Positions 1 through 64,000 of a stretch of DNA of 64,000 bases are shown here, piece after piece. The notes beneath the pieces are model-generated. The model did no database searches. It saw only the letters and a list, made by a program, of their open reading frames with translations, and had not been told where the DNA came from. Position 1 is the stretch's first letter; the number at the start of each line of letters is the position of its first letter. Source of the stretch: Candidatus Cloacimonadales bacterium (GTDB taxonomy: Bacteria > Cloacimonadota > Cloacimonadia > Cloacimonadales > TCS61); assembly GCA_030656075.1 (NCBI GenBank), contig JAUSOT010000047.1, forward strand, positions 10 through 64,009, written 5' to 3'. A program made the position numbers and the translations under genes.

Positions 1-589
1 AGGGTGTCGGTTCGGTGATCAAGATCACGAAATCAGCTTCTTTGGTTGCTTCGATCACCGGGCAGGAAGTGCCTGGAGGTGAATCGAAGATTTTGATGTT
101 TTCATCATTAAATTGTGAATCAACATATTCCAGAGTTTGTGCTATCAGCGGAACAGCCTGTTCCTGACCGATATCCTGTTTGCTTTCGATGAAATCGAAA
201 GTTCCTGTTGAAAAATGTTTGAGTTCTCCCATTTTCTGCGGGATCATCGGAAGTGCTTTGGCTGGACAAAGTTCGCTGCAGGCGTAGCAACTGTGGCAGA
301 GTTCCGGAAAAACCATGATCTGATCTCCCAGCTTGAGCACGGCATGAAAATTACAAACTTTCTGGCAATGTCCGCAAAGCGTGCATTTATCTTTATCCCA
401 GTTGGGGATCATTTTGAATTTATCTTCCTGATGTTTCAATTCACCTTTTATGAAAAGCCCGGAGTTCGGTTCTTCCACATCCAGATCAGTTAAAACAATC
501 TGGTGTTCCCTGGCTAAAAAATGTGCCAGATTGGTGGAAAGGGTAGTTTTCCCAGTGCCGCCTTTACCGCTGGCGATAGCTATCTTCAT
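1..589 (-). CDS. MinD/Mrp-family P-loop ATPase with embedded 4Fe-4S ferredoxin-type Cys clusters (3' end runs off the window)
   Basis: Own translation of the minus strand from the ATG at complement 587-589: MKIAIASGKGGTGKTTLSTNLAHFLA. It has a Walker A KGGTGKT and Cys clusters CTLCGHCQKVC and CHSCYACSELCP. The frame stays open to position 1, so it is absent from the ORF track. Confidence 0.8.
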   Translation of the reverse strand, partial: MKIAIASGKGGTGKTTLSTNLAHFLAREHQIVLTDLDVEEPNSGLFIKGELKHQEDKFKMIPNWDKDKCTLCGHCQKVCNFHAVLKLGDQIMVFPELCHSCYACSELCPAKALPMIPQKMGELKHFSTGTFDFIESKQDIGQEQAVPLIAQTLEYVDSQFNDENIKIFDSPPGTSCPVIEATKEADFVILITEPTP

Positions 590-595
590 ACTTTA

Positions 596-934
596 TTAAT
601 GATCGCAGAGATTATCGCCGGATTCCAGATTTCCTTCGATATATTGATCCACCAGACCTTTCAAATTATCCGAGCGTAAACCAATGATAACATCGATATT
701 GTTCTGGGCAAAAAGCGTTTGAGCTCTGCTTCCCATTCCACCTGCAATGATTGCATCGCACCCCAACTCTCTAAGGAAAGCCGGATGGGAACCTGGTTCA
801 TGAGGCGGCGGAGTGACGAATTCTTCTTTCACAATTTTGTTATCTTGCACATCGTAAATGGCAAATTTCTCACAATGTCCGAAGTGGGCACAGAGCACTC
901 CGCTTTCTGTAGGAATAGCAATTTTTTTGTTCAT
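596..934 (-). CDS. NifB/NifX-like (dinitrogenase FeMo-cofactor biosynthesis domain) small protein
   Basis: 112 aa. Motifs AHFGHCEKFAIYDV and IIAGGMGSRAQTLF are typical of the NifX/NifB-C family. It lies 6 nt upstream of the MinD-like gene. Confidence 0.75.
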   Translation of the reverse strand: MNKKIAIPTESGVLCAHFGHCEKFAIYDVQDNKIVKEEFVTPPPHEPGSHPAFLRELGCDAIIAGGMGSRAQTLFAQNNIDVIIGLRSDNLKGLVDQYIEGNLESGDNLCDH

Positions 935-1221
935 TTTTTTTCTCCAATTTGTTCATTTGCTTTTATTTTTAATTGAGTCTTATCGTTGATCACGGAATAT
1001 TCAGCCTCAATAATTTTCTTTTCGGATGAAGCTTCCAATTTTTTTGATTTGAAGGCATGCTTGATAAATCCTTTGATCTTGCTGTTTTCACTTAGAACGT
1101 CCTTCATCACAACTCCGGCAATTCCGGTGATGATCGTTGTGATGATCGAGCTCTTGCCGGAAAAACTTCGATTTCGCTGGTTACGGTAGCGATAACCTTG
1201 CGGATTTGATTGTTTGTTCAT
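931..1221 (-). CDS. hypothetical small protein with one hydrophobic segment
   Basis: 96-aa ORF with a 4-nt overlap onto the NifX-like gene. It has a basic N-terminus and the segment SIITTIITGIAGVV. No family recognised. Confidence 0.4.
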   Translation of the reverse strand: MNKQSNPQGYRYRNQRNRSFSGKSSIITTIITGIAGVVMKDVLSENSKIKGFIKHAFKSKKLEASSEKKIIEAEYSVINDKTQLKIKANEQIGEKK

Positions 1222-1274
1222 AATACCTTAAAAATTTGGCAGGGGAGGAGAGATCAACCCCTGCCAAAGCAGAG

Positions 1275-1586
1275 TTATTCCTCTTTGGATAACTCAGACA
1301 ACCTGTTTTTCAATTCTTCTAATTGATCGCTGAGAATTTCAATGTCATTTTCCAGAAAAGCTTTCTGAGATTTTGCATCGTAATTTATTGGTGCATTGTT
1401 CCAACGCGGATTAGCGAAATTGCGATAACCTCGTCCATATCCGCCGCCGCGACCTCCAAAACTTCCACCCATTCCTCTGGGTGTAATTTTTCCATAACCG
1501 GGACTGGCAAAATTATTGCAGTACCCTATACCCCTTCCTGTCATATGTCCCATTCCATTAGGACCTGTTCTATCACCTCTTGGCAT
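1275..1586 (-). CDS. DUF5320 family protein (Gly/Arg-rich, C-terminal coiled coil)
   Basis: MPRGDRTGPNGMGHMTGRG N-terminus, GGRGGGYGRGYR tract and C-terminal LSDQLEELKNRLSELSKEE. I moved the start to the ATG preceded by AAGGAGGT (residue 7 of the track ORF 1275..1604). Confidence 0.7.
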   Translation of the reverse strand: MPRGDRTGPNGMGHMTGRGIGYCNNFASPGYGKITPRGMGGSFGGRGGGYGRGYRNFANPRWNNAPINYDAKSQKAFLENDIEILSDQLEELKNRLSELSKEE

Positions 1587-1611
1587 GATTACCTCCTTAG
1601 CCAATTAATTC

Positions 1612-1815
1612 TTAGTTATTCCGATTTTTGCCACGGCCGGTTCCCTGACCTGGTTTATTTTTATTATTTCTTGGATTCATTTCGGGATTTCTACCACCGG
1701 AAATTCCCCTGGGTTGTCCAATTCCGCTTCCCATTTTATTTCCGGCTGTTTTTCCTAATCCCCTGCCCGTTCTGGGACCTTTTCCGTCCGGACCTGTACC
1801 ATCGCCTCTTGGCAT
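1612..1815 (-). CDS. DUF5320-like short paralogue
   Basis: 67 aa sharing the MPRGDGTGPDGKGPRTGRG N-terminal motif with the adjacent gene. GGAGGT sits upstream of the ATG. Confidence 0.6.
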   Translation of the reverse strand: MPRGDGTGPDGKGPRTGRGLGKTAGNKMGSGIGQPRGISGGRNPEMNPRNNKNKPGQGTGRGKNRNN

Positions 1816-1817
1816 AA

Positions 1818-2273
1818 TTACCTCCCTGGATTGCGATTAAAACTACGACAGCATTTCCCATGTCCAAAACCACCAGCCAGATCCATTAAATCATTTGAAC
1901 CGCAAGCCGGACACACTTCAGTTGGTTTATCAAACCCGGTTTTGAACATATGACCACAATGTTGGCAGCGTAACACATTACCTCGAAAATGAACATCACC
2001 GCCTTCGATAAACAAGTGCTTTCCTTCGATCAAAAACCGGGCAACTTTGCGGCGTGCCTGTTCAACAAGACGTGTGAAAGTAGAGCGGGATATTTCCATT
2101 TCATCGGCTGCTTCGGAATGCTCTTTCCCCAGATAATCAGTAAGCCTGATGGCTTCCAGTTCATCCAGATTCAGAGAAATCTGCTCTAAAGCATTCACCC
2201 TTACTCCGATCGGTTTGAAAGAAGTGTAAAGCGGTGGTTGATGAACCAGTCGTTTCTTCTTCGGTCGTGGCAT
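1818..2273 (-). CDS. DUF134 (UPF0251) predicted DNA-binding protein with a C-terminal CxxC..CxxC zinc-ribbon extension
   Basis: MPRPKKKRLV...FKP.GV N-terminus, sigma-70 region-4-like HTH (ISRSTFTRLVEQARRKVA), then CQHCGH...CPACGS. Confidence 0.75.
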   Translation of the reverse strand: MPRPKKKRLVHQPPLYTSFKPIGVRVNALEQISLNLDELEAIRLTDYLGKEHSEAADEMEISRSTFTRLVEQARRKVARFLIEGKHLFIEGGDVHFRGNVLRCQHCGHMFKTGFDKPTEVCPACGSNDLMDLAGGFGHGKCCRSFNRNPGR

Positions 2274-2304
2274 AATCTATCCTTTTATTTTTTATTCTGA
2301 GGAC

Positions 2305-2333
2305 AAAGTAATGCACATAGGTGCATAAGTCAA
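2305..2333 (-). promoter_or_regulatory. putative sigma-70-type promoter of the DUF134 operon with an embedded palindromic operator
   Basis: The minus strand reads TTGACT (2328-2333), a 17-nt spacer, then TACTTT (2305-2310). The spacer is the palindrome ATGCAC-ATAG-GTGCAT (2311-2326). Confidence 0.4.
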
Positions 2334-2569
2334 ATTAAAAATTTATTTATTTTTGCAATAAACAAAAACGAACCAAGAAACTAATTCCGGTTGATTTGGG
2401 AAGTTGTATTGAAACCCTGCCATCGCTTCTTTCACAATTTCATTCAGTTAGCAATGCCAGGATTGGAAGATTAAGAAATATGAAAGAAACCTTGAAAGGG
2501 CTAAGCAAGAAGTTGCTTTGAATGAAGCCCTTGCAAGGTTAAGTAGAAAATACCGACTCGAGTAAAAAG

Positions 2570-3013
2570 CTAAATTTCCAGCGGCGGAATCACCAGTACC
2601 GGTACTTTGGATTGTTTAATCAGGGCATCGTGCGTGCTGCCGACCAGCAGATTGTAAAATTTACCGTGTTTGTGAGAACCGACAATGATCAGATCAGCTT
2701 TAAATTTTTCAGCTTCAGTTATGATGTTGGCAGCCGTGGGACCTTCCAGCAAAACACTCTTCACTTCCAATCCACCCTGTTTTAGATCAGCTTTCAAATC
2801 CTTCAATTTCTGTTTAACTACATTCATCCTGCTTTCCCGCAAATCCAATGTTTGCGGAAATTCATCAAATTCACTTGTGGAAATATAGTAGTCGATAGAT
2901 TCACAATGAACGATGCACAGTTTTGCCTTGAATTCTAAAGTCAATTGTCTGGCATAAGTAATAACCAGATCTGTTTCTTCCGAAAAATCGATCGCAGCTA
3001 AAATTCTTTTCAT
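2570..3013 (-). CDS. universal stress protein (UspA family)
   Basis: 147 aa. Has MKRILAAIDFSE and DLIIVGSHKHGKFYNLLVGSTHDALIKQSKVPVLVI, the typical Usp ATP-binding C-terminus. Confidence 0.8.
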   Translation of the reverse strand: MKRILAAIDFSEETDLVITYARQLTLEFKAKLCIVHCESIDYYISTSEFDEFPQTLDLRESRMNVVKQKLKDLKADLKQGGLEVKSVLLEGPTAANIITEAEKFKADLIIVGSHKHGKFYNLLVGSTHDALIKQSKVPVLVIPPLEI

Positions 3014-3045
3014 TCTTTACCTCCTGAAATTTATATATTTTCTTT

Positions 3046-4158
3046 TTAAAAAGTAAGTCTCTCCAAATAGCCATTTGCTTTGGCACGATAGAATATGCCA
3101 TTTTTCCACAAAAGGCCTTCTCCCTTATCACCGTATTTAATGCCTGTATCAACCGGAATTACTTTATCTTTAAAAAAAGGATTAATAAAATCCTGCGTGG
3201 TATGTCCAACTACAATTTGAGAAGCCTTAAAATGATCGAGAATATCCCAAAGTTCCTGCTGTTTGATTTGTGGTGAAGATTTCGTATCTTCAAAATAGCC
3301 GCGATACCAGAAAGGTCCGTCGTCTTTGAAGAGAAAATTCAGAAAATCGCTGAATTTGATACTGTTTTCCGGTGCATCGATATTCTCCCGCACGGCTTCG
3401 TTAATATCTGCAAATGTGTAATTCCGGGAAATTATTTTAGGATGCAATCCGGCATGAACAAAGAGAATTCCATTAATTTTTATTACAGTATTTTTGGAAC
3501 GAAACCAGCGACCAAATTCAGAATCTTCAGCAAAAAACTTATAATAACTCCTGCCAAGTTTGTCGGCAACTACTTGATATTTCTCGTGCATATAGCGGGT
3601 GTCGCCCCGCAGCAGCATTATCTCATGGTTTCCCAATAGAAAATGAACTTTTCCATTCCAAATCTCAGCCTGTGTTTCCAATTTATGGATCAGCCATAAA
3701 CATTCGGTCACCATCGGACCTCGATCTACTACATCGCCCAAAATAACCAAATGTCCGTCTTCCCAAATCCAGTTATTCTCGGCATCGATCACTTTATTAT
3801 TCTGCAGAATTTGCACGAATCTGTCATATTGTCCGTGAATATCACTGATCACGAAAATTTTATCGACGTTGGTATAGGTGTCGGGGTCAACCAAAGGCTG
3901 GTAGGTGGAAATTTCAAATTCCTGCTCAAAACCTTCCAGATTGAAGGAATATGCACCCGACTCTTTCAAGCGGATTTCCTGGAAAACTTTATGCCCGTTC
4001 ATCACATACTCTACAGTAGCCAAATTGTCTTTCCAAAAAACATAAGGCCCGTCGGTGACTCTGGAATAATCTTCTTCTGTGTTAAATTGGATTTCCTGAG
4101 CGCTGAGATTGGATATCACGAAAATTATCAGAAACACAAATTTCAAGTTTTTCGACAT
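3046..4158 (-). CDS. secreted calcineurin-like metallophosphoesterase
   Basis: Motifs VISDIHG, GDVVDRG and LLGNHE. Signal peptide MSKNLKFVFLIIFVISNLSAQE. I chose the start at the ATG with AAGGA upstream (residue 14 of the track ORF). Confidence 0.75.
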   Translation of the reverse strand: MSKNLKFVFLIIFVISNLSAQEIQFNTEEDYSRVTDGPYVFWKDNLATVEYVMNGHKVFQEIRLKESGAYSFNLEGFEQEFEISTYQPLVDPDTYTNVDKIFVISDIHGQYDRFVQILQNNKVIDAENNWIWEDGHLVILGDVVDRGPMVTECLWLIHKLETQAEIWNGKVHFLLGNHEIMLLRGDTRYMHEKYQVVADKLGRSYYKFFAEDSEFGRWFRSKNTVIKINGILFVHAGLHPKIISRNYTFADINEAVRENIDAPENSIKFSDFLNFLFKDDGPFWYRGYFEDTKSSPQIKQQELWDILDHFKASQIVVGHTTQDFINPFFKDKVIPVDTGIKYGDKGEGLLWKNGIFYRAKANGYLERLTF

Positions 4159-4448
4159 TCCAAATTCCTTTATTATCTTTCCTTCAGAGTTCTGCATAAT
4201 TCTGACTTTGTCTTTGCGAAGAATCTTACAGAGGGATTCTGCTGAAGCAATCTATACTGCTAACAAATTAATTATTAAAGAGATTGCTTCGTCAGCGCAG
4301 CAAGATCCGGCAACTGCCGGACGCAAAGACATATTTTTTTTCACTTTTGCATCAAAACACTCTATTATGCAGAATCCTTATCTTTCCTTAATAAACTTTA
4401 GGTGAATTTCTGAAATTATGAATTACAAGGCAATAATTATTTAAAAAT

Positions 4449-4988
4449 TTATTCGAGAGTTAACTTATTAAATTCGGTTTGATTGAATAACCGGTAATGC
4501 GGCTGATATGTTTTGCGATAAATTTCACTGTGAGAAATAATGAAATCGAGTTTTTCCAGTTTTGAGTTTAGTCTATCGCTGGCTTCCTCAAAATTAAAGA
4601 TTTTGAGAGAAGATTTTTTTAAGATCAATTCTATCTGCTGCCACTGGGTAGCCCATTCCGAATTACTGATTTTTGCTTGAAACTTGCTACTTTTCAAAAA
4701 GCCCTTAAAAAAATCTTCCGGGCTGACGAGTTTCAATTTGATGACCGCTAAATTCACCCGATAAAACGTAGTGCGATAATCTATTTTTTGGAAAAGATGT
4801 GGTTCGAAACTCGTCGCCGAAGCCAGCTCCTGTTGCAGGAAATTTTTCGCTTTTGCTTCATTTTCGATGAAATGCTCGGGACCAAAAGTACCTTGGAAAA
4901 AGAATTTGTAATAATCAATTAAACTGGATTTTGGATGAAGCTGTTCTTCTTGTTTTGCCAGTTCAATGATCTGCGTTTCAGAGAGCAC
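4449..4988 (-). CDS. hypothetical protein
   Basis: 179-aa ORF overlapping the upstream radical SAM gene by 11 nt. No family recognised. Confidence 0.4.
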   Translation of the reverse strand: MLSETQIIELAKQEEQLHPKSSLIDYYKFFFQGTFGPEHFIENEAKAKNFLQQELASATSFEPHLFQKIDYRTTFYRVNLAVIKLKLVSPEDFFKGFLKSSKFQAKISNSEWATQWQQIELILKKSSLKIFNFEEASDRLNSKLEKLDFIISHSEIYRKTYQPHYRLFNQTEFNKLTLE

Positions 4989-5952
4989 GGAAAAAAGTTC
5001 CTCTTTCCTGTACTTCGCTGGTTACCATTTTCAGCAGGATCAATTCCGAAAGATATTTATTGATCTCGTTCAAATGCAAACCCAGCATATCTGCCAGATC
5101 TTGCGTTGTGCAAGGTCGTCGCCGGATCGTTTCCAGAATCCTGCTTTCCACATCATCGCTATAGGAAGCTATGCCACGACGTGACTTGAATTTTGCAATT
5201 ATCTCTACCGGCAGCGGATGCAGTTTTTTGGCAATCCTCTTTAGGTTTTCCCGCGTGGATGGAACCACCCATTCTTTTGTACCGGGTCGATCCAGAGTGT
5301 TCAATTGAATTCGCTCCGGTCGGATTTGTTTCAGAACTTTTTTGAAAAGTTTCAGTTCTTCTTTGGTGTCATTCATTCCGGGAACTATGAAAATTTCCAG
5401 CCAGATTTCACCTTTGAAAATCTTTTTAAATTCGATTAAGCCGTCGATAATATCCTGACTTTTAAGAGATGTCACCGGATTATTGATTTTTCGGAAAACA
5501 TCGTCACTAACTGCATCCAAAGAAGGAAGAAGCAGATCGATATCTTTGATTTCTTCCCGAACTTTTTCATCAGAAAGCAAAGTCGAATTTGTGAGCAAAG
5601 CCAGTTTATATTGCGGATAATTTTCTTTGATATGAGAAATGATCTCCTCGATTCCGATATTCAAAGTCGGCTCACCGGCTCCGGAAAACGTGATGTAATC
5701 CAGTTCGGGATTTCCTGCCAAAAAGTGATCGAGTTCATCCAGAACTTCACTGACTGAAACATATTCTTTCCGTTCCAAGGTGTGAATTGTAGTTTCCCCG
5801 ACTTCACAATAAATGCAGTTTAAACTACAGACTTTATACGGCACCAGATCCACGCCCAGCGACATTCCCAGTCGGCGGGAAGGAACCGGTCCAAAGAGAT
5901 GTTTGTACTTCACTTTTTCACCAAATTTGGATTTCTGTAATTCTGGCTTCAT
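4978..5952 (-). CDS. radical SAM protein with a C-terminal winged-helix-like tail
   Basis: CSLNCIYCEVG (CxxxCxxC), a GAGEPTL glycine-rich SAM motif, and a tail ILETIRRRPCTTQDLADMLGL. Confidence 0.8.
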   Translation of the reverse strand: MKPELQKSKFGEKVKYKHLFGPVPSRRLGMSLGVDLVPYKVCSLNCIYCEVGETTIHTLERKEYVSVSEVLDELDHFLAGNPELDYITFSGAGEPTLNIGIEEIISHIKENYPQYKLALLTNSTLLSDEKVREEIKDIDLLLPSLDAVSDDVFRKINNPVTSLKSQDIIDGLIEFKKIFKGEIWLEIFIVPGMNDTKEELKLFKKVLKQIRPERIQLNTLDRPGTKEWVVPSTRENLKRIAKKLHPLPVEIIAKFKSRRGIASYSDDVESRILETIRRRPCTTQDLADMLGLHLNEINKYLSELILLKMVTSEVQERGTFFRAL

Positions 5953-6466
5953 TGTTGAATTCTTCCAACTTCAGAAATACCTGATCATAACGGTTAATAT
6001 CTGTCTTCCCAATATATGATTCAGAATCGATTATAAACCTGGTGTTGGGAAATTCTTTTGTCTCAAAAACGAATTCAGATAACACATAGGAATACCATAT
6101 TTTATATTCAGGATAAGAATGGCAGAATTCGGTTAATAGACTTCCTATGTGAAGAAGCTTTTCTGTAATATATTTTTCCGAAAACACATTTATTTGTCGA
6201 ATTATTCCAGTGTCGTTTGTTTCCAAAAGCAGAAGAGTTTTCGAATCGTCTGTAATCTGGCACATGCGGTAATCGATCTCTACTCCTTCTTCATCTCGGG
6301 TTTCTGTGAAAATCTCGTATGTCACTCCTTTTATCTTCGTCGGTAATTTGCTGCCAATCAGGAAATTTCCAACTCGATGCTCTCCAATCGTGTATCCTGG
6401 AACTTCCTGGTTTACACAGGAAAGTATCAGTAAAAGAAATGCCGAAAAAATGCAACCAAACTTCAT
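5918..6466 (-). CDS. hypothetical lipoprotein
   Basis: 182 aa. The N-terminus MKFGCIFSAFLLLILSC looks like a lipobox signal peptide. Confidence 0.5.
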   Translation of the reverse strand: MKFGCIFSAFLLLILSCVNQEVPGYTIGEHRVGNFLIGSKLPTKIKGVTYEIFTETRDEEGVEIDYRMCQITDDSKTLLLLETNDTGIIRQINVFSEKYITEKLLHIGSLLTEFCHSYPEYKIWYSYVLSEFVFETKEFPNTRFIIDSESYIGKTDINRYDQVFLKLEEFNNEARITEIQIW

Positions 6467-6900
6467 GATCTGTATTTTTCGACCTGGATGTCGAGCGCCT
6501 TCAAACTGATTGTGATATCAAATAGAAAAAAGATGATTGCGACAATCAAACCACAGATCGCCAGCACAAAAAAAGTGATGAATAGAAAGGAAACATCTAT
6601 TTGAGTGAAATAGCCGAGAAACAACAACAAAATCATCAAACTGGCAAATAAAATCGTCAGCGAAATGGATGTAATCGAAGCACGCAGGATTCTGCTACGT
6701 TTAAACAAAATCCCAATCTGAAGATGTTTATTATCATCTCCTTTTCCTGCTTCAATTTCCTGAACCAGAAATCTTGACCGATCAATTACACGGCCCAGCC
6801 GGTTTGTGAGAGAAAGCAGCAATAATCCAACACCTGAGATGAGAACGATCGGTGATATCGCCGACTGCATCAGTTGGATGAGATTTTGAATGTTTTCCAT
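6463..6900 (-). CDS. DUF2721-like membrane protein
   Basis: 145 aa. Has SPIVLISGVGLLLLSLTNRLGRVIDRSR followed by two C-terminal TM segments. Confidence 0.6.
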   Translation of the reverse strand: MENIQNLIQLMQSAISPIVLISGVGLLLLSLTNRLGRVIDRSRFLVQEIEAGKGDDNKHLQIGILFKRSRILRASITSISLTILFASLMILLLFLGYFTQIDVSFLFITFFVLAICGLIVAIIFFLFDITISLKALDIQVEKYRS

Positions 6901-7144
6901 TTTATTTACCTCTATATTTTATCAGCGAACCTGTCTTCATTGCACTACAACAAGGCAGGTAAGGACGAACAAGTCACCTTGAAAAGGTTTATAAGACTTC
7001 TCTCCCTGCTGAACCTTTTCAACGGTTTGGGCATCATCATCTTCAACCATTGAAAAAGTCGATGAGAAAGAATTCCTCCGGGGGTAACTTTTTCAAGGTT
7101 ATTACTAATTTCGGACTGCGTGAACATGTTGAAATCCATTCTAA

Positions 7145-8245
7145 TCAAAACAACTCCATCTGGCTTTCTACTCTCTCTTTCAGATAAAAATAATTCTGTT
7201 TATTTATCCGCTTCCTCTCGATAAAATCCAATCCTGATAATATTTTAGAAAAATTTTCCGATTCGATTTTTAACTTTAATTTTTCGATGATTTCCTCAAT
7301 CGTAAAAGATTGTGAGGAAAGCATATCTTTTAATCTTGTTTGAAGATAAGATGATTCTTCGATCAAAATATTTCCATCCGAATCGACCGGTTTTGCTCCT
7401 GCCAGGATTAGAAGTTCATTCGCATTTTTTTCATCGGAACCAGGTTTGCGAACATAAATCTCCCGTCCTTTTTTCAAACCATCGAGAACGCCCGACCAGG
7501 TTCCGCCTTTGGAATCGGATTCTGCCGCATAAATAGTTTTAGCCAGTCCGTAAATATAAACATTTCTGCTCATTGCCAAACCTGCCGACCAGGGAACTTT
7601 GGGATGGAAAGTGCTCAAAACCAGGACATCACCCTGCACGATTTGCGAATAATATTTCCTGAAACCGCTGCTGAAAGTCATTATTCCCTGCGGTAGAACG
7701 ATGATGCTGTGACCGACAACTGCGAGAGTTTCATCCAACGCTTTCTTATCTACACCTTTGGCAAATCCGCTGACCACAACTTTATATTCTTTGGCACATT
7801 TTTGAGCGACAGTTTTGGTGAATTGCAGAGAAATATCGGAAGCATTTCTGGAGCCGACTATTGCCACCGTGTCTTCTTGCAACAATTGTTTATTTCCTTT
7901 TATGTATATAACCGGTGGTGAAAATTTCAGTTTGAGATTTGCTTTCAAGGTTGGAGAATAATCTGCGGAATCGATAGGAACGATATTGTAGCCTTGATTG
8001 ATCAAACTTTCTGCCAGAAAGGAGTAGTTCGGCAATTCTTTTTTGGCGGTTTCCAGTTCAGCAATTTCATTGGAATTAAGCTCAAATTCATTTTGCCAAT
8101 TGTTCTTATCTAAGCTGAAGAATTCAGCATAAGTCATCTTCTTTTCCTGCAAAATATCAACTATCAAACGATTTATCCGCTCCGTTCTCCATCTCGGAAG
8201 ATGAGCCAGTGCCATCCAATATGAAGAATTTTCCAAATTTTCCAT
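7145..8245 (-). CDS. dprA: DNA-processing protein DprA/Smf
   Basis: 366 aa. Rossmann core VAIVGSRNASDISLQFTKTV...VVVSGFAKGVDKKALDETL...IIVLPQGI and a C-terminal wHTH-like tail. Its start codon abuts the stop of the upstream helicase gene. Confidence 0.8.
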   Translation of the reverse strand: MENLENSSYWMALAHLPRWRTERINRLIVDILQEKKMTYAEFFSLDKNNWQNEFELNSNEIAELETAKKELPNYSFLAESLINQGYNIVPIDSADYSPTLKANLKLKFSPPVIYIKGNKQLLQEDTVAIVGSRNASDISLQFTKTVAQKCAKEYKVVVSGFAKGVDKKALDETLAVVGHSIIVLPQGIMTFSSGFRKYYSQIVQGDVLVLSTFHPKVPWSAGLAMSRNVYIYGLAKTIYAAESDSKGGTWSGVLDGLKKGREIYVRKPGSDEKNANELLILAGAKPVDSDGNILIEESSYLQTRLKDMLSSQSFTIEEIIEKLKLKIESENFSKILSGLDFIERKRINKQNYFYLKERVESQMELF

Positions 8246-10257
8246 TATAAATCTCCACCTATGGTTTTTGCGATTACTAACGGAGCAATTATTTCCGCTC
8301 CAATTTTTGTAAACATTTTTGCTATTTCTTTTATTGTTGCTCCGCTGTCAAAGATGTCGTCGATCAATAAAATCTTCTTCCCAAAAATTTCCGCTTCATT
8401 TTCATAAGAAAAAACATCTTTCACATTATCCCGCTTCAAAACATAATTCTGAAAGATTTTCTGGGGTTTTGTATGATGCACTTTCTTTAATTTATCTGAA
8501 AACGGAAACCTCAAAGTGCGAGCAATTTTATAAGCAAAATTTTTCACGAGATCACCGGATTCCGTGGGCGGAACATACACGATTAGATCGAATTTTTCAT
8601 CTTCGAATTTATGTCTGAAAGCTCGCAAAGTCAGAATTAACAGATGATTGGGGAAATCTCCACCCTTCTCATATTTACAGCGATGAATGATCGCTCCCAC
8701 ATTGGAAAATCCATAATACGAAGCTGCGATTCCATTCACAATATTGGAACTTCCCGTTTCGACTTCCAGTTCGGGATAAAAATCTTGCTGGAATTTCCGT
8801 ATTCTTGCTTTCCAATAATTATCAGGAAAATACTGTGGATTTCGTTGCAGACAATTGTTACAATTATCACATTTCTTTACCGAATCATCTCCGAGATAAC
8901 TACAGAGAAAATCCATTCGGCACTCTGTAGATTCGCAATAATTTACCATTTGATCAAGTTCGTTCATCTTAAAATCGCGAAGTTTTTCAAAAGACTCGAT
9001 ATCCAGTTGGGAAGCACCAAATTGATACTCGTATTTTTTATCGCGGCCATACATCACTTCCCTGATAATGCCCTGATCGATCAAATCCGCTCTGATCACA
9101 CGAACTTGCGTCTGCGTCAGATTGGTTTTCCTCATCAAATTCCATTCACCGAGCGGTTCTTTCTTCAAGGCTTCGATAACTTTTTCATATTTTTTCAGCG
9201 AAGGACGGCTGTTCTTAATGAAATGCTCCGGCAATTCTTTATCTTCAGGATTATACAGCAGAATGATATTTGTAGGAAGTCCGTCGCGTCCGGCTCGTCC
9301 GATTTCCTGGTAATAATGGATGGGAGATTGCGGCATTTGCGTGTGAATGATGAAACGAACATCCGGCTTGTCGATGCCCATTCCGAGAGCATTTGTAGAA
9401 ACGATACATTTCCAGCGATTTTCCTGCAAACCATTCTCGATATCTTTGCGCGAATCGGAATCTAAACCTGCATTATAATTGGCAGCGCTGATATTTTCCG
9501 ATTGCAGCCAGGCAGCATACAAATCGGTATTCACTCTCGTTCCCGTGTAGATGAGACCGTTTCCTGCCTGTTTTTGCAGGAATTGTGCAATCCAGGCCAT
9601 TTTGGAAATTTCATCATCCACTTTCACGACGCTCAAATAAAAATTCTTGCGCAGTAAATTTCCCCTGATCAGAGAAACATTTCTACCTATTTGTTGAATA
9701 ATATCATCGGCAACTTTCTGTGTCGCAGTTGCTGTAGTTGCCAGCACCGGAAAGTTTTCGGGAAGCAGCCGAACCAAGCTGATTATACGCATGAAAGCGG
9801 GTCGGAAATCGTGTCCCCAAACCGAGATACAATGCGCTTCATCGACCACGACCATGGAAAGATTCATCATCCGTACCGCTTCCGTCCACTGCTGATTTTC
9901 CTGTCTTTCCGGTGCGATGTAGAGGATCTTTATTTTTCCATTTACAGCATTTTCCAGTATTTCTGTGTTTTCTTCCGCTTCCTGTCCGCTGTTTATACAT
10001 TCGCAGTTGATTCCAATGGATTTCAGATATTTCACCTGATCTCGCATTAAAGCGATCAAAGGTGAGAAGATGATCGTCATTCCTTCAAATTGGGTTGCCG
10101 GAAATTGATAGCATAACGATTTCCCGAAACCTGTTTTCTCGATTAAGAGTATTCTCTCACCATTCAGGATTCGTTCTATCGTTTTCCATTGATCGTCGTA
10201 GAAATGATCGAGGTTGAAGCTTTGTTTTAGTTTTTGTTCTGCTTCGGGTCTGGTCAT
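8245..10257 (-). CDS. RecQ-family DNA helicase fused to a C-terminal ComF-type phosphoribosyltransferase domain
   Basis: N-terminal motifs are TGFGKSLCYQ (motif I), VVDEAHCISVWGHDFRP (DEAH), TATAT and QEIGRAGRDG, plus a Zn-binding CxxxC..CDNCNNC. The C-terminal ~190 aa have IVYVPPTESGD and the PRTase loop KKILLIDDIFDSGATIKE. Confidence 0.8.
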   Translation of the reverse strand: MTRPEAEQKLKQSFNLDHFYDDQWKTIERILNGERILLIEKTGFGKSLCYQFPATQFEGMTIIFSPLIALMRDQVKYLKSIGINCECINSGQEAEENTEILENAVNGKIKILYIAPERQENQQWTEAVRMMNLSMVVVDEAHCISVWGHDFRPAFMRIISLVRLLPENFPVLATTATATQKVADDIIQQIGRNVSLIRGNLLRKNFYLSVVKVDDEISKMAWIAQFLQKQAGNGLIYTGTRVNTDLYAAWLQSENISAANYNAGLDSDSRKDIENGLQENRWKCIVSTNALGMGIDKPDVRFIIHTQMPQSPIHYYQEIGRAGRDGLPTNIILLYNPEDKELPEHFIKNSRPSLKKYEKVIEALKKEPLGEWNLMRKTNLTQTQVRVIRADLIDQGIIREVMYGRDKKYEYQFGASQLDIESFEKLRDFKMNELDQMVNYCESTECRMDFLCSYLGDDSVKKCDNCNNCLQRNPQYFPDNYWKARIRKFQQDFYPELEVETGSSNIVNGIAASYYGFSNVGAIIHRCKYEKGGDFPNHLLILTLRAFRHKFEDEKFDLIVYVPPTESGDLVKNFAYKIARTLRFPFSDKLKKVHHTKPQKIFQNYVLKRDNVKDVFSYENEAEIFGKKILLIDDIFDSGATIKEIAKMFTKIGAEIIAPLVIAKTIGGDL

Positions 10258-10551
10258 AGAATTATTTTTTTACAACGAACAATGACGAACTGTTTTAAGT
10301 CTTTGTTCATCTTATTCCCAAATTGCATTTGGGAATATAATTGAATTAGAATTTTCATTTCGGTTTTTTTTCAAAGATTATTTATATCTTTCACGCTAAT
10401 TCTATCAACATTTAATCCATATCCCAGTATAACTTTTCCCCAAAATTGCATTCCCACTCGTCCCGAAGGCTTTCGGGAGGAATGAGGAGAAATACTTATT
10501 TCTTGATAAGAATCCATTTTGCCACTCTCTATCAATATTATCCAAAAAAGA

Positions 10552-10956
10552 TTAGACTTTTTCCAGCCAACAATCTTTTTCATCTTTTATTAATTCTTTC
10601 ATCTCCGCCAAATCTATATCAGATAATTTCCCAATTTCATTCAGGAAAGTATAGAAATTAATAAAGCCGGCAATAAATTCTCGAATCGTAGATTTAGTAA
10701 CTAAACTTGCTTTTCTGATGAAGAAATCTCCCAAAAAATAGCCGATATGTTTGGCTCCGTTTTGAGCAGGAATTATTTCATTGCGGAGAAGAAAAGTGTT
10801 TATATATAACTCGATATTAGCCCGGTGATTTTTTATTATCTTTGATTTCAGTTTTTGGCTTTTTAACCTTTGTCCAAATTCCAGCAGCAAATCATGGTTG
10901 ATTTTCTTCTCAACTTCTACTTGATTTTCCCATTCGATATATTCTTTGTTTTCCAT
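10552..10956 (-). CDS. hypothetical protein (faint resemblance to integrase SAM-like N-terminal domain)
   Basis: 134-aa ORF starting immediately after the MNT stop codon with no gap. No catalytic motif recognised. Confidence 0.4.
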   Translation of the reverse strand: MENKEYIEWENQVEVEKKINHDLLLEFGQRLKSQKLKSKIIKNHRANIELYINTFLLRNEIIPAQNGAKHIGYFLGDFFIRKASLVTKSTIREFIAGFINFYTFLNEIGKLSDIDLAEMKELIKDEKDCWLEKV

Positions 10957-11277
10957 TTATTTTCCTTTCTTATTCATCACGAAAAAAATCTTTCCTTCTT
11001 CTTCGATGTGCTCGATCAAGTCACTATTTGAGATAGAGTTGAAATCCACAACATCAAAGAAATATGGCAGAGGAAGTTCTTCATTTAAAAGATCGGAAAA
11101 ACGTTTTATCGTTACATCAGTAACATCATTTCCAAAAACTGCTAAATCGACATCAGATCCATTTTTGAAATTTCCCATAGCTCTGGAACCAAAAATTACG
11201 ATTTTTTCTATTTCAGGAAATTCCCGAATTGCTTTGATAATATTATCAATATCCCTGATCTTTAATCCAAATTTCAT
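10957..11277 (-). CDS. minimal nucleotidyltransferase (MNT/MntA-type antitoxin)
   Basis: 106 aa with the motif IFGSRAMGNFKNGSDVDLAV (GSx10DxD). Confidence 0.8.
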   Translation of the reverse strand: MKFGLKIRDIDNIIKAIREFPEIEKIVIFGSRAMGNFKNGSDVDLAVFGNDVTDVTIKRFSDLLNEELPLPYFFDVVDFNSISNSDLIEHIEEEGKIFFVMNKKGK

Positions 11278-11672
11278 TTCTGAGATTCCATAAAATCGAA
11301 AAATTTCCTCATTTCAGGATAATATTTGGTTTTAATTATGTTCGTAATTTTTAGAGCCGTTTCTTCATCATAAGTGTGAGCTGTGAGGTTCCTGTCGTTC
11401 AAAGCATCGATCCAAATATGACCGTCTTGAATCAAATTAGATTGCATAGCTTGTTTTATTGAATCACGAGGACTTTGCAAAATGAATCCCTTAGCCTCTA
11501 GATAATCCTTCATCAGTTTCCAGGAAAGTTCAAACGCCATTTCAAAAAACTGAATTACTCCTGCCCGTTCAAGTTCGTTAGGTTCAGTAATATCGACGTA
11601 TTTTTCCAGTAGTGAAAAAGCTTTTTCGAAATTCTGAAATCTCTGTTTCCAGCGAATTTCTTTTCCGTTCAT
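11274..11672 (-). CDS. HEPN-domain protein, HI0074-type nucleotidyltransferase substrate-binding family (HepT-like toxin)
   Basis: 132 aa. Family-typical W.QRF.NF.KA..L and the R(x4-6)H-like motif RNLTAHTY. Overlaps the MNT gene by 4 nt. Confidence 0.8.
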   Translation of the reverse strand: MNGKEIRWKQRFQNFEKAFSLLEKYVDITEPNELERAGVIQFFEMAFELSWKLMKDYLEAKGFILQSPRDSIKQAMQSNLIQDGHIWIDALNDRNLTAHTYDEETALKITNIIKTKYYPEMRKFFDFMESQK

Positions 11673-11686
11673 GTAAACTCCTTATC

Positions 11687-13354
11687 TTACACTTTCCCTT
11701 GAACTTCCTTTTCCACCAGCAAAGCAATATTATTCACTTTTTCAAGGAGTGTGTCGGCTTTGGTCAGAATGTCAAACTTGAACCTTTCATCTTCGATGCT
11801 GCCCATATTTATCTTCACATTCAGGTAAGCTGACTTTGCCGCCGCATTAGCTGTGATCGCTGCTACTCCTGCATCGGAAAGCGCATTGGCATTGCCTATT
11901 TTAGCAACTTTAGCTGCAAGTTCAACCGCTTCCATTGCAATTCTCAGGGTTTCCAAAGGAACCAGGATGGCATTCTTGGTAGTTTCCTGAATTACTTTAT
12001 CGCGGATTTTCTTTTCTTCTTCGGTTGTTTTGGGAAGGCGCATTGCATCCATCATAGCATAAAATGCCTGTGTGTCGGTATCGATTGCCATCATAGATCG
12101 CTCTTTTATATTCTGCCCGATTTCTGCCAGTTCTCTGGCTTCATCCCAGACTTTTTCATAGCCTTTTTTACCGAAAGTTAGATTGGAAACCATGGCAGAA
12201 AGCGCTCCCGACATCGAAGAACAAAGAGCTGCCACACTTCCGCCGCCCGGAGCAGGTGAATCTGAGGAAAGTTCATCAGCGAATTCCGTCAAAGTCATAT
12301 TCACCAAATTATCTTTTTTGGCGATGGCGTATTCGATCACTTTTTCGTTTATGTCAAAATCGGATAGATCATCCAAGCCCATGGATTGAACAGCAGTTTC
12401 GATGATCATTTTCTCAGGAATGCCGGCACTCTCGCCCAGGCGGTTCAGGTAATATTTTCCGGCCATCAGGATCGCTTCTTTGGGAATGAGACCAACCAGT
12501 TCACTGCCGGTGATTTGAATGCCTTTTTCCTTGGCTAGTTCACGAACTTTTTCCAGTACCAGATGCGGAGGAGTAACTTTGTAATTGGTTAAATTGATGC
12601 TGATCTGAGCCCTGTTATATTCAGCGATATACCAGCCGACGGCTTTACAGTTTTTGAATAAACCCGGTTCCATCAATTTATTGCCGTCTTTATCCCTCAT
12701 GATCTTGTTATTTGCATCTCGTTTGACTTGCCCTTTTTCACGAATGGAAAGCGCCAGATCATGCGCTTTCTTCTGATCGCGGGAATTCAGATTGATGTTG
12801 TAAGCGATCAGGAATTCACGTGCGGAAACGGCAGTAGCTCCGGCTTTGGGATTAAATTTGTGCGGACCGTAATCCGGTTTCCATTCCGGTTTTCCTTCCC
12901 GGTCTTTCAAGCCTTCATACTCGCCTTTGCGCACTTCCGCCAGGTTTTTCCAAAGCGGTTTGGTGGCAGCATATTCATACATGTAAACCGGAATCCCCAG
13001 TTCTTCTCCCACTCGCTTTCCAACTTTGTGGGCAAATTCCACGCAGTCATCCATGGTTACGCCGCTCACAGGAACGAAAGGACAGACATCCGTTGCACCC
13101 ATGCGGGGATGAGCGCCGCTGTGTTTGGTCATGTCGATCAGTTCGGATGCTTTTTTGATAGCTTGAAAAGCCGCTTCCATCACCGGTTCCGGCTCGCCAA
13201 CTATAGTCACAACGGTTCTGTTTGTATCGGCACCCGGATCGACATCCAGCAGCGTTACGCCATCCACCGCTTTGATAGTTTCCGAAATGGCATCCAATAT
13301 TTTATGATCGCGTCCTTCACTGAAATTCGGTACGCATTCTACGATTCGCATCAC
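11687..13354 (-). CDS. ftcD: glutamate formiminotransferase-cyclodeaminase (bifunctional)
   Basis: 555 aa. N-terminus IVECVPNFSEGRD, with a C-terminal cyclodeaminase domain (SDSPAPGGGSVAAL). Confidence 0.85.
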   Translation of the reverse strand: MMRIVECVPNFSEGRDHKILDAISETIKAVDGVTLLDVDPGADTNRTVVTIVGEPEPVMEAAFQAIKKASELIDMTKHSGAHPRMGATDVCPFVPVSGVTMDDCVEFAHKVGKRVGEELGIPVYMYEYAATKPLWKNLAEVRKGEYEGLKDREGKPEWKPDYGPHKFNPKAGATAVSAREFLIAYNINLNSRDQKKAHDLALSIREKGQVKRDANNKIMRDKDGNKLMEPGLFKNCKAVGWYIAEYNRAQISINLTNYKVTPPHLVLEKVRELAKEKGIQITGSELVGLIPKEAILMAGKYYLNRLGESAGIPEKMIIETAVQSMGLDDLSDFDINEKVIEYAIAKKDNLVNMTLTEFADELSSDSPAPGGGSVAALCSSMSGALSAMVSNLTFGKKGYEKVWDEARELAEIGQNIKERSMMAIDTDTQAFYAMMDAMRLPKTTEEEKKIRDKVIQETTKNAILVPLETLRIAMEAVELAAKVAKIGNANALSDAGVAAITANAAAKSAYLNVKINMGSIEDERFKFDILTKADTLLEKVNNIALLVEKEVQGKV

Positions 13355-13390
13355 TTTCCTCCGAATATATTTTTTTTATTAATTCTTCTT

Positions 13391-13592
13391 ACCTTCCGAA
13401 CGGCTGAAACAAAGTTGAGAACCTTCGGAACGGTGAAAAGATCATCATCACCAACCGTTGCCAAGGTTCTCGTGAACTCGACCGTTTGCAAGGTTTTAAT
13501 TCACCTTCCGAACGGCTGGAAGACCTTCGGAACGGTGAAGCAAAAATCATCTCCAACCGTTCGCAAGGTTCTGCGATCGTTGCGAAGGTTTC
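13391..13592. repeat. two tandem ~100-nt REP-like composite units (hairpin CACCTTCCGAACGG..CCTTCGGAACGGTG plus two AACCGTTGCCAAGGTT-type boxes)
   Basis: Unit 1 is 13391-13495 and unit 2 is 13502-13592. Both are highly similar to 14165-14261. Unit 2 overlaps the RAYT stop codon. Confidence 0.8.
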
Positions 13593-14154
13593 ACATATCA
13601 TTATCAATTAAATAATCCTCAATTCCTTTTGCACTAAATTCATATTCTTTCATTAACTTTTCATATTCCTCAAAACTATCATAATTTTCATCAAAATAAT
13701 TCCAACTAAACAATTCAGATTTTCTTTTTCCAATGAATTCCAAATAATTTGAATAAGGCCAAGCTTCAAGTTTTTTTACTAAATTTGCTTTAACTGGATT
13801 GTAATGAATGTAATTAACAATTCTACTGAGATATGATTGATTATCAATAATTCTTGTTTTCGCTTTTCCCTCAAAAAGTGTACCATTTCTATTTTCTCTA
13901 TGATTGATAATTTGCACGTAAGGATTGAAAATGTATTTTATCCAGTTGGATGCCGGCTTATCTGTTAACTGCTTAACCAGCAGATGATAATGATTTGGCA
14001 TTAAACAAAATGCGATAATATCAATACCGCTTTTTTCTTTTGAATCTATCATTCTACTGATTAAAAGATTGTAGTCTTCTTCGTAAAAGAAAATTGGTTC
14101 TTTATTGCATCCTCTGTTATAAATATGGTAAAATCCAAATTGCTCAAAAATCAT
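13591..14154 (-). CDS. REP-associated tyrosine transposase (RAYT; IS200/IS605 Y1 HUH family)
   Basis: 187 aa. HUH motif in MPNHYHLLV and catalytic-Tyr region VNYIHYNPVKANLV. The coding sequence is more AT-rich than the flanks. Confidence 0.8.
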   Translation of the reverse strand: MIFEQFGFYHIYNRGCNKEPIFFYEEDYNLLISRMIDSKEKSGIDIIAFCLMPNHYHLLVKQLTDKPASNWIKYIFNPYVQIINHRENRNGTLFEGKAKTRIIDNQSYLSRIVNYIHYNPVKANLVKKLEAWPYSNYLEFIGKRKSELFSWNYFDENYDSFEEYEKLMKEYEFSAKGIEDYLIDNDM

Positions 14155-14164
14155 ATTGTATCCT

Positions 14165-14261
14165 CACCTTCCGAACGGCTGGAAGACCTTCGGAACGGTG
14201 AAAAGATCATCATCACCAACCGTTGCCAAGGTTCTCGTAAACTCGACCGTTTGCAAGGTTT
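14165..14261. repeat. REP-like composite unit upstream of the RAYT gene, in the same orientation as the downstream units
   Basis: CACCTTCCGAACGGCTGGAAGACCTTCGGAACGGTGAAAAGATCATCATCACCAACCGTTGCCAAGGTTCTCGTAAACTCGACCGTTTGCAAGGTTT. It is near-identical to parts of 13391-13592. Confidence 0.8.
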
Positions 14262-14289
14262 CAAGATATTTAATAAGTCTATCCATTCT

Positions 14290-15501
14290 TTAATCCGCTC
14301 CGGTTTCTACTTTTGCTTCACCTGCTTTGAAGAGAGCAACTTTTGCCAGCACCGGTCCGATCAGCATGATGATGAAAGTCGTGGCAGTCATCACTCCGAT
14401 GACCTGGGCAGCTTCCAAATGCATATTCATTTTTTCCAACGAATGAGTGGCAGCTAAAGCCAAACCAATAGCAACTCCGGCTTGAGAAAGCAGGGTAAAA
14501 CCAAGATATTTAATCGTATTTTCCGGAGCTTTGGAAATCTTGGCTCCGAGATAAGCTCCGCTCCATTTTCCGATAGAACGCGATAAAATATAAACTGCGA
14601 TCAGAATTGAATATGTCGTGATCAGAGTAAAATCCAACCTCGTGCCGATAAGCACAAAAAACCAGACGTAAATGGGAGGTGACCAGTCACCCAGAGAAGA
14701 GAATATTTTACCGGCAACCAGTTTGTTCTTGTTCACAGCCACAATACCTGCAGCCATGTTCAGCAGGATCGGGGAAATCTGCAATTTCCCGGAAATACCG
14801 CAATTCAAGAGAATTAGAGCCAGAGTAAAAATTAAAAGAGAGGTTCTGTCGTGCAGCTTTCTTCCCACTAACACCAGCACGAATCCTACAACCACTCCTA
14901 TCCCGATGGCCAAAGCCACTTCCAATCCGGCATGCAATAGAGAATGTCCAATGGAAACATCTGCTGCACCACCCAGAAAGATGATGGCGATCGGCAGGGA
15001 AACTGTGTAGATCAATAAGGCATAAATATCGTCCAATCCCATCACGGCATAAAGTGTTGTCGTCAGGTTGCCTTTAGCTTTGTATTGGCGGATCACATCG
15101 ACCGTACCGGCTGGAGCAGTTGCCGAGGCTAAAGCACCGTAGATGATTCCCAGAGGAATGTTTTTCAAGACAAGCGCTGTGGCAATTGCCACCAAAATGA
15201 AAGTCATTGTCGCTTCAAAAATAACAATTACAATGATCGATTTACCCAGTTTTTTTAATTCATTAAAGCGTAATTCTCCCCCGATCCCAAATCCCAGAAA
15301 AGAAAGCGTGAGAGTGTTGATAATGTCCATTGAGACGATCTGCTGGCTGCTGACAAGGTTCAAAACCGCTGGTCCTAAAATGGCGCCGGCGACAATATAT
15401 CCGACTATAAGAGGTGATTTTAGCAGGGTGGCACCTCGCGAAAACAGGAGGGCTGCCAGGGCGGAGATTCCCAGAAATATCATTAAATAATCACTACTCA
15501 T
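14290..15501 (-). CDS. cation:proton antiporter (CPA2 / Kef-type membrane domain)
   Basis: 403 aa and polytopic. N-terminus LLKSPLIVGYIVAGAILGP and a GGELRFNELKK loop are typical of the Na+/H+ exchanger family. Confidence 0.8.
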   Translation of the reverse strand: MSSDYLMIFLGISALAALLFSRGATLLKSPLIVGYIVAGAILGPAVLNLVSSQQIVSMDIINTLTLSFLGFGIGGELRFNELKKLGKSIIVIVIFEATMTFILVAIATALVLKNIPLGIIYGALASATAPAGTVDVIRQYKAKGNLTTTLYAVMGLDDIYALLIYTVSLPIAIIFLGGAADVSIGHSLLHAGLEVALAIGIGVVVGFVLVLVGRKLHDRTSLLIFTLALILLNCGISGKLQISPILLNMAAGIVAVNKNKLVAGKIFSSLGDWSPPIYVWFFVLIGTRLDFTLITTYSILIAVYILSRSIGKWSGAYLGAKISKAPENTIKYLGFTLLSQAGVAIGLALAATHSLEKMNMHLEAAQVIGVMTATTFIIMLIGPVLAKVALFKAGEAKVETGAD

Positions 15502-15506
15502 TTTTA

Positions 15507-15821
15507 TTAATATACCTTATGAATGGGAAGCAAGAATATATTCCCGATTTCATCTTTCACAAAATTTATGCCGGAATGTTTCAATTCTGCCAGCATAAAT
15601 TCAACTTCCTGCTCTTCCGCCACTGCCATGATGATCCTGCCGTAGCTTTTCTCAGAACCGTATGTATTACGGAAGCCGGCAAAGATTGGATTATCAAAAG
15701 TGAGTTTGTGTCCCAATGATTCCCCGGACAGCACGATGGGATTGGAAATTCCAGCTTCAGCAAGTGCCATTAATACATCATCGACATATTTTTCTTTATT
15801 TATCTGTAAAACCATGTACAT
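15507..15821 (-). CDS. small hypothetical protein, possibly with a PII-like beta-alpha-beta-beta-alpha-beta fold
   Basis: 104 aa, 5 nt upstream of the antiporter gene. The alternating pattern (VLQINKEK / VDDVLMALAEAG / RIIMAVAEE / EVEFMLAELKHSG) suggests a ferredoxin-like fold, but the fold assignment is a guess. Confidence 0.35.
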   Translation of the reverse strand: MYMVLQINKEKYVDDVLMALAEAGISNPIVLSGESLGHKLTFDNPIFAGFRNTYGSEKSYGRIIMAVAEEQEVEFMLAELKHSGINFVKDEIGNIFLLPIHKVY

Positions 15822-15961
15822 TTTCTGCTCCTTCGGGCACGGAACCCGATGTAATTTCTATTTTTCCGGTTGCTGTTTGAATTAGAAGATTGTCTCTGGT
15901 GTATTATGAATTTTTTCATTTTAATCTACTAAATGTGCGCTCTCCATCCTTCGGATAGATA

Positions 15962-16423
15962 TTATTTGGTTTCTACAATATTGCGATAGATTTCAGCAGG
16001 TGATTCGGCAGAGAGCAGTTTTTCCACGAATTCCTTATTTTTTAAACGCAGAACAAGGCGGGAAAGAAGCTTGATGTAATCTTTGTCCTGCTTGTCGGAT
16101 GCACCGATCATAAAGATGAGCTTCACCGGTTTATCATCGATGGAGGCATATTCCAAACCTTCCTTTTTGCGGCCCAGGGCGATCACGAAATCCTTCACTG
16201 TTTTATGCCTGGCATGTGGAATAGCAATCTCATAACCAATCCCCGTACTCATCAATTTTTCGCGTTTGAATATCTCTTTACGGAATCTTTTACAATCTGT
16301 GATGAGAGGACTCTCGCAGATCACATCCAGAAGTTCTTCCAGGACAGCTTCTTTGTCATCGCTTATTAGATCAATAATGAAATTTTCATTTATCATATCC
16401 GAAACTTTTAAGATATTTTCCAT
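15962..16423 (-). CDS. PTS EIIA type-2 domain protein (PtsN/fructose-mannitol family)
   Basis: 153 aa with GIGYEIAIPHARH (phosphorylatable His) and LIFMIGAS. Confidence 0.8.
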   Translation of the reverse strand: MENILKVSDMINENFIIDLISDDKEAVLEELLDVICESPLITDCKRFRKEIFKREKLMSTGIGYEIAIPHARHKTVKDFVIALGRKKEGLEYASIDDKPVKLIFMIGASDKQDKDYIKLLSRLVLRLKNKEFVEKLLSAESPAEIYRNIVETK

Positions 16424-16639
16424 AATTCAACTCCAATTTTCTTAAAGATAAAAACTTTAAAATCTTATTCACTAATTAATTGAGACTGGTTAAATCCGGC
16501 AGTTTTAAAGTCAATTTTTTTGTTGAGAAAATTAAAAGTAAACCGGAAAAAGGGAGTAAGGGAATAAGCAAAGACGAGGGAAATTGTCTTTCTGACGTTT
16601 CGTGCACGTTGTTCTCAGGAAGAATCTCAATGTTTCGAA

Positions 16640-16942
16640 TAATCTTCTCATTCCACAGCTTCTGCTTGGGAACGCAATATCATCTTGGGTTATCGTTACT
16701 GGTTCTTTGCAACTCGAAGCTTATTTTATCACCTTCCGAACGGTCTGAACATCTTGAAGAACCTTCCTCTTCTCATTCCTATGCTTCTACTTTGGAATGC
16801 TATAATCAATGATGAAGCTTCGGCTTCATTATCTAAGTAGCTGAAACTGTTCATGTTAGTGCATTACGAATTAGAAAATTCGTAATGAGAAAATTGCTTT
16901 CCAACCGTTGCCAAGGTTCAATGACCGTTGCGAAGGTTTCAT
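16640..16942. repeat. array of short hairpin 'words' downstream of the 978-aa gene
   Basis: Includes CATTACGAAT-TAGAAA-ATTCGTAATG (16862-16887), ATGAAGC-TTCG-GCTTCAT, a CACCTTCCGAACGG-type box (about 16727) and AACCGTTGCCAAGGTT / GACCGTTGCGAAGGTTT (16901-16940). Confidence 0.7.
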
Positions 16943-16943
16943 A

Positions 16944-19880
16944 TCACTTCAACAATAAACACTTCTTACTTACCTTCGTTTTTCCATCCACTTCCAATTT
17001 ATAAAGATACACTCCGCTGGAAACAGGTTTTGAGTTTTGGTCGGTGCCGTCCCAAACGATTTGGTGATTTGGTGATTGAGTGATTTGAAGATTGGAAAAG
17101 CTTTTCACTTTCTGGCCTTTCAAATTATAAATTTCGATCTCAATTGATTCAACTTCACTGAAATCTGAAATTTGAAATCTGATTTCTGTGGTTGGATTGA
17201 AAGGATTGGGGTAGTTGGAAAGATTGCATTTGGTAGTTTTCACGATCTCATCTTCTATTATTGGTACATCACTGACATTTACCAGGTATGAAACTAATCC
17301 GCTGGAAAAGAAAGTAGTTTCGGAACCGACATCATAACCCCTGTGAAACATGATCGCAGCGTCGTTATCGGTCATGGAGGTGAGTTGATATTCACTTCTA
17401 TCAGAATAAATCTCGAAATCTTCACTTGTTATATTTGATGTTATAGGATTTCCTTCAGCATCTATCATATGCATCATGTATGAATTCGTATATTCATTAG
17501 AATTTACGTACCAGGTAACCAGAAAGTTCTCACCCAATTTAGTGGAATTCAAGCTGTGAATATAATCATTGTTTTGGATGGTAGTACCACTCCAAATTTC
17601 ATTTCCCTGCAAATCATAGCGTTCCATAATGATATCGAATCCTGTTTCTGCTTCATGAAAAAGATTTATGCAGCCGTCGAACAGGTAGTCGTGATCATTG
17701 AAAGTTACATTTTCAGCAATTACAAATCCGCTACCGGGAAACACATAATCTCCTGACATATTTAAGATCTGAAAACCGTAATTCCTATGTCCTTGAGGTG
17801 TTTCTTTCCACATAAAAACCAGATCACCGTTGAATTCAGTCATAGTATTTATGTGCCATCTTGAAGTAGAAACCTCTACTCCAGGAAAAGGCCATTCAGC
17901 ATCAAGATTTCCATTTTCATCGATGCAATTGAAATAAAATTCTTCTAAATATTCAAAACAGATGTAATTGCCTATCAATGTAGTATATACGGTATCGCAG
18001 TTTTCAATCAGAAGTGAACCGTTGTTCCCCCAGACAGGTGAATAATTGTTAAGTTTTTGCGTCACAATCTTATCTTCTTCCACCCAGAGAATGATTATAT
18101 TCCCATCCACAATATCTATCTGAGGATTAGTTTGATCAACCATGACATCAACCGTAATATCATTTCCGTTGGGAGAAAGCACAGTCCCCTCTGGATTCAA
18201 TATTTGCCAGCGCACTCTTTTCAATTCTTCGTTTTCTTTCACTTCGCACCAGGTAACCGCAACTCCACCATCCGGCAGAGTTTTAGCTACAAAATTAAAT
18301 TGGTTACTGAAGGCCGTATCTGTGATAGCAATTCCGAATTCCGGAAAATAATTTTCACCTTCGGGTGATATCCGTTGGGCAAAAATTCTTCCAAAACCGA
18401 ATCTAGCATCTCCCCATAAAGAGTAGCTGGAATCGTCATTTCCGATCAACTGGTAATCTCCGAAACCTGATTGCATCCCGCTTTGGATGTCTATACCGTC
18501 TCCTGGCAGCAGGATATTTCCGGTTGAATCTAAACATTGATAGCGAAGATGTGATTTGCCGCCCTTGATCAATTGCCAGGTGCAGAAAATCTGATCATTC
18601 AATTCATTGATCTGAACTCCACCCTGTGTCCATCCGGAATCATAATCCGTTCCCAGCAGAATTCCGTCATTTCCCCAAAATTTATTACCGTTGGCATCGA
18701 TCTGTTGAGCATACAACTCTGAACCAAAAAGCCAGTCAATACAGCAACCTTCATCTTCCCGAGGAAGCAAATCGAAGAAATAAGCTGAGCTATAGAGACA
18801 CTCATCAAGAATAGCAGCATCAGCCCAGAGAGCAGTTCCGTTCAAATCAAATTTCTGTAATTTAAAATTGTACTCGTTCGGTTGAGGAGTAGATATTGAG
18901 TAAGCCATGAAGAAACTGTTTTCAGCGCCGGCAATTTCCACCCTGCCAAATTCGGAAACCGCTTCATTGTTAATTTCCATCCCTTCATCTCCCCAATATT
19001 GGTTTCCATTCAGATCAAAGCGTTGACCAATAACATTTTCATCCCAACGCCACCAAATAATGAAATTACTTGATCCAACTGCTGTAATTTTAGGATAATA
19101 ATAGCTGGGCAGCAAAATCGCTACTATCCCATTCCAGAGAATCTCCCGATTAAAATTAATACGGGCCGCCATCAGAATTTCTTCATCGGAAAGCTCAGTA
19201 TAGATTATTATTACACCGCCGTTATTATCAGAGATAATCTCCCTTAAGCTGATATCCACAAAAAGCGGATCGGGAATTGCTGACCAGAGATTGTTGGCAT
19301 TTGCATCCAGATTTATTCCGATGATGCCATTGTTCTCTGCATCAAGATAAAATACGAATGCTCCGTCGACTTCATTGGCGATAAGATTAGGATGACAAAT
19401 AAAGGTATTATCGACCAGCAATTCGTTATTTTGCGACCAGAGAAATTCTCCGGCACTATTAATTTTCTGTGAATACATTCTGAAGTTATTTCCACTTATC
19501 CTGTCCATCCACAAAAATATCACACAATTGTCGCTTGAAACTGTAGCATACATTGGTCCTGCAGAGGTGTCTACATTCTCATCTAACAGAACCGGTTGTC
19601 CATTATTCCAGAGTTTGTTTCCTGCAGCATCTACCTTTTGCACGTAGATATTCCAGATGCTGGTTTTGGTATCTGCCCAGATACTGACAACTCCGTCATC
19701 TATTGAAACAGAATTGCTTGCCCAGGCGAAATTGGTGTTTTGCCGGACAACGAGCGCATCTTCGGCGGTTAAAGATAAACAGGTAAATAAAACGGTGACA
19801 ATCAGAATACCATACTTCAGATTTTTTAACTGGTTGCGTCCGATCGATTTTGTGAATAATGAAAAAAGACTAACTAACAT
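16944..19880 (-). CDS. large secreted protein with a T9SS-type C-terminal sorting domain
   Basis: 978 aa with an N-terminal signal/anchor. The C-terminus is NYPNPFNPTTEIRFQI...IEIYNLKGQKV...WDGTDQNSKPVSSGVYLYKL...KKCLLLK. Confidence 0.7.
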   Translation of the reverse strand: MLVSLFSLFTKSIGRNQLKNLKYGILIVTVLFTCLSLTAEDALVVRQNTNFAWASNSVSIDDGVVSIWADTKTSIWNIYVQKVDAAGNKLWNNGQPVLLDENVDTSAGPMYATVSSDNCVIFLWMDRISGNNFRMYSQKINSAGEFLWSQNNELLVDNTFICHPNLIANEVDGAFVFYLDAENNGIIGINLDANANNLWSAIPDPLFVDISLREIISDNNGGVIIIYTELSDEEILMAARINFNREILWNGIVAILLPSYYYPKITAVGSSNFIIWWRWDENVIGQRFDLNGNQYWGDEGMEINNEAVSEFGRVEIAGAENSFFMAYSISTPQPNEYNFKLQKFDLNGTALWADAAILDECLYSSAYFFDLLPREDEGCCIDWLFGSELYAQQIDANGNKFWGNDGILLGTDYDSGWTQGGVQINELNDQIFCTWQLIKGGKSHLRYQCLDSTGNILLPGDGIDIQSGMQSGFGDYQLIGNDDSSYSLWGDARFGFGRIFAQRISPEGENYFPEFGIAITDTAFSNQFNFVAKTLPDGGVAVTWCEVKENEELKRVRWQILNPEGTVLSPNGNDITVDVMVDQTNPQIDIVDGNIIILWVEEDKIVTQKLNNYSPVWGNNGSLLIENCDTVYTTLIGNYICFEYLEEFYFNCIDENGNLDAEWPFPGVEVSTSRWHINTMTEFNGDLVFMWKETPQGHRNYGFQILNMSGDYVFPGSGFVIAENVTFNDHDYLFDGCINLFHEAETGFDIIMERYDLQGNEIWSGTTIQNNDYIHSLNSTKLGENFLVTWYVNSNEYTNSYMMHMIDAEGNPITSNITSEDFEIYSDRSEYQLTSMTDNDAAIMFHRGYDVGSETTFFSSGLVSYLVNVSDVPIIEDEIVKTTKCNLSNYPNPFNPTTEIRFQISDFSEVESIEIEIYNLKGQKVKSFSNLQITQSPNHQIVWDGTDQNSKPVSSGVYLYKLEVDGKTKVSKKCLLLK

Positions 19881-20002
19881 GAGTTCCTCCTCAAAAATAT
19901 CATTTACGTCCGGTTCATATTCCGGAAATTCAAGCTGTTACAAAGAAGCAAAAATGTTTTTTTTGTGTCAAAGAAAAATTGTAATCGTTCTGAAGAATTC
20001 AG

Positions 20003-20258
20003 ACTCATTCCAAAGCTTCCGCTTGGGAATGCGATAATATGAGAAGTTTCAACTTCATTTTTTCTGCCGCATAAGCTGCCAATGTTACTACATTACGAAC
20101 TGGAAAGTTCGTAATGAGAAATTGATTTTGCTTAACAACTGTTACGAAGGTTTTCCCAACTTCCGAATGTGCAAAGCTCTTTGGAATGTTGGTTTTTAAG
20201 TTTGATTATGTCTGTAAACATTCTGATGATCCCGAAAGTTTTCGGGAACAATCAGAAG
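20003..20258. repeat. array of short hairpin 'words' upstream of the 978-aa gene
   Basis: CATTCCAAAGC-TTCC-GCTTGGGAATG, CATTACGAAC-TGGAAA-GTTCGTAATG (20091-20116), AACTGTTACGAAGGTT (20135-20151) and TCCCGAAA-GT-TTTCGGGA. The order parallels 16640-16942. Confidence 0.7.
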
Positions 20259-20262
20259 TTTG

Positions 20263-21498
20263 CTAAAACACTTTCCTGCCGGCTACCAGAGTTTCCACTA
20301 TCTCCACATCTTCATGAGTGTAGATCATCCTGGAGAGAATATTTTCAGCTTCATCACGGCGGGTGGGAGGAATTTTCAGAAAAACCAGATCGGCAGCTTT
20401 TCCTGCTTCGATGAAACCGACAATATTTTCTTTTCCCAGCACTTTTGCTCCGCCCAGAGTAGCATAATAAAAAGCTTCCTGCGGAGGAATCACATACTCA
20501 TTCTGGCGGAAAGCAGCCATCTTCATCACGTTCAGCATGGAAAGCGAAGTGCCGCCGGCCACATCGGAACCCAGCGCAATATCAAGTCCGGCTTCTTTCA
20601 GTTTTTGGAGGGGGAACATGCCGCTTTTCAGGAAGAAATTGGAATCGGGACAGTGTGCAATCTTGCTTTCGGTTTCTTTCAAAATGGAAATTTCTTCATC
20701 ATCTACATGGATCACATGACCCAAAATTGTTTTCGGTCCCAGCAGTCCCATCCGATCATAGATCTCGGTGTAGCTGCCGTATTGCGGAAAGAGCTCCAAA
20801 GCTCGTTTTATCTCAACTTTATTTTCGGAAAGATGGGTCTGAATATAGGCATTTTCATTCCTGGCAAAATCACCCGTGATCTTCATGAGCAAAGCAGAAC
20901 AGGTAAGTGCAAAACGCGGTGTGAAAACATATTCCAACAGACCGGTCTTTCGGTTCCATTTATCGAAAAGATTTGCGCTGTCTTCAAAAGCTCGGGTGGA
21001 ATCCTGCTGCAGATAATCGGGGGAATTGGCATCCATCATCGTCATGCCGATGATAGCGCGTACGCCAAGTTCTTGTGCAACTTCAAAGGCAATATCACAA
21101 GCCTGTTTGTATGGGGCAGTGTAAATCACGGAAGTCGTGGTTCCTCTGCTCACGCTGTCGGCAAAGAAATCACGCGCAACTTTTTCGGCATATATTACAT
21201 CTTTAGATTTAAGTTCTTCCTGAAAAGTATAAGTCTTGAGCCAGTGCAGCAAACTGGGGCTGTGAGAGCCGCGGATATAAAACTGGGAAAGATGAACATG
21301 AGTATCGATGAGACCGGGAATGCAGATCAGATCGGTTCTATCCTCATAATCACCGTGATGAAGATTTGAAATAGAGCTTATTTTCCCATCTTTCAATGTG
21401 ATGAAGACTTTTTTGAGAAGTTGAGTTTCTGTGGGTGAAATCGGATTGAGGAGATTGCTTTTGAAGGTTTGCACTTTCTGTCCTCTAATTCCTGGCAA
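20263..21498 (-). CDS. guaD: guanine deaminase-like amidohydrolase
   Basis: 411 aa. Has PGLIDTHVHLSQF (metal-binding HxH), LLHWLKTYTFQEE (guanine-deaminase-like), and HCPDSN and GSDVAGG motifs. Confidence 0.65.
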   Translation of the reverse strand: MPGIRGQKVQTFKSNLLNPISPTETQLLKKVFITLKDGKISSISNLHHGDYEDRTDLICIPGLIDTHVHLSQFYIRGSHSPSLLHWLKTYTFQEELKSKDVIYAEKVARDFFADSVSRGTTTSVIYTAPYKQACDIAFEVAQELGVRAIIGMTMMDANSPDYLQQDSTRAFEDSANLFDKWNRKTGLLEYVFTPRFALTCSALLMKITGDFARNENAYIQTHLSENKVEIKRALELFPQYGSYTEIYDRMGLLGPKTILGHVIHVDDEEISILKETESKIAHCPDSNFFLKSGMFPLQKLKEAGLDIALGSDVAGGTSLSMLNVMKMAAFRQNEYVIPPQEAFYYATLGGAKVLGKENIVGFIEAGKAADLVFLKIPPTRRDEAENILSRMIYTHEDVEIVETLVAGRKVF

Positions 21499-22741
21499 GT
21501 ACTGTCTTGTTGCAATGAATCTCTACCCGAACAATTTTTTTAGCGGTTACCTGTACAACCTTAATCGTCCATGATCCGACTTTGATCTGAGTTCCCTGCT
21601 CGGGAATTTTTTCCAGTTTATCAATGATCAATCCGGCAATAGTTTCGTAATCACCTTCCGGCAGATCGATCTCAAATTCATCGTTCAGGGCATCGATTTC
21701 CATGAAACCGGGCAGCAGAAAAGTGTTGTCGTCCAACTTTTCCACTTCTTCGGAAGCTGTATCATATTCGTCTTCGATTTCACCGACGATCTCTTCCAGA
21801 ATATCTTCGATGGTAACCAAGCCGGCCGTTCCACCGAACGAATCGACAATGATTGCCATGCTTTTTTTGTTCGCCTGCATCTCTGTGAGCAGATGATCAA
21901 CATCGGTAGTTTCCGGAGAAACGAAAGCTTCCCGCAGGAAATCTCCGGCTACAGCCTGGCTGTCAGCTTCAATCTTGATCAGGTCATAGATAATCAGTAT
22001 GCCGATGATATTATCCAGGTCACCTTCATAAACCGGGAAGCGTGTATAACCATTTTCTTTGGCAATTTCAATCACTTCATTAATGGGTGTATCTTTTTCA
22101 AATGCAATAATATCCGTACGGTGCACCATTATATTATTGGCATCGAGTTCCGTGAATTCCAGAGCTTCTTCCAGCATTTCACGCTGTTCTTCGTGCAGCA
22201 CGCCATCATCCTGCGTCTCTGCCAGCATCAAGGACAGGTCTTCCCTGGTCAGTAAATGATAACCGCTGTTTTCCGGAAGTTTGAACAGTTTAGCGAGAAA
22301 GTTATTCAAAAGTGAGACGAAACGAACAAACGGCTGCAGAATAAAACTGAATATCCGCAAAACAGGAAATCCCTGCGTTACCAGTTTATTGGGATGATCT
22401 CGATAAATTGCTTTAGGAATGATCTCGGCAAAGATCAGCAGAAACCCTGCGATAATCAACGTCGCTATATGTTCCGAGAGATGGAAAACATTATGTTTCC
22501 TCAACAAAAATATAGCTAATGACGTGACGATGACGATCGAGATATTCGTTCCAAAAAGTGTTGTACCAAAAAGGCGGTTCGGATTTTCCAGGAAATGCTG
22601 GATCTGTTTTTTCTTTTTATCGGTTTTAGTGTCCTGTTCCATTTTCATCCGGTCAAGTGAAATCAAACCGGTTTCAATACCTGAAAAAAAACCAGCTAAA
22701 ATAAAAAATACGATAATAATGATCAGTGATATTATCCACAT
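21485..22741 (-). CDS. CNNM/HlyC-CorC family protein (DUF21 membrane domain + CBS pair + CorC_HlyC)
   Basis: 418 aa. N-terminal TM domain with FFSGIETGLISL, a CBS region, and a C-terminus GFMEIDALNDEF...GDYETIAGLI. Confidence 0.8.
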   Translation of the reverse strand: MWIISLIIIIVFFILAGFFSGIETGLISLDRMKMEQDTKTDKKKKQIQHFLENPNRLFGTTLFGTNISIVIVTSLAIFLLRKHNVFHLSEHIATLIIAGFLLIFAEIIPKAIYRDHPNKLVTQGFPVLRIFSFILQPFVRFVSLLNNFLAKLFKLPENSGYHLLTREDLSLMLAETQDDGVLHEEQREMLEEALEFTELDANNIMVHRTDIIAFEKDTPINEVIEIAKENGYTRFPVYEGDLDNIIGILIIYDLIKIEADSQAVAGDFLREAFVSPETTDVDHLLTEMQANKKSMAIIVDSFGGTAGLVTIEDILEEIVGEIEDEYDTASEEVEKLDDNTFLLPGFMEIDALNDEFEIDLPEGDYETIAGLIIDKLEKIPEQGTQIKVGSWTIKVVQVTAKKIVRVEIHCNKTVLARN

Positions 22742-22845
22742 AATTTTAGATTATAAAAAAATTAATAGAGTATTTTTGTTTTTCAATGAACTTTCCAGAA
22801 CCAAAGGTTCCGGAGGTTCGGAATTTTTCATTTCATCCACTTTTA

Positions 22846-23913
22846 TCAGCCATTCATCATCTCATTTTTATACGCGACCCCTAAGGCATCGATAAACTCA
22901 TCTAATTCGCCGAGCAATATGTTATTCAGCTTGAATGATGTCAAATTTATTCTGTGATCGGTGACTCTGGATTGAGGAAAATTGTAGGTTCTGATCTTGG
23001 CGCTGCGGTCTCCGGTGCCCACTTGAGACTTCCTGGAAGCAGAAATTTCAGCTTCCTGTTTGGAGATTTCCAGATCCAGCAGGCGAGAACGCAACACTTT
23101 CATTGCTTTGGATTTATTTTTAAGTTGAGATTTCTCATCCTGACAGGTGACGACCAGTCCGGTGGGAATGTGTGTGATGCGAACGGCCGAATCGGTGGTA
23201 TTCACACTTTGTCCGCCATGGCCGCTGGAACGATAGACATCTATTTTCAAATCATTTGAATCGATATCGATTTCCACTTCATCTGCTTCCGGCAGCACAG
23301 CCACCGAAATCGCTGAAGTGTGAATCCGGCCTTGAGATTCAGTGACAGGAACACGCTGAACACGATGCACTCCACTTTCATAACGCATAGCCCCGAAAAC
23401 ATTTTCCCCGGATAAGGAAAAAATTATTTCCTTAAAGCCGCCAACACCGGTTTCATTGGCAGAAATATACGTCTTTTTCCAGCCTTTTCTCTCTGCCAGA
23501 TAAGAATACATCCGATAAAGATCAGCCACGAAAAGAGCTGCTTCGTCTCCGCCGGTTCCGGCACGAATTTCCACGATAGCATTTTTATCATCATTGGGAT
23601 CTTTGGGAGCCAGTAGTTGTTTCAGAACTTCCACTTTTTCACTTCTGGCGAGTTCAGCTTCTTCGTTCTCTTCCCTGGCCATTTCCCGCAGTTCCGCCTC
23701 GGTTTCATTTTCGATCATTTCAGAATTCTCGGAAATCATTTTTCCCAGATCCTGGATTTCCTGCCAGCAATTCAGAATTTCTTCCAATTCTTTGAAACGA
23801 CGTGAGATTTTGCTATAATATTTTCGATCAGACATCTTAGCCGGATCGTAAATATCTGTTTTGATCAGATCGTATTCTTTCTGTAATTTGTTGATTTTAG
23901 CGACAGGCAGCAT
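22846..23913 (-). CDS. prfA: peptide chain release factor 1
   Basis: 355 aa with [23 protein letters not shown] (GGQ) and [17 protein letters not shown] (PxT tripeptide of RF1). Confidence 0.9.
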
Positions 23914-24891
23914 CTATTCCTCGATATATTGAATATTTGTATAATCTGATATATCCATTTCCAAAGCGGATTTCATGGCAACAATTGCCACTTCCACTTG
24001 TTCATCATTCGGCGGCTGAGTGGTGATACGCTGCAAAGCCAGCCCGGGCGCAGTCATCAATTTAACCAGAGGATGCTTGATGTTCTTGCCGGAAAGCTTC
24101 AGAACTTCATAGGAAATTCCCGATATAAGCGGGATCATCAGTAAGTGATAAGACAGGCGAACGGGAACGGACGGCACACCGAGATAACGAGCCACGATCG
24201 TATCCACGATGGAAAAGATCAGGATGGAAATGAGCAGCACAAAAAACATGAAACTCGTTCCGCAGCGGGGATGCAGAGTTTTGAATTCCTGCACTTTTGC
24301 CCCAGACAGATCGCTATCGTTTTCATAGGCAAAAACAGCTTTATGCTCAGCTCCGTGGTATTCGAATATTCTGTGTACGTCTTTCATCCGGCTGATCGCC
24401 CAGACGTAGATCACAAAAAAAACAATGCGGATGCTGCCGGCAAAAAGATTGAAATAGATATTTTCTTTAGCCAGGTTCATCCATTCTGCTATCTGGTAGG
24501 GCAGGAAGGCAAAAAGCAGAAATGCCAATCCAAAAGCAAAGATATAACTGAAGACCTCTTCGGTTTTCTGCCTGGATTTCGATTTTTCTTTTTTCGGTTT
24601 TTTGTCGTCATTTTTCTCTTCTTCTTTCCAATCCAACTCAGCACGAGAAGCAGAAAAATTCAACGTTCCAATTCCGATTTTCATCATTTCTACCAGCGAC
24701 ACAAAGCCTCTTATGATCGGTAAAGCCAGATATTTATTGGATTTTGTGATGCTTTCAAACTTCTGTTTTTTGATTTCAATGGTTTTATCTTTGCGACGAA
24801 TTGCAGTTGCCAGGTATTCCGGGCCGCGCATCATCACACCTTCGATGACAGCCTGGCCGCCAACCTGAATCTGCTTTTTTTCTTTATTCAT
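23914..24891 (-). CDS. DUF1385 family membrane protein
   Basis: Has VGGQAVIEGVMMRGP and EYHGAEHK motifs. I set the start at MNKEKKQ (residue 15 of the track ORF) because the longer N-terminus is read out of a hairpin repeat at 24933-24952. Confidence 0.75.
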   Translation of the reverse strand: MNKEKKQIQVGGQAVIEGVMMRGPEYLATAIRRKDKTIEIKKQKFESITKSNKYLALPIIRGFVSLVEMMKIGIGTLNFSASRAELDWKEEEKNDDKKPKKEKSKSRQKTEEVFSYIFAFGLAFLLFAFLPYQIAEWMNLAKENIYFNLFAGSIRIVFFVIYVWAISRMKDVHRIFEYHGAEHKAVFAYENDSDLSGAKVQEFKTLHPRCGTSFMFFVLLISILIFSIVDTIVARYLGVPSVPVRLSYHLLMIPLISGISYEVLKLSGKNIKHPLVKLMTAPGLALQRITTQPPNDEQVEVAIVAMKSALEMDISDYTNIQYIEE

Positions 24892-25067
24892 ATAAATACA
24901 ATTTCCTTTTTTAACCCCTCTGCCTAACGGCATCTCCCCTTGACAGGGGAGAAATTTGGAATCTTAAATTTCCCCAAAATTGAGGGACACAGGGAGTTAA
25001 CTTTATTTAATTATGCTCCTGTGTGCGTACAATCAACCATGGCTGTTTCATGTGCCTGTTTCCTGAT

Positions 25068-25113
25068 AAAAAAACGCACCACAACGATCCGATTTGAATT
25101 CAGTTGTGGTGCG
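25068..25113 (-). terminator. rho-independent terminator after rpmE
   Basis: The minus strand reads CGCACCACAAC, a 17-nt loop, GTTGTGGTGCG, then TTTTTTTA. Confidence 0.6.
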
Positions 25114-25128
25114 AAAAATTCTTGATAG

Positions 25129-25344
25129 CTATTCTTCTGTGTTAATGTTATATTTCTGGTTGAATTTTTCGATTCGACCTTCTTTAGCTATTGTTCTTTG
25201 TTTTCCTGTATAAAAAGGATGGCAGTTTGAACAGATCTCGATCTTTTCGACATTCTTGCTGGTTGACTTTGTTTCAAAAGTATTGCCGCAAATACAGGTT
25301 ACTGTAACCTTTTCATATTTCGGATGAATTCCTGATTTCATCAT
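25129..25344 (-). CDS. rpmE: 50S ribosomal protein L31
   Basis: 71 aa. Has [12 protein letters not shown], the C..CGN...[12 protein letters not shown] zinc motif, and a terminator downstream. Confidence 0.9.
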
Positions 25345-25428
25345 TTATCTCCTATAAAAATATCTTAACTCCATATTCAGATGTGCAATATTTTTTTGGC
25401 GGAATATGCTGTCAACAGTTTTGTGCTT

Positions 25429-25500
25429 AACCTTGTTAACCTTGTTAACCTTGTCAAAGTCTCTTTCATAAAACTCTTCATGCTTGACTTTGCCAAGGTT
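25429..25500. repeat. REP-like boxes: AACCTTGTT x3, then the inverted pair AACCTTGTCAAAGTC / GACTTTGCCAAGGTT
   Basis: Direct reading shows arms at 25447-25461 and 25486-25500 complementary at 14 of 15 positions. Confidence 0.65.
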
Positions 25501-25612
25501 TCTTTCACCTCTTTTCACATTTCAACCCTGACATTGCCAAATGAGAGATTTTGAGAAAGAGGCGATGGCAGGGTTTCAGCTTCTGGCTTATTCCTTCCAG
25601 GTTGAAATACAG

Positions 25613-26164
25613 TTATCTCAACAGCATTTCCTTGGCGAGCTGCTCAGCTTTTTCTCGATCAAACAATAATTCGATCAATTTAATGGAAAATTCCAACACG
25701 GTTCCGCGGGACTGGCTGGTAATGCAGTTTCCATCAACTACCACTCTTTCCTGCATTGATTCTTTGTTTTCCAGATGACTGGCAAAACCGGGATTGGCTG
25801 TGGCTTTCTTGCCTTTCAGCAGTCCATGATGCTGCAAAACCACTACCGGTGCAGCACAAATGGCAGCATAATATTTTCCTTCAGCAGCTTGATTTTTGAG
25901 AATTTTTGTAAGATCATTAGAATCACGCAGATGATTTGAACCCGGAATACCACCAGGTAAAACGATCATATCCCAATCTTCGTTCAAGCAATCAGCAATC
26001 AATTTATCGGCAATAATTCTGGTTTTACAGCTACCGATGATCATCAATTCCTGAACGGAAGCAACCGTGACTTCCGCCCCGCTGCGGCGCAAAGTATCGA
26101 TGATACCGACTGCTTCCAATTCTTCGGTACCGTTGGCAATTGGAACTAAAACTTTCTTACTCAT
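25613..26164 (-). CDS. DJ-1/PfpI (ThiJ) family protein
   Basis: MSKKVLVPIANGTEELE and the nucleophile elbow AAICAAP. The start is taken at residue 7 of the track ORF; the longer start is also possible. Confidence 0.8.
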   Translation of the reverse strand: MSKKVLVPIANGTEELEAVGIIDTLRRSGAEVTVASVQELMIIGSCKTRIIADKLIADCLNEDWDMIVLPGGIPGSNHLRDSNDLTKILKNQAAEGKYYAAICAAPVVVLQHHGLLKGKKATANPGFASHLENKESMQERVVVDGNCITSQSRGTVLEFSIKLIELLFDREKAEQLAKEMLLR

Positions 26165-26271
26165 GTTTATTTTCGACCTCATCCCAACCTTCTCCTATCG
26201 AGGAGAAGGAGCAAAATTGTTTTCTTACTGTAAATCCTGTAAAAAATTTAAAGATATATTAATATGAGATT

Positions 26272-26805
26272 TCAATCTTTATTCAAAGGTTTTTCAGAAT
26301 CTTTTTTATCTCTACCTTTGAAAATTCCAGTTGATTTTCCGATGATCCAGAGTCCAAGAATTATCAGGATTAACGGCCAGCCGATATGGAACAAATTTCT
26401 CATCCCGAAAGCTCCCTGCGAGAGAGCGGAAAGAACCATTATCCCGCCAGGAATAAGCGGCCACCAAGGCGATTTTCCTTTATGCAGAAGGTCTATTACA
26501 AAGACTGCTACGAAACCTAATCCAATTCCCAGTGTGCTGTTGTGAGGTGAATTCCAGAAATAATGACTGCCGAGCGAACTCAAGCCAAGCCCGGCTAAGA
26601 TGCAGCCGGGAATGAGCAGTCCGTAGGAATTGCTGTAAAAATACCAGGCGATAAATAATCCGCCCAGAAGCAGTAAAATTGTATTTTGTCCAAAACCCGC
26701 AAACAGATTTATACCGGATATAGAAAGTCCCAGCAAAATCAGCACAATTCCTGAAAAAATTTTACCTTTGTCTCTTTTCGTCATTTGTCCTCCTTTATAG
26801 TTCAC
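26272..26805 (-). CDS. hypothetical polytopic membrane protein
   Basis: 177 aa with about 5 hydrophobic segments. No family recognised with confidence. Confidence 0.5.
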   Translation of the reverse strand: MNYKGGQMTKRDKGKIFSGIVLILLGLSISGINLFAGFGQNTILLLLGGLFIAWYFYSNSYGLLIPGCILAGLGLSSLGSHYFWNSPHNSTLGIGLGFVAVFVIDLLHKGKSPWWPLIPGGIMVLSALSQGAFGMRNLFHIGWPLILIILGLWIIGKSTGIFKGRDKKDSEKPLNKD

Positions 26806-26844
26806 TGTTTTTCACAGTATTTTTGGGCGATTCATGAATCGCCC

Positions 26845-27087
26845 CTACAGTGACAAACTTCTGATCCCACGTTTTTTTAAATATTCGCCCACAACTTTTT
26901 CGCCTTCACCACCGTGATAAGGATAGGCTGTGTCGATGTAATTGACGCCGTGCTCGATGGCATAATCCAGCATCTCTTCTGTTTTTTCCACATCGATTTT
27001 CTTGGAATCTCCTTCCAGGATTGGCAGGCGCATGACGCCAAAACCCAGGATGGAAACCTCTTCTTCGCAAAATTTACGATATTGCAT
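26845..27087 (-). pseudogene. N-terminal fragment of an aldo/keto reductase (truncated after ~80 codons)
   Basis: MQYRKFCEEEVSILGFGVMRLP...AIEHGVNYIDTAYPYHGGEGEKVVGEYLKK is the typical first ~75 aa of an AKR, and the rest of the barrel is missing. The hairpin GGGCGATTCATGAATCGCCC follows. Confidence 0.6.
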
Positions 27088-27097
27088 TTTAACCTCA

Positions 27098-27970
27098 TTA
27101 TTTAGGAATTGAATTTGTAAAAGTTAATTCTATTATGAAATCAGCAGATGAATTAAATCTATTCTTTAAAATGATATTTGAATTTGAACTATAAAGACAC
27201 AATTTACCTGATGTATCATTATTCGAAAAATTCTGAGTTTTATTGATAATATTAATTTCACCGGTTGAATTGAAAATAAAGTGAACAAAATCTATTCCTG
27301 TAAAAATATCACCATATCCGTTAATTTGAGGTATTAAAATCAATTCTTCATTATTCTTTAGCTTGTGAGCATTATAATATTTATTAACTCCACCCAAATT
27401 TAAAAAATGACCTGTCACTTCAAAGGTATCAACAATAGCTTCAAAGAATGGTGAATCTACACCACCATTACCTGTTGATCTTGCAGTCCACTTTAAAATA
27501 CTCTTGCCACCTAACATTATAAAACCACCATGAACAGTACCATCTGGACTTTCATGTGTCACAGGATAATAACAAAAAAGTTGTACTCCTCCATTTTCTA
27601 CACATATTATACTACCTACATTTAATCCTTTTAAAGGTACAATACCTCCACTTTCATCTATTTTGAACATACTATCAAGTTTTTCGCTTAATAATGATAA
27701 TTCAAGTGTGTCCTTTTCAATTTTTGCTTTTAAACTATCAATGCTTGATAAAAACTCAAATGCTTTTTCTTCAGCTAATTCAATTGTACCAATTCCTTTA
27801 AAAACTAATTTAGTTACTCTTTCTTGGATAATTATAAAAATTCCAGTAAAAACCATTAACGAGCATAACGTAACGGCCAATCCTGGCTTTGGGAATTTTA
27901 ACATTAAATAGATTGCTGCAAAAATAAAAGCTATAATAATCAACGCATAACCGAAGTAAATATTCATCAT
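27098..27970 (-). CDS. hypothetical membrane-anchored protein (very AT-rich gene)
   Basis: 290 aa with two N-terminal TM segments, then a coiled segment and a Gly/Asn-rich region. No family recognised. Confidence 0.5.
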   Translation of the reverse strand: MMNIYFGYALIIIAFIFAAIYLMLKFPKPGLAVTLCSLMVFTGIFIIIQERVTKLVFKGIGTIELAEEKAFEFLSSIDSLKAKIEKDTLELSLLSEKLDSMFKIDESGGIVPLKGLNVGSIICVENGGVQLFCYYPVTHESPDGTVHGGFIMLGGKSILKWTARSTGNGGVDSPFFEAIVDTFEVTGHFLNLGGVNKYYNAHKLKNNEELILIPQINGYGDIFTGIDFVHFIFNSTGEINIINKTQNFSNNDTSGKLCLYSSNSNIILKNRFNSSADFIIELTFTNSIPK

Positions 27971-28212
27971 AATCCTCCTATTATTATTACCATCAAATCT
28001 TTTAATCTCATCACATAACTCCCGCTAAGTGACGCACCTTTGTGCAGCTCCCGCTACAATTTCACTCTACACTTCACAGTAGAGATTGCTTCGCCAGTTT
28101 CAGCAAGAAGACTCCTCGCAAAGACAAAATCAAACATCTGTTTCATTCCATTCGTGCAAATTCGTGCAATTCGCTTGTCGAGCGTAACTTTAATGAAGCC
28201 TGATGGTTACTA

Positions 28213-28809
28213 TTATTTCTTCCTCTCCTCCATAATCCCGCTGATCTTCTTCAGCTCAATCAGAATATTTTCCAGAGTTCCTTGCTCAGATTTTGGAGAT
28301 TTGGATAAATCGTTCTCAGATGATTTTGCTCCGCTCAAGTCTGATCTCAATTTTTCATGCAGCTCGTCCCAGTTTAGCAAGCCTGCAAGTTTGCCTTCAT
28401 AACCTGTGGCATTCTGGGTTTGCCCGGCAGTTTGTATTTTGATCGAACCAATTCCCAACCACCTGTCGTAAAGAGTTCTTTCCAGCATAAAATCGGTGAT
28501 CATTCTGAGAGGAATATTCTGTTTGACCTTGGTGAGTATTCCTTTCTTGATAACGATCTTATCATCTTCAATAAAGTAGGACAGGTTCTTGATCCATAAG
28601 ATCATGATTGGCGCTGAAATGATCCACATAAGTAGGATCACGATGATTACAACCCACCACAAATAAAAAGTAAACGGCGTAAAATCAACATCAGCGTCTA
28701 TGGCTGGAATTAAGTATAAAACAAAAGCGAAAAGCACAATTACAATTGATAACGTGATCAAGATTAACCACGATTTGGTGATCAATTTCTTGTCTGGTCT
28801 AATTTCCAT
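28213..28809 (-). CDS. bacterial PH (bPH_2 / YdbS-YdbT-like) domain membrane protein
   Basis: Two TM segments, then FIEDDKIVIKKGILTKVKQNIPLRMITDFMLERTLYDRWLGIGSIKIQTAG. The track ORF begins at a GTG; I prefer the ATG at 28809, which is preceded by AAGGA. Confidence 0.65.
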   Translation of the reverse strand: MEIRPDKKLITKSWLILITLSIVIVLFAFVLYLIPAIDADVDFTPFTFYLWWVVIIVILLMWIISAPIMILWIKNLSYFIEDDKIVIKKGILTKVKQNIPLRMITDFMLERTLYDRWLGIGSIKIQTAGQTQNATGYEGKLAGLLNWDELHEKLRSDLSGAKSSENDLSKSPKSEQGTLENILIELKKISGIMEERKK

Positions 28810-28972
28810 TTTTCTCATCCTTTTTATCCGGCATAGTCCCACGAAGCCGGATTATTGCTCACGGATAGTACTCATCATTAACTTTGCGAAACTTCATACA
28901 ACGTATTTTCAGGAAGATAAATTTCACAAAGTTATCGTTCGATTCAATCTAAAAGAATGAATCTGCAAAGAA

Positions 28973-29311
28973 TTATTCTTTGCTCCAGATGGAAAGCCGG
29001 TTGCCATTGGGATCGAGAAACGAAGCATAGAATCCCATATTTCCGCCGATCTCGGTTTTGGGTTTGGTTTGTTTTCCTCCGGCTGCTATTATCTCAGCCA
29101 TTTTAGTGGGAATATCTTCGCATTCGATCACCAGGTTTGGTCCGCCCTCACATACTTTCATATCAGGATCAAAACCGCCGCCAACTAATCCATCTTGGAA
29201 AAAGGCGTAACGATCCATTACTTCCACTTCCCAACCAAAGACTTCTGTATAGAATTTTACAGCTTTATCCAGATCGGGAGCCGGAATTTCAATATGACAA
29301 AATTTATTCAT
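28973..29311 (-). CDS. VOC (glyoxalase/bleomycin-resistance) family protein
   Basis: MNKFCHIEIPAPDLDKAVKFYTEVFGW. I moved the start to the ATG preceded by TTGGAGGT (residue 19 of the track ORF). Confidence 0.75.
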   Translation of the reverse strand: MNKFCHIEIPAPDLDKAVKFYTEVFGWEVEVMDRYAFFQDGLVGGGFDPDMKVCEGGPNLVIECEDIPTKMAEIIAAGGKQTKPKTEIGGNMGFYASFLDPNGNRLSIWSKE

Positions 29312-29363
29312 AATAACCTCCAAATTTTCTTTCGCAAAAGGAATAGATGGTTGTGGGCAGGTC

Positions 29364-29407
29364 AATAAAAAAGAAAACCTTCCATGAATTTGAAAACCTG
29401 GAAGGTT
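29364..29407 (-). terminator. rho-independent terminator after tldD
   Basis: The minus strand reads AACCTTCCA, a 14-nt loop, TGGAAGGTT, then TTCTTTTTTATT. Confidence 0.6.
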
Positions 29408-29607
29408 AGAATAAATGTTATTTGAAAATGAGACTCTTCGTCGTTTGCCTCTGTAAGTTCATCCTCAGAGAGACTCCCTATAGACTCAGCTCATGAACTT
29501 CGACAGAAACCAAGTCTTAATTGAAACTTGTCCTAAGTTCCGCAGGAATCTTGGGATAAGTTTTACATTTTCACTTACACTCTTATCCGCTTATTCGCTT
29601 CCACCAC

Positions 29608-31047
29608 CTACGCTTTCACATTGCAAACAATATTTTTAAATCTCGCCGGAGCAACTCCGTGAGATAGATGCATGGCTTGTCCCGGTTCACCTTTGCCGCA
29701 ATGGAAAGTGCCGTGAAATTCCCATTCTTCCGGTCCGCAAATACCATTGCAGGCTGCCCAGAATTCGGGAGTGATGCCATAATAAGTCGGTTCTTTCACG
29801 ATGTGTTTGATCTCACCGTTTTCGATTTTCCAGCCGATCTCGGTGGTGAATTGGAAATTATTGCGGTTATCATCAATACTCCAGGTTTTGGTGAAATTGA
29901 TGTAATAGCCATTTTCTGTGGATTTGATCAGATCGTCCAAGCTGCCTTTACCGGGAGCAAGACAGAAATTCGTCATGCGGATGAGCGGAATATCATCGGC
30001 GTAGGATGCCAGCATGTTGGAACTTGGTTTCACACCCAGCAGCGCTGCTGTTTCCTGCGATGTCTGCTGATCTAACAGAATACCATTTTTCACAATATCA
30101 ACAGTAGCTCCGGGAGTTCCTTCATCATCCACGACGTGATATCCCATACCACCTTGGTTGAGGCTGTCGCTGTAAATGTTCACCAGATCCGATCCATAAC
30201 GGAAATTTCCCAGCATTTGGGGTTTGATGAACGTCTTACCGGCATAAGAAATTTCTTTGCCGAATATCCTGTCAGCTTCTGTGGCATGTCCGACCGATTC
30301 ATGTAATTGCAACGCCAGATGTCCGCCGCCAATAATTATGTCAGCACGTTCTTCTTCGATGCGTGGTGCATCCAGAAGTTGGATTGCTTCTTCGATAATC
30401 TTGTCGGTGTTTTCTTCCATTTTCACATTGCGGATAACTTCAAATCCTCCGCGTTTGCCATTCATATCACCCGGCCAATTTCTGCACATTGATTCTCTTC
30501 CATTTGAAGCAAGAACATACATTTTGGGCATGGAATCGTAAACTAAAGAATCTACCATTGTTCCTTCAGTATTGGCATAGATTTTATATTGTCGATAGAA
30601 TTCGGTGTAAACATAAGAATAAACTATCTTTTCATTCCCCACCAATTTCTTAGCGATCTGTTCATGGAAATCGATCTTGAATTTATCATCCATCAGAAAT
30701 GGATCTTCAATTGGTTTGTAAAAATAGCTGTCCTGAACAGCTGGAAGCTTTTTAAATTCAACTGGCTCAACGCGGAAACGGCTTCCTAACTTGGCATTAG
30801 AAATTGCTTTCTTGATCGTTTTATCAATTGACTCATTGGTGAGGATAGTCGTTCCGGCAAAGCCCCAGCAACCATCTGCCAACACGCGGATTCCCAGAGC
30901 CAGCGAATCCAGATTGGAACCAAAATATTTCAGTACACCTTTCTCAAAGTAGATCGTCTGTTCATCAGTATTAGTGAAACGCACATCGGCGTAAGAAATA
31001 TCATTTCTATTCAGTTTGTTTATTATGTCATAAACTAATTTTTTCAT
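29608..31047 (-). CDS. tldD: TldD metalloprotease
   Basis: 479 aa with HESVGHATEADR (HExxxH) and a TldD/PmbA C-terminal fold signature (GxC...GxG). Confidence 0.85.
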   Translation of the reverse strand: MKKLVYDIINKLNRNDISYADVRFTNTDEQTIYFEKGVLKYFGSNLDSLALGIRVLADGCWGFAGTTILTNESIDKTIKKAISNAKLGSRFRVEPVEFKKLPAVQDSYFYKPIEDPFLMDDKFKIDFHEQIAKKLVGNEKIVYSYVYTEFYRQYKIYANTEGTMVDSLVYDSMPKMYVLASNGRESMCRNWPGDMNGKRGGFEVIRNVKMEENTDKIIEEAIQLLDAPRIEEERADIIIGGGHLALQLHESVGHATEADRIFGKEISYAGKTFIKPQMLGNFRYGSDLVNIYSDSLNQGGMGYHVVDDEGTPGATVDIVKNGILLDQQTSQETAALLGVKPSSNMLASYADDIPLIRMTNFCLAPGKGSLDDLIKSTENGYYINFTKTWSIDDNRNNFQFTTEIGWKIENGEIKHIVKEPTYYGITPEFWAACNGICGPEEWEFHGTFHCGKGEPGQAMHLSHGVAPARFKNIVCNVKA

Positions 31048-31099
31048 TTAAAATTTCTCCTTTATTAACCACTAATTGACACTAATTTTCACGAATTAT

Positions 31100-31516
31100 T
31101 CACAAAACAACTCTATGTTGTTCAAGTGAACTATTTTTGAAATTCAAGATAATTCCCAATCTTTTCCCGGTAGCTTTTAAGTAGTTCATAACTTGTGCTA
31201 CATGAACATCAGTTATTGAATCAACTGTTTTCAATTCGAGGATTATTTTGTCAGCGACAATAATATCTGCCACATAATTACCGACATTATTCCCGTCGAA
31301 AAAAACAGGAATTGGAAATTGCTGTTTTGCTGGAACATTATCTCTTTCAAAAACGACCATCATAGAATTTTCATAAACCTTTTCCAAAAAAGCAGGACCT
31401 AGTTTTCGATGAACTTCCATGGCTACACCAACAACTTTGTAGGATAATTCAGGATAAAGTAAATCTACTTCTGTATTAACTGAATTAGTGTCAATTCGTG
31501 TAATTCGTGGTTTCAT
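31100..31516 (-). CDS. GxxExxY protein (PD-(D/E)XK-like family)
   Basis: 138 aa with GPAFLEKVYENS (GxxExxY) and ADIIVADKIILELK. The N-terminal 14 aa are read out of ATTCGTG-type repeats. Confidence 0.8.
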   Translation of the reverse strand: MKPRITRIDTNSVNTEVDLLYPELSYKVVGVAMEVHRKLGPAFLEKVYENSMMVVFERDNVPAKQQFPIPVFFDGNNVGNYVADIIVADKIILELKTVDSITDVHVAQVMNYLKATGKRLGIILNFKNSSLEQHRVVL

Positions 31517-31520
31517 GATT

Positions 31521-32846
31521 TTACACAGTTCTCGTCGATGAACTGATCTTGAAACCTTTCACTTTTACATGCGGCATTTGTGCGCTGTAGATGCCAAACT
31601 CTCCATAATTATCCGAAAACGGGATCGTAACGGCTTCATTTTCGATGTCGGTAATGCCCTTGATAATGTCGGAAATTTTTTCGGTGAAACGCAGATTATT
31701 CACAACTTTGGTGATCTTGCCGTCTTTGATCAGGAAGGTTCCGTCACGCGTGAGTCCTGTGATGGAGGTTTCTTTGCGGTTGATGAAATTCATGTAATGC
31801 AGGCTGGAAATATACAATCCTTTTTGGATGGAGCCGATCATTTCTTTCAAAGTTTTACCGCCTGGTTTCATTACTAAAGCTGCGCCATCAGCTCCGTTGC
31901 GTTCCATCTTCAACTTGCGTCCGTAATAATTATCCACAATGAAATTCTTATAAACACCATTTTCGATTATAGGCATTTTCTGGTAAATTCTTCCATCTCC
32001 GTTGTAATCAAAATTAATGAGATCGGGATGGTGAGGATCATCGATAATTGTAACATTTTCGGGAAATACTTTCGTGTCGAGTTTGCCTTCAAAAAAACTC
32101 TGTTTTTGATCCAGACTGCCGGCTGTCATGCTGCTTTCCAGATTGAGGAAATATTCTCCGATACAACGCGGAGCCAGTATCACATCGTATTCACCAGCTT
32201 CCACATCTACCACTTCACCGGAAGCAGCTTTCACTTTGTTCACCAGGTTGGAAATGAATTTCTTTTCATGAAAAGTTCCAATATTTTCGCCGCCATACAC
32301 TTCCAGAACAGTGACTTCATTCTTCTGTGAAACAGCTTTACATTCCAAGTAGATGGGTGTGCTTATTTCCCGCTTGTTGAGTCCGTTGCTGTTGATGATG
32401 TAAAGTGTGCTGTAGTTACAGATGAACGTTCCGTAAATTTTGAAATCAAATGGTCTCACGGCATCGGCAACTTTTTGCAGAATGTCGATTTTAGTATCCA
32501 GGTTCACTTTTTCGATGTTGTTGGCTTTTTCCTTTTCGCTGCTTCTGGTTTTATCATCTTCCAAATCGACAAAATCGGGGTCTTCCGGCAGATGATCGAT
32601 GATGGGAAGCACCTCTTCGATCTTTTCCAGCAATTTTTCGCGGGTAGGATCTTTCAAAGAAAAGCTGTAAGATTTTTTGCCCTGGTAAATCGTCGTGGAA
32701 AGTGAGACGGAAGTTTTGGAGATGTTGTAATTGATCTGACTCTGGTAAAATCTGAGGAAATCCGTTTCCCAGAAACTGTAGTGAAAATTCAGTTTCAGAT
32801 CGGGATAGAGATCGCAGATTTCGACAAGTTGTTCTCGCAAGTTCAT
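31521..32846 (-). CDS. pmbA: PmbA/TldE (TldD partner) protein
   Basis: 441 aa of the TldD/PmbA family lacking HExxxH. Has GDGRIYQKMPIIENGV, and its position next to tldD supports the call. Confidence 0.8.
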   Translation of the reverse strand: MNLREQLVEICDLYPDLKLNFHYSFWETDFLRFYQSQINYNISKTSVSLSTTIYQGKKSYSFSLKDPTREKLLEKIEEVLPIIDHLPEDPDFVDLEDDKTRSSEKEKANNIEKVNLDTKIDILQKVADAVRPFDFKIYGTFICNYSTLYIINSNGLNKREISTPIYLECKAVSQKNEVTVLEVYGGENIGTFHEKKFISNLVNKVKAASGEVVDVEAGEYDVILAPRCIGEYFLNLESSMTAGSLDQKQSFFEGKLDTKVFPENVTIIDDPHHPDLINFDYNGDGRIYQKMPIIENGVYKNFIVDNYYGRKLKMERNGADGAALVMKPGGKTLKEMIGSIQKGLYISSLHYMNFINRKETSITGLTRDGTFLIKDGKITKVVNNLRFTEKISDIIKGITDIENEAVTIPFSDNYGEFGIYSAQMPHVKVKGFKISSSTRTV

Positions 32847-33225
32847 GTAAACTCCTTATGTTATTATTTTTTCATAATCATTCTATACTTTGCCCCACCC
32901 TGCCCTCCCCAAAGGAGAGGGTAATAAAAATCATAGAATATAATAAACACTTTTCCTTCTCCGGTGGAGAAGGTGTCTGACCACATAAATGAACCTACAC
33001 GTTTATGTGGTCAGACGGATGAGACAGAATGCATCAAAACACTCTATCATTAAATTTTATCTGATGTTCAAAAGGCTTTTATGCAGCAAATCTGTAAACA
33101 AAATTCTAACTTTTTTAATTTTTAGAGATTTTTTATTTGACTGAAAATCAAAAAAATCAAATCTTTGCGCCAGTGAACTAAACGGAGAGTTCGGGAACTT
33201 GTTTGAACATTGGAAAACAGGAGGA

Positions 33226-34284
33226 ATGATGAAGCAATTTTTTATTATTTTGTTTTTAATTAGCTGTGTTTCAATTTTTGCCAATCCGATCGCACCACAT
33301 ATAAACATTACTGAATTCATTTTTACCGAGACCGGCTGGCAAATGGAATTGTACAGTGATTATCTGGAAACGAATTGTTTGGATAGTTGCCAGGTAGTGT
33401 GTTCCGAGGGAAGTTCCTATTTTCAACCGGGGATTGAATATTATGAAGGAACATTATTGGTTGTAACGGAAGAAGACTTAGTGACGCCATTATTTATAAA
33501 CGAACAAACGGATAGCGTCAGCATTTTATATTCTCTGGGAGATGGTTCTTCTTTCAACTTTGGAACTTTGAACAGCATGGTCTTGGCTCCTTCAGCAGGA
33601 CAATCTCTTCGAGCAGTTGGTTTATCTTTAAATGCTGCTGATACCTATTACGTGTTTGCCAAAGACAACACACCCTCGATGGGAACATGGGATGATGGAA
33701 TTGGTTTTAGGGGAATTTTTTGCGGTTATGTGTTTGATTCACTCATGAATCCTGTCGAAAATGTGGAAATCGAACATACACCGGATTGTATCAGTATTCC
33801 TGACATCAATACTGACGAAAATGGGTATTTCGAAGTAGAACTTTATGCCTTTAATTACAATTGTGATATTCATCTTGGAGCGCTTGCTTCAATGGATTCG
33901 ATAATATCTATTGAACCGGATGCACAAAATTATTATGAATTTGTTTTCGAAAATTATGTTCATTCCGATGATTATGAAATTGAGCTACCATCTTCGTTCT
34001 ATAAGCTTTTCAACTTTCCGAATCCATTCAATCCCAACACAGAGATTAGTTTTCAGATTTCAGACTTCAGTGATCAGAATTTAGAAATTCAGATATTTAA
34101 TTCCAAAGGACAGAAGATAAACGTGATTGATACGTTCCCAAACGGGAGTTTAGGAACGAGAGTAGTTGTTGAATGGGATGGAACAAATTCTTCTGGCAAA
34201 ACCTGTCCCTCCGGCGTTTATCTCTACAAACTTGTTTCAGGAGATAAAGAACTTGCAGCGAACAAAATGCTGCTTTTAAAATAA
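33226..34284 (+). CDS. secreted protein with a T9SS-type C-terminal sorting domain (paralogue 1 of 3)
   Basis: Signal peptide MMKQFFIILFLISCVSIFA. C-terminus FPNPFNPNTEISFQISDFS...IQIFNSKGQK...WDGTNSSGKTCPSGVYLYKLVSGDKELAANKMLLLK. The track start is a TTG; the ATG at 33226/33229 follows AGGAGG. Confidence 0.65.
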   Translation: MMKQFFIILFLISCVSIFANPIAPHINITEFIFTETGWQMELYSDYLETNCLDSCQVVCSEGSSYFQPGIEYYEGTLLVVTEEDLVTPLFINEQTDSVSILYSLGDGSSFNFGTLNSMVLAPSAGQSLRAVGLSLNAADTYYVFAKDNTPSMGTWDDGIGFRGIFCGYVFDSLMNPVENVEIEHTPDCISIPDINTDENGYFEVELYAFNYNCDIHLGALASMDSIISIEPDAQNYYEFVFENYVHSDDYEIELPSSFYKLFNFPNPFNPNTEISFQISDFSDQNLEIQIFNSKGQKINVIDTFPNGSLGTRVVVEWDGTNSSGKTCPSGVYLYKLVSGDKELAANKMLLLK

Positions 34285-34328
34285 GGTTACGAAGATAGAC
34301 TTCTCAACCAGATTTCATGGAGGTAAAG

Positions 34329-35378
34329 ATGCGAACGATTTTTTTAATTATTGTTTTTCTTTTGATCTGTTTTGCAGGTCTTTCTGCTAATCCGATTTCA
34401 CCCTTATTTTTAAGCGAATTCCAATTTAATAATTACTGGTGGTTTTTGGAAATATCTGACTTTTACGAATTTGGATTAGAAAATCTGGATGGTTGCAGTT
34501 TAGCGTCCAACAATTGTACCTCATATTTTGAAAATGGAATAACATGTAATGAAAATGGTGTATTCTTAGTTTATCATACTGATGTTCAACCACCTTTTGC
34601 ATTTAATCATTTAGGTGACACAATTACTTTTGAGAGCCCAATGGGCATGGACGAAATCTCATTTGGTATAGATGTAAATCCACCATATGGAGATCAAACA
34701 TTGGCAAGATTTACATATTGGTATGGTATACCGCCGGATGAAGATTTGGGCAGTGGCTTAGCGAAAAATAGTTACTCTACAATGGGTTCTTATCCATTTT
34801 GTGTAAATTCGAGTGGTGTAATAAATGGCTTCGTTTATGATTCCATGATGAATCCGGTTCCAAGTGTTCATTTGGAGTATAATTATTATACAAGCGAAGA
34901 GGATGAGATTTATACAGACGGTACAGGATATTTTTCGGCTTATTTGCTTGGTAGAAATTACAATTTAAATATTCATCTTGATGAATTAGCTTCGCTAAAT
35001 ACTACTATTACTGTTGAACCCGACAGTATATATTTTTTTGAATTCATCTTCGAAAATTATGTCCATTCCGATGATTATGAAATCTCTCTTCCAGCATTCT
35101 ATTACAAACTTTCCAACCACCCCAATCCTTTCAATCCCAGTACAGAAATTAGTTTTGAAACCACTAATTTGCACGAAGATGCACGAATTGAAATCTATAA
35201 TTCCAAAGGACAGAAAGTTACAAATCTCCCAATCACTCAATCACCAAATCACCAAATTTCTGTAGAATGGGACGGCACCAACTCAATCGGCAAATCCTGT
35301 CCATCGGGAGTTTATTTGTATAAACTTGTTTCGGGAGAAAAAGAACTGGCAGCGAATAAAATGCTGCTGCTTAAATGA
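34329..35378 (+). CDS. secreted protein with a T9SS-type C-terminal sorting domain (paralogue 2 of 3)
   Basis: MRTIFLIIVFLLICFAGLSA signal peptide after GGAGGT. It shares the N-terminal ANPI(A/S)P..EF module, a central GFVYDSMMNPV module and the C-terminal sorting domain with paralogue 1. Confidence 0.65.
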   Translation: MRTIFLIIVFLLICFAGLSANPISPLFLSEFQFNNYWWFLEISDFYEFGLENLDGCSLASNNCTSYFENGITCNENGVFLVYHTDVQPPFAFNHLGDTITFESPMGMDEISFGIDVNPPYGDQTLARFTYWYGIPPDEDLGSGLAKNSYSTMGSYPFCVNSSGVINGFVYDSMMNPVPSVHLEYNYYTSEEDEIYTDGTGYFSAYLLGRNYNLNIHLDELASLNTTITVEPDSIYFFEFIFENYVHSDDYEISLPAFYYKLSNHPNPFNPSTEISFETTNLHEDARIEIYNSKGQKVTNLPITQSPNHQISVEWDGTNSIGKSCPSGVYLYKLVSGEKELAANKMLLLK

Positions 35379-35490
35379 TGTCAAACTTCTGATTGTCCGT
35401 AGGTCATCAGAATGTTGGAAGGTTTATTCCAACACTCGGAAGAACACCTGTGGTGTACATTCCGAGTTTACAAGATTTTTGGAGGTTAAA

Positions 35491-36711
35491 ATGAAATATT
35501 TACTTTGTATTTTACTAACGTTCTCCCTGCTTTATGCTTATGAATGGACTCCTATCTGTGAGGAGGATTACTCGATAAATGGTTTTGCCCAGAATTTTGA
35601 AGGTAATTATCCTTTTGTGTTGGCCTGTGACGAAGGACTTCTTCTAAAGAATGGCGAGGAATGGATTCTGGAAAGTTATGGAGGGCTTCCGGTTTGGGAT
35701 GTTTTGCTGATCGGAAATGGTGAATTTCTATTAATTCAAGGTAACGGAAGTTATTCTGACGGTGTTTACAAATTTAATGAATTCACTTTAGAATTTGAAG
35801 TAATGGAATGGATTTTTGAACCTAATTTTCTGGTTTATAATGAAGATCAGCAGGAATATTTTATCGGAGCTTATGACGGTTTATTTAAATCTACCGATGG
35901 GGAGTCTTGGGAAGTATTTAACTTTTATGTGGAAATGAACTGCGTCGATATGGTATTCTGGCAAAATCATTATGTCGTTTCAGTCTCAGGCGATCTCAGC
36001 GGTGTTTATTATTCCGATGATTATGGCATTACATGGAATGCATCAACAAATTCTCCCTTGATCACCGACATGTCATTCAGAAATGATTCCACATTGTTTG
36101 GCATTTTTCCAGGTCCTTCAAATTCTTCCGGATTATGGAGTTCCACCGATTTTGGTGCTACCTGGCAGGTTGAGTTCTGGAGTGATTTTCTATCTTGCGT
36201 AGAAATTGATATGGCAGACAATATTTTTGTAGGCTGGGAAGCAGATGATGGTGTGGCAAAATGGTTGGGAAATGATCTCATTTTCATGAATGTTGGTCTA
36301 CCCAATCTTTCGATAAATAAACTGTATGTAAACCCGGCATTGAGCAGTATCCACATCATGGCGCTTACAAATGGTGGAGCTTATATTTTAACAAATTACA
36401 CAGAAGCGGAACACGTTCTTCCAAAGCCTGAGATCAAACTTTCCAACCACCCCAATCCCTTCAATCCATCTACAGAGATCAGTTTTCAGATTTCAGACTT
36501 CAGTAATCAGGATTTAGAAATTCAAATCTTTAATTCCAAAGGTCAGAAGTTAAAAAATCTCCCAATCACTCAATCACAAAATCACCAAATTTCTATTGAA
36601 TGGAACGGCACAAATTCAATTGGTAAACCTTGTCCATCTGGAGTTTATCTTTACAAATTGGTTTCGGGAGAAAAAGAACTGGCAGCGAATAAAATGCTGC
36701 TGCTTAAATAA
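35491..36711 (+). CDS. secreted protein with a T9SS-type C-terminal sorting domain (paralogue 3; different N-terminal body)
   Basis: MKYLLCILLTFSLLYA signal peptide after GGAGGT. The body has WD/GxW-rich beta-propeller-like repeats. The sorting domain is near-identical to that of paralogue 2. The track ORF start at 35326 overlaps the previous gene and is rejected. Confidence 0.65.
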   Translation: MKYLLCILLTFSLLYAYEWTPICEEDYSINGFAQNFEGNYPFVLACDEGLLLKNGEEWILESYGGLPVWDVLLIGNGEFLLIQGNGSYSDGVYKFNEFTLEFEVMEWIFEPNFLVYNEDQQEYFIGAYDGLFKSTDGESWEVFNFYVEMNCVDMVFWQNHYVVSVSGDLSGVYYSDDYGITWNASTNSPLITDMSFRNDSTLFGIFPGPSNSSGLWSSTDFGATWQVEFWSDFLSCVEIDMADNIFVGWEADDGVAKWLGNDLIFMNVGLPNLSINKLYVNPALSSIHIMALTNGGAYILTNYTEAEHVLPKPEIKLSNHPNPFNPSTEISFQISDFSNQDLEIQIFNSKGQKLKNLPITQSQNHQISIEWNGTNSIGKPCPSGVYLYKLVSGEKELAANKMLLLK

Positions 36712-36828
36712 ATGCTGTAAACTCACACCAGTAAATGTTTTCCTGCTTCGAACTATACATTTCGATTGACAAATAACCCCTATTCAAATTTGAACAACGT
36801 AGAGAAAAATTAAATTAGAAAGGAATTT

Positions 36829-37650
36829 ATGAAGAAAATTGACCTGCATGTTCACACGAACTTTTCGGATGGGATATATTCGCCTGAAGAAGTTTTGGAA
36901 TTAGCCAAAGACCGAGAATACGATGTCATTGCCATCACAGATCATGATAATATCGACGGTTATTTACAAGTTAAAGATTATGCGGAATTTCTGGGAATCG
37001 AACTTATCCCGGGGGTGGAGATCAGCACTTTGCATCGAGAGCGCGATACTCATATTCTGGCTTATAATTTCGATCTGAAGAATGAAGCGCTGACCAAACA
37101 GCTGAAGAATATCTACAATAGCCGTTTCGGCAGAGCAAAAGCGATCATCGAGAAATTGAATGCCCGCGGTATCAATATCGACCTGGAACAAGTTCAATCC
37201 TACGCTGGAAAAAATAATTATCTGGGACGACCACACATTGCTCGTGCTCTCATCGAATCCGGTTATTGTGCCGATAAATATGAAGCTTTTGATCTGCATA
37301 TTGGTGACCGCTGTTATGCCTATGTTCCCAAATTCGCTCCTTCTTCGCAAGAAGCAATTGAAACGATCCACGCAGCCGGCGGCATTGCCGTGTTGGCTCA
37401 TCCCTACACGATGGGAGACGATGCCCTGATTTATGAACTGGTTACCCACGGCATCGACGGCATGGAAGTTTTTTATGCCAAATGCAATGATGAAACGATT
37501 TATCATTACAATGAAATCGCCAAAGAAAACGGACTTATTCGTACCGGTGGCAGCGATTTTCACGGCGATGGATTTGACCTGGAAATCTTTGGTAATTACA
37601 GCGCTCCCGAAAAAGTTCTGCTGGAAATGCAGCGTGGCAGACTTTCTTAA
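36829..37650 (+). CDS. PHP-domain phosphoesterase (TrpH/YciV-like)
   Basis: 273 aa with IDLHVHTNFSDG, AITDHDN, VLAHP and GGSDFHG motifs. Confidence 0.8.
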   Translation: MKKIDLHVHTNFSDGIYSPEEVLELAKDREYDVIAITDHDNIDGYLQVKDYAEFLGIELIPGVEISTLHRERDTHILAYNFDLKNEALTKQLKNIYNSRFGRAKAIIEKLNARGINIDLEQVQSYAGKNNYLGRPHIARALIESGYCADKYEAFDLHIGDRCYAYVPKFAPSSQEAIETIHAAGGIAVLAHPYTMGDDALIYELVTHGIDGMEVFYAKCNDETIYHYNEIAKENGLIRTGGSDFHGDGFDLEIFGNYSAPEKVLLEMQRGRLS

Positions 37651-37662
37651 AATTGAGGAATT

Positions 37663-38235
37663 ATGAATAATATCGACAATCTAATCGAGATCAATCAAAA
37701 AAAAGGACTTCCCCGCAAATACATTTTCAATCAATTCATTCGCTGGTTTACACTTATCTTTGGGATGTTGGCTGTGGTTTATTCCGGCTGGCTCATCTTT
37801 GCTAAAATTTCCACCGATTCTTCCACTTTTCAGAAATTCGTTCCATTTGCCATTCTTTTTCTGGCTTTGAATTCAGTTATGAAAAACCTCTTTTCCCTGA
37901 ATAAAATTGTCTTCCGACAGGAAAATATTTCTTTCCGCTACCTGGGGAGAAATTCTTTCACTGTTGCCTGGAATGATTTGCGTAAAATCGAGTTTGCGGA
38001 TGACAAACGCAAATTGATCCGCTTGAAATATCAATCTGAAGATTTGGAAAAAATGTTCGATTTTCCCATGAGCTTTCCCAATATGCTGGAGATAATCAAC
38101 AGCATCGCCGAGATGTGCCCCGACCTGGAATATGACGAATTTATCGGTAACGTGGTGGTCACGCCCAAAGAGAAAGCGCAATATTACAAACGTCGGGAAA
38201 GTGAGAAACAAGAGCAAGCTGCCCAAAATGATTAA
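37663..38235 (+). CDS. hypothetical membrane protein
   Basis: 190 aa with two TM segments followed by a soluble domain. No family recognised. Confidence 0.45.
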   Translation: MNNIDNLIEINQKKGLPRKYIFNQFIRWFTLIFGMLAVVYSGWLIFAKISTDSSTFQKFVPFAILFLALNSVMKNLFSLNKIVFRQENISFRYLGRNSFTVAWNDLRKIEFADDKRKLIRLKYQSEDLEKMFDFPMSFPNMLEIINSIAEMCPDLEYDEFIGNVVVTPKEKAQYYKRRESEKQEQAAQND

Positions 38236-38364
38236 TAAAAATCTATTACAACCCCCTGTATCCCCCTTGACAGGGGGAGAGAATGGATTCCGAATTTCTC
38301 CCTTGTTAAGGGGAGATGTCCGGCATTCGATGGACAGAGGGGTTAAAAAGAATGGTAATTTAAT

Positions 38365-39435
38365 TTGATGCAAATAAGGAATAATTGCTGTCATTTTCGG
38401 GGAGATATTCCCTGCCGTCCGCACAAAGAACATGGCGCTCACTGCGAAAACTGCGAGTATTTTATTCCCCTGGAAAAACGTATTCTGATCATCAAATTAG
38501 GAGCTGCCGGAGATGTGATCCGCACTACTCCAATTTTGCGGAAACTGCGTTCAGAATTTCCCAAAGCAGAAATAACCTGGCTCACCGAATCTCCCATTTT
38601 TGTTCCGAAAAAATTCGTACACAATGTTTTGGAATGGAATGAAAAAAATGTGTTCTGGCTGCAAAATCAGAAATTCGATCTTTTAGTAAATTTGGATAAA
38701 GACAAGCATGCTCTGGTTTTAGCGGAAAGCATCAAAGCTGGAGCGAAAAAGGGATACCTGCCCGATGAATTCGGCAAATGCCGTCCGGCCGATAGTGATG
38801 CAGAACACAAATGGCAAACCGGGCTCTGGGATGATCTCTGCCTGCAAAATCGCAAAAGCTATCCGCAGGAAATCTTCGAAATGTTCGGTTATGACTTTAA
38901 CGGAGAAAAATATATTCTCGATCTGCCAAAATCTGATCTGAAATTCGATCTTCCGGTTGGAAAAAAGATCATCGGCTTAAATACCGGCTGCGGAACTCGC
39001 TGGCTCACCCGGCTTTGGGGAGAAAAAAACTGGATCGAACTTTCTGATAAATTGCAAGAAAAAGGATTCATTCCGCTTTTGTTGGGCGGTCCTACCGAGC
39101 ATGAAATGAACTCCGAAATTGCAGCGAATTCCAAAGCAATCTATCTAGGATTCTTTGAACTGAAAGATTTTTTAAATTTGATGAATCAGTGCGACCTAGT
39201 CGTTACTTCCGTGACAATGGCCATGCACATTGCCATCGGTTTCGAGAAGAAAATTGTACTTTTCAACAATATCTTCAATAAACATGAATTCGAACTTTAT
39301 GGTTTGGGAACGATCCTGGAACCGGAAAATAAAGACTGCCTGGGCTGCTATAAAAACACCTGTGAAATTGAATGCATAAGCACGATCCAACCTGACAGAG
39401 TTTTACAGGAAATCGAAAATTTGCTGAAATTATGA
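38365..39435 (+). CDS. glycosyltransferase family 9 (heptosyltransferase-like) with a Cys/His-rich N-terminal extension
   Basis: ILIIKLGAAGDVIRTTPILRKLRSEFPKAEITWLTE is the typical GT9 N-terminus. It is preceded by CCHFRGDIPCRPHKEHGAHCENCEY. Confidence 0.7.
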   Translation: MMQIRNNCCHFRGDIPCRPHKEHGAHCENCEYFIPLEKRILIIKLGAAGDVIRTTPILRKLRSEFPKAEITWLTESPIFVPKKFVHNVLEWNEKNVFWLQNQKFDLLVNLDKDKHALVLAESIKAGAKKGYLPDEFGKCRPADSDAEHKWQTGLWDDLCLQNRKSYPQEIFEMFGYDFNGEKYILDLPKSDLKFDLPVGKKIIGLNTGCGTRWLTRLWGEKNWIELSDKLQEKGFIPLLLGGPTEHEMNSEIAANSKAIYLGFFELKDFLNLMNQCDLVVTSVTMAMHIAIGFEKKIVLFNNIFNKHEFELYGLGTILEPENKDCLGCYKNTCEIECISTIQPDRVLQEIENLLKL

Positions 39436-39541
39436 AAAAGCCATGATTGATTGGAAAACATAAAAGCATGATTAAATTGGAAAACCCCCTGTATTCTCCC
39501 TTGTCAGGGGTAGAATAAGAAAAAAGGATATTTTTTATTAT

Positions 39542-40729
39542 ATGAAAATAGCATTTCAACCCCCTCAATCCCCCTATTCAGGGGGAGGAGAAAGTCCCCT
39601 GGATAGGGGATTTAGGGGTCAAAAAAAAATTGCTTTTCTGGGACCGGCTTATCCGCTCCGGGGCGGCATTGCACAATTCATAACACTGCTGGCTCTGGAA
39701 CTGAAAAAAAAACACGAAGTTAAAATTTTTTCATTTTCAAAACAATATCCCACTATCCTTTTCCCCGGCAAAGATCAGATCGACCGCAGCGAAGCAAAAC
39801 CTGACATGGAGATCGAACCGGTCGTAACTCCCTACAATCCAATAACCTGGCTTGCAGCAGTAAAAAAAATAAATCAGTGGCAGCCCGACGTTCTCATCCT
39901 GAAATATTGGATTCCTTTTTTTGCTCCCTGTTTTGGCTGGATTATCAGAAAGCTGAAAGACAGGCAAAAAATTAAAGTTGTTTATGCTATTGATAATATT
40001 GTTTTCCACGAAAAATGGCCGCTGGCAGATAAGCTGTCAAAATACGCTCTGGGTAGAGCAGATGCACTCATCACGATGTCGGATGTTGTTTTTGAAGATA
40101 CCAGGAAGTTGCTGCCGAATGCCAATATTGTTAAAGGATTTCATCCAACTTACAATTGCTATAATTTAGGGAAATTCAGCAAAGAATCAGCCAGGAAAAA
40201 ACTGCAGGTTGAAGATAAAAAAGTGATTCTGTTTTTCGGCTACATCAAACCATACAAAGGTTTGGAATTACTGATCAATTCCTTTCCTGCCATCCTGGAA
40301 AAACTGCCCGATGCGCATCTGATGATCGTGGGTGAAGTTTATGGTGATGATCTGGTTTACTTCAAATTGATCGAAAGTTTGAATCTGCAGAAACAGGTAA
40401 CCTTCCTGAACAGATTTGCCACCAACGAAGAAGTCGAGCTTTATTACAAGGTGGCTGATGTGCTGGCTTTGCCTTATCTCAGCGCCACTCAAAGCGGCGT
40501 GGTGCAGATCGCCTACGATTTTGGTTTGGGTGCTGTTTGCACCCCCGTCGGTGGATTGCCGGAACTGGTGATCGATGGCAAAACCGGCACAGTAGCGAAA
40601 GATGTTTCGGAAGAAGCTTTTACTGATGCAATTGTAGAGTTTTTTGAACTTGATAAAGTAGAAATTGCCACAAATATTTTAGTAGAAAAATCTAAATATT
40701 CCTGGGAAAAGTTTGCAGAATTGCTGTAG
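39542..40729 (+). CDS. glycosyltransferase family 4 (GT-B), with a hairpin-repeat insertion after codon 5
   Basis: KKIAFLGPAYPLRGGIAQF and a C-terminal ...SATQSGVVQIAYDFGLGAVCTPVGGLPELV (E-x7-E region). The only in-frame ATG is at 39542, upstream of the repeat-derived QPPQSPYSGGGESPLDRGFRGQ. Confidence 0.75.
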   Translation: MKIAFQPPQSPYSGGGESPLDRGFRGQKKIAFLGPAYPLRGGIAQFITLLALELKKKHEVKIFSFSKQYPTILFPGKDQIDRSEAKPDMEIEPVVTPYNPITWLAAVKKINQWQPDVLILKYWIPFFAPCFGWIIRKLKDRQKIKVVYAIDNIVFHEKWPLADKLSKYALGRADALITMSDVVFEDTRKLLPNANIVKGFHPTYNCYNLGKFSKESARKKLQVEDKKVILFFGYIKPYKGLELLINSFPAILEKLPDAHLMIVGEVYGDDLVYFKLIESLNLQKQVTFLNRFATNEEVELYYKVADVLALPYLSATQSGVVQIAYDFGLGAVCTPVGGLPELVIDGKTGTVAKDVSEEAFTDAIVEFFELDKVEIATNILVEKSKYSWEKFAELL

Positions 40730-41014
40730 CGCAAGCTGACAGCTTGCTAAAATAAGTTATAATCCGGAATCATTTTCTCAACCTGGCAGGTTGATGTACG
40801 ACATCGATGTGTACTTTCCCCCATTTCATAAAAAAAATTCTGTGTAAGAAAATGAGGTAAAATAATCATAAAACATCGATAAACAAAATTTCTTTCAGCG
40901 GCTACTATTGTTTCTTTTTTCCAAGCGAAGCAAGAAGAGAAGGACGAGCTTTCGCCAAGCTTCGGCGACGCAGGCAGCAGGATGAGTTCTCGCAAACAAG
41001 CTATATGCAATATG

Positions 41015-41704
41015 TCACCTCACCACAAACTCAGCAAAATTTCCCTGCATTTTGCTGACAAGCAGATTCAATGAATCCTGGGAGAAATTGGAAAGATTTT
41101 CCAGACCTTTATCGAGAGTTTTGGAAGGTACGAATTTCTGCAGGAAATACCTTTTGGCTGATCCCAGCATCATTCCCATATTCAAAACATCATCAGGTGT
41201 GAGCAGGTGTTTCACGAGAGTGCTGCGAAATTCATAATCGATGCCGGAATTTTCAATCAGAGAAATGCTGCGCAGAATTGTGGATTCATCAACTTCTGAT
41301 CCTGTTAGAATCGAATATTTCTGCAGCGGAGCTTTAATATCCATCGCCATATAATCCACCAAATCTTCTTGGATAATTTGGCTCAACATTTCGGGATTGG
41401 TTCCATTTGTGTCCAGCTTCACAAGAAATCCCATTTCTTTGATCCGGCGAATGAAATCGGGTAGATCATGATGCAGAGTTGGTTCCCCTCCGGTGATGGA
41501 AACAGCATCCAATTGTCCTCTTCTGGTTTGCAGGAAAGCAAAGATTTTATTTTCAGGAATCAATTGAGTATATTTTTGAGGATCAACCAACTCGGGATTG
41601 TGACAATATGGACAGCGGAAATTGCAACCCTGTGTGAAAACAATAGCGCTTATCTTGCCTGGAAAATCGATTAAAGAGAATTTTTGGAAACCGCCGATCT
41701 GCAT
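41015..41704 (-). CDS. nrdG: anaerobic ribonucleoside-triphosphate reductase activating protein
   Basis: 229 aa with GCNFRCPYCHNPEL, a radical SAM cluster of the NrdG/PflA type. It lies immediately downstream of nrdD. Confidence 0.85.
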   Translation of the reverse strand: MQIGGFQKFSLIDFPGKISAIVFTQGCNFRCPYCHNPELVDPQKYTQLIPENKIFAFLQTRRGQLDAVSITGGEPTLHHDLPDFIRRIKEMGFLVKLDTNGTNPEMLSQIIQEDLVDYMAMDIKAPLQKYSILTGSEVDESTILRSISLIENSGIDYEFRSTLVKHLLTPDDVLNMGMMLGSAKRYFLQKFVPSKTLDKGLENLSNFSQDSLNLLVSKMQGNFAEFVVR

Positions 41705-41741
41705 TAACTCAACCTTTTTTCAAAACACAACTGAGCTGCAT

Positions 41742-43838
41742 CTATTCAGCCATCTTGAAGTTTTTTCTAATATCGAATTCTGCTCTTTTACCGTCATTCC
41801 ACTGCTGCACCGGACGTAAATATCCCACCACGCGGGAATATACTTCGCAGGCTTCGTTGCAGTGCGGACATTTGAAATGTTCGCCATCAATATAGCCGTG
41901 TTTTATGCAAATACTGAAAGTGGGTGAAAAAGTGAAATAAGGTAATTTATAATTATTACAAATCTTGTTTACGAGATTTTTCAAGCCGCTGATATCTTGG
42001 ATGCGTTCCCCTGCAAACAGGTGCAGAACCGTTCCGCCGGTGTATTTGGTCTGGATTTCATCCTGCAGATCGAGAGTTTCAAAAATATCATCTGTGAAAT
42101 TGACCGGAAGCTGGGTTGAATTTGTATAGAAAGGAGCACTTCCCGCGGCGTTTTCTTTTTCATTTGCCACAATGATTTCCGGATAGCGTTCTTTATCCAG
42201 CTTAGCCAGTCGATACGTGGTTCCTTCCGCCGGTGTTGCTTCCAGATTATAATTATTGCAGGTTGCTTCCTGGTATTCAATCAGTTTTTCCCGCATAAAA
42301 TCCATCACCTCAATGGTAAATGAATGACCTTCCTGAGTGCCGATGTTTTTACCCAAAAGATTCAAGCTCGCTTCATTCATCCCGATGATGCCAATTGTGG
42401 AAAAATGATTTTTCCAATATTGGCCAAACCTTTCCTGAATATCCCTGAGATAATATCTCGTGTAAGGATATAAATTATTGTCGGTCAGTTTTTCCAGGAT
42501 TTTTCTTTTGATCTCCAGGCTGTTTTTTGCCACGTTCATCATTTCTTCCAAACGCTGGTAAAATTCTTCTTTGTTCGAAGAATTATAGGCAATTCTAGGG
42601 AGATTGATAGTGACCACTCCGATCGAACCTGTCAGAGGATTTGCACCGAAAAGACCTCCACCGCGTGCTTCTAATTTTCGGGTATCCAACCGCAAACGGC
42701 AGCACATGGAACGGGCATCTTCCGGTTTCAGGTCGGAATTCACAAAATTAGAGAAATAGGGAATTCCATACTTGGCGGTGGCTTCCCATAAATACTCCAG
42801 AACGGGATTATCCCAGTCAAAATCTGTGGTTATATTGTAGGTCGGAATTGGAAAAGTGAAAACCCGGCCTTTGGCGTCGCCTTCGCTCATCACATCCAGA
42901 AAGGCTTTGTTGATGATATCCATTTCTGCCTGGAAATCGCTGTAGGTCACATCCTGCAGTTCGCCGCCGATGATGACCGGATGATCGGCATACATGGCAG
43001 GAATTACCAGATCCATCGTGATGTTGGTGAAAGGTGTTTGAAAGCCAACCCGGGTGGGAACATTTACATTGAAAACAAATTCTTGGAGTGCTTGTTTTAC
43101 TTCTTTATAACTAAGTTTGTCGTAGCGTATGAAAGGTGCCAATAGAGTATCGAAATTTGAAAAAGCCTGTGCACCGGCAGCCTCCCCCTGCAGAGTATAA
43201 AAGAAATTTACGATCTGCCCAAGGGCGCTGCGGAAATGTTTGGCAGGACTGCTTTCTATTTTGCCGACCGCTCCTTTAAAACCGATCAGGAGAAGATCTT
43301 TCAAATCCCAGCCAACGCAATAAACCGAGATTTGACCGAGATCGTGGATGTGATAATCTCCATTGATGTGCAATTCTTTGATCTCGGGAGGATAGATTTT
43401 ATTCAACCAGTATATTTTACTCACCTCGGAAGCAATATAATTATTCAAACCTTGCAGAGAATAAGCCATATTGCTGTTCTCTTTTACCTGCCAGTCCAGC
43501 TTTTCTAAATATTTATCGATCAGGGAAATCTCGGCATTGGAAATAATTTCTCGGATCTTGGCATGTTGATCACGATAAATGATGTAAGCTTTGGCTGATT
43601 TCTTATATGGCGATGAAAGAAGAATTTCTTCAACAATATCCTGAATTTCTTCTACCGAAGGAACTTCCGAGTCGATAGTTTGCTGAGCAAGATTGACGAC
43701 GTGCAGACAAAGTTTGCGAGCATTTATTTCATCAATTTCCCCCGTAACTTTTCCTGCTTTGTGAATGGCATAGGTAATTTTATCTGCTTCAAATTTTACT
43801 ATCTGGTTGTCTCTTTTTTTAATGAACTTGAACATTCC
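41742..43838 (-). CDS. nrdD: anaerobic (class III) ribonucleoside-triphosphate reductase
   Basis: ATP-cone N-terminus MFKFIKKRDNQIVKF. C-terminal Zn site CPHCNEAC and glycyl-radical motif SRVVGYLRPV. I set the start at the ATG after GGGAG (residue 11 of the track ORF). Confidence 0.9.
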   Translation of the reverse strand, partial: GMFKFIKKRDNQIVKFEADKITYAIHKAGKVTGEIDEINARKLCLHVVNLAQQTIDSEVPSVEEIQDIVEEILLSSPYKKSAKAYIIYRDQHAKIREIISNAEISLIDKYLEKLDWQVKENSNMAYSLQGLNNYIASEVSKIYWLNKIYPPEIKELHINGDYHIHDLGQISVYCVGWDLKDLLLIGFKGAVGKIESSPAKHFRSALGQIVNFFYTLQGEAAGAQAFSNFDTLLAPFIRYDKLSYKEVKQALQEFVFNVNVPTRVGFQTPFTNITMDLVIPAMYADHPVIIGGELQDVTYSDFQAEMDIINKAFLDVMSEGDAKGRVFTFPIPTYNITTDFDWDNPVLEYLWEATAKYGIPYFSNFVNSDLKPEDARSMCCRLRLDTRKLEARGGGLFGANPLTGSIGVVTINLPRIAYNSSNKEEFYQRLEEMMNVAKNSLEIKRKILEKLTDNNLYPYTRYYLRDIQERFGQYWKNHFSTIGIIGMNEASLNLLGKNIGTQEGHSFTIEVMDFMREKLIEYQEATCNNYNLEATPAEGTTYRLAKLDKERYPEIIVANEKENAAGSAPFYTNSTQLPVNFTDDIFETLDLQDEIQTKYTGGTVLHLFAGERIQDISGLKNLVNKICNNYKLPYFTFSPTFSICIKHGYIDGEHFKCPHCNEACEVYSRVVGYLRPVQQWNDGKRAEFDIRKNFKMAE

Positions 43839-43940
43839 CAAACTCCCCGGTTCGATTTTCATCAGCAACTTCCTGATTTACAATGAATTACATCACTATA
43901 CCCAAAATCTGCATTTTTGGATTCTGCTTCTTAGTCACAT

Positions 43941-43969
43941 TTAATATAAGGACTTACTGATGGTGTCAA
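43941..43969 (-). promoter_or_regulatory. putative sigma-70-type promoter of nrdDG
   Basis: The minus strand reads TTGACA (43964-43969), a 17-nt spacer, then TATTAA (43941-43946), about 100 nt upstream of the start codon. Confidence 0.5.
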
Positions 43970-44141
43970 GTTGTTAATTTTTCAACTGGACTTTTTAAGA
44001 ATGGAAAATGGCTTCCGTTATTTAGTTACGAGCTTGAAAAAAAATATTTTCAGCTAACTAAAAACTGTATTCCACCCACTTGTTTGCTATTCAAAAAGCT
44101 GGAAATTGATTATTAAAATAATTTTTCGTAAAAAATATCAA

Positions 44142-46394
44142 TTAACACTTCGACCAGCCGCAGGAATTACAGATCAAACAGCCTTCCGAATGTTCGATGC
44201 TGCTGCCGCAATCCGGGCAGATAGCAATCAGGCCTTGAGAGCTTTTGGTAACTGAGCCGGTTGTGTTTTTATTCAATTCCTTAATATTGCTGATTGCTTT
44301 CTGATCGAGCTGGAGAAATTTTTCCAAAGATTTTGCCACGCTGTCCGCACAGGATGTGATCATTGTGCCGTTATTCCACATGGGAGATGGACAACGAATT
44401 CCCTTCAGTTGTCTCGCTATCGAACTCACTTTTACGTTGGATCGCAGACAGAGAGAAGTGAGTCGGGCAATTGCTTCCAATTGAGCTGAAGCGCAGCCGC
44501 CGACTTTTCCCATTTGAGTGAATATTTCGCAGGCTCCTTTTTCATCGGAATTGATCGTGACATACATGTTGCCGCAGCCTGTTTCCAATTTCTGAGTGAT
44601 TCCGGTCGTCACTTCCGGTCTCTCCCGCGGTGCAATGCGGTGACCGTTTGTTTTGGTTTCTTTAATCTCTTTGCCAAGATTCAAAACCTGGTTTTCGCGG
44701 CTGCCGTCCCGATAGACCGTAACGCCCTTGCAACCCAGTTCATAAGCCATTTCATAGGCCATCTGGATGTCTTCTTTCTTGGCTTCACGATTGAAATTTA
44801 TTGTTTTGGAAACGGCATTATCAGTGTATTTTTGGAAAGCAGCCTGCATCTTGATGTGCCATTGGGGAGAAATATCATGAGATGTAACAAAGATTTTTTT
44901 CAGGTTTTTCGGAATTTCAGGAAGGTGAACAATGCTGCCTGTTTCCGACACTTTTTCCATCAATTCCTTGGAATAAATTCCGGTATCTTTCATGGCTTGT
45001 TCAAAAATCGGATTCACAAAAAGCAGCTTTTCACCATCCATCACATTTTTCACATAGACTAATGAAAACTGGGGTTCGATGCCACCGGAAGTATTACAGA
45101 TCATACTGATCGTGCCGGTGGGGGCGATCGTGGTGGTAGTGGCATTCCTGATTCCGTTCTTAGCAATTTCTGCTATTAAAGCTTCCCAGTTCAGTTTATT
45201 CTTTTTCCTGAGTAATTTTCCGTTTTCGTAAATGCTGCCGGTAAAATTGGGAAATGAGCCAAATTTTTTGCTTAGCTCAATCGACTTTTGTTTGGAATGA
45301 AAATCGATGAATTCCATAATATCTTCGGCAAGCTGCAAAGCTGCATTACTGTTGTAAGGAATCTGCAGGCGGAACAACAGATCTGCCCAGCCCATCACAC
45401 CCAGTCCGATCTTGCGGTTCGCTTTCACCATGGCATCGATAGCAGGAAGAGGAAATTGAGATCGATTGATCACATCATCCAGAAATTCCACACTTTCGCG
45501 AACAGAATTTTTTAAAATTTCCCAGGAAAACTTTCCATTTTCGATCATTTCCGCCAGATTGAGTGAACCCAGATTACAGGCTTCGTTAGGCAGCAGAGGC
45601 TGTTCACCGCAGGGATTACTCGATTCGATCCTGCCGATATGCGGAGTGGGATTGTATTTATTGATCCGGTCGATAAAAATTATGCCCGGTTCGCCATTTT
45701 GATGCGCCATTTTTACGATCAGATTGAAAACATCCCGGGCATTCACTTTCTCGGTTACTTCACCGGTATGGGGAGCAATCAACTCAAAATCTTCATTCTC
45801 GTTTACCGCTTTCATGAATTTATCGGTGATGCCGACACTGATATTGAAATTGGTGAGTTGGCTGGTATTTTCTTTGCAGGTAATGAATTCCAAAATCTCG
45901 GGATGATCGACATTCAGGATGGCCATATTGGCTCCGCGCCTGGTTCCGCCCTGTTTGACAGCATCTGTGGCTGCATTGAATACTTTCAGAAAAGAAATCG
46001 GACCGCTGGAAACGCCGTTTGTACTGCGGACTCTGGCATTTGACTGGCGCAATTTGCTGAAACTGAAACCGGTTCCGCCGCCGCTTTTATGGATGAGAGC
46101 TGCATTTTTCACAGATTCAAAAATGCTTTCCATGCTGTCTTCCAATGGCAGGACAAAACAGGCTGAAAGCTGTTGGAGATCATTCCCGGCATTCATCAAA
46201 GTCGGAGAATTCGGCAGAAAATATCCTGAATCCAAAAGCTTGTAATAGCGTTCTTTTTTAGCGGGATCATTCCCGCTGATATTAGTAGCCACCCGATCTA
46301 TCATCTTAGGCCAATCTTCGATTAATTTGCCATTTTCATCACGTTTAAAATAACGTTTTTTCAGCACTGTTAAAGCGTTTTCTGTTAACTGCAT
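44142..46394 (-). CDS. nrdJ: adenosylcobalamin-dependent (class II) ribonucleotide reductase
   Basis: MQLTENALTVLKKRYF start, SNPCGEQPL active-site Cys loop, TIAPTGTIS, and a C-terminal CxxC..CxxC tail. I set the start at residue 17 of the track ORF, after AAAGGGGAAGG. Confidence 0.85.
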   Translation of the reverse strand: MQLTENALTVLKKRYFKRDENGKLIEDWPKMIDRVATNISGNDPAKKERYYKLLDSGYFLPNSPTLMNAGNDLQQLSACFVLPLEDSMESIFESVKNAALIHKSGGGTGFSFSKLRQSNARVRSTNGVSSGPISFLKVFNAATDAVKQGGTRRGANMAILNVDHPEILEFITCKENTSQLTNFNISVGITDKFMKAVNENEDFELIAPHTGEVTEKVNARDVFNLIVKMAHQNGEPGIIFIDRINKYNPTPHIGRIESSNPCGEQPLLPNEACNLGSLNLAEMIENGKFSWEILKNSVRESVEFLDDVINRSQFPLPAIDAMVKANRKIGLGVMGWADLLFRLQIPYNSNAALQLAEDIMEFIDFHSKQKSIELSKKFGSFPNFTGSIYENGKLLRKKNKLNWEALIAEIAKNGIRNATTTTIAPTGTISMICNTSGGIEPQFSLVYVKNVMDGEKLLFVNPIFEQAMKDTGIYSKELMEKVSETGSIVHLPEIPKNLKKIFVTSHDISPQWHIKMQAAFQKYTDNAVSKTINFNREAKKEDIQMAYEMAYELGCKGVTVYRDGSRENQVLNLGKEIKETKTNGHRIAPRERPEVTTGITQKLETGCGNMYVTINSDEKGACEIFTQMGKVGGCASAQLEAIARLTSLCLRSNVKVSSIARQLKGIRCPSPMWNNGTMITSCADSVAKSLEKFLQLDQKAISNIKELNKNTTGSVTKSSQGLIAICPDCGSSIEHSEGCLICNSCGWSKC

Positions 46395-46698
46395 CCTTCC
46401 CCTTTTCATGCTTGGAGCCCGAATTTTTAAAGTAATCCGCAACTCTTTGCCATATATTGAGATATGATTCTCAATTACATAATCCCAACACTAAAATTAA
46501 CTTAATTTAATTGTTAAATTTCAGTCTGTTAGCGCAGGTGTCAAGACAGAAAAAAAACTAAAAATCTAAATTATTTGTAAAAGCCTTTGTAATCTACATT
46601 GGCGAAGTTAAAAAAAAATCAGGGAAAAAATGAATGAATATTTTCGCTGGAATGGTCTTATTTTTGCCTTCCAAACCTGCCGGAAAAGTATATTTTTT

Positions 46699-48123
46699 TT
46701 ATCTGTTTTGCCAGTAATTATATAGCTTATCGAGAGAGCAGAGCCAGGCGTTTTGCGAACGGCCGCGCTTCAAAATCTGCCAGTAAAGTTTCGACCAGCC
46801 GGGATAATCGATCGGATCGGAAAGGTGGGTGTGCCAGCAGACAGAAAAGTGTGATCGGTGTTTCTTCGATTTATCTAAAAGTTGAGCAAATTTTCGTTTA
46901 GCTTTTCTGTAGTTGAAATCGACTTGTTTTTGCATTGCCAAATCCATGGCGATGAGTGGAATTTCTAAAATATTAAAGGGACGATCCTCTTTGAGGTTGT
47001 ACGGTTGAAAAGGATAAGAAATTCCTGCCCGAAAGCCGATCTTCTCATCGAAGCCGACGCTGGAATCATATTTGATGGCACCTTGTTCCAAAACTGAAAA
47101 TAAATTCTGGTAGTTAAAGTTCAGGTAGCGCACCCGAAAACCATTGGCCGAAAAACCTTCCAGTTTCTGCAGTTCTTCCGGCAGGAAATGATATTGGAAG
47201 CCGGCTTCTTTGCTGCCCTGTAAATTTACGCTGCCGTCTTTCAGCAGCTGAACGATCTGCTTGAAATACTGCTCGTTCTTAAAATAATTTCTTCTTTCAT
47301 CCGGAAAATCTGATTTGGTGAGCAAAAAGAAAGAGGAAGATGCTTTCAGAATCTTTTCACGCCGGATGATAAGTTTTATTAGTTTGGCTGGATCTTTGAA
47401 GATTTTTCGGCTGTATTTGTGGATGATCGCTTTCCAGAAAACCTGCCAGTAGCTTTCATGGAAGGGATTATTTTTTTCCTGGGTGATTTTTGCGATAAAA
47501 TTCTCTGTCCAGACATTCCAAAATTCCACATTATGAGAAAGTGAGATGGCATATTTCTTTCCTTCCGGCCAGATGCTGCTGAAAACAAATTCGGGAAAAG
47601 CTTTCTTCAGCATATTTGCCAGTATTTCGCAATAACGGTCCACCGGCGGAATGTCGGTGAAACCAAAACTGTATTGAAAAGATTTGTAGTAGTCATATTG
47701 ACTTTGGGGAGAGATTTCGGCAGAAGAAGCATATTCCTGCCAGCAGGACAAGAAATAAAAAGCTGAAGAAATGATGTCTTTGCGCAACCGGATCGAATTG
47801 CTGGTGTAACGTATCAACTCACCCTGTTTGGAAAAAAGTACCGGCACATATTCATCCTGATACTTCATCAGACTCACTTGTTCGATCGGGTAGATTTCTT
47901 TTTTTTCAAAAAAATCTGCTGCACCCGGATCGTGATAGATATGAACGGGATATATGTCTTCGGTTCGTTTGCCGTAATATAAATGAATTACTTCAGAGGT
48001 GAGGCCGGTGAAAAACCTGGGCTTCAAACCCAGAACTCGACAAAGAGTGTTGAAAACATATTTCGTTTTTCCGGAATATCTCTCATCTACATTCAAAAAA
48101 ATATTTAATTGTTTTTGTTCCAT
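46699..48123 (-). CDS. hypothetical protein, possibly of the polysaccharide-deacetylase family
   Basis: 474 aa. The N-terminal pattern (KYVFNTLCRVLGLKPRF...IHLYYG) and later histidine-containing segments weakly recall carbohydrate deacetylases. This is a low-certainty call. Confidence 0.4.
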   Translation of the reverse strand: MEQKQLNIFLNVDERYSGKTKYVFNTLCRVLGLKPRFFTGLTSEVIHLYYGKRTEDIYPVHIYHDPGAADFFEKKEIYPIEQVSLMKYQDEYVPVLFSKQGELIRYTSNSIRLRKDIISSAFYFLSCWQEYASSAEISPQSQYDYYKSFQYSFGFTDIPPVDRYCEILANMLKKAFPEFVFSSIWPEGKKYAISLSHNVEFWNVWTENFIAKITQEKNNPFHESYWQVFWKAIIHKYSRKIFKDPAKLIKLIIRREKILKASSSFFLLTKSDFPDERRNYFKNEQYFKQIVQLLKDGSVNLQGSKEAGFQYHFLPEELQKLEGFSANGFRVRYLNFNYQNLFSVLEQGAIKYDSSVGFDEKIGFRAGISYPFQPYNLKEDRPFNILEIPLIAMDLAMQKQVDFNYRKAKRKFAQLLDKSKKHRSHFSVCWHTHLSDPIDYPGWSKLYWQILKRGRSQNAWLCSLDKLYNYWQNR

Positions 48124-48351
48124 TTAGCTATCCTGTTACTTTCTCAAATTTTCTGTCACTATTAAATTTCCTAGCCCCTCTTCAAATCAAGAGGGGAGCG
48201 GATTGATTTCTTTAAACACATTTCCTCGTTCTTATATAAAGTTGGACTTCTCGTCCCGGGGAGTCCACACTGTTTTTTGCTTTCGTCCCGAAAGCCATCA
48301 ATCAATAATTCCGGATCAGGATGATCCGGCAAAAACATCCGGCAACAGAAT

Positions 48352-48612
48352 CAACCCCCTCGCTCCCCCTATTGAGGGGGAAGAAAACTATCATTACATA
48401 CATCTCGTTCCAATGCTCCAGCGTTGGAATGCTGCATCTCCGCTCCGGCGGACTTTAAATTAAAACTTTGCCGCATTTCATTCTCCCAACCCCCTCGATC
48501 CCCCTTGACAGGGGGAAGTAAACGATCATTACTTACATCTCGTTCCAATGCTCCGGCGTTGGAATGCTGCATCTCCGCTCCGGCGGACGTTAAATCCAAA
48601 CTTTGGCACATC
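48352..48612. repeat. tandem duplication (period ~135 nt) of a three-hairpin composite unit
   Basis: Unit 1 starts at 48352 and unit 2 at 48487. Each contains CAACCCCCTCG.TCCCCCT...AGGGGGAAG, CGTTCCAATGCTCC.GCGTTGGAATG and CTCCGCTCCGGCGGAC. The units are roughly 90% identical by eye. Confidence 0.8.
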
Positions 48613-48653
48613 TCCTCCAAGAAATCTTTGAAAGAAGATGTGGCAAAGTGCAT

Positions 48654-49871
48654 TTACTCATTTCGAATGATCTTGATCGGATCGATCTTCACTGTGCGCC
48701 GGGCAGGATGAAGCGTTGTCAGGAAACTGATGATGATGGCAACCAATGGTCCCAAAATGAAATCTGTCGTGCGCATTTCCACCGGCAGCCATTGCAGCGG
48801 AAAACCGGGAACCGGGATCAGGATAAAATGCCATTTCAATTGAGCGTAAAGCAGTCCCGAAGCCAGAACCAGCGCGATCAAAGCACCCATCACTCCGATG
48901 ATCACACCGATGTTCAGAAAAATTTTTATAATATCTTTTTCGGAAGCTCCCAAAGCTTTCAGTACTCCGATTTCAGTTTTTTTTTCCGCCACCAGTTTGA
49001 TGAAATTTCCGGTCATGTTGAAGGAAGCGATGATGATCATCAACGCCAACACCAGGAACATGATGACTTTCTCCATCTTGATGGCATTGAACAGATTGGC
49101 ATCAAACACGCTCCAATCTTCCACCAGAAATTCCGACCCTAACAATTCCTGGATTTTACGAGCATATTTTTTCGAGTTTTCGGAATTGACCGACTTAATT
49201 TCGATCTGGCTGACTTCGTTTTGGTAGCCGAGAAAATACTGAGCATTCTGCAGTGAAATGTAGGTGTAAACCTGGTCGTATTCCGGCATACCGGAGACAA
49301 AAATTCCCACCACCTTCAACTTTTTGCTTTTGGGCAGCAGACCAAATGGCGTCGGCTCCGTGCCAAGCGGCGACATCAACTGAACATATTCGCCCACCGT
49401 GGCATTGATCGTGAGGGAAAGATCGAGACCGATGATGATGCCGTCATTTTGCAGGCTTTCGACGGTGGGAACTCCCACTACCATTTTTTGGACGAGACCG
49501 GTGATGCGTGTCTGAGAATCAAAATCGATGCCAAAACATAAGTTAGAACCAAGATTGTTGCCTTTTTGGATCATCAATTCCATTTCACACACCGGCGCTG
49601 CGGCAACCACTTCCGGTAATTCCGTTATCTGCTTTGTAATTTCATTATAATCGGAGATTGGATTATATTCTTTTTGATGAACTTTAATCTCAGCTTTGGA
49701 ACCCACCACCCTATTTCTCATATCACTGTCGAAGCCGTTCATCACCGAAGAAACGACCAACAGTGAAAAAACTCCGATGATGATGCCGCCCATGGATAGC
49801 AGGTTGGAGAAAGTGAAAAATATCTTCTTCCTGCCTTTCAGATATTTGAGTGCGAGTTTTAAGTGGAACAT
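48654..49871 (-). CDS. LolC/LolE-like lipoprotein-releasing ABC transporter permease (MacB-FtsX family)
   Basis: 405 aa with MFHLKLALKYLKGRKK, a periplasmic domain, and a C-terminal FtsX TM bundle ending PARRTVKIDPIKIIRNE. Confidence 0.8.
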   Translation of the reverse strand: MFHLKLALKYLKGRKKIFFTFSNLLSMGGIIIGVFSLLVVSSVMNGFDSDMRNRVVGSKAEIKVHQKEYNPISDYNEITKQITELPEVVAAAPVCEMELMIQKGNNLGSNLCFGIDFDSQTRITGLVQKMVVGVPTVESLQNDGIIIGLDLSLTINATVGEYVQLMSPLGTEPTPFGLLPKSKKLKVVGIFVSGMPEYDQVYTYISLQNAQYFLGYQNEVSQIEIKSVNSENSKKYARKIQELLGSEFLVEDWSVFDANLFNAIKMEKVIMFLVLALMIIIASFNMTGNFIKLVAEKKTEIGVLKALGASEKDIIKIFLNIGVIIGVMGALIALVLASGLLYAQLKWHFILIPVPGFPLQWLPVEMRTTDFILGPLVAIIISFLTTLHPARRTVKIDPIKIIRNE

Positions 49872-49899
49872 TATTTATCCAAGCCTATCTTCATTTTAT
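49838..49899. repeat. direct repeat copy A (lolC first 34 nt plus 28 nt upstream)
   Basis: 62 of 62 nt identical to 51023-51084. Similarity continues with mismatches to about 49917 / 51102. Confidence 0.9.
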
Positions 49900-51012
49900 G
49901 AAATTCCCTTTTTCATCATTTTCCTCTATTAATTCTTTCAGTTGTTGTTTATCTGGCAGGATTGTTTTGTATTTGCTGGCAAAGATTTGCTCATTATCTT
50001 CTGGCAAGGTCATTCTCACCAAAGCGTTTTCTTTCTGTTTACAAAGAATAATTCCTATGGTTTTATTTTCATCAGCCATTTTTATTTCTCGGTCATAGTA
50101 GTTTACATACATTTGCATTTGACCCAAATCCTGGTGCCTCAATTCACCAATTTTTAAATCGATGATTACAAAACATCTTAATAGCCGATTGTAAAAAACC
50201 AGATCAATAAAGAAATGCTTCTCTTTAAAAGTCATCCGTTTCTGTCGGGCTACAAAAGTGAAACCTTTTCCTAATTCCAATAGAAAATGTTCCAATTTAT
50301 CGATCAATCTGCTTTCTAAATCTGATTCGGAATATTTTGCATGCTCCGGCAATCCTAAAAATTCCAAAATATACGGTTCTTTAACTGCATCGGCTGGTTT
50401 TGAAATGATTTGCCCTTTTTGTGAGAGTTCTTTGATAGCCTCTTTATCTTTACTCAATACTAAACGTTCGTACAGAGCAGAATCAAATTGTCTCTTCAGT
50501 TCTCTTAAACTCCAATTATTTGTATGAGCTTCAATTTCATAAAATTTTCTCTCTTCGAAATTCTCTATGCGCATTAAGAAAACGTAATGTGACCAACTCA
50601 AAATAAATTCCGCAGACGATGTCTGCGTTTTTCCTACTTCAAATTCCCCAGACACTGTCTGCTGTTTTTGTAATTCCCTCGACAGCATTGAAGATTTCTT
50701 CTTTTCTAATTCCGCAGACATTGTCTGCGGAATTGAGTAAGTTAGATAAAAGAACTTCATTTGCTCAAGATTACGCACAGAAAATCCCCTGCCAAATTCT
50801 TTTATAAGTTTTTCAGACAGGTCTTCTAATATTTGCTCCCCATATTCTGCACGTTTTTCTCCGCCCTGTAAATGCTCTACGATTATTCGTCCAATCTCAA
50901 AATAGGTACAAACCATTGTGGAATTGATGGAACGAATAACCTGGGAGCGAGCGGTTATTATCAGTTCCTTTACTTCGTGAAAAATGTTTTTTTCTATGTT
51001 GTTCGAATTCAT
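49891..51012 (-). CDS. DUF1016 / YhcG-family PD-(D/E)XK nuclease (copy 1)
   Basis: 373 aa. N-terminal domain ITARSQVIRSINSTMVCTYFEIGRIIVE...GFSVRNLEQMKFFY, and a C-terminal nuclease core FIDLVFYNRLLRCFVIIDLKIGELRHQDLGQMQMYVNYY (D..(D/E)xK). Confidence 0.8.
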   Translation of the reverse strand: MNSNNIEKNIFHEVKELIITARSQVIRSINSTMVCTYFEIGRIIVEHLQGGEKRAEYGEQILEDLSEKLIKEFGRGFSVRNLEQMKFFYLTYSIPQTMSAELEKKKSSMLSRELQKQQTVSGEFEVGKTQTSSAEFILSWSHYVFLMRIENFEERKFYEIEAHTNNWSLRELKRQFDSALYERLVLSKDKEAIKELSQKGQIISKPADAVKEPYILEFLGLPEHAKYSESDLESRLIDKLEHFLLELGKGFTFVARQKRMTFKEKHFFIDLVFYNRLLRCFVIIDLKIGELRHQDLGQMQMYVNYYDREIKMADENKTIGIILCKQKENALVRMTLPEDNEQIFASKYKTILPDKQQLKELIEENDEKGNFIK

Positions 51013-51022
51013 TTGTTTCCTC

Positions 51023-51084
51023 TCAGATATTTGAGTGCGAGTTTTAAGTGGAACATTATTTATCCAAGCCTATCTTCATTTTAT
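51023..51084. repeat. direct repeat copy B (pseudo-start of lolC fused to the DUF1016 gene)
   Basis: Identical to 49838-49899. It encodes a 15-codon leader MFHLKLALKYLRGNK whose TGA overlaps the DUF1016 ATG. Confidence 0.9.
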
Positions 51085-51250
51085 AAAACTTCCTTTTTCA
51101 TTTTTAAGCCAACTTATTGATTCCTTTTTTTTTAACAATCAATTCTAGCAATGTTCAAGCACGCTGCGGAATCAGCATGATTCCACCAAAGCGAACCAAC
51201 TAACGTTTGAATCGGCACGATTCAAACAAAACAGACGGATAACTCTACCG

Positions 51251-53170
51251 GTAGAGTAGAAACAGGTTAACCAGTAGGAAAACCTGTAACCCTCATCAAA
51301 CCGTACGTGCGGTTTTCCCGCATACGGCTTTCCAACAAGATTCGTCTCAGGCATTCACAAGTGTCAAACAAAAGTATATCTCGCCGGATCTATCAATCCA
51401 TAATGACTGACTAAATAGGCGAATGCACTACGGCGATAGAGCTTACACTTTCGCTGACTTTTACGCTGAAAAAATCGATAAAAACTTTCATCAAGATACC
51501 AATGAAGTTTACCTTTCGCTGTACTGGGATAACTAATTCCTCTTATCGAGAAATAGTTCAACCAACCCCGGATGATTGGATTTAGTGTTCGGGTAATTGC
51601 TTCCGAACTGAAATGGCGACAATACCGAAAAACTTTCCTAATCTTCTCTCGAATTTTAAGCTCGCTCTTCTTGCTTGGAACAACATTCCAATACTTACCA
51701 TTATTGCCATAAATCCCTCTATCATATCGGAAAGTAAATCCCAGAAAATCAAATGATTCTTTTCTGGCGTCAATTTGTTTTGTCTTATCTGTATTTACAT
51801 CTAACTCCATCTTCTCCAACATCTTGTTAAGATATTCCAACGATGCTTCAGGTAGTTTTCTACCCATCAGAATGAAATCATCTGCATAGCGGATCATTGA
51901 AATTCCATACTTGTAAAAGTAACCATCTTTTCGTGCCACGGCTTTATCCAATAAATTCAGATAAATATTCGCCAGCAGTGGAGATATTACACCTCCCTGT
52001 GGAACACCTTTTCTACTTTTATGAAGTTTGTTATCTTCAAAAACTGTACATTTGAGCCATTTCTTGATGAGATTTATAACCCGCTTGTCTGAGATTCGTT
52101 TCTCAAGCAAAATGAGTAATTTATCATGTGGGATATTATCGAAAAATCCCGATAGATCGGCATCATACACATTAGTATTCCCACGCTTAAGATTAGATTT
52201 GATTTCAGTGATTGCTCCTTTGGCTGAACGCTTGGGTCGAAATCCGTATGAACAGTCTTCAAAATCGGCTTCGAATACAGGCTCTATAACCATTTTACAA
52301 CTCATCTGAACTATTCTGTCTCTTATTGTTGGAATCCCGAGAGGCCGCATTTTTCCATTTGCTTTAGGTACGTAAACTCTCAATATCGGCTGAGGTTTGT
52401 AGGTCTCTGCTTTTAGCTCTTCTGCCAGTTCCCTGAGATAGCTTTCGACTCCGTATTCCTCAATTTCTAAAAAGGTTACTTTGTCGTATCCAGGTACTCC
52501 TTGGTTGGCTTTTACACGTTTCCATGCTTCGAATAAGAAATGTTGGAGGGATATTTTGTCATGCATTACATAAAAACAAAACTCCTTCTCTTGCTTGGCT
52601 TTGAGATATATTTTACGTTGAAATGATCGCACTTTTCCGGTTCCGCTTAACGCTTTACCAGGTTTATCTTTTAGATTTTCATCAATCACAAAATGCTCCT
52701 TTTCTTGTAAAATCTCTTGAAGCAATGCCCCTTCGCTCCTTCTGAGTTATGTTGTCTCAAATATCAACACTACTATGGGCATCTCCGACTGCCTATATGC
52801 CTGATTTTCATTTCGGATTTCCTTATAGAAAACCATTTAAGATTGCCATTCTTTAGCATAAAGGCTCTCTCACGTTTATGATGTTATCATTCTTAAACAC
52901 GCCATCAGTTACAACTCCGGCAGCCCTCAACAGTGCTCTTTTCCGTTGCTTCCTGTTGAGTTGCAGACTTCGTCTCACCTGAGGAACTCGTCGGCTGCAA
53001 ATTACATTTAACGAAGCTAATCTGTTCGCTTTCGCTACGGCTTATTTAATGCTAAAAAGAGCTTTGACCGATCCGTTACCGGATCAAGCCATCTTCCTTG
53101 CTTCCATCTGAACGGAAAATTAGATGGGTTGGATTTGAACCAACTGACAATATCACACTTCGTGACGCAC
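51251..53170 (-). mobile_element. bacterial group II intron (about 1.9 kb, RT/maturase ORF in domain IV)
   Basis: The 5' end is GTGCG (complement of 53166-53170). Domain V is AGCCGTATGCGGGAAAACCGCACGTACGGTTT (complement of about 51299-51330). Domain VI and the 3' end read ...CTACTCTAC, with the 3' boundary good to about +/-10 nt. The intron sequence CAGGTG (complement of 52976-52981) is complementary to the last 6 nt of the 5' exon, CACCTG. Confidence 0.8.
51364..52725 (-). CDS. group II intron reverse transcriptase/maturase (no endonuclease domain)
   Basis: 453 aa. Has RT motifs incl. RPLGIPTIRDRIVQ and YADDFILMG, and a maturase X region RGWLNYF. It ends without HNH/En motifs. Confidence 0.9.
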   Translation of the reverse strand: MLQEILQEKEHFVIDENLKDKPGKALSGTGKVRSFQRKIYLKAKQEKEFCFYVMHDKISLQHFLFEAWKRVKANQGVPGYDKVTFLEIEEYGVESYLRELAEELKAETYKPQPILRVYVPKANGKMRPLGIPTIRDRIVQMSCKMVIEPVFEADFEDCSYGFRPKRSAKGAITEIKSNLKRGNTNVYDADLSGFFDNIPHDKLLILLEKRISDKRVINLIKKWLKCTVFEDNKLHKSRKGVPQGGVISPLLANIYLNLLDKAVARKDGYFYKYGISMIRYADDFILMGRKLPEASLEYLNKMLEKMELDVNTDKTKQIDARKESFDFLGFTFRYDRGIYGNNGKYWNVVPSKKSELKIREKIRKVFRYCRHFSSEAITRTLNPIIRGWLNYFSIRGISYPSTAKGKLHWYLDESFYRFFQRKSQRKCKLYRRSAFAYLVSHYGLIDPARYTFV

Positions 53171-53193
53171 CAGGTGCGATGTTAGACGACCGT
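53171..53193. repeat. left terminal inverted repeat of the ORF328 cassette
   Basis: GATGTTAGACGACCGT (53178-53193) is the perfect reverse complement of 54191-54206. The outer CAGGTGC matches GCACCACCTG at 54214-54223. Confidence 0.8.
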
Positions 53194-54168
53194 TTTTCGT
53201 TTATACTCATTAATACCTGTATTAAACAAATCTTGAGCAGAAATATTTTTATTCACTGAAAAAAGCAAATTATAAATCTCAAAAAAACTGTTTTCATCAT
53301 AATTTCTCATTTTGTAATTATGCTCTAAACCAGCTTCTCTTAGGACAAAACGATTATAAAAACTACAAAGATTCTCGTAGGCTTTGTAAATAATGTTAAA
53401 ATCATTTGAAGAAATATCCGACTCATTATTTAACATTTTATTTTTAAACAAATCAATTAAAATGTGAGTTCCCGTTTCGTGACAAATAAATTGGATAAAC
53501 CACTCAGTGTCTGAATTATAATAAAACCAATTCTTTTCGTAACCGAGAGAATTTGCTGACGGTCCGTTTTTTATTCCAGTACTCAAAACAATATCGTAAT
53601 AAGCGTATTTAAAATTAAGTTTTGTTACATCTTCCCACAGCTTTATAAAATTAAATTCTGATAACCGATTGCTGAGAGTATTAATTTTTTCTCGAATTTT
53701 TTCTTTTTCTATTGGCCAAACATCATTTAGAAAATTATCAAAATTTTTTATGTAAATTTCAGAGATTCGCTTAATTTCATTGTTAAAACTGTATAGGTGT
53801 GAATCAAAATTTGGTTTAAACCAGTCTTTAAGATTAGAAATGTAAGATTGATATTTATTTTTAAAATTATTGAAAGAATGCATCTCAATAGATTTGTTTA
53901 GTAGATTAAAGTATGTTTCGATTTCATTTATATTTTTAAGATTAATATAATTTGGGAAAAAGATAATTAATTCTGTTAGCTTACTCATTTGGCCGTCTCC
54001 CCATTTAAGAAGATTCTTGTTCTCTTGTAGGAATTTTAAATCTATCGAATCAATACTATCAAAATAAGTCTTTGAATAATCACTATCGAATCCGATTTTT
54101 GCTACACTCAAAAGATGAGCATTATAATTTGAAAATATCTCGTATTTTAATCGAATTATCTTATTCAT
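53182..54168 (-). CDS. hypothetical protein (very AT-rich; contains CHETGTH, an HExxxH-type motif)
   Basis: 328-aa uninterrupted ORF, Asn/Lys/Phe-rich. No family recognised and the metalloprotease idea rests on one motif only. Confidence 0.5.
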   Translation of the reverse strand: MNKIIRLKYEIFSNYNAHLLSVAKIGFDSDYSKTYFDSIDSIDLKFLQENKNLLKWGDGQMSKLTELIIFFPNYINLKNINEIETYFNLLNKSIEMHSFNNFKNKYQSYISNLKDWFKPNFDSHLYSFNNEIKRISEIYIKNFDNFLNDVWPIEKEKIREKINTLSNRLSEFNFIKLWEDVTKLNFKYAYYDIVLSTGIKNGPSANSLGYEKNWFYYNSDTEWFIQFICHETGTHILIDLFKNKMLNNESDISSNDFNIIYKAYENLCSFYNRFVLREAGLEHNYKMRNYDENSFFEIYNLLFSVNKNISAQDLFNTGINEYKRKTVV

Positions 54169-54190
54169 TATAGATATCCATATTCTGCTT

Positions 54191-54223
54191 ACGGTCGTCT
54201 AACATCCATACTTGCACCACCTG
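54191..54223. repeat. right terminal inverted repeat of the ORF328 cassette
   Basis: ACGGTCGTCTAACATC, a 7-nt insertion, then GCACCACCTG. Confidence 0.8.
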
Positions 54224-54292
54224 TTTTGTTGCACCTAACTAACCTATAGTTAGGGTAATTTGTTGTACATTACCTTTTCCCTATTTACTTCT

Positions 54293-54369
54293 TCGCCAGA
54301 TATTTCTCGATTACTTTTTCATAAAAGCCCGGCAATTTATTTGTGATGAAATTAGTAATGTTTTTCAGA
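54293..54369 (-). pseudogene. relic 3' end of a GT4 glycosyltransferase gene
   Basis: My translation is ...NFITNKLPGFYEKVIEKYLAKK*. Compare the C-terminus of the intact GT4 gene at 55510: ...QIIAEKILDFYQRVIEKYRVG*. Confidence 0.45.
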
Positions 54370-55395
54370 TCAACCCTCATTTATGATGATTTCTTCAATT
54401 TGATGAATTAATTGTTCTTCTTTAGGTAATATGTAAGTGTATCTTGAAGCAAAAACTTTATTTGATAAACTGCCAAGAATATATTCGGCTGCGATTTCAT
54501 CTTTTTCTGCACAAATAATAATTCCTATTGGTGGATTGTCATTCTCTTCATTTACTTCGGTTTTGTAATAATTCAAATATGTATTCATTTGTCCACCGTC
54601 AGTTATTTGTAATTTTCTTGTTTTCAATTCGATTAAAACATAAGATTTCAGGATTTTATTATAGAACACCATATCTACAAAATAATGTGTGTTGTTTATT
54701 GTAATTATTTGCTGTGAGCCGAGAAACATAAATCCTTTCCCCAACTCAAGCAGGAAATCTTCTATATGTCTTATCAATTTTCTTTCCAAGTCTTTCTCTA
54801 AAATCGGTTTGTTTTCAGGAATACCCAAGAATTCAAAAACATACGGATCTTTTGTTATATCATCCGGTTCTCTGATTATATTACCTTCTTGCGCTAATTT
54901 AATGATTTTATCTTTATTATTCTTTCCTTGTGATAATAATAGTCTTTCAAATAAGGAACTGTCTATTTGTCGTTTAAGTTCTCGAACAGACCAATTTGCG
55001 TTTTGGCATTCTTTTTCGTAAAATGCTCTTTTATTAGAATCCGAGATCATTAATAATTCACAGTATTTTGACCAACTAAGATGTCCAGACAGCGTCTGGA
55101 CACGTGAATAATGTAAATACAACTTTCTCATATTAAACAGGTTAGCTCGCGAAAATCCTTTACCCAATCTTTCTGTTAGAATTTTAGAAATCTGTAAAAT
55201 TATTTTTCGACTTGTCTGATCATCGACATTAGAATTTGTTTCTTTTTCTATAATAACTTTTCCAATATTCCAATAAGTAACAAGTAGTTCAGTATTTATA
55301 TTGGCTTTAATTCTGTTGCGTGAATTCTTAACCAGATTATGGATTTCTTCTATTAACTCAGTTACATCTAATCCTGCTATCGTGTTAATTTCCAT
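54370..55395 (-). CDS. DUF1016 / YhcG-family PD-(D/E)XK nuclease (copy 2)
   Basis: 341 aa. Has GFSRANLFNMRKLY, LSWSKY, WSVRELKRQIDSSLFERL and the nuclease core FVDMVFYNKILKSYVLIELKTRKL...GQMNTYLNYY. Confidence 0.8.
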   Translation of the reverse strand: MEINTIAGLDVTELIEEIHNLVKNSRNRIKANINTELLVTYWNIGKVIIEKETNSNVDDQTSRKIILQISKILTERLGKGFSRANLFNMRKLYLHYSRVQTLSGHLSWSKYCELLMISDSNKRAFYEKECQNANWSVRELKRQIDSSLFERLLLSQGKNNKDKIIKLAQEGNIIREPDDITKDPYVFEFLGIPENKPILEKDLERKLIRHIEDFLLELGKGFMFLGSQQIITINNTHYFVDMVFYNKILKSYVLIELKTRKLQITDGGQMNTYLNYYKTEVNEENDNPPIGIIICAEKDEIAAEYILGSLSNKVFASRYTYILPKEEQLIHQIEEIIINEG

Positions 55396-55509
55396 TTATG
55401 TCTCCAGATAAATTTCTTCTAAAAAAACCAGCCTCTATTTACATAAAATCGCCGCATAATAACATTTCCAGGTTGAAAATCATCCAACTCTTCAACCAGT
55501 TATTTCTGT

Positions 55510-56760
55510 TTATCCCACCCGATACTTCTCTATCACTCTTTGATAAAAATCCAATATTTTCTCCGCGATGATCTGGCAGCAATAATTTCCGCACACTTCC
55601 TCATAAGCGTTGTGGATCAGCTTCACGCGCAGATCGGGATGATCTTTCAATAAATAGTACTTTGCTGCTAAATCTTCCAATGAATCATTTTGATAGAAGA
55701 GCCCGTTGTGTTTTTCAGTGATCAAATTCTGTAGTCCGCCCACTTTATGAGCAATCACCGGCAGACGGCTGGCCCAGGCTTCCAGGGCAACAATGCCGAA
55801 CGGTTCCTTTATAGACGGCAAGATGAAGAAATCTGCGGCGTGATAGGCTTTCACCAGTTCGGGGTCATCAGCATTCAAACCCGGAATGATCGTAATCCTG
55901 TCTTCCATGTGCAACTCCTGGATTCGATGCTGGATTTTTTGATAATACGATTCGGAAGCGATCTGCCCGATCAGCAGCAGATGAGTGCTTTTGTGTTTTT
56001 GGTTCAGAAGATTCACCAGTTCAACCAGTTTTAATTGATTTTTCTGCGGATCGATTCTACCGGCACACAAGATGATATCCGCATCGTTATTGATATTGTA
56101 TCGTTCTCGAAAATGCCGGCTCGGTCCGATTTTAAATTTATCTATATCCACTCCGTTGGGAATGTACTCCACGATTTTATCGGGATATCGCTGCTGCAAT
56201 ATCCGGCACTCATCCTTTCCCAGGCAGAGAATGCCGTCCGCATCCTGCAAAGCATTCCTGGTTTTCAGCAGGCTGTCGAGCAGTTTTCCATAATGCAGAG
56301 TTCCTTCCAGGAGCATTTCCATCTTCTCATTGCCGGTTTCGGGAGTTTTGTTTTGGGCTTCAAACAGCGAGATCACATAAGGAATTTTCTGCTTTCGGGC
56401 TGCCAGCCGCACCAGGTTCGAAAGCCTCTGAGGAGCGTGGCTGTGCAGGATGTCAACTCCCGGTGACCTTTGCAGATAACGATACATTTGCCAGGAATAG
56501 GGATTGCCGTCTTTCTGGTCGAAAGCTGCTTTGGCTTCATCCGAAAGATTGAAATAGGGATAGAAATATTCAAAGCGTTTGATGGGAACATCTTCGATAA
56601 ATTCGCCAGCCATTTCAGATTGAACTTTCGTTGACAGAATCTCAGTTTGAAAACCTTTCTTCCGGAAGCTGCGGCTCATATTCCAGACGAGACTCTCACT
56701 TGCACCCAAATCATCAAAAGCAAGTTTTCCAATTATTTGAATGGAGCGTATATTATTCAT
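55510..56760 (-). CDS. glycosyltransferase family 4
   Basis: 416 aa. The C-terminal half has FILPSIKEPFGIVALEAWASRLPVIAHKVGGLQNLI, an EX7E-type GT-B motif. Confidence 0.8.
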   Translation of the reverse strand: MNNIRSIQIIGKLAFDDLGASESLVWNMSRSFRKKGFQTEILSTKVQSEMAGEFIEDVPIKRFEYFYPYFNLSDEAKAAFDQKDGNPYSWQMYRYLQRSPGVDILHSHAPQRLSNLVRLAARKQKIPYVISLFEAQNKTPETGNEKMEMLLEGTLHYGKLLDSLLKTRNALQDADGILCLGKDECRILQQRYPDKIVEYIPNGVDIDKFKIGPSRHFRERYNINNDADIILCAGRIDPQKNQLKLVELVNLLNQKHKSTHLLLIGQIASESYYQKIQHRIQELHMEDRITIIPGLNADDPELVKAYHAADFFILPSIKEPFGIVALEAWASRLPVIAHKVGGLQNLITEKHNGLFYQNDSLEDLAAKYYLLKDHPDLRVKLIHNAYEEVCGNYCCQIIAEKILDFYQRVIEKYRVG

Positions 56761-59291
56761 TTTTTATCCTTCATTTTAGCAGGATCCATAACGATCACCG
56801 TTTCATTTATTTCATCGAATCTCTGTTTATCCACTTTGGTAACCAACGAGTGGATGATCTGCATTCCCATGCCGCGGAATTTACCTGGAGCAGCAATATT
56901 ATCCTGCGTCTTTTCCGGGATTTCCCAATCTACTCCACTATCCCAGAAAGTCATTTTGATTTTATCGGTAATTTCCAATTGCAATGCAGCGATCGTATCT
57001 TTTTTAAATTCTAATCCATGTTCGATTATATTGTTCAAAAACTCATTCAAAACAAGTTCCGTTTTGATCGCCAGATCATTGTCTTTCAAATGCGTCATTA
57101 CAGCTTCAAAGCATTCTTTCCCGATCGGAATCGTATCTTGCAGCAGAGAATTAACCACAAATAATTTTTTGTAAGCACCGGTTTTATTAGGTGCAATTTT
57201 TTGAAATTCAACCATGGTGAAATCGTCTGTATTAATATTATAATTCAGGTCAGTTAATTTTTGTTTAAATTTATGCGGCAGCATCAAACCACAGTTGAAA
57301 TCGGAAAATTCGTCCAGGAATCGGGTGAATCCTTCCAAACCCAATTGGCTGCCTTCCTGGTTTTCGCATTCAAAAATTCCGTCAGTGTACATCAAATAAG
57401 CTTTATTTTCGGAAAAAGTAGCCACATCTTCATCTTCGAGCGTATATTCATGCTCTGCCTGCCAACCGACTGGAATGGAGCCATTTTTTCCCAGAAGTTT
57501 TGTTTTTCCGTTTACCAGGTCATATTCCAAAAGAGAGGGATGCCCGGCGCTCAAATAGCGGATTTCATTCCTTTCCAGATCGATTATCCCCAGCGTTAAT
57601 GTCATGTAGTCGTCAAAAAAAAGTTCTTTGCAGAGGATTTTATTCAGCCGCGTGATGATGTAGTGCGGATTCAGATTATTCTTTTCATCCTCGATCAACA
57701 TGCTGATGATGGATTTCACGGCTGTCATCATGAGCGCTGCTTTCACACCATGCCCGGAAATATCGCCGACATAAACCACATGTTTAGTATCGGAAATTTT
57801 CAGGATATCGAACAGATCACCGCCGATAGAGCTGGAAGGTTTATAAATCGAAGAAAACAGGATTCCGTCTTCATAACGCAGCCACTGCGGGATCAGATAG
57901 GTTTGCACGGAAGAAGCCAATTCCACTTCCTGTTTCAGAGAATTGTAAAGATTTTCGATCTTCTCCGCCGACATTCTTCTTTGCAGAGCATTCACGATTA
58001 TCTCTACCAGGATTCTGAGCAGTTTGATCGTATCGATGTCCCAGAATTTTTCACTTGTCACATTATCCAGCCACAGCATTCCCATCAATTTTTGCTCATA
58101 CACCATCGGTAAAACCAGGATCGACTTCACATCTGCTTCTTCCAGAAAAGCTCTATCTGCTGCCGCTGTTTTCGGCAAACTGAACAAGCTGGGTAAAAAA
58201 AGCATCTCTTCATCGGCGAATCTGCTTATCATCCAGGGAATCCGATCCGGCAAAATTTCATCGGGAAGCGGGTTAGATTCTTTTATGTCGGGAACCAGCC
58301 AATGGTGAGTCATCATTAGTTTTTCTTTCTTGAGATCGTATTGATACACATAAGATCTGTCGATATGAATAAATCTGCCGATCTTACCCAGGCTGTTGCT
58401 GACTTCTTCATTGATCTTATTTGCTGTCAGATTGATAAAATTTGTTGAGATCGCATTGATCAGTTCTTCAAACTGGACTCTGAATTCCAGGGCTTGTTTG
58501 ATCCTTTTCTGTTCCGTTACATCTTCTTTCACGGCAATCAGATTGGTCAGCACGGTTTCTTCATTAAACACCGGAGAGATAGTTGCCATTTCCCAAAATG
58601 TTAAGCCGTTCTTCTTTTGGTTCAGAAATTCGCCCGTCCAGGTTTTACCCGATTTAATTGTATCCCAAAGCTCTTTGTAAAAATCCACGTCATGATAATC
58701 CGTTTTTAGAATGCGGGGATTCTGACCGATTACTTCATTGGAAGAATAGCCGCTCACTTCCTCAAACTTGGGATTTACATATTCAATGCTGCCGTCAGGA
58801 TCGGTGATGACCACCGAGGCAGAGCTTTGTTCGACGGCTCTAAACAGCATATTGATCTTGTTTTGGGATTTCGCCTGGGTTTTTTCCAGTTCCCAGTGCT
58901 TTAGTGTTTGCTTAACTGTGACCGGAAGCAACTGCAGATAAGTTCGCTCATTATCCTTCACCAGATATTCCTTCACACCCATTTTCATCGCATCCACAGC
59001 AGTTGCTTCATCGCCGCTGCCGGTTACTAGAACGAAGGGAGTATCATTTACTTCTTTGAAGACATCGAAGGCATTTCCATCACCCAAATTGAAATCAGCC
59101 AGAATGATATCAAAATCATTTTCTTCAAGGAGTTCCAGCGCCTTGTGCACACAATCTGCAACCTGATAATCATAGGGAAGATCAAAATTTGCTACCATTC
59201 TTTTAAAAGCCATTTGATCAATCAGATCATCTTCAATTAATAAAACTTTAATTCTTTTCTCTTTCATATTATACGCTTTCCAAATTTCCAT
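56757..59291 (-). CDS. multidomain signalling protein: REC - PAS - GAF - PP2C/SpoIIE phosphatase - RsbW-like HATPase
   Basis: REC domain KVLLIEDDLIDQ...ILADFNLGDG. PAS domain ITDPDGSIEYVNPKFEEVSGY. PP2C domain GGDLFDI...VGDISGHGVKAALMM. C-terminal N-box/G-box LNEFLNNIIEHG...FWDSGVDW...GMGMQII. Confidence 0.75.
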   Translation of the reverse strand: MEIWKAYNMKEKRIKVLLIEDDLIDQMAFKRMVANFDLPYDYQVADCVHKALELLEENDFDIILADFNLGDGNAFDVFKEVNDTPFVLVTGSGDEATAVDAMKMGVKEYLVKDNERTYLQLLPVTVKQTLKHWELEKTQAKSQNKINMLFRAVEQSSASVVITDPDGSIEYVNPKFEEVSGYSSNEVIGQNPRILKTDYHDVDFYKELWDTIKSGKTWTGEFLNQKKNGLTFWEMATISPVFNEETVLTNLIAVKEDVTEQKRIKQALEFRVQFEELINAISTNFINLTANKINEEVSNSLGKIGRFIHIDRSYVYQYDLKKEKLMMTHHWLVPDIKESNPLPDEILPDRIPWMISRFADEEMLFLPSLFSLPKTAAADRAFLEEADVKSILVLPMVYEQKLMGMLWLDNVTSEKFWDIDTIKLLRILVEIIVNALQRRMSAEKIENLYNSLKQEVELASSVQTYLIPQWLRYEDGILFSSIYKPSSSIGGDLFDILKISDTKHVVYVGDISGHGVKAALMMTAVKSIISMLIEDEKNNLNPHYIITRLNKILCKELFFDDYMTLTLGIIDLERNEIRYLSAGHPSLLEYDLVNGKTKLLGKNGSIPVGWQAEHEYTLEDEDVATFSENKAYLMYTDGIFECENQEGSQLGLEGFTRFLDEFSDFNCGLMLPHKFKQKLTDLNYNINTDDFTMVEFQKIAPNKTGAYKKLFVVNSLLQDTIPIGKECFEAVMTHLKDNDLAIKTELVLNEFLNNIIEHGLEFKKDTIAALQLEITDKIKMTFWDSGVDWEIPEKTQDNIAAPGKFRGMGMQIIHSLVTKVDKQRFDEINETVIVMDPAKMKDKK

Positions 59292-61233
59292 TTTTAGGAA
59301 TTATGAAGGATACTGCTAAACCTTTACCAGGTTCGGATTTCAACCAGATTTTTCCACCATATTTCGTGATGATCTTCCTCACAATCGCCAATCCGATACC
59401 TACGCCTTCCACCTCATCGCGGGGCTTCAGAGTTTGGAAGATCTGGAAAACTTTGTCGAAATATTTCGGATCGATACCAGGACCGTTGTCAGTGACTGAA
59501 AACTCATATTCTTTTGGCCTTTCCGCCCATTCGATGACAATAAGCCCTTTGTCTTTATCCATAAATTTGATACTGTTATCGATCAGGTTTTCAAAAACTT
59601 GCTCGATTCTGCTTTTTTCAAAATAAAGACTCGGTATGTTTTCTTGTACCTTGATGGAAATATTGTTTGGTATCTGCATTCTGTTCTGCAAACCGGCGAG
59701 CATTTTATTCATCTCAACATTGCTCTTTTCACCCTCGAAACTGACGATATTTGTATAATCAAAAATAGCGTCGATCAGGTTGTGCATTCTTTCCGTGCGG
59801 TTAATGAGAAGCTGCATCTGTCCTTTTGCTTCTTCGCTCATTTTGTTTTCTTCGTCCATCATCACCCAGTTTGCCAGAGTATTGATCGCTCGCAGCGGAG
59901 ATTTAAGGTCATGAGAAGTGATGTAGGCAAAATCCAGCAGATCTTTATTTACAATTTTTAAGTCTTCTATCGCTTTGTTGGAAATCTCTTCAACTTTATT
60001 TCTTTGGGAAATTTTTCGGATGGAACCCACGATCGAGGAAGGCATTTTATCATCATCAAGAAGCAGCCTGGCTGTGATTGTACAAGGCACAACACTTCCG
60101 TTTTTCCCTTTCAGGCTTATTTCATAATCGTTGAGATCCTGTTCCTTTTTCAAAGCAGCCACAAAATTTTTCCGCTGCTCATCATTAGCGTATAAAATCT
60201 TCATTTCTTTGCCGATCAGTTCTTCTCTTGGAATATCAGAGATTTTTGAAATCGAATGACTTATTTCTTTTATATAACCGTTAATACTTACTTCATAATA
60301 AACATCCTGAATATTTTCGAAGATCTTCAGCTTCTCTTTGCAGGTTTTTTCGTATTCTACAGTTGATTCGTCCTGGCTGACTTCCGGGATCGCATCAAAG
60401 GTCGTCAGAATGGAAGAAGGCTTATTATCTGCATCGAGCAATAAAGCTGATTTGCAGTAGAGATTGTTTTCTGTTCCGTTTTTATGCCTGGTAACGACCT
60501 TGAGAACTTTGTTTTCCCAGTCTTGCCGGTTATCTATCGTATTCATAATTTTGGCGCCTTCTGGGAAAACTGTCGATATTTTCTTTCCCAGGAAATCACT
60601 GGCTTTATGTCCGTGCATTTCGGCAAATTCCAGGTTGCAGAAAATGATAATTCCATGGAGATTGGTGAGTACGACCGGGTATTTTAGGGCGATAATGGCT
60701 TTTTGCAGAAGTTCGGATTTTTTCACTTTTTCTTTAAGTTGTTCCTGGGTAGCCTGCATTGAGCGATAGTTGCTTTCTATATTGCGCAATCTCAGTAAAT
60801 CTTGTTTTTGTGTTTCGATCGATTTGAGAAGCGTGCGTGTTTTATGCTGACTTTTCTTTTCTTCGATCATTTGAATGGTCTTTAATCTTTTCCGCAGACT
60901 AAATTGGATAATCAACAGGACAATTACCAGTATGAAGGCAATTATCAACAGGATTAAGAAAGGCCAGGTTTTTTGCATTGATTCACCGGAGCGGTACATG
61001 TTATTATAATTAACGCGGCTTTGAGTATTCGTGTTCGGGTCGAAAATATTATCGGGAGACGTTTGGCTCAGAATTATTGAATCATGCTTCGTTTTTTCTT
61101 GCATTAATGCGTCGAAATCATTTGAGTTGCTGGTTTCCTGGGCCTGCAAAAAAATGGAGATGAGAGCAAACAATATAAAAAAAAGGGATAATTTTTGCTT
61201 CATTGGCCTATCCTTTTGATTCGGGGAATTCAC
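59269..61233 (-). CDS. membrane-anchored PAS-domain sensor histidine kinase
   Basis: 654 aa with a signal/TM segment, a coiled coil and two PAS-like regions. HisKA is ITSHDLKSPLRAINTLANW. HATPase is DNGPGIDPKY...GVGIGLAIVRKI. Confidence 0.8.
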   Translation of the reverse strand: MNSPNQKDRPMKQKLSLFFILFALISIFLQAQETSNSNDFDALMQEKTKHDSIILSQTSPDNIFDPNTNTQSRVNYNNMYRSGESMQKTWPFLILLIIAFILVIVLLIIQFSLRKRLKTIQMIEEKKSQHKTRTLLKSIETQKQDLLRLRNIESNYRSMQATQEQLKEKVKKSELLQKAIIALKYPVVLTNLHGIIIFCNLEFAEMHGHKASDFLGKKISTVFPEGAKIMNTIDNRQDWENKVLKVVTRHKNGTENNLYCKSALLLDADNKPSSILTTFDAIPEVSQDESTVEYEKTCKEKLKIFENIQDVYYEVSINGYIKEISHSISKISDIPREELIGKEMKILYANDEQRKNFVAALKKEQDLNDYEISLKGKNGSVVPCTITARLLLDDDKMPSSIVGSIRKISQRNKVEEISNKAIEDLKIVNKDLLDFAYITSHDLKSPLRAINTLANWVMMDEENKMSEEAKGQMQLLINRTERMHNLIDAIFDYTNIVSFEGEKSNVEMNKMLAGLQNRMQIPNNISIKVQENIPSLYFEKSRIEQVFENLIDNSIKFMDKDKGLIVIEWAERPKEYEFSVTDNGPGIDPKYFDKVFQIFQTLKPRDEVEGVGIGLAIVRKIITKYGGKIWLKSEPGKGLAVSFIIPKNGNLESV

Positions 61234-61630
61234 TGATTTCCCAATAATTTTTGATAGTTTTAATGATCTTTACGAATTCTTGATAGTTAACAGATTTTAT
61301 CATGTAGCCGGCAATCCCCAGCTTGAAAGTATCTATTTTGTCCTGTTCCGAGCGCGAAGTTGTGAGCACTACAACCGGGATGGTCAACAATCTTTCATCA
61401 CTTCTAATTATTTTTAGAAATTCTACTCCATTCATTCTGGGCATATTCAAGTCGAGTAAAATGATGGCTGGTCGTTCATTGGATTCATCCTGCAGATATT
61501 GCAGAGCATCCTCTCCATCTTTCTTAATGATGACGTCGTTGAATATCTCATTTTCTTTCAACGCTCTGCGGACAGTCATTGCGTCCACAATATCATCTTC
61601 CAACACAAGAATTGGTTTGCTATTTTTCAT
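61208..61630 (-). CDS. stand-alone response regulator receiver protein
   Basis: 140 aa with ILVLEDDIVD, LLDLNMPRMNG (phospho-Asp) and AGYMIKS. Confidence 0.85.
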   Translation of the reverse strand: MKNSKPILVLEDDIVDAMTVRRALKENEIFNDVIIKKDGEDALQYLQDESNERPAIILLDLNMPRMNGVEFLKIIRSDERLLTIPVVVLTTSRSEQDKIDTFKLGIAGYMIKSVNYQEFVKIIKTIKNYWEISEFPESKG

Positions 61631-61664
61631 TTTTTTTCTCCATTAACGATATAAGCTAACTCGT

Positions 61665-62978
61665 TCAGTTCGATTCACTTTTGGGCAGCGTAAAAAAGAA
61701 AGTGCTGCCTTTTCCAACTTGCGATTCCACCCAAATTTGCCCACCATACATTTCCACGATCTTCTTGATGACCGTGAGGCCTATTCCAGTACTTTCATAT
61801 TGATCGCGGGATTGCAAAGTGTGGAATATTTTGAATATTTTCTCGAAATTTATTTCTTCGATTCCGGGGCCATTGTCTTTTACGTAGAATCTCCAGAAAT
61901 TTCCATCATCTTTACAGCCAATTTCAATTTTGCCTTCCGGTTTATCCATGTATTTCACAGCATTGCTCAGAAAATTCTGGAAGACTTGTTCGATACGGGT
62001 TTTTTCAAATTTCACGACCGGAAGTTTATCGACGATTTTTATCTCGATGCTGCTATCCACTGCCAAAAGATCGATTACCAGTGGGACTTCTTCCGCCAGA
62101 TTTATCTCGACTTTTTCTTCTTCGACTCGGCCGATCCGGGAATATTGCAGCACTCCGTCTATCAAGTTATCCATTCGGACCACACGATTGATCATCAAAT
62201 CCAATTGTGCCTTTCCATCTTCATCAAATTTTTCCGAATAATCTGAAATCAACCAGGTGGCAAGCGAACGAATTCCCCTTAACGGCGCTTTCAGATCATG
62301 AGATACAATATGAGCAAAATCTTTCAGTTCCCGGTTGATACTGTCGATCTTCTGCATTGCTTTTTCCAGCACTTTTTCATGTTTGGTGGAAAGCATATAC
62401 AATTTTTGAAAACTTCTCATACTCCGAATGCGGAGATAATTCGCTATCATAGACACATAAAATGAAAGCGAGATTAACGTTACGATCATTTTCCAGTCAG
62501 CCTGGAATTCTTTTAAAACCAGTTCAAAAACAACTGCCAGTAAAATAAAAACTACAGAAATAAAATACCAGGTAAATGATAGAAAAAAGATCCCGCAGCC
62601 AATGATGATCAGTAAAATATAAACAATATAGATGATATCATTGCTCATCTTGATATATGTTATGCTGTTTATAAGAACCACCAGCACGATAAGAGTACCG
62701 GCGGGATGGCTGAATTTATGAGGAAATTTAATTGCAGTTAGAAGGTTCAGGATGGCAAAAAGAATAAGAAATGACATGATAGTCAGACGTACCATGTTTA
62801 TATTTGCCCTGAAGAGAGTTAGATGGCCGATCGAAAAAATTAGAAACAAGAGAGTAAAAGCAAAGGCAAGCGCTTTGACATTCGTATAGAAAATATCGTT
62901 AATTCTCTGGTTTAGTTCTTGGTCTTTTATGTTTACTTTATACGTGTCCAGAAGTTTGGGATTTTCTTCCGAATTCAT
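61665..62978 (-). CDS. membrane sensor histidine kinase (multi-TM input domain)
   Basis: 437 aa with about 6 TM segments. Has HIVSHDLKAPLRGIRSLATW (H-box), DNGPGIEEINF and GIGLTVIKKIVE. Confidence 0.8.
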   Translation of the reverse strand: MNSEENPKLLDTYKVNIKDQELNQRINDIFYTNVKALAFAFTLLFLIFSIGHLTLFRANINMVRLTIMSFLILFAILNLLTAIKFPHKFSHPAGTLIVLVVLINSITYIKMSNDIIYIVYILLIIIGCGIFFLSFTWYFISVVFILLAVVFELVLKEFQADWKMIVTLISLSFYVSMIANYLRIRSMRSFQKLYMLSTKHEKVLEKAMQKIDSINRELKDFAHIVSHDLKAPLRGIRSLATWLISDYSEKFDEDGKAQLDLMINRVVRMDNLIDGVLQYSRIGRVEEEKVEINLAEEVPLVIDLLAVDSSIEIKIVDKLPVVKFEKTRIEQVFQNFLSNAVKYMDKPEGKIEIGCKDDGNFWRFYVKDNGPGIEEINFEKIFKIFHTLQSRDQYESTGIGLTVIKKIVEMYGGQIWVESQVGKGSTFFFTLPKSESN

Positions 62979-63130
62979 GAGATCCTCACTTAAATCTTCA
63001 ACAACTTTTCCATTTCAATTTTATCTATGAATACTTTATTATTCATAATATATTTTAATGAATTAGGTCGATTTTAAGTCAAGACTTTGTAAATATTTTT
63101 TTCATTTTAGGAAAAAATAATTTGAAATAA

Positions 63131-63163
63131 TGCAAAAAAGCAGCACAAGAAAAGTGCTGCTTT
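63131..63163 (-). terminator. rho-independent terminator after lysS
   Basis: The minus strand reads AAAGCAGCAC-TTTTCTT-GTGCTGCTTT running into a T tract (GTGCTGCTTTTTTGCA). Confidence 0.55.
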
Positions 63164-63169
63164 CAGAAT

Positions 63170-64000
63170 TTATTCTTCCGGTTTCATCTGGGGAAACAGG
63201 ATTACCTCTTTGATGGAAGTATTGCCGGTGAACAGCATCACCAGTCGATCTATGCCGATTCCCAGGCCGCCGGTAGGAGGCATACCGTATTCCAGGGCTT
63301 CCAGGAAATCTTCATCCACCACATTCGCTTCCGCATCCCCCATTTCACGCAGTTTGGATTGCGCTTCCAGTCTCTGCCGCTGATCGAGCGGATCGTTCAA
63401 TTCGGTAAAAGCGTTGCCGTATTCGTTGCCGTTGATGAAAAGTTCGAATCTTTCCGTCAACAGCGGATTACCCGGTTTTTCTTTGGCCAGCGGAGAAACC
63501 TCTTTCGGGAAATCGATCACGAAAGTCGGCTGGATCAATTTTGGTTCCACGAACACACCGAAAATCTCTTCGATCAGTTTTCCCGGTCCGGCCGTCGGTT
63601 CTATTTCGATTTCATGTTCAGTGCAGAAAGCTTTGATCTTTACGAAATCAAAATCGGCAGCATCGAAGCCGGTTTCTTCTTTGATCAGATCGAGCATGGC
63701 AGCCCGGCACCAGGGTTTTTTCAGTTGAATTTCTGTGCCGAGAAAATCTATTACTTCCGTTCCCAAAACTTCCTTTGCTATGTGCAGAACCATATCTTCG
63801 GTCAGTTCCATCATGTCGTTGATATCGGCGTAGGATTGATATAGTTCAATCATGGAAAATTCGGGATTATGGGTGCGATCCATTCCTTCATTGCGGAAGT
63901 TTTTACCGATTTCATAAACGCGTTCGATACCGCCCACGATCAGTCTTTTCAAATATAATTCCAGGGCAATTCGCAGATAAAGATCCACGTCCAGCGTATT
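63170..64000 (-). CDS. lysS: lysyl-tRNA synthetase, class II (C-terminal catalytic part; 5' end beyond window)
   Basis: Has RIALELYLKRLIVGG..RVYEIGKNFRNEGMDRTHNPEF (motif 2) and GGLGIGIDRLVMLFT (motif 3). The reading frame stays open to position 64000. Confidence 0.9.
   Translation of the reverse strand, partial: NTLDVDLYLRIALELYLKRLIVGGIERVYEIGKNFRNEGMDRTHNPEFSMIELYQSYADINDMMELTEDMVLHIAKEVLGTEVIDFLGTEIQLKKPWCRAAMLDLIKEETGFDAADFDFVKIKAFCTEHEIEIEPTAGPGKLIEEIFGVFVEPKLIQPTFVIDFPKEVSPLAKEKPGNPLLTERFELFINGNEYGNAFTELNDPLDQRQRLEAQSKLREMGDAEANVVDEDFLEALEYGMPPTGGLGIGIDRLVMLFTGNTSIKEVILFPQMKPEE

Follow-up and report, generated by a model that had tools for sequence, protein, structure and literature searches.

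Downstream of the second of two DUF1016/YhcG nuclease genes (DUF1016-2), the minus strand reads a peptide resembling the C-terminus of the GT4 glycosyltransferase encoded just upstream of the nuclease. Is this peptide a remnant of the GT4 gene and, if so, how did one gene come to have an end on each side of a nuclease gene? The preliminary description attributed the layout to an incoming element that brought its own version of the target-gene end. This interpretation is essentially supported by the analysis of the window (the whole 64-kb stretch of DNA), with corrections to the extent of the remnant.

The gene order proposed earlier is confirmed by the coordinates: on the minus strand, an intact GT4 gene (56760–55510) is followed by a 114-nt spacer (55509–55396), DUF1016-2 (55395–54370) and a GT4-tail-like frame. 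Another, independently made assembly (run SRR13727525) has the same arrangement. The features of the region are listed below; loci fetched for comparison carry L numbers.

55607–56760, minus strand: native part (codons 1–384) of the GT4 glycosyltransferase gene (Pfam Glycos_transf_1 and Glyco_transf_4; identity to L002)
55510–55606, minus strand: present GT4 tail, the last 32 codons and stop (ending YEEVCGNYCCQIIAEKILDFYQRVIEKYRVG and stop), probably imported with the cassette (drop in identity to L002; GC)
55456–55509, minus strand: post-stop spacer, with no counterpart in any fetched locus
54346–55455, minus strand: DUF1016-2 unit, comprising a 5′ leader, the ORF 55395–54370 and a 3′ stub, 54380–54346 (homology to L096 and L098)
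55083–55101: palindrome GTCCAGAC-GCT-GTCTGGAC inside DUF1016-2, encoding VQTLSG
54309–54347, minus strand: relic GT4 tail, 5′ part (ITNKLPGFYEKVI), GT4-like in protein (HMM alignment)
54285–54308, minus strand: relic GT4 tail, 3′ part (EKYLAKK and stop), native old gene end (identity to L002)
54202–54284, minus strand: native sequence 3′ of the old GT4 end, occurring once in the window (identity to L002)
53182–54168, minus strand: ORF328, an orphan gene of 26% GC, next item of the variable region
51251–53169, minus strand: group II intron with RT/maturase ORF 52725–51364 (Rfam RF02005, RF02003 and RF00029; Pfam RVT_1 and GIIM)
51019–51101, minus strand: upstream copy of an 83-nt repeat, with a decapitated LolE-like start (MFHLKLALKYLRGNK and stop), 95% identical to 49834–49916
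49891–51012, minus strand: DUF1016-1 gene (Pfam), its final 8 codons and stop lying inside the downstream repeat copy
49834–49916, minus strand: 83-nt repeat, downstream copy, with the true permease start (49871)
49871–48654, minus strand: FtsX/MacB-type permease gene

The post-stop spacer contains a hairpin, GGTTGAA-N13-TTCAACC, at 55497–55471. For ORF328, no match was found in Pfam, PADLOC, NCBIfam or by plasmid tblastn, and its sole PHROGs match is marginal (phrog_2061, E = 0.0087). The group II intron begins with GTGCG, 12 nt past the ORF328 stop.

A relic of the GT4 gene end

The peptide NFITNKLPGFYEKVIEKYLAKK, followed by a stop, spans 54353–54285; it was recognised in the preliminary description, where an end placed at 54293 cut off the last two lysines and the stop codon. 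In a GT4-tail search of the six frames of the window, the relic is the best non-self match (score 49; next 39). An HMM of 54 orthologous GT4 tails, with the local gene excluded, was run against all six frames of the window and matches the relic at E = 2.5e-5 (next match, E = 0.52); the suggested similarity thus exceeds chance. HMM positions 41–59 of 59 align to relic residues 12–30, and the stop follows two codons on, in register with the family. In the frame MRVDLKNITNFITNKLPGFYEKVIEKYLAKK, only I12–K30 align to GT4. The relic is real and GT4-derived, though it consists of 19 codons and a stop (54347–54285) and not of 25 codons as first described. Residues 1–11 of the 31-residue frame, MRVDLKNITNF, had been assigned to GT4 in error, five of them falling within the 25; they form the conserved end of the DUF1016 unit on its right side.

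The two parts of the relic have different relatives. The 3′ part (EKYLAKK and stop) is identical at 21/24 nt to the sister GT4 end, EKYQGKK and stop, of L002–L007 and L009 (counted by hand), and the adjoining 54284–54202 is identical at 74/79 aligned nt (94%) to the sister 3′ flank (L002 11255–11334), the homology ending at GGATGT (54202). This flank occurs once in the window and once in each of L001–L007. Since both segments are near-identical to the DUF1016-free sister lineage, they represent the native gene end. The 5′ part (54309–54347) is about 51% identical in nucleotides to L002 (20/39, hand count), 64% to the present GT4 tail (25/39, the 13 codons before EKY) and 72% to the distant low-GC ortholog L183 (28/39, hand count); no sequenced allele matching it in nucleotides was found, neither that of the sister lineage nor the present tail. 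The earlier view that the two tails agree in protein only, their DNA being clearly diverged, fits the 39 nt before EKY but not the core, where 25 of 31 nt are shared (55548–55518 vs 54326–54296), a score attained in none of 2000 shuffles. Neither a significant fold (z = −0.44) nor an Rfam match was obtained for the native flank. A string within it, GTTAGTTAG, appears to resemble the left-end sequences of the units in L098 and L089, which is mentioned here as an observation and carries no claim.

Comparison with orthologous loci without DUF1016, as had been suggested, reveals one tail and not both. L002–L007 and L009 have a single GT4 tail and flank, and in the empty site of L008 the GT4 gene, 48 nt and the permease follow each other with one tail and one permease start. 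Related genomes thus show an empty site with the repeated sequence in single copy.

The foreign end of the present GT4 gene

Over 55699–55607 the window and the sister lineage are identical at 93/93 positions; past 55607 the identity to L002 drops to 52/73 (71%), followed by 19/24 (79%) up to the stop. GT4 codons 200–385 are 90–96% identical in nucleotides to L002. The GC content of the present tail is 0.39 vs 0.46 in the remainder of the gene. Because identity to the sister lineage collapses at 55607/55606, the last 32 GT4 codons appear to have come in with DUF1016-2. This break, together with the native end found downstream, bears out the idea of an incoming element equipped with its own target-gene end: the comparisons support a block (55606 to about 54309) that would have brought its own GT4 end and displaced the old one. 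The block is about 1.3 kb long, below 20 kb, and contains one ORF and no transposase, integrase or phage genes.

Several observations count against this explanation, among them that some relatives adjoin tyrosine-recombinase genes or fragments. With a sister lineage some 10% diverged and a GT4 gene that is mosaic elsewhere, part of the divergence past 55607 could stem from unrelated recombination. In addition, the two copies of the 57-nt tail have diverged, sharing 25/31 nt in the core and showing just 64% identity over the 39 nt before it and unrelated post-stop flanks. A clean duplication reaching past the stop is ruled out, the post-stop spacer and the relic flank having no significant similarity (p = 0.6). 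Given the 64% identity of the tail copies and their unrelated flanks, the layout falls short of a clean target duplication and calls for two source alleles or more. No donor locus with GT4 followed by DUF1016 was found, including in a metagenome scan with the GT4 alignment, which returned 80 loci with one close relative only (L009, identical to the L002 type). The P0013 locus, whose tail resembles the 5′ part of the relic, was considered as a donor and rejected, as it has no DUF1016 downstream.

The DUF1016 unit and the repeats around the family

DUF1016/YhcG (Pfam PF06250 and PF17761, COG4804, PADLOC candidate PDC-S02) is represented in the window by two full-length proteins with a D...(E/D)-L-K nuclease motif. 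Both Pfam domains are above thresholds in both proteins: in DUF1016-2, DUF1016_N has E = 6.5e-39 and YhcG_C has E = 2e-55, with scores of 133.6 and 187.4 bits, and in DUF1016-1 the scores are 132.2 and 196.6 bits. PADLOC PDC-S02 matches the two at 1.6e-122 (DUF1016-2) and 1.2e-140. The insert encodes a PD-(D/E)XK nuclease-fold protein and lacks a methyltransferase gene.

The DUF1016-2 unit has a GC content of 0.30 and is found at 84–90% nucleotide identity, with coinciding ends, in three contexts besides the window. Positions 55426–54346 are 86% identical to L096 and 55426–54361 are 89% identical to L098; the left end of the unit lies somewhere between 55455 and 55426. On the right, the stub (54380–54346, from ATG through MRVDLKNITNF) is 86–89% identical to the sequence that trails DUF1016 in the unrelated loci L096, L100, L098 and L089, and it ends at the same position within 3–8 nt in the window, L098, L089 and L096/L100. 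In L098, the unit is located between two copies of a FAD-oxidoreductase 3′ tail that are at least 116 nt long (running to the contig end) and 96.5% identical; their 4 mismatches are all synonymous. The stub was also considered as a truncated version of the 5′ end of an adjacent 386-aa gene, acquired by random illegitimate recombination, a reading dropped in view of the same stub end in L098 and L089 and a tree that puts L096/L100 inside the stub-bearing clade.

The other window copy, DUF1016-1, is bounded by the 83-nt direct repeat. As the two nucleases are only about 37% identical in protein, their insertions are regarded as independent events, which agrees with the earlier claim of two such events with the same architecture. 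The ends of the DUF1016-1 unit are not definable by comparison because its closest homologues, among the matches listed, are only about 69% identical.

Repeats of this kind recur across the family, for which at least 8000 candidates were retrieved, nearly all at E ≤ 1e-30; the best 120 of these are mostly 60–70% identical and come from several phyla. Long flanking direct repeats surround 13 of 65 DUF1016 genes; the corresponding count is 1 of 211 for position-shifted controls and 1 of 99 for genes next to DUF1016 (Fisher p = 2.6e-5). The repeats are 36–297 nt long and locus-specific, without a common sequence between loci. In L103, an Eco57I-type gene tail is present twice, with five synonymous and three conservative codon changes between the copies; in L120 and L122, the repeat is the 5′ end of serS; the L143 repeat resembles a tRNA T-arm, with no tRNA called there by ARAGORN. 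All four window matches to CAGAC-N1-4-GTCTG lie inside the two DUF1016 genes, against a chance expectation of 0.06. The palindrome with an N3 loop, CAGAC-N3-GTCTG, is strictly conserved and covarying in DUF1016 genes and is occasionally located just outside the gene. E. coli yhcG was tried as an independent test and set aside: its locus has three states, which do not form a clean repeat-flanked single-gene insertion.

Possible routes of insertion

DUF1016-2 is probably a discrete single-gene cassette of about 1.1 kb that entered the GT4 3′ end within the foreign block, as an instance of a general habit of DUF1016/YhcG genes; we hold this reading with moderate confidence. The cassette would consist of the leader, the PD-(D/E)XK nuclease ORF and the 3′ stub of about 35 nt. 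It would have entered inside a single contiguous block (55606 to about 54309; some 1.3 kb) that carried on its left side the GT4 tail and post-stop spacer of another allele or host and on its right side a short GT4-tail fragment. The left join may have been made by recombination inside GT4 at 55607/55606, and the right join inside the resident tail, around GAGAAATAT (54308–54300). GT4 would thereby have been kept intact with a new end, and the resident end (8 native codons, stop and flank) left as a non-functional relic. DUF1016/YhcG genes would, more generally, insert beside or into host gene ends and be flanked by long direct target repeats of 36–297 nt, one intact copy of the target gene being kept. 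The relic, breakpoints, unit boundaries, recurrence and enrichment are established by the sequence comparisons; beyond these, flanking target copies would pass between host alleles by homologous or homeologous recombination, and the nuclease may contribute by making breaks.

Judged from sequence, the DUF1016 unit looks like a small mobile cassette, self-mobilisation by the nuclease being only a candidate reading. In its strongest form, an unlikely one, the DUF1016/YhcG nuclease may drive a transposase-less one-gene mobile element: it would make breaks at or near gene ends or hairpins, generate a long target duplication and carry the previous host's gene end as homology for the next integration, with the CAGAC-N3-GTCTG palindrome as a putative cis-acting or recognition site.

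Restriction-modification and other restriction-type nuclease genes are reportedly subject to insertion with long target duplication (Nobusato et al. 2000), and this is the closest known phenomenon. In that class, a small insert with a nuclease gene and no transposase or integrase is flanked by variable direct repeats of more than 30 bp, of which the empty site has only one copy; in many cases they cover the start or stop of a neighbouring gene, leaving it intact, insertion of this kind is reported for the solitary nuclease gene mcrA, and the proposed mechanism involves double-strand breaks (Furuta, Abe and Kobayashi 2010, PMC2853133). The DUF1016 insert is likewise small and integrase-free, carries a gene for a nuclease-fold protein and corresponds to an empty site with a single copy. 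As to the repeats, DUF1016-1 and the L098 unit have copies well beyond 30 bp (83 nt at 95% and at least 116 nt at 96.5%), and DUF1016-2 has the diverged 57-nt tail. It differs in that DUF1016/YhcG is not an established restriction enzyme, in that the tails of the second window copy come from different alleles (64%) and are not near-identical, and in having a defined 3′ stub common to several insertions. No report placing DUF1016/YhcG in this class was found in the literature. The family has been described as lacking conserved neighbours (PMC1189080) and as being carried by mobile elements and within R-M loci (PMC4316617, PMC9881135). No earlier description of its mobility as a repeat-flanked single-gene unit was found.

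DUF1016/YhcG is among the commonest uncharacterised nuclease families and is catalogued solely as a candidate for defence. Should its genes prove to be repeat-flanked single-gene cassettes, the missing conserved neighbours would be explained, insertion with long target duplication would extend past classical R-M systems, and a compact unit amenable to experiment (one ORF in about 1.1 kb, with defined ends and an internal palindrome) would be available for work on the mechanism. For annotation, gene-end fragments beside DUF1016 are best read as insertion scars, and the terminal codons of a neighbour may be foreign.

Free-standing homing endonuclease genes undergo 'intronless homing' with co-conversion of flanking markers and make no target duplications. 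They are similar to DUF1016-2 in being lone nuclease genes beside or within conserved genes and in the co-transfer of a donor-allele flank, here with a sharp tract boundary at 55607. Unlike in homing, targets are duplicated at both window copies and at the 13 repeat-flanked family loci. To our knowledge, DUF1016 is no recognised homing-endonuclease family.

Defence hotspots and 'minimal mobile elements' are exchanged by recombination in flanking core genes. DUF1016 might be passive cargo, which is possible, if rather unlikely: the GT4–permease spacer would be a hotspot for defence genes and mobile elements, turned over by homologous recombination in flanking core genes with occasional illegitimate joins (homology-facilitated, after DNA uptake), DUF1016 an often-exchanged selectable defence gene and the repeats by-products of host recombination. 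As in such hotspots, one intergenic site holds different defence cargo in related genomes, the sister lineage having another island (PLD-SNF2, ORF6N and an Eco57I-type enzyme) at the same spot; ORF328 and the group II intron also occupy the window site, GT4 is mosaic over its whole length, the junctions have 4–8 nt of microhomology (TCATC or ATTAT), and DUF1016 is catalogued as PDC-S02. However, the hotspot model predicts neither the repeat-gene-repeat layout nor unit ends coinciding at unrelated sites. In four unrelated contexts the unit stops on the right at the same place to within a few nt, which random illegitimate joins would not yield, and neighbours in the same loci, other defence genes included, lack such repeats (1/99).

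Integrase-encoding islands integrate at the 3′ ends of tRNA or protein genes and restore the gene with an element-borne copy. A tyrosine-recombinase island with DUF1016 could have integrated site-specifically at the GT4 3′ end, brought the replacement tail and later lost its integrase and most cargo, which is improbable. The insert does supply an intact gene end, with the displaced native end at its far side; the comparison with tRNA 3′-end islands drawn earlier holds as an analogy only, the block containing no recombinase. A 279-aa tyrosine recombinase directly follows the repeat-bounded unit of L089, a recombinase C-terminal fragment lies just upstream of DUF1016 in L093, L094, L095 and L175, and DUF1016 is enriched beside recombinase-driven invertible loci (PMC9881135). 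However, the insert is a single 1-kb gene; Pfam searches of all large ORFs from GT4 to the permease, the block included, revealed no recombinase, and the L089 recombinase gave no tblastn match in the window. Nor is there an identical att core, the best shared segment being 31 nt at 81%; the 36–297-nt repeats are locus-specific with no shared core, the same short unit ends occur in recombinase-free loci, and the recombinase fragments themselves resemble additional 'carried gene ends'.

Chance resemblance, or a small ORF of separate origin with no relation to GT4, has a vanishingly small probability: the relic is short (19 aa), K/E/I-rich and set in AT-rich DNA, but its profile E-value over the six-frame window, its 21/24 and 74/79 nt identity to the sister GT4 end and flank, and a stop codon in register with the GT4 family argue against both.

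The DUF1016-2 locus and the ends of the GT4 gene

The source organism is a Candidatus Cloacimonadales MAG, and both of its DUF1016/YhcG-family nuclease genes in the window, DUF1016-2 and DUF1016-1, lie in a row of features on the minus strand. The gene order is identical in an independent assembly of run SRR13727525. The GC content is 0.24-0.32 over 53200-55500, against 0.40-0.48 outside.

Features of the locus
59291-56757, minus strand, SpoIIE-type response regulator gene
56760-55510, minus strand, GT4 glycosyltransferase gene
114 nt between GT4 and DUF1016-2, minus strand, spacer
55395-54370, minus strand, DUF1016-2
54380-54285, minus strand, short frame MRVDLKNITNFITNKLPGFYEKVIEKYLAKK, closed by a stop codon
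54168-53182, minus strand, orphan ORF of 328 aa (ORF328)
about 53169-51251, minus strand, group II intron
51101-51019, minus strand, 83-nt repeat, upstream copy
51012-49891, minus strand, DUF1016-1
49916-49834, minus strand, 83-nt repeat, second copy
49871-48654, minus strand, FtsX/MacB-type permease gene

The relic of a GT4 tail that the preliminary description had read past the DUF1016-2 stop is real. In a six-frame alignment of the window, its frame is the best non-self match to the last 35 residues of GT4 (49 versus 39 for the next). The proposed profile alignment is likewise significant: with a GT4-tail profile built from 54 orthologue tails, the local gene being left out, the relic has E=2.5e-5 and the runner-up E=0.52 in a set of 2833 six-frame fragments. 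Its extent and coordinates need correcting, as the alignment spans only residues 12-30 of the relic frame; the first residues formerly read as GT4 are the stub of the DUF1016 unit. The consensus of the orthologue tails is YSWxxITDKLxxFYxKVIxKY, and the relic is closer to several of them than to the local GT4 gene.

The empty site is seen in a related JGI contig (L008), which has GT4, 48 nt, permease, DUF7033 and RNR; identity to the window is 89% for the permease and 62% for GT4. Because only 48 nt lie there, the whole 5.6 kb from GT4 to the permease in the window is accessory. In the sister lineage (loci L002-L007 and L009), the flanking genes have 87-90% protein identity to those of the window; GT4 terminates in EKYQGKK and a stop, followed by a characteristic flank and then a different defence island, so the GT4-permease site is an integration hotspot. 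This island (L002 11461-19368) comprises a PLD-SNF2 (PLDc_2-SNF2) helicase, an ORF6N protein and an Eco57I-type methylase/restriction protein with DUF4391.

The last eight relic codons and the stop are 21/24 identical to the sister-lineage GT4 end, and the next 83 nt (54284-54202), present as a single copy in the window, are 74/79 identical to the sister-lineage flank; homology ends at GGATGT, where the cargo differs. Given these identities and the single-copy flank, the 3′ part of the relic, together with the flank, represents the ancestral GT4 end. Over 55699-55607, the working GT4 gene matches the sister lineage at 93/93 nt; past 55607, identity falls to 52/73 and then to 19/24 up to the stop. 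The spacer beyond has no match among the fetched loci. The functional GT4 end is foreign and the native one displaced, which upholds in substance the earlier idea of an incoming element with its own version of the target-gene end; on the simplest reading, a single contiguous foreign block would run from 55606 to about 54309. The 5′ part of the relic, 13 codons (ITNKLPGFYEKVI), is a third kind of tail; by hand counts, its DNA identity is 51% to the sister lineage, 64% to the present tail and 72% (28/39) to a distant low-GC orthologue.

Compared with the sister lineage (window 56760-55510 versus L002 10001-11254), GT4 as a whole is mosaic. Nucleotide identity to L002 is 58-64% in codons 0-60 and 120-200, which makes these parts as distant as the outgroup L008, and 87-96% in codons 60-120 and 200-385.

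ORF328, the first gene past the native GT4 flank, has 26% GC and no match in Pfam, PADLOC, NCBIfam or plasmid records; PHROGs gave one marginal match only (phrog_2061, E=0.0087). The group II intron, which contains an RT/maturase ORF, starts (GTGCG) 12 nt past the ORF328 stop; an independent Logan contig (L001) breaks off inside it, which suggests a multi-copy element. Two adjacent hairpins lie 3′ of the intron end (about 51235-51140), TTTGAATCG-tgc-CGATTCAAA and GGAATCA-tgc-TGATTCC. They have no Rfam match and are homologous to nt 1-75 of L096, where they likewise immediately precede a DUF1016 gene; the differences in the stems are compensatory. The permease-DUF7033 spacer is 530 nt in the window versus 98 nt in L008 and contains a tandem duplication (48352-48614; 128-nt unit, 88% identity, 135-nt spacing).

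The DUF1016-2 unit and repeat-flanked relatives

The DUF1016-2 protein has relatives at 77-91% identity, in whose loci DNA homology is limited to the ORF and short margins: the window span matched is 55426-54346 in L096 (86% nucleotide identity), 55426-54361 in L098 (89%) and 55406-54383 in L089 (84%). Past the stop, a stretch ATG..AAAAA..AATTTCAT, encoding MRVDLKNITNF in the window, is found in all three loci with the same end point within 3-8 nt and locus-specific sequence beyond. In L096 and L100, this stub continues into a 386-aa ORF. Because the end point is shared and L096 and L100 fall inside the stub-bearing clade of the ORF tree, the stub is treated as the right end of the unit; the left end, 30-100 nt upstream of the ATG, is less sharp.

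The discrete unit recurs at unrelated sites with target segments duplicated around it, and one copy of the target gene always stays intact. In L098, it sits 3′ of the end of an FAD-binding oxidoreductase gene, and past the stub a second copy of the last 38 codons of that gene (116 nt) runs to the contig end, with four mismatches, all at synonymous third positions. The unit in L089 is bounded exactly by 71-nt repeats, 89% identical. The duplicated segment is the tail of an Eco57I-type gene in L103 (89 nt; five synonymous and three conservative codon differences) and the serS 5′ end in L120 and L122. At DUF1016-1 (window copy 1), the duplicated segment (83 nt, 95%) comprises the permease 5′ end with the 45 nt that precede it, and the nuclease ORF terminates inside the downstream copy.

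A family-wide sample of 80 loci, one genome per species, was analysed together with the earlier loci for direct repeats of at least 40 bits between the 500 nt upstream and the region from the last 60 nt of the gene to 500 nt downstream. Such repeats flank 13/65 DUF1016 genes with full flanks, 1/211 control windows shifted by 2.5-3.5 kb and 1/99 other ORFs of 250-450 aa in the same loci (DUF1016 genes versus neighbouring ORFs, Fisher p=2.6e-5, odds ratio 24.5). Each such locus has its own repeat, of 36-297 nt and 78-100% identity, whose copies are separated by 1.1-1.9 kb, leaving space for one gene; the repeats consist of neighbouring-gene ends or terminator-like hairpins. The pattern is shared by different phyla and makes a tractable model for a hitherto unexplained route of insertion.

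Several loci of different phyla (L093 5701-5847, L094 3-128, L095 2-133, L175 3736-3888) have a C-terminal tyrosine recombinase fragment (~49 aa) immediately upstream of DUF1016, and L089 has a full recombinase just downstream. The fragments may represent additional carried gene ends or hint at recombinase mobilisation.

Possible routes of insertion

The differences between coding duplicated copies are biased to synonymous ones (synonymous to other, 4:0 in L098 and 5:3 in L103), which suggests that they accumulated between functional alleles in separate genomes and not while one copy decayed after a recent duplication. This bias would fit cyclic movement of the unit, in which it carries along one copy of its previous target and then recombines with the homologue of that gene in the genome it enters next. 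The structure in the window may have arisen by a single Campbell-type crossover near GAGAAATAT or by conversion of 55606-54309 from a donor already having the repeat-gene-repeat architecture; either route would need the present GT4 end (RVG and the stop) and the spacer to be imported with the unit.

Insertion with long target duplication is the closest match; it is known from restriction-modification (R-M) systems of types I-IV, including solitary mcrA, and its repeats often include the target gene's start or stop, so that this gene remains intact (PMC2853133). Window copy 1 and L098 conform to it, as does window copy 2 except for its heterologous copies. The window insertion is not an integrase island, there being no recombinase and no core, nor is it classical homing, given the duplications. 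Members of the DUF1016/YhcG family lack conserved neighbours (PMC1189080), ride on mobile elements (PMC4316617) and occur in R-M and invertible loci (PMC9881135); the family is also the candidate defence gene PDC-S02. No description of it as a repeat-flanked cassette was found in the literature.

A palindrome inside DUF1016 genes

A palindrome, CAGAC-N3-GTCTG, encoding Q-T-x-S, lies ~297 nt from the start of DUF1016 genes and is present in 53/78 of those in loci L089-L179. All four matches in the window (55083-55101, 50606-50627, 50642-50663 and 50708-50734) are within the two DUF1016 genes, with 0.06 expected by chance. Relative to other parts of these genes, synonymous sites are frozen at the motif: CAG is used in 59/60 cases (53% elsewhere), TCT in 58/60 (20%) and a third-base G in the x codon in 59/60 (21%). 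The three pairs immediately flanking the core covary (both-sides changes in 43 cells versus 15.9 +/- 3.4 in shuffles). Additional copies are located 36-39 nt before the start in L127, L128 and L143 and 14-15 nt past the stop in L128 and E. coli. The frozen sites, the covariation and the copies outside the gene point to a DNA- or RNA-level site, which may be a hairpin or a dimer-binding site alike.

Relative to its homologue P0242, DUF1016-1 has a 34-aa insertion (window 50600-50740, residues about 95-130) made of three palindrome-encoded motif copies, IPQTMSAEL, QQTVSGEF and TQTSSAEF; three copies, 39 nt apart, are present in E. coli YhcG as well. The E. coli gltD-nanQ spacer (L180, which is K-12 3358000-3374000, L181 and L182) occurs in three forms: empty apart from a single 28-nt yhcG-like palindrome (AR_0081); with yhcG alone (JNEC-KY179 and many other genomes); and with the 8.3-kb gltF-yhcA-G island, which has two yhcG-like palindromes at its bounds and yhcG at its right edge (K-12). 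The 28-nt palindrome is not a dispersed repeat, having a median of 2 places per genome, and the yhcG-adjacent copy, compared with that of the empty site, is changed symmetrically in its two arms.
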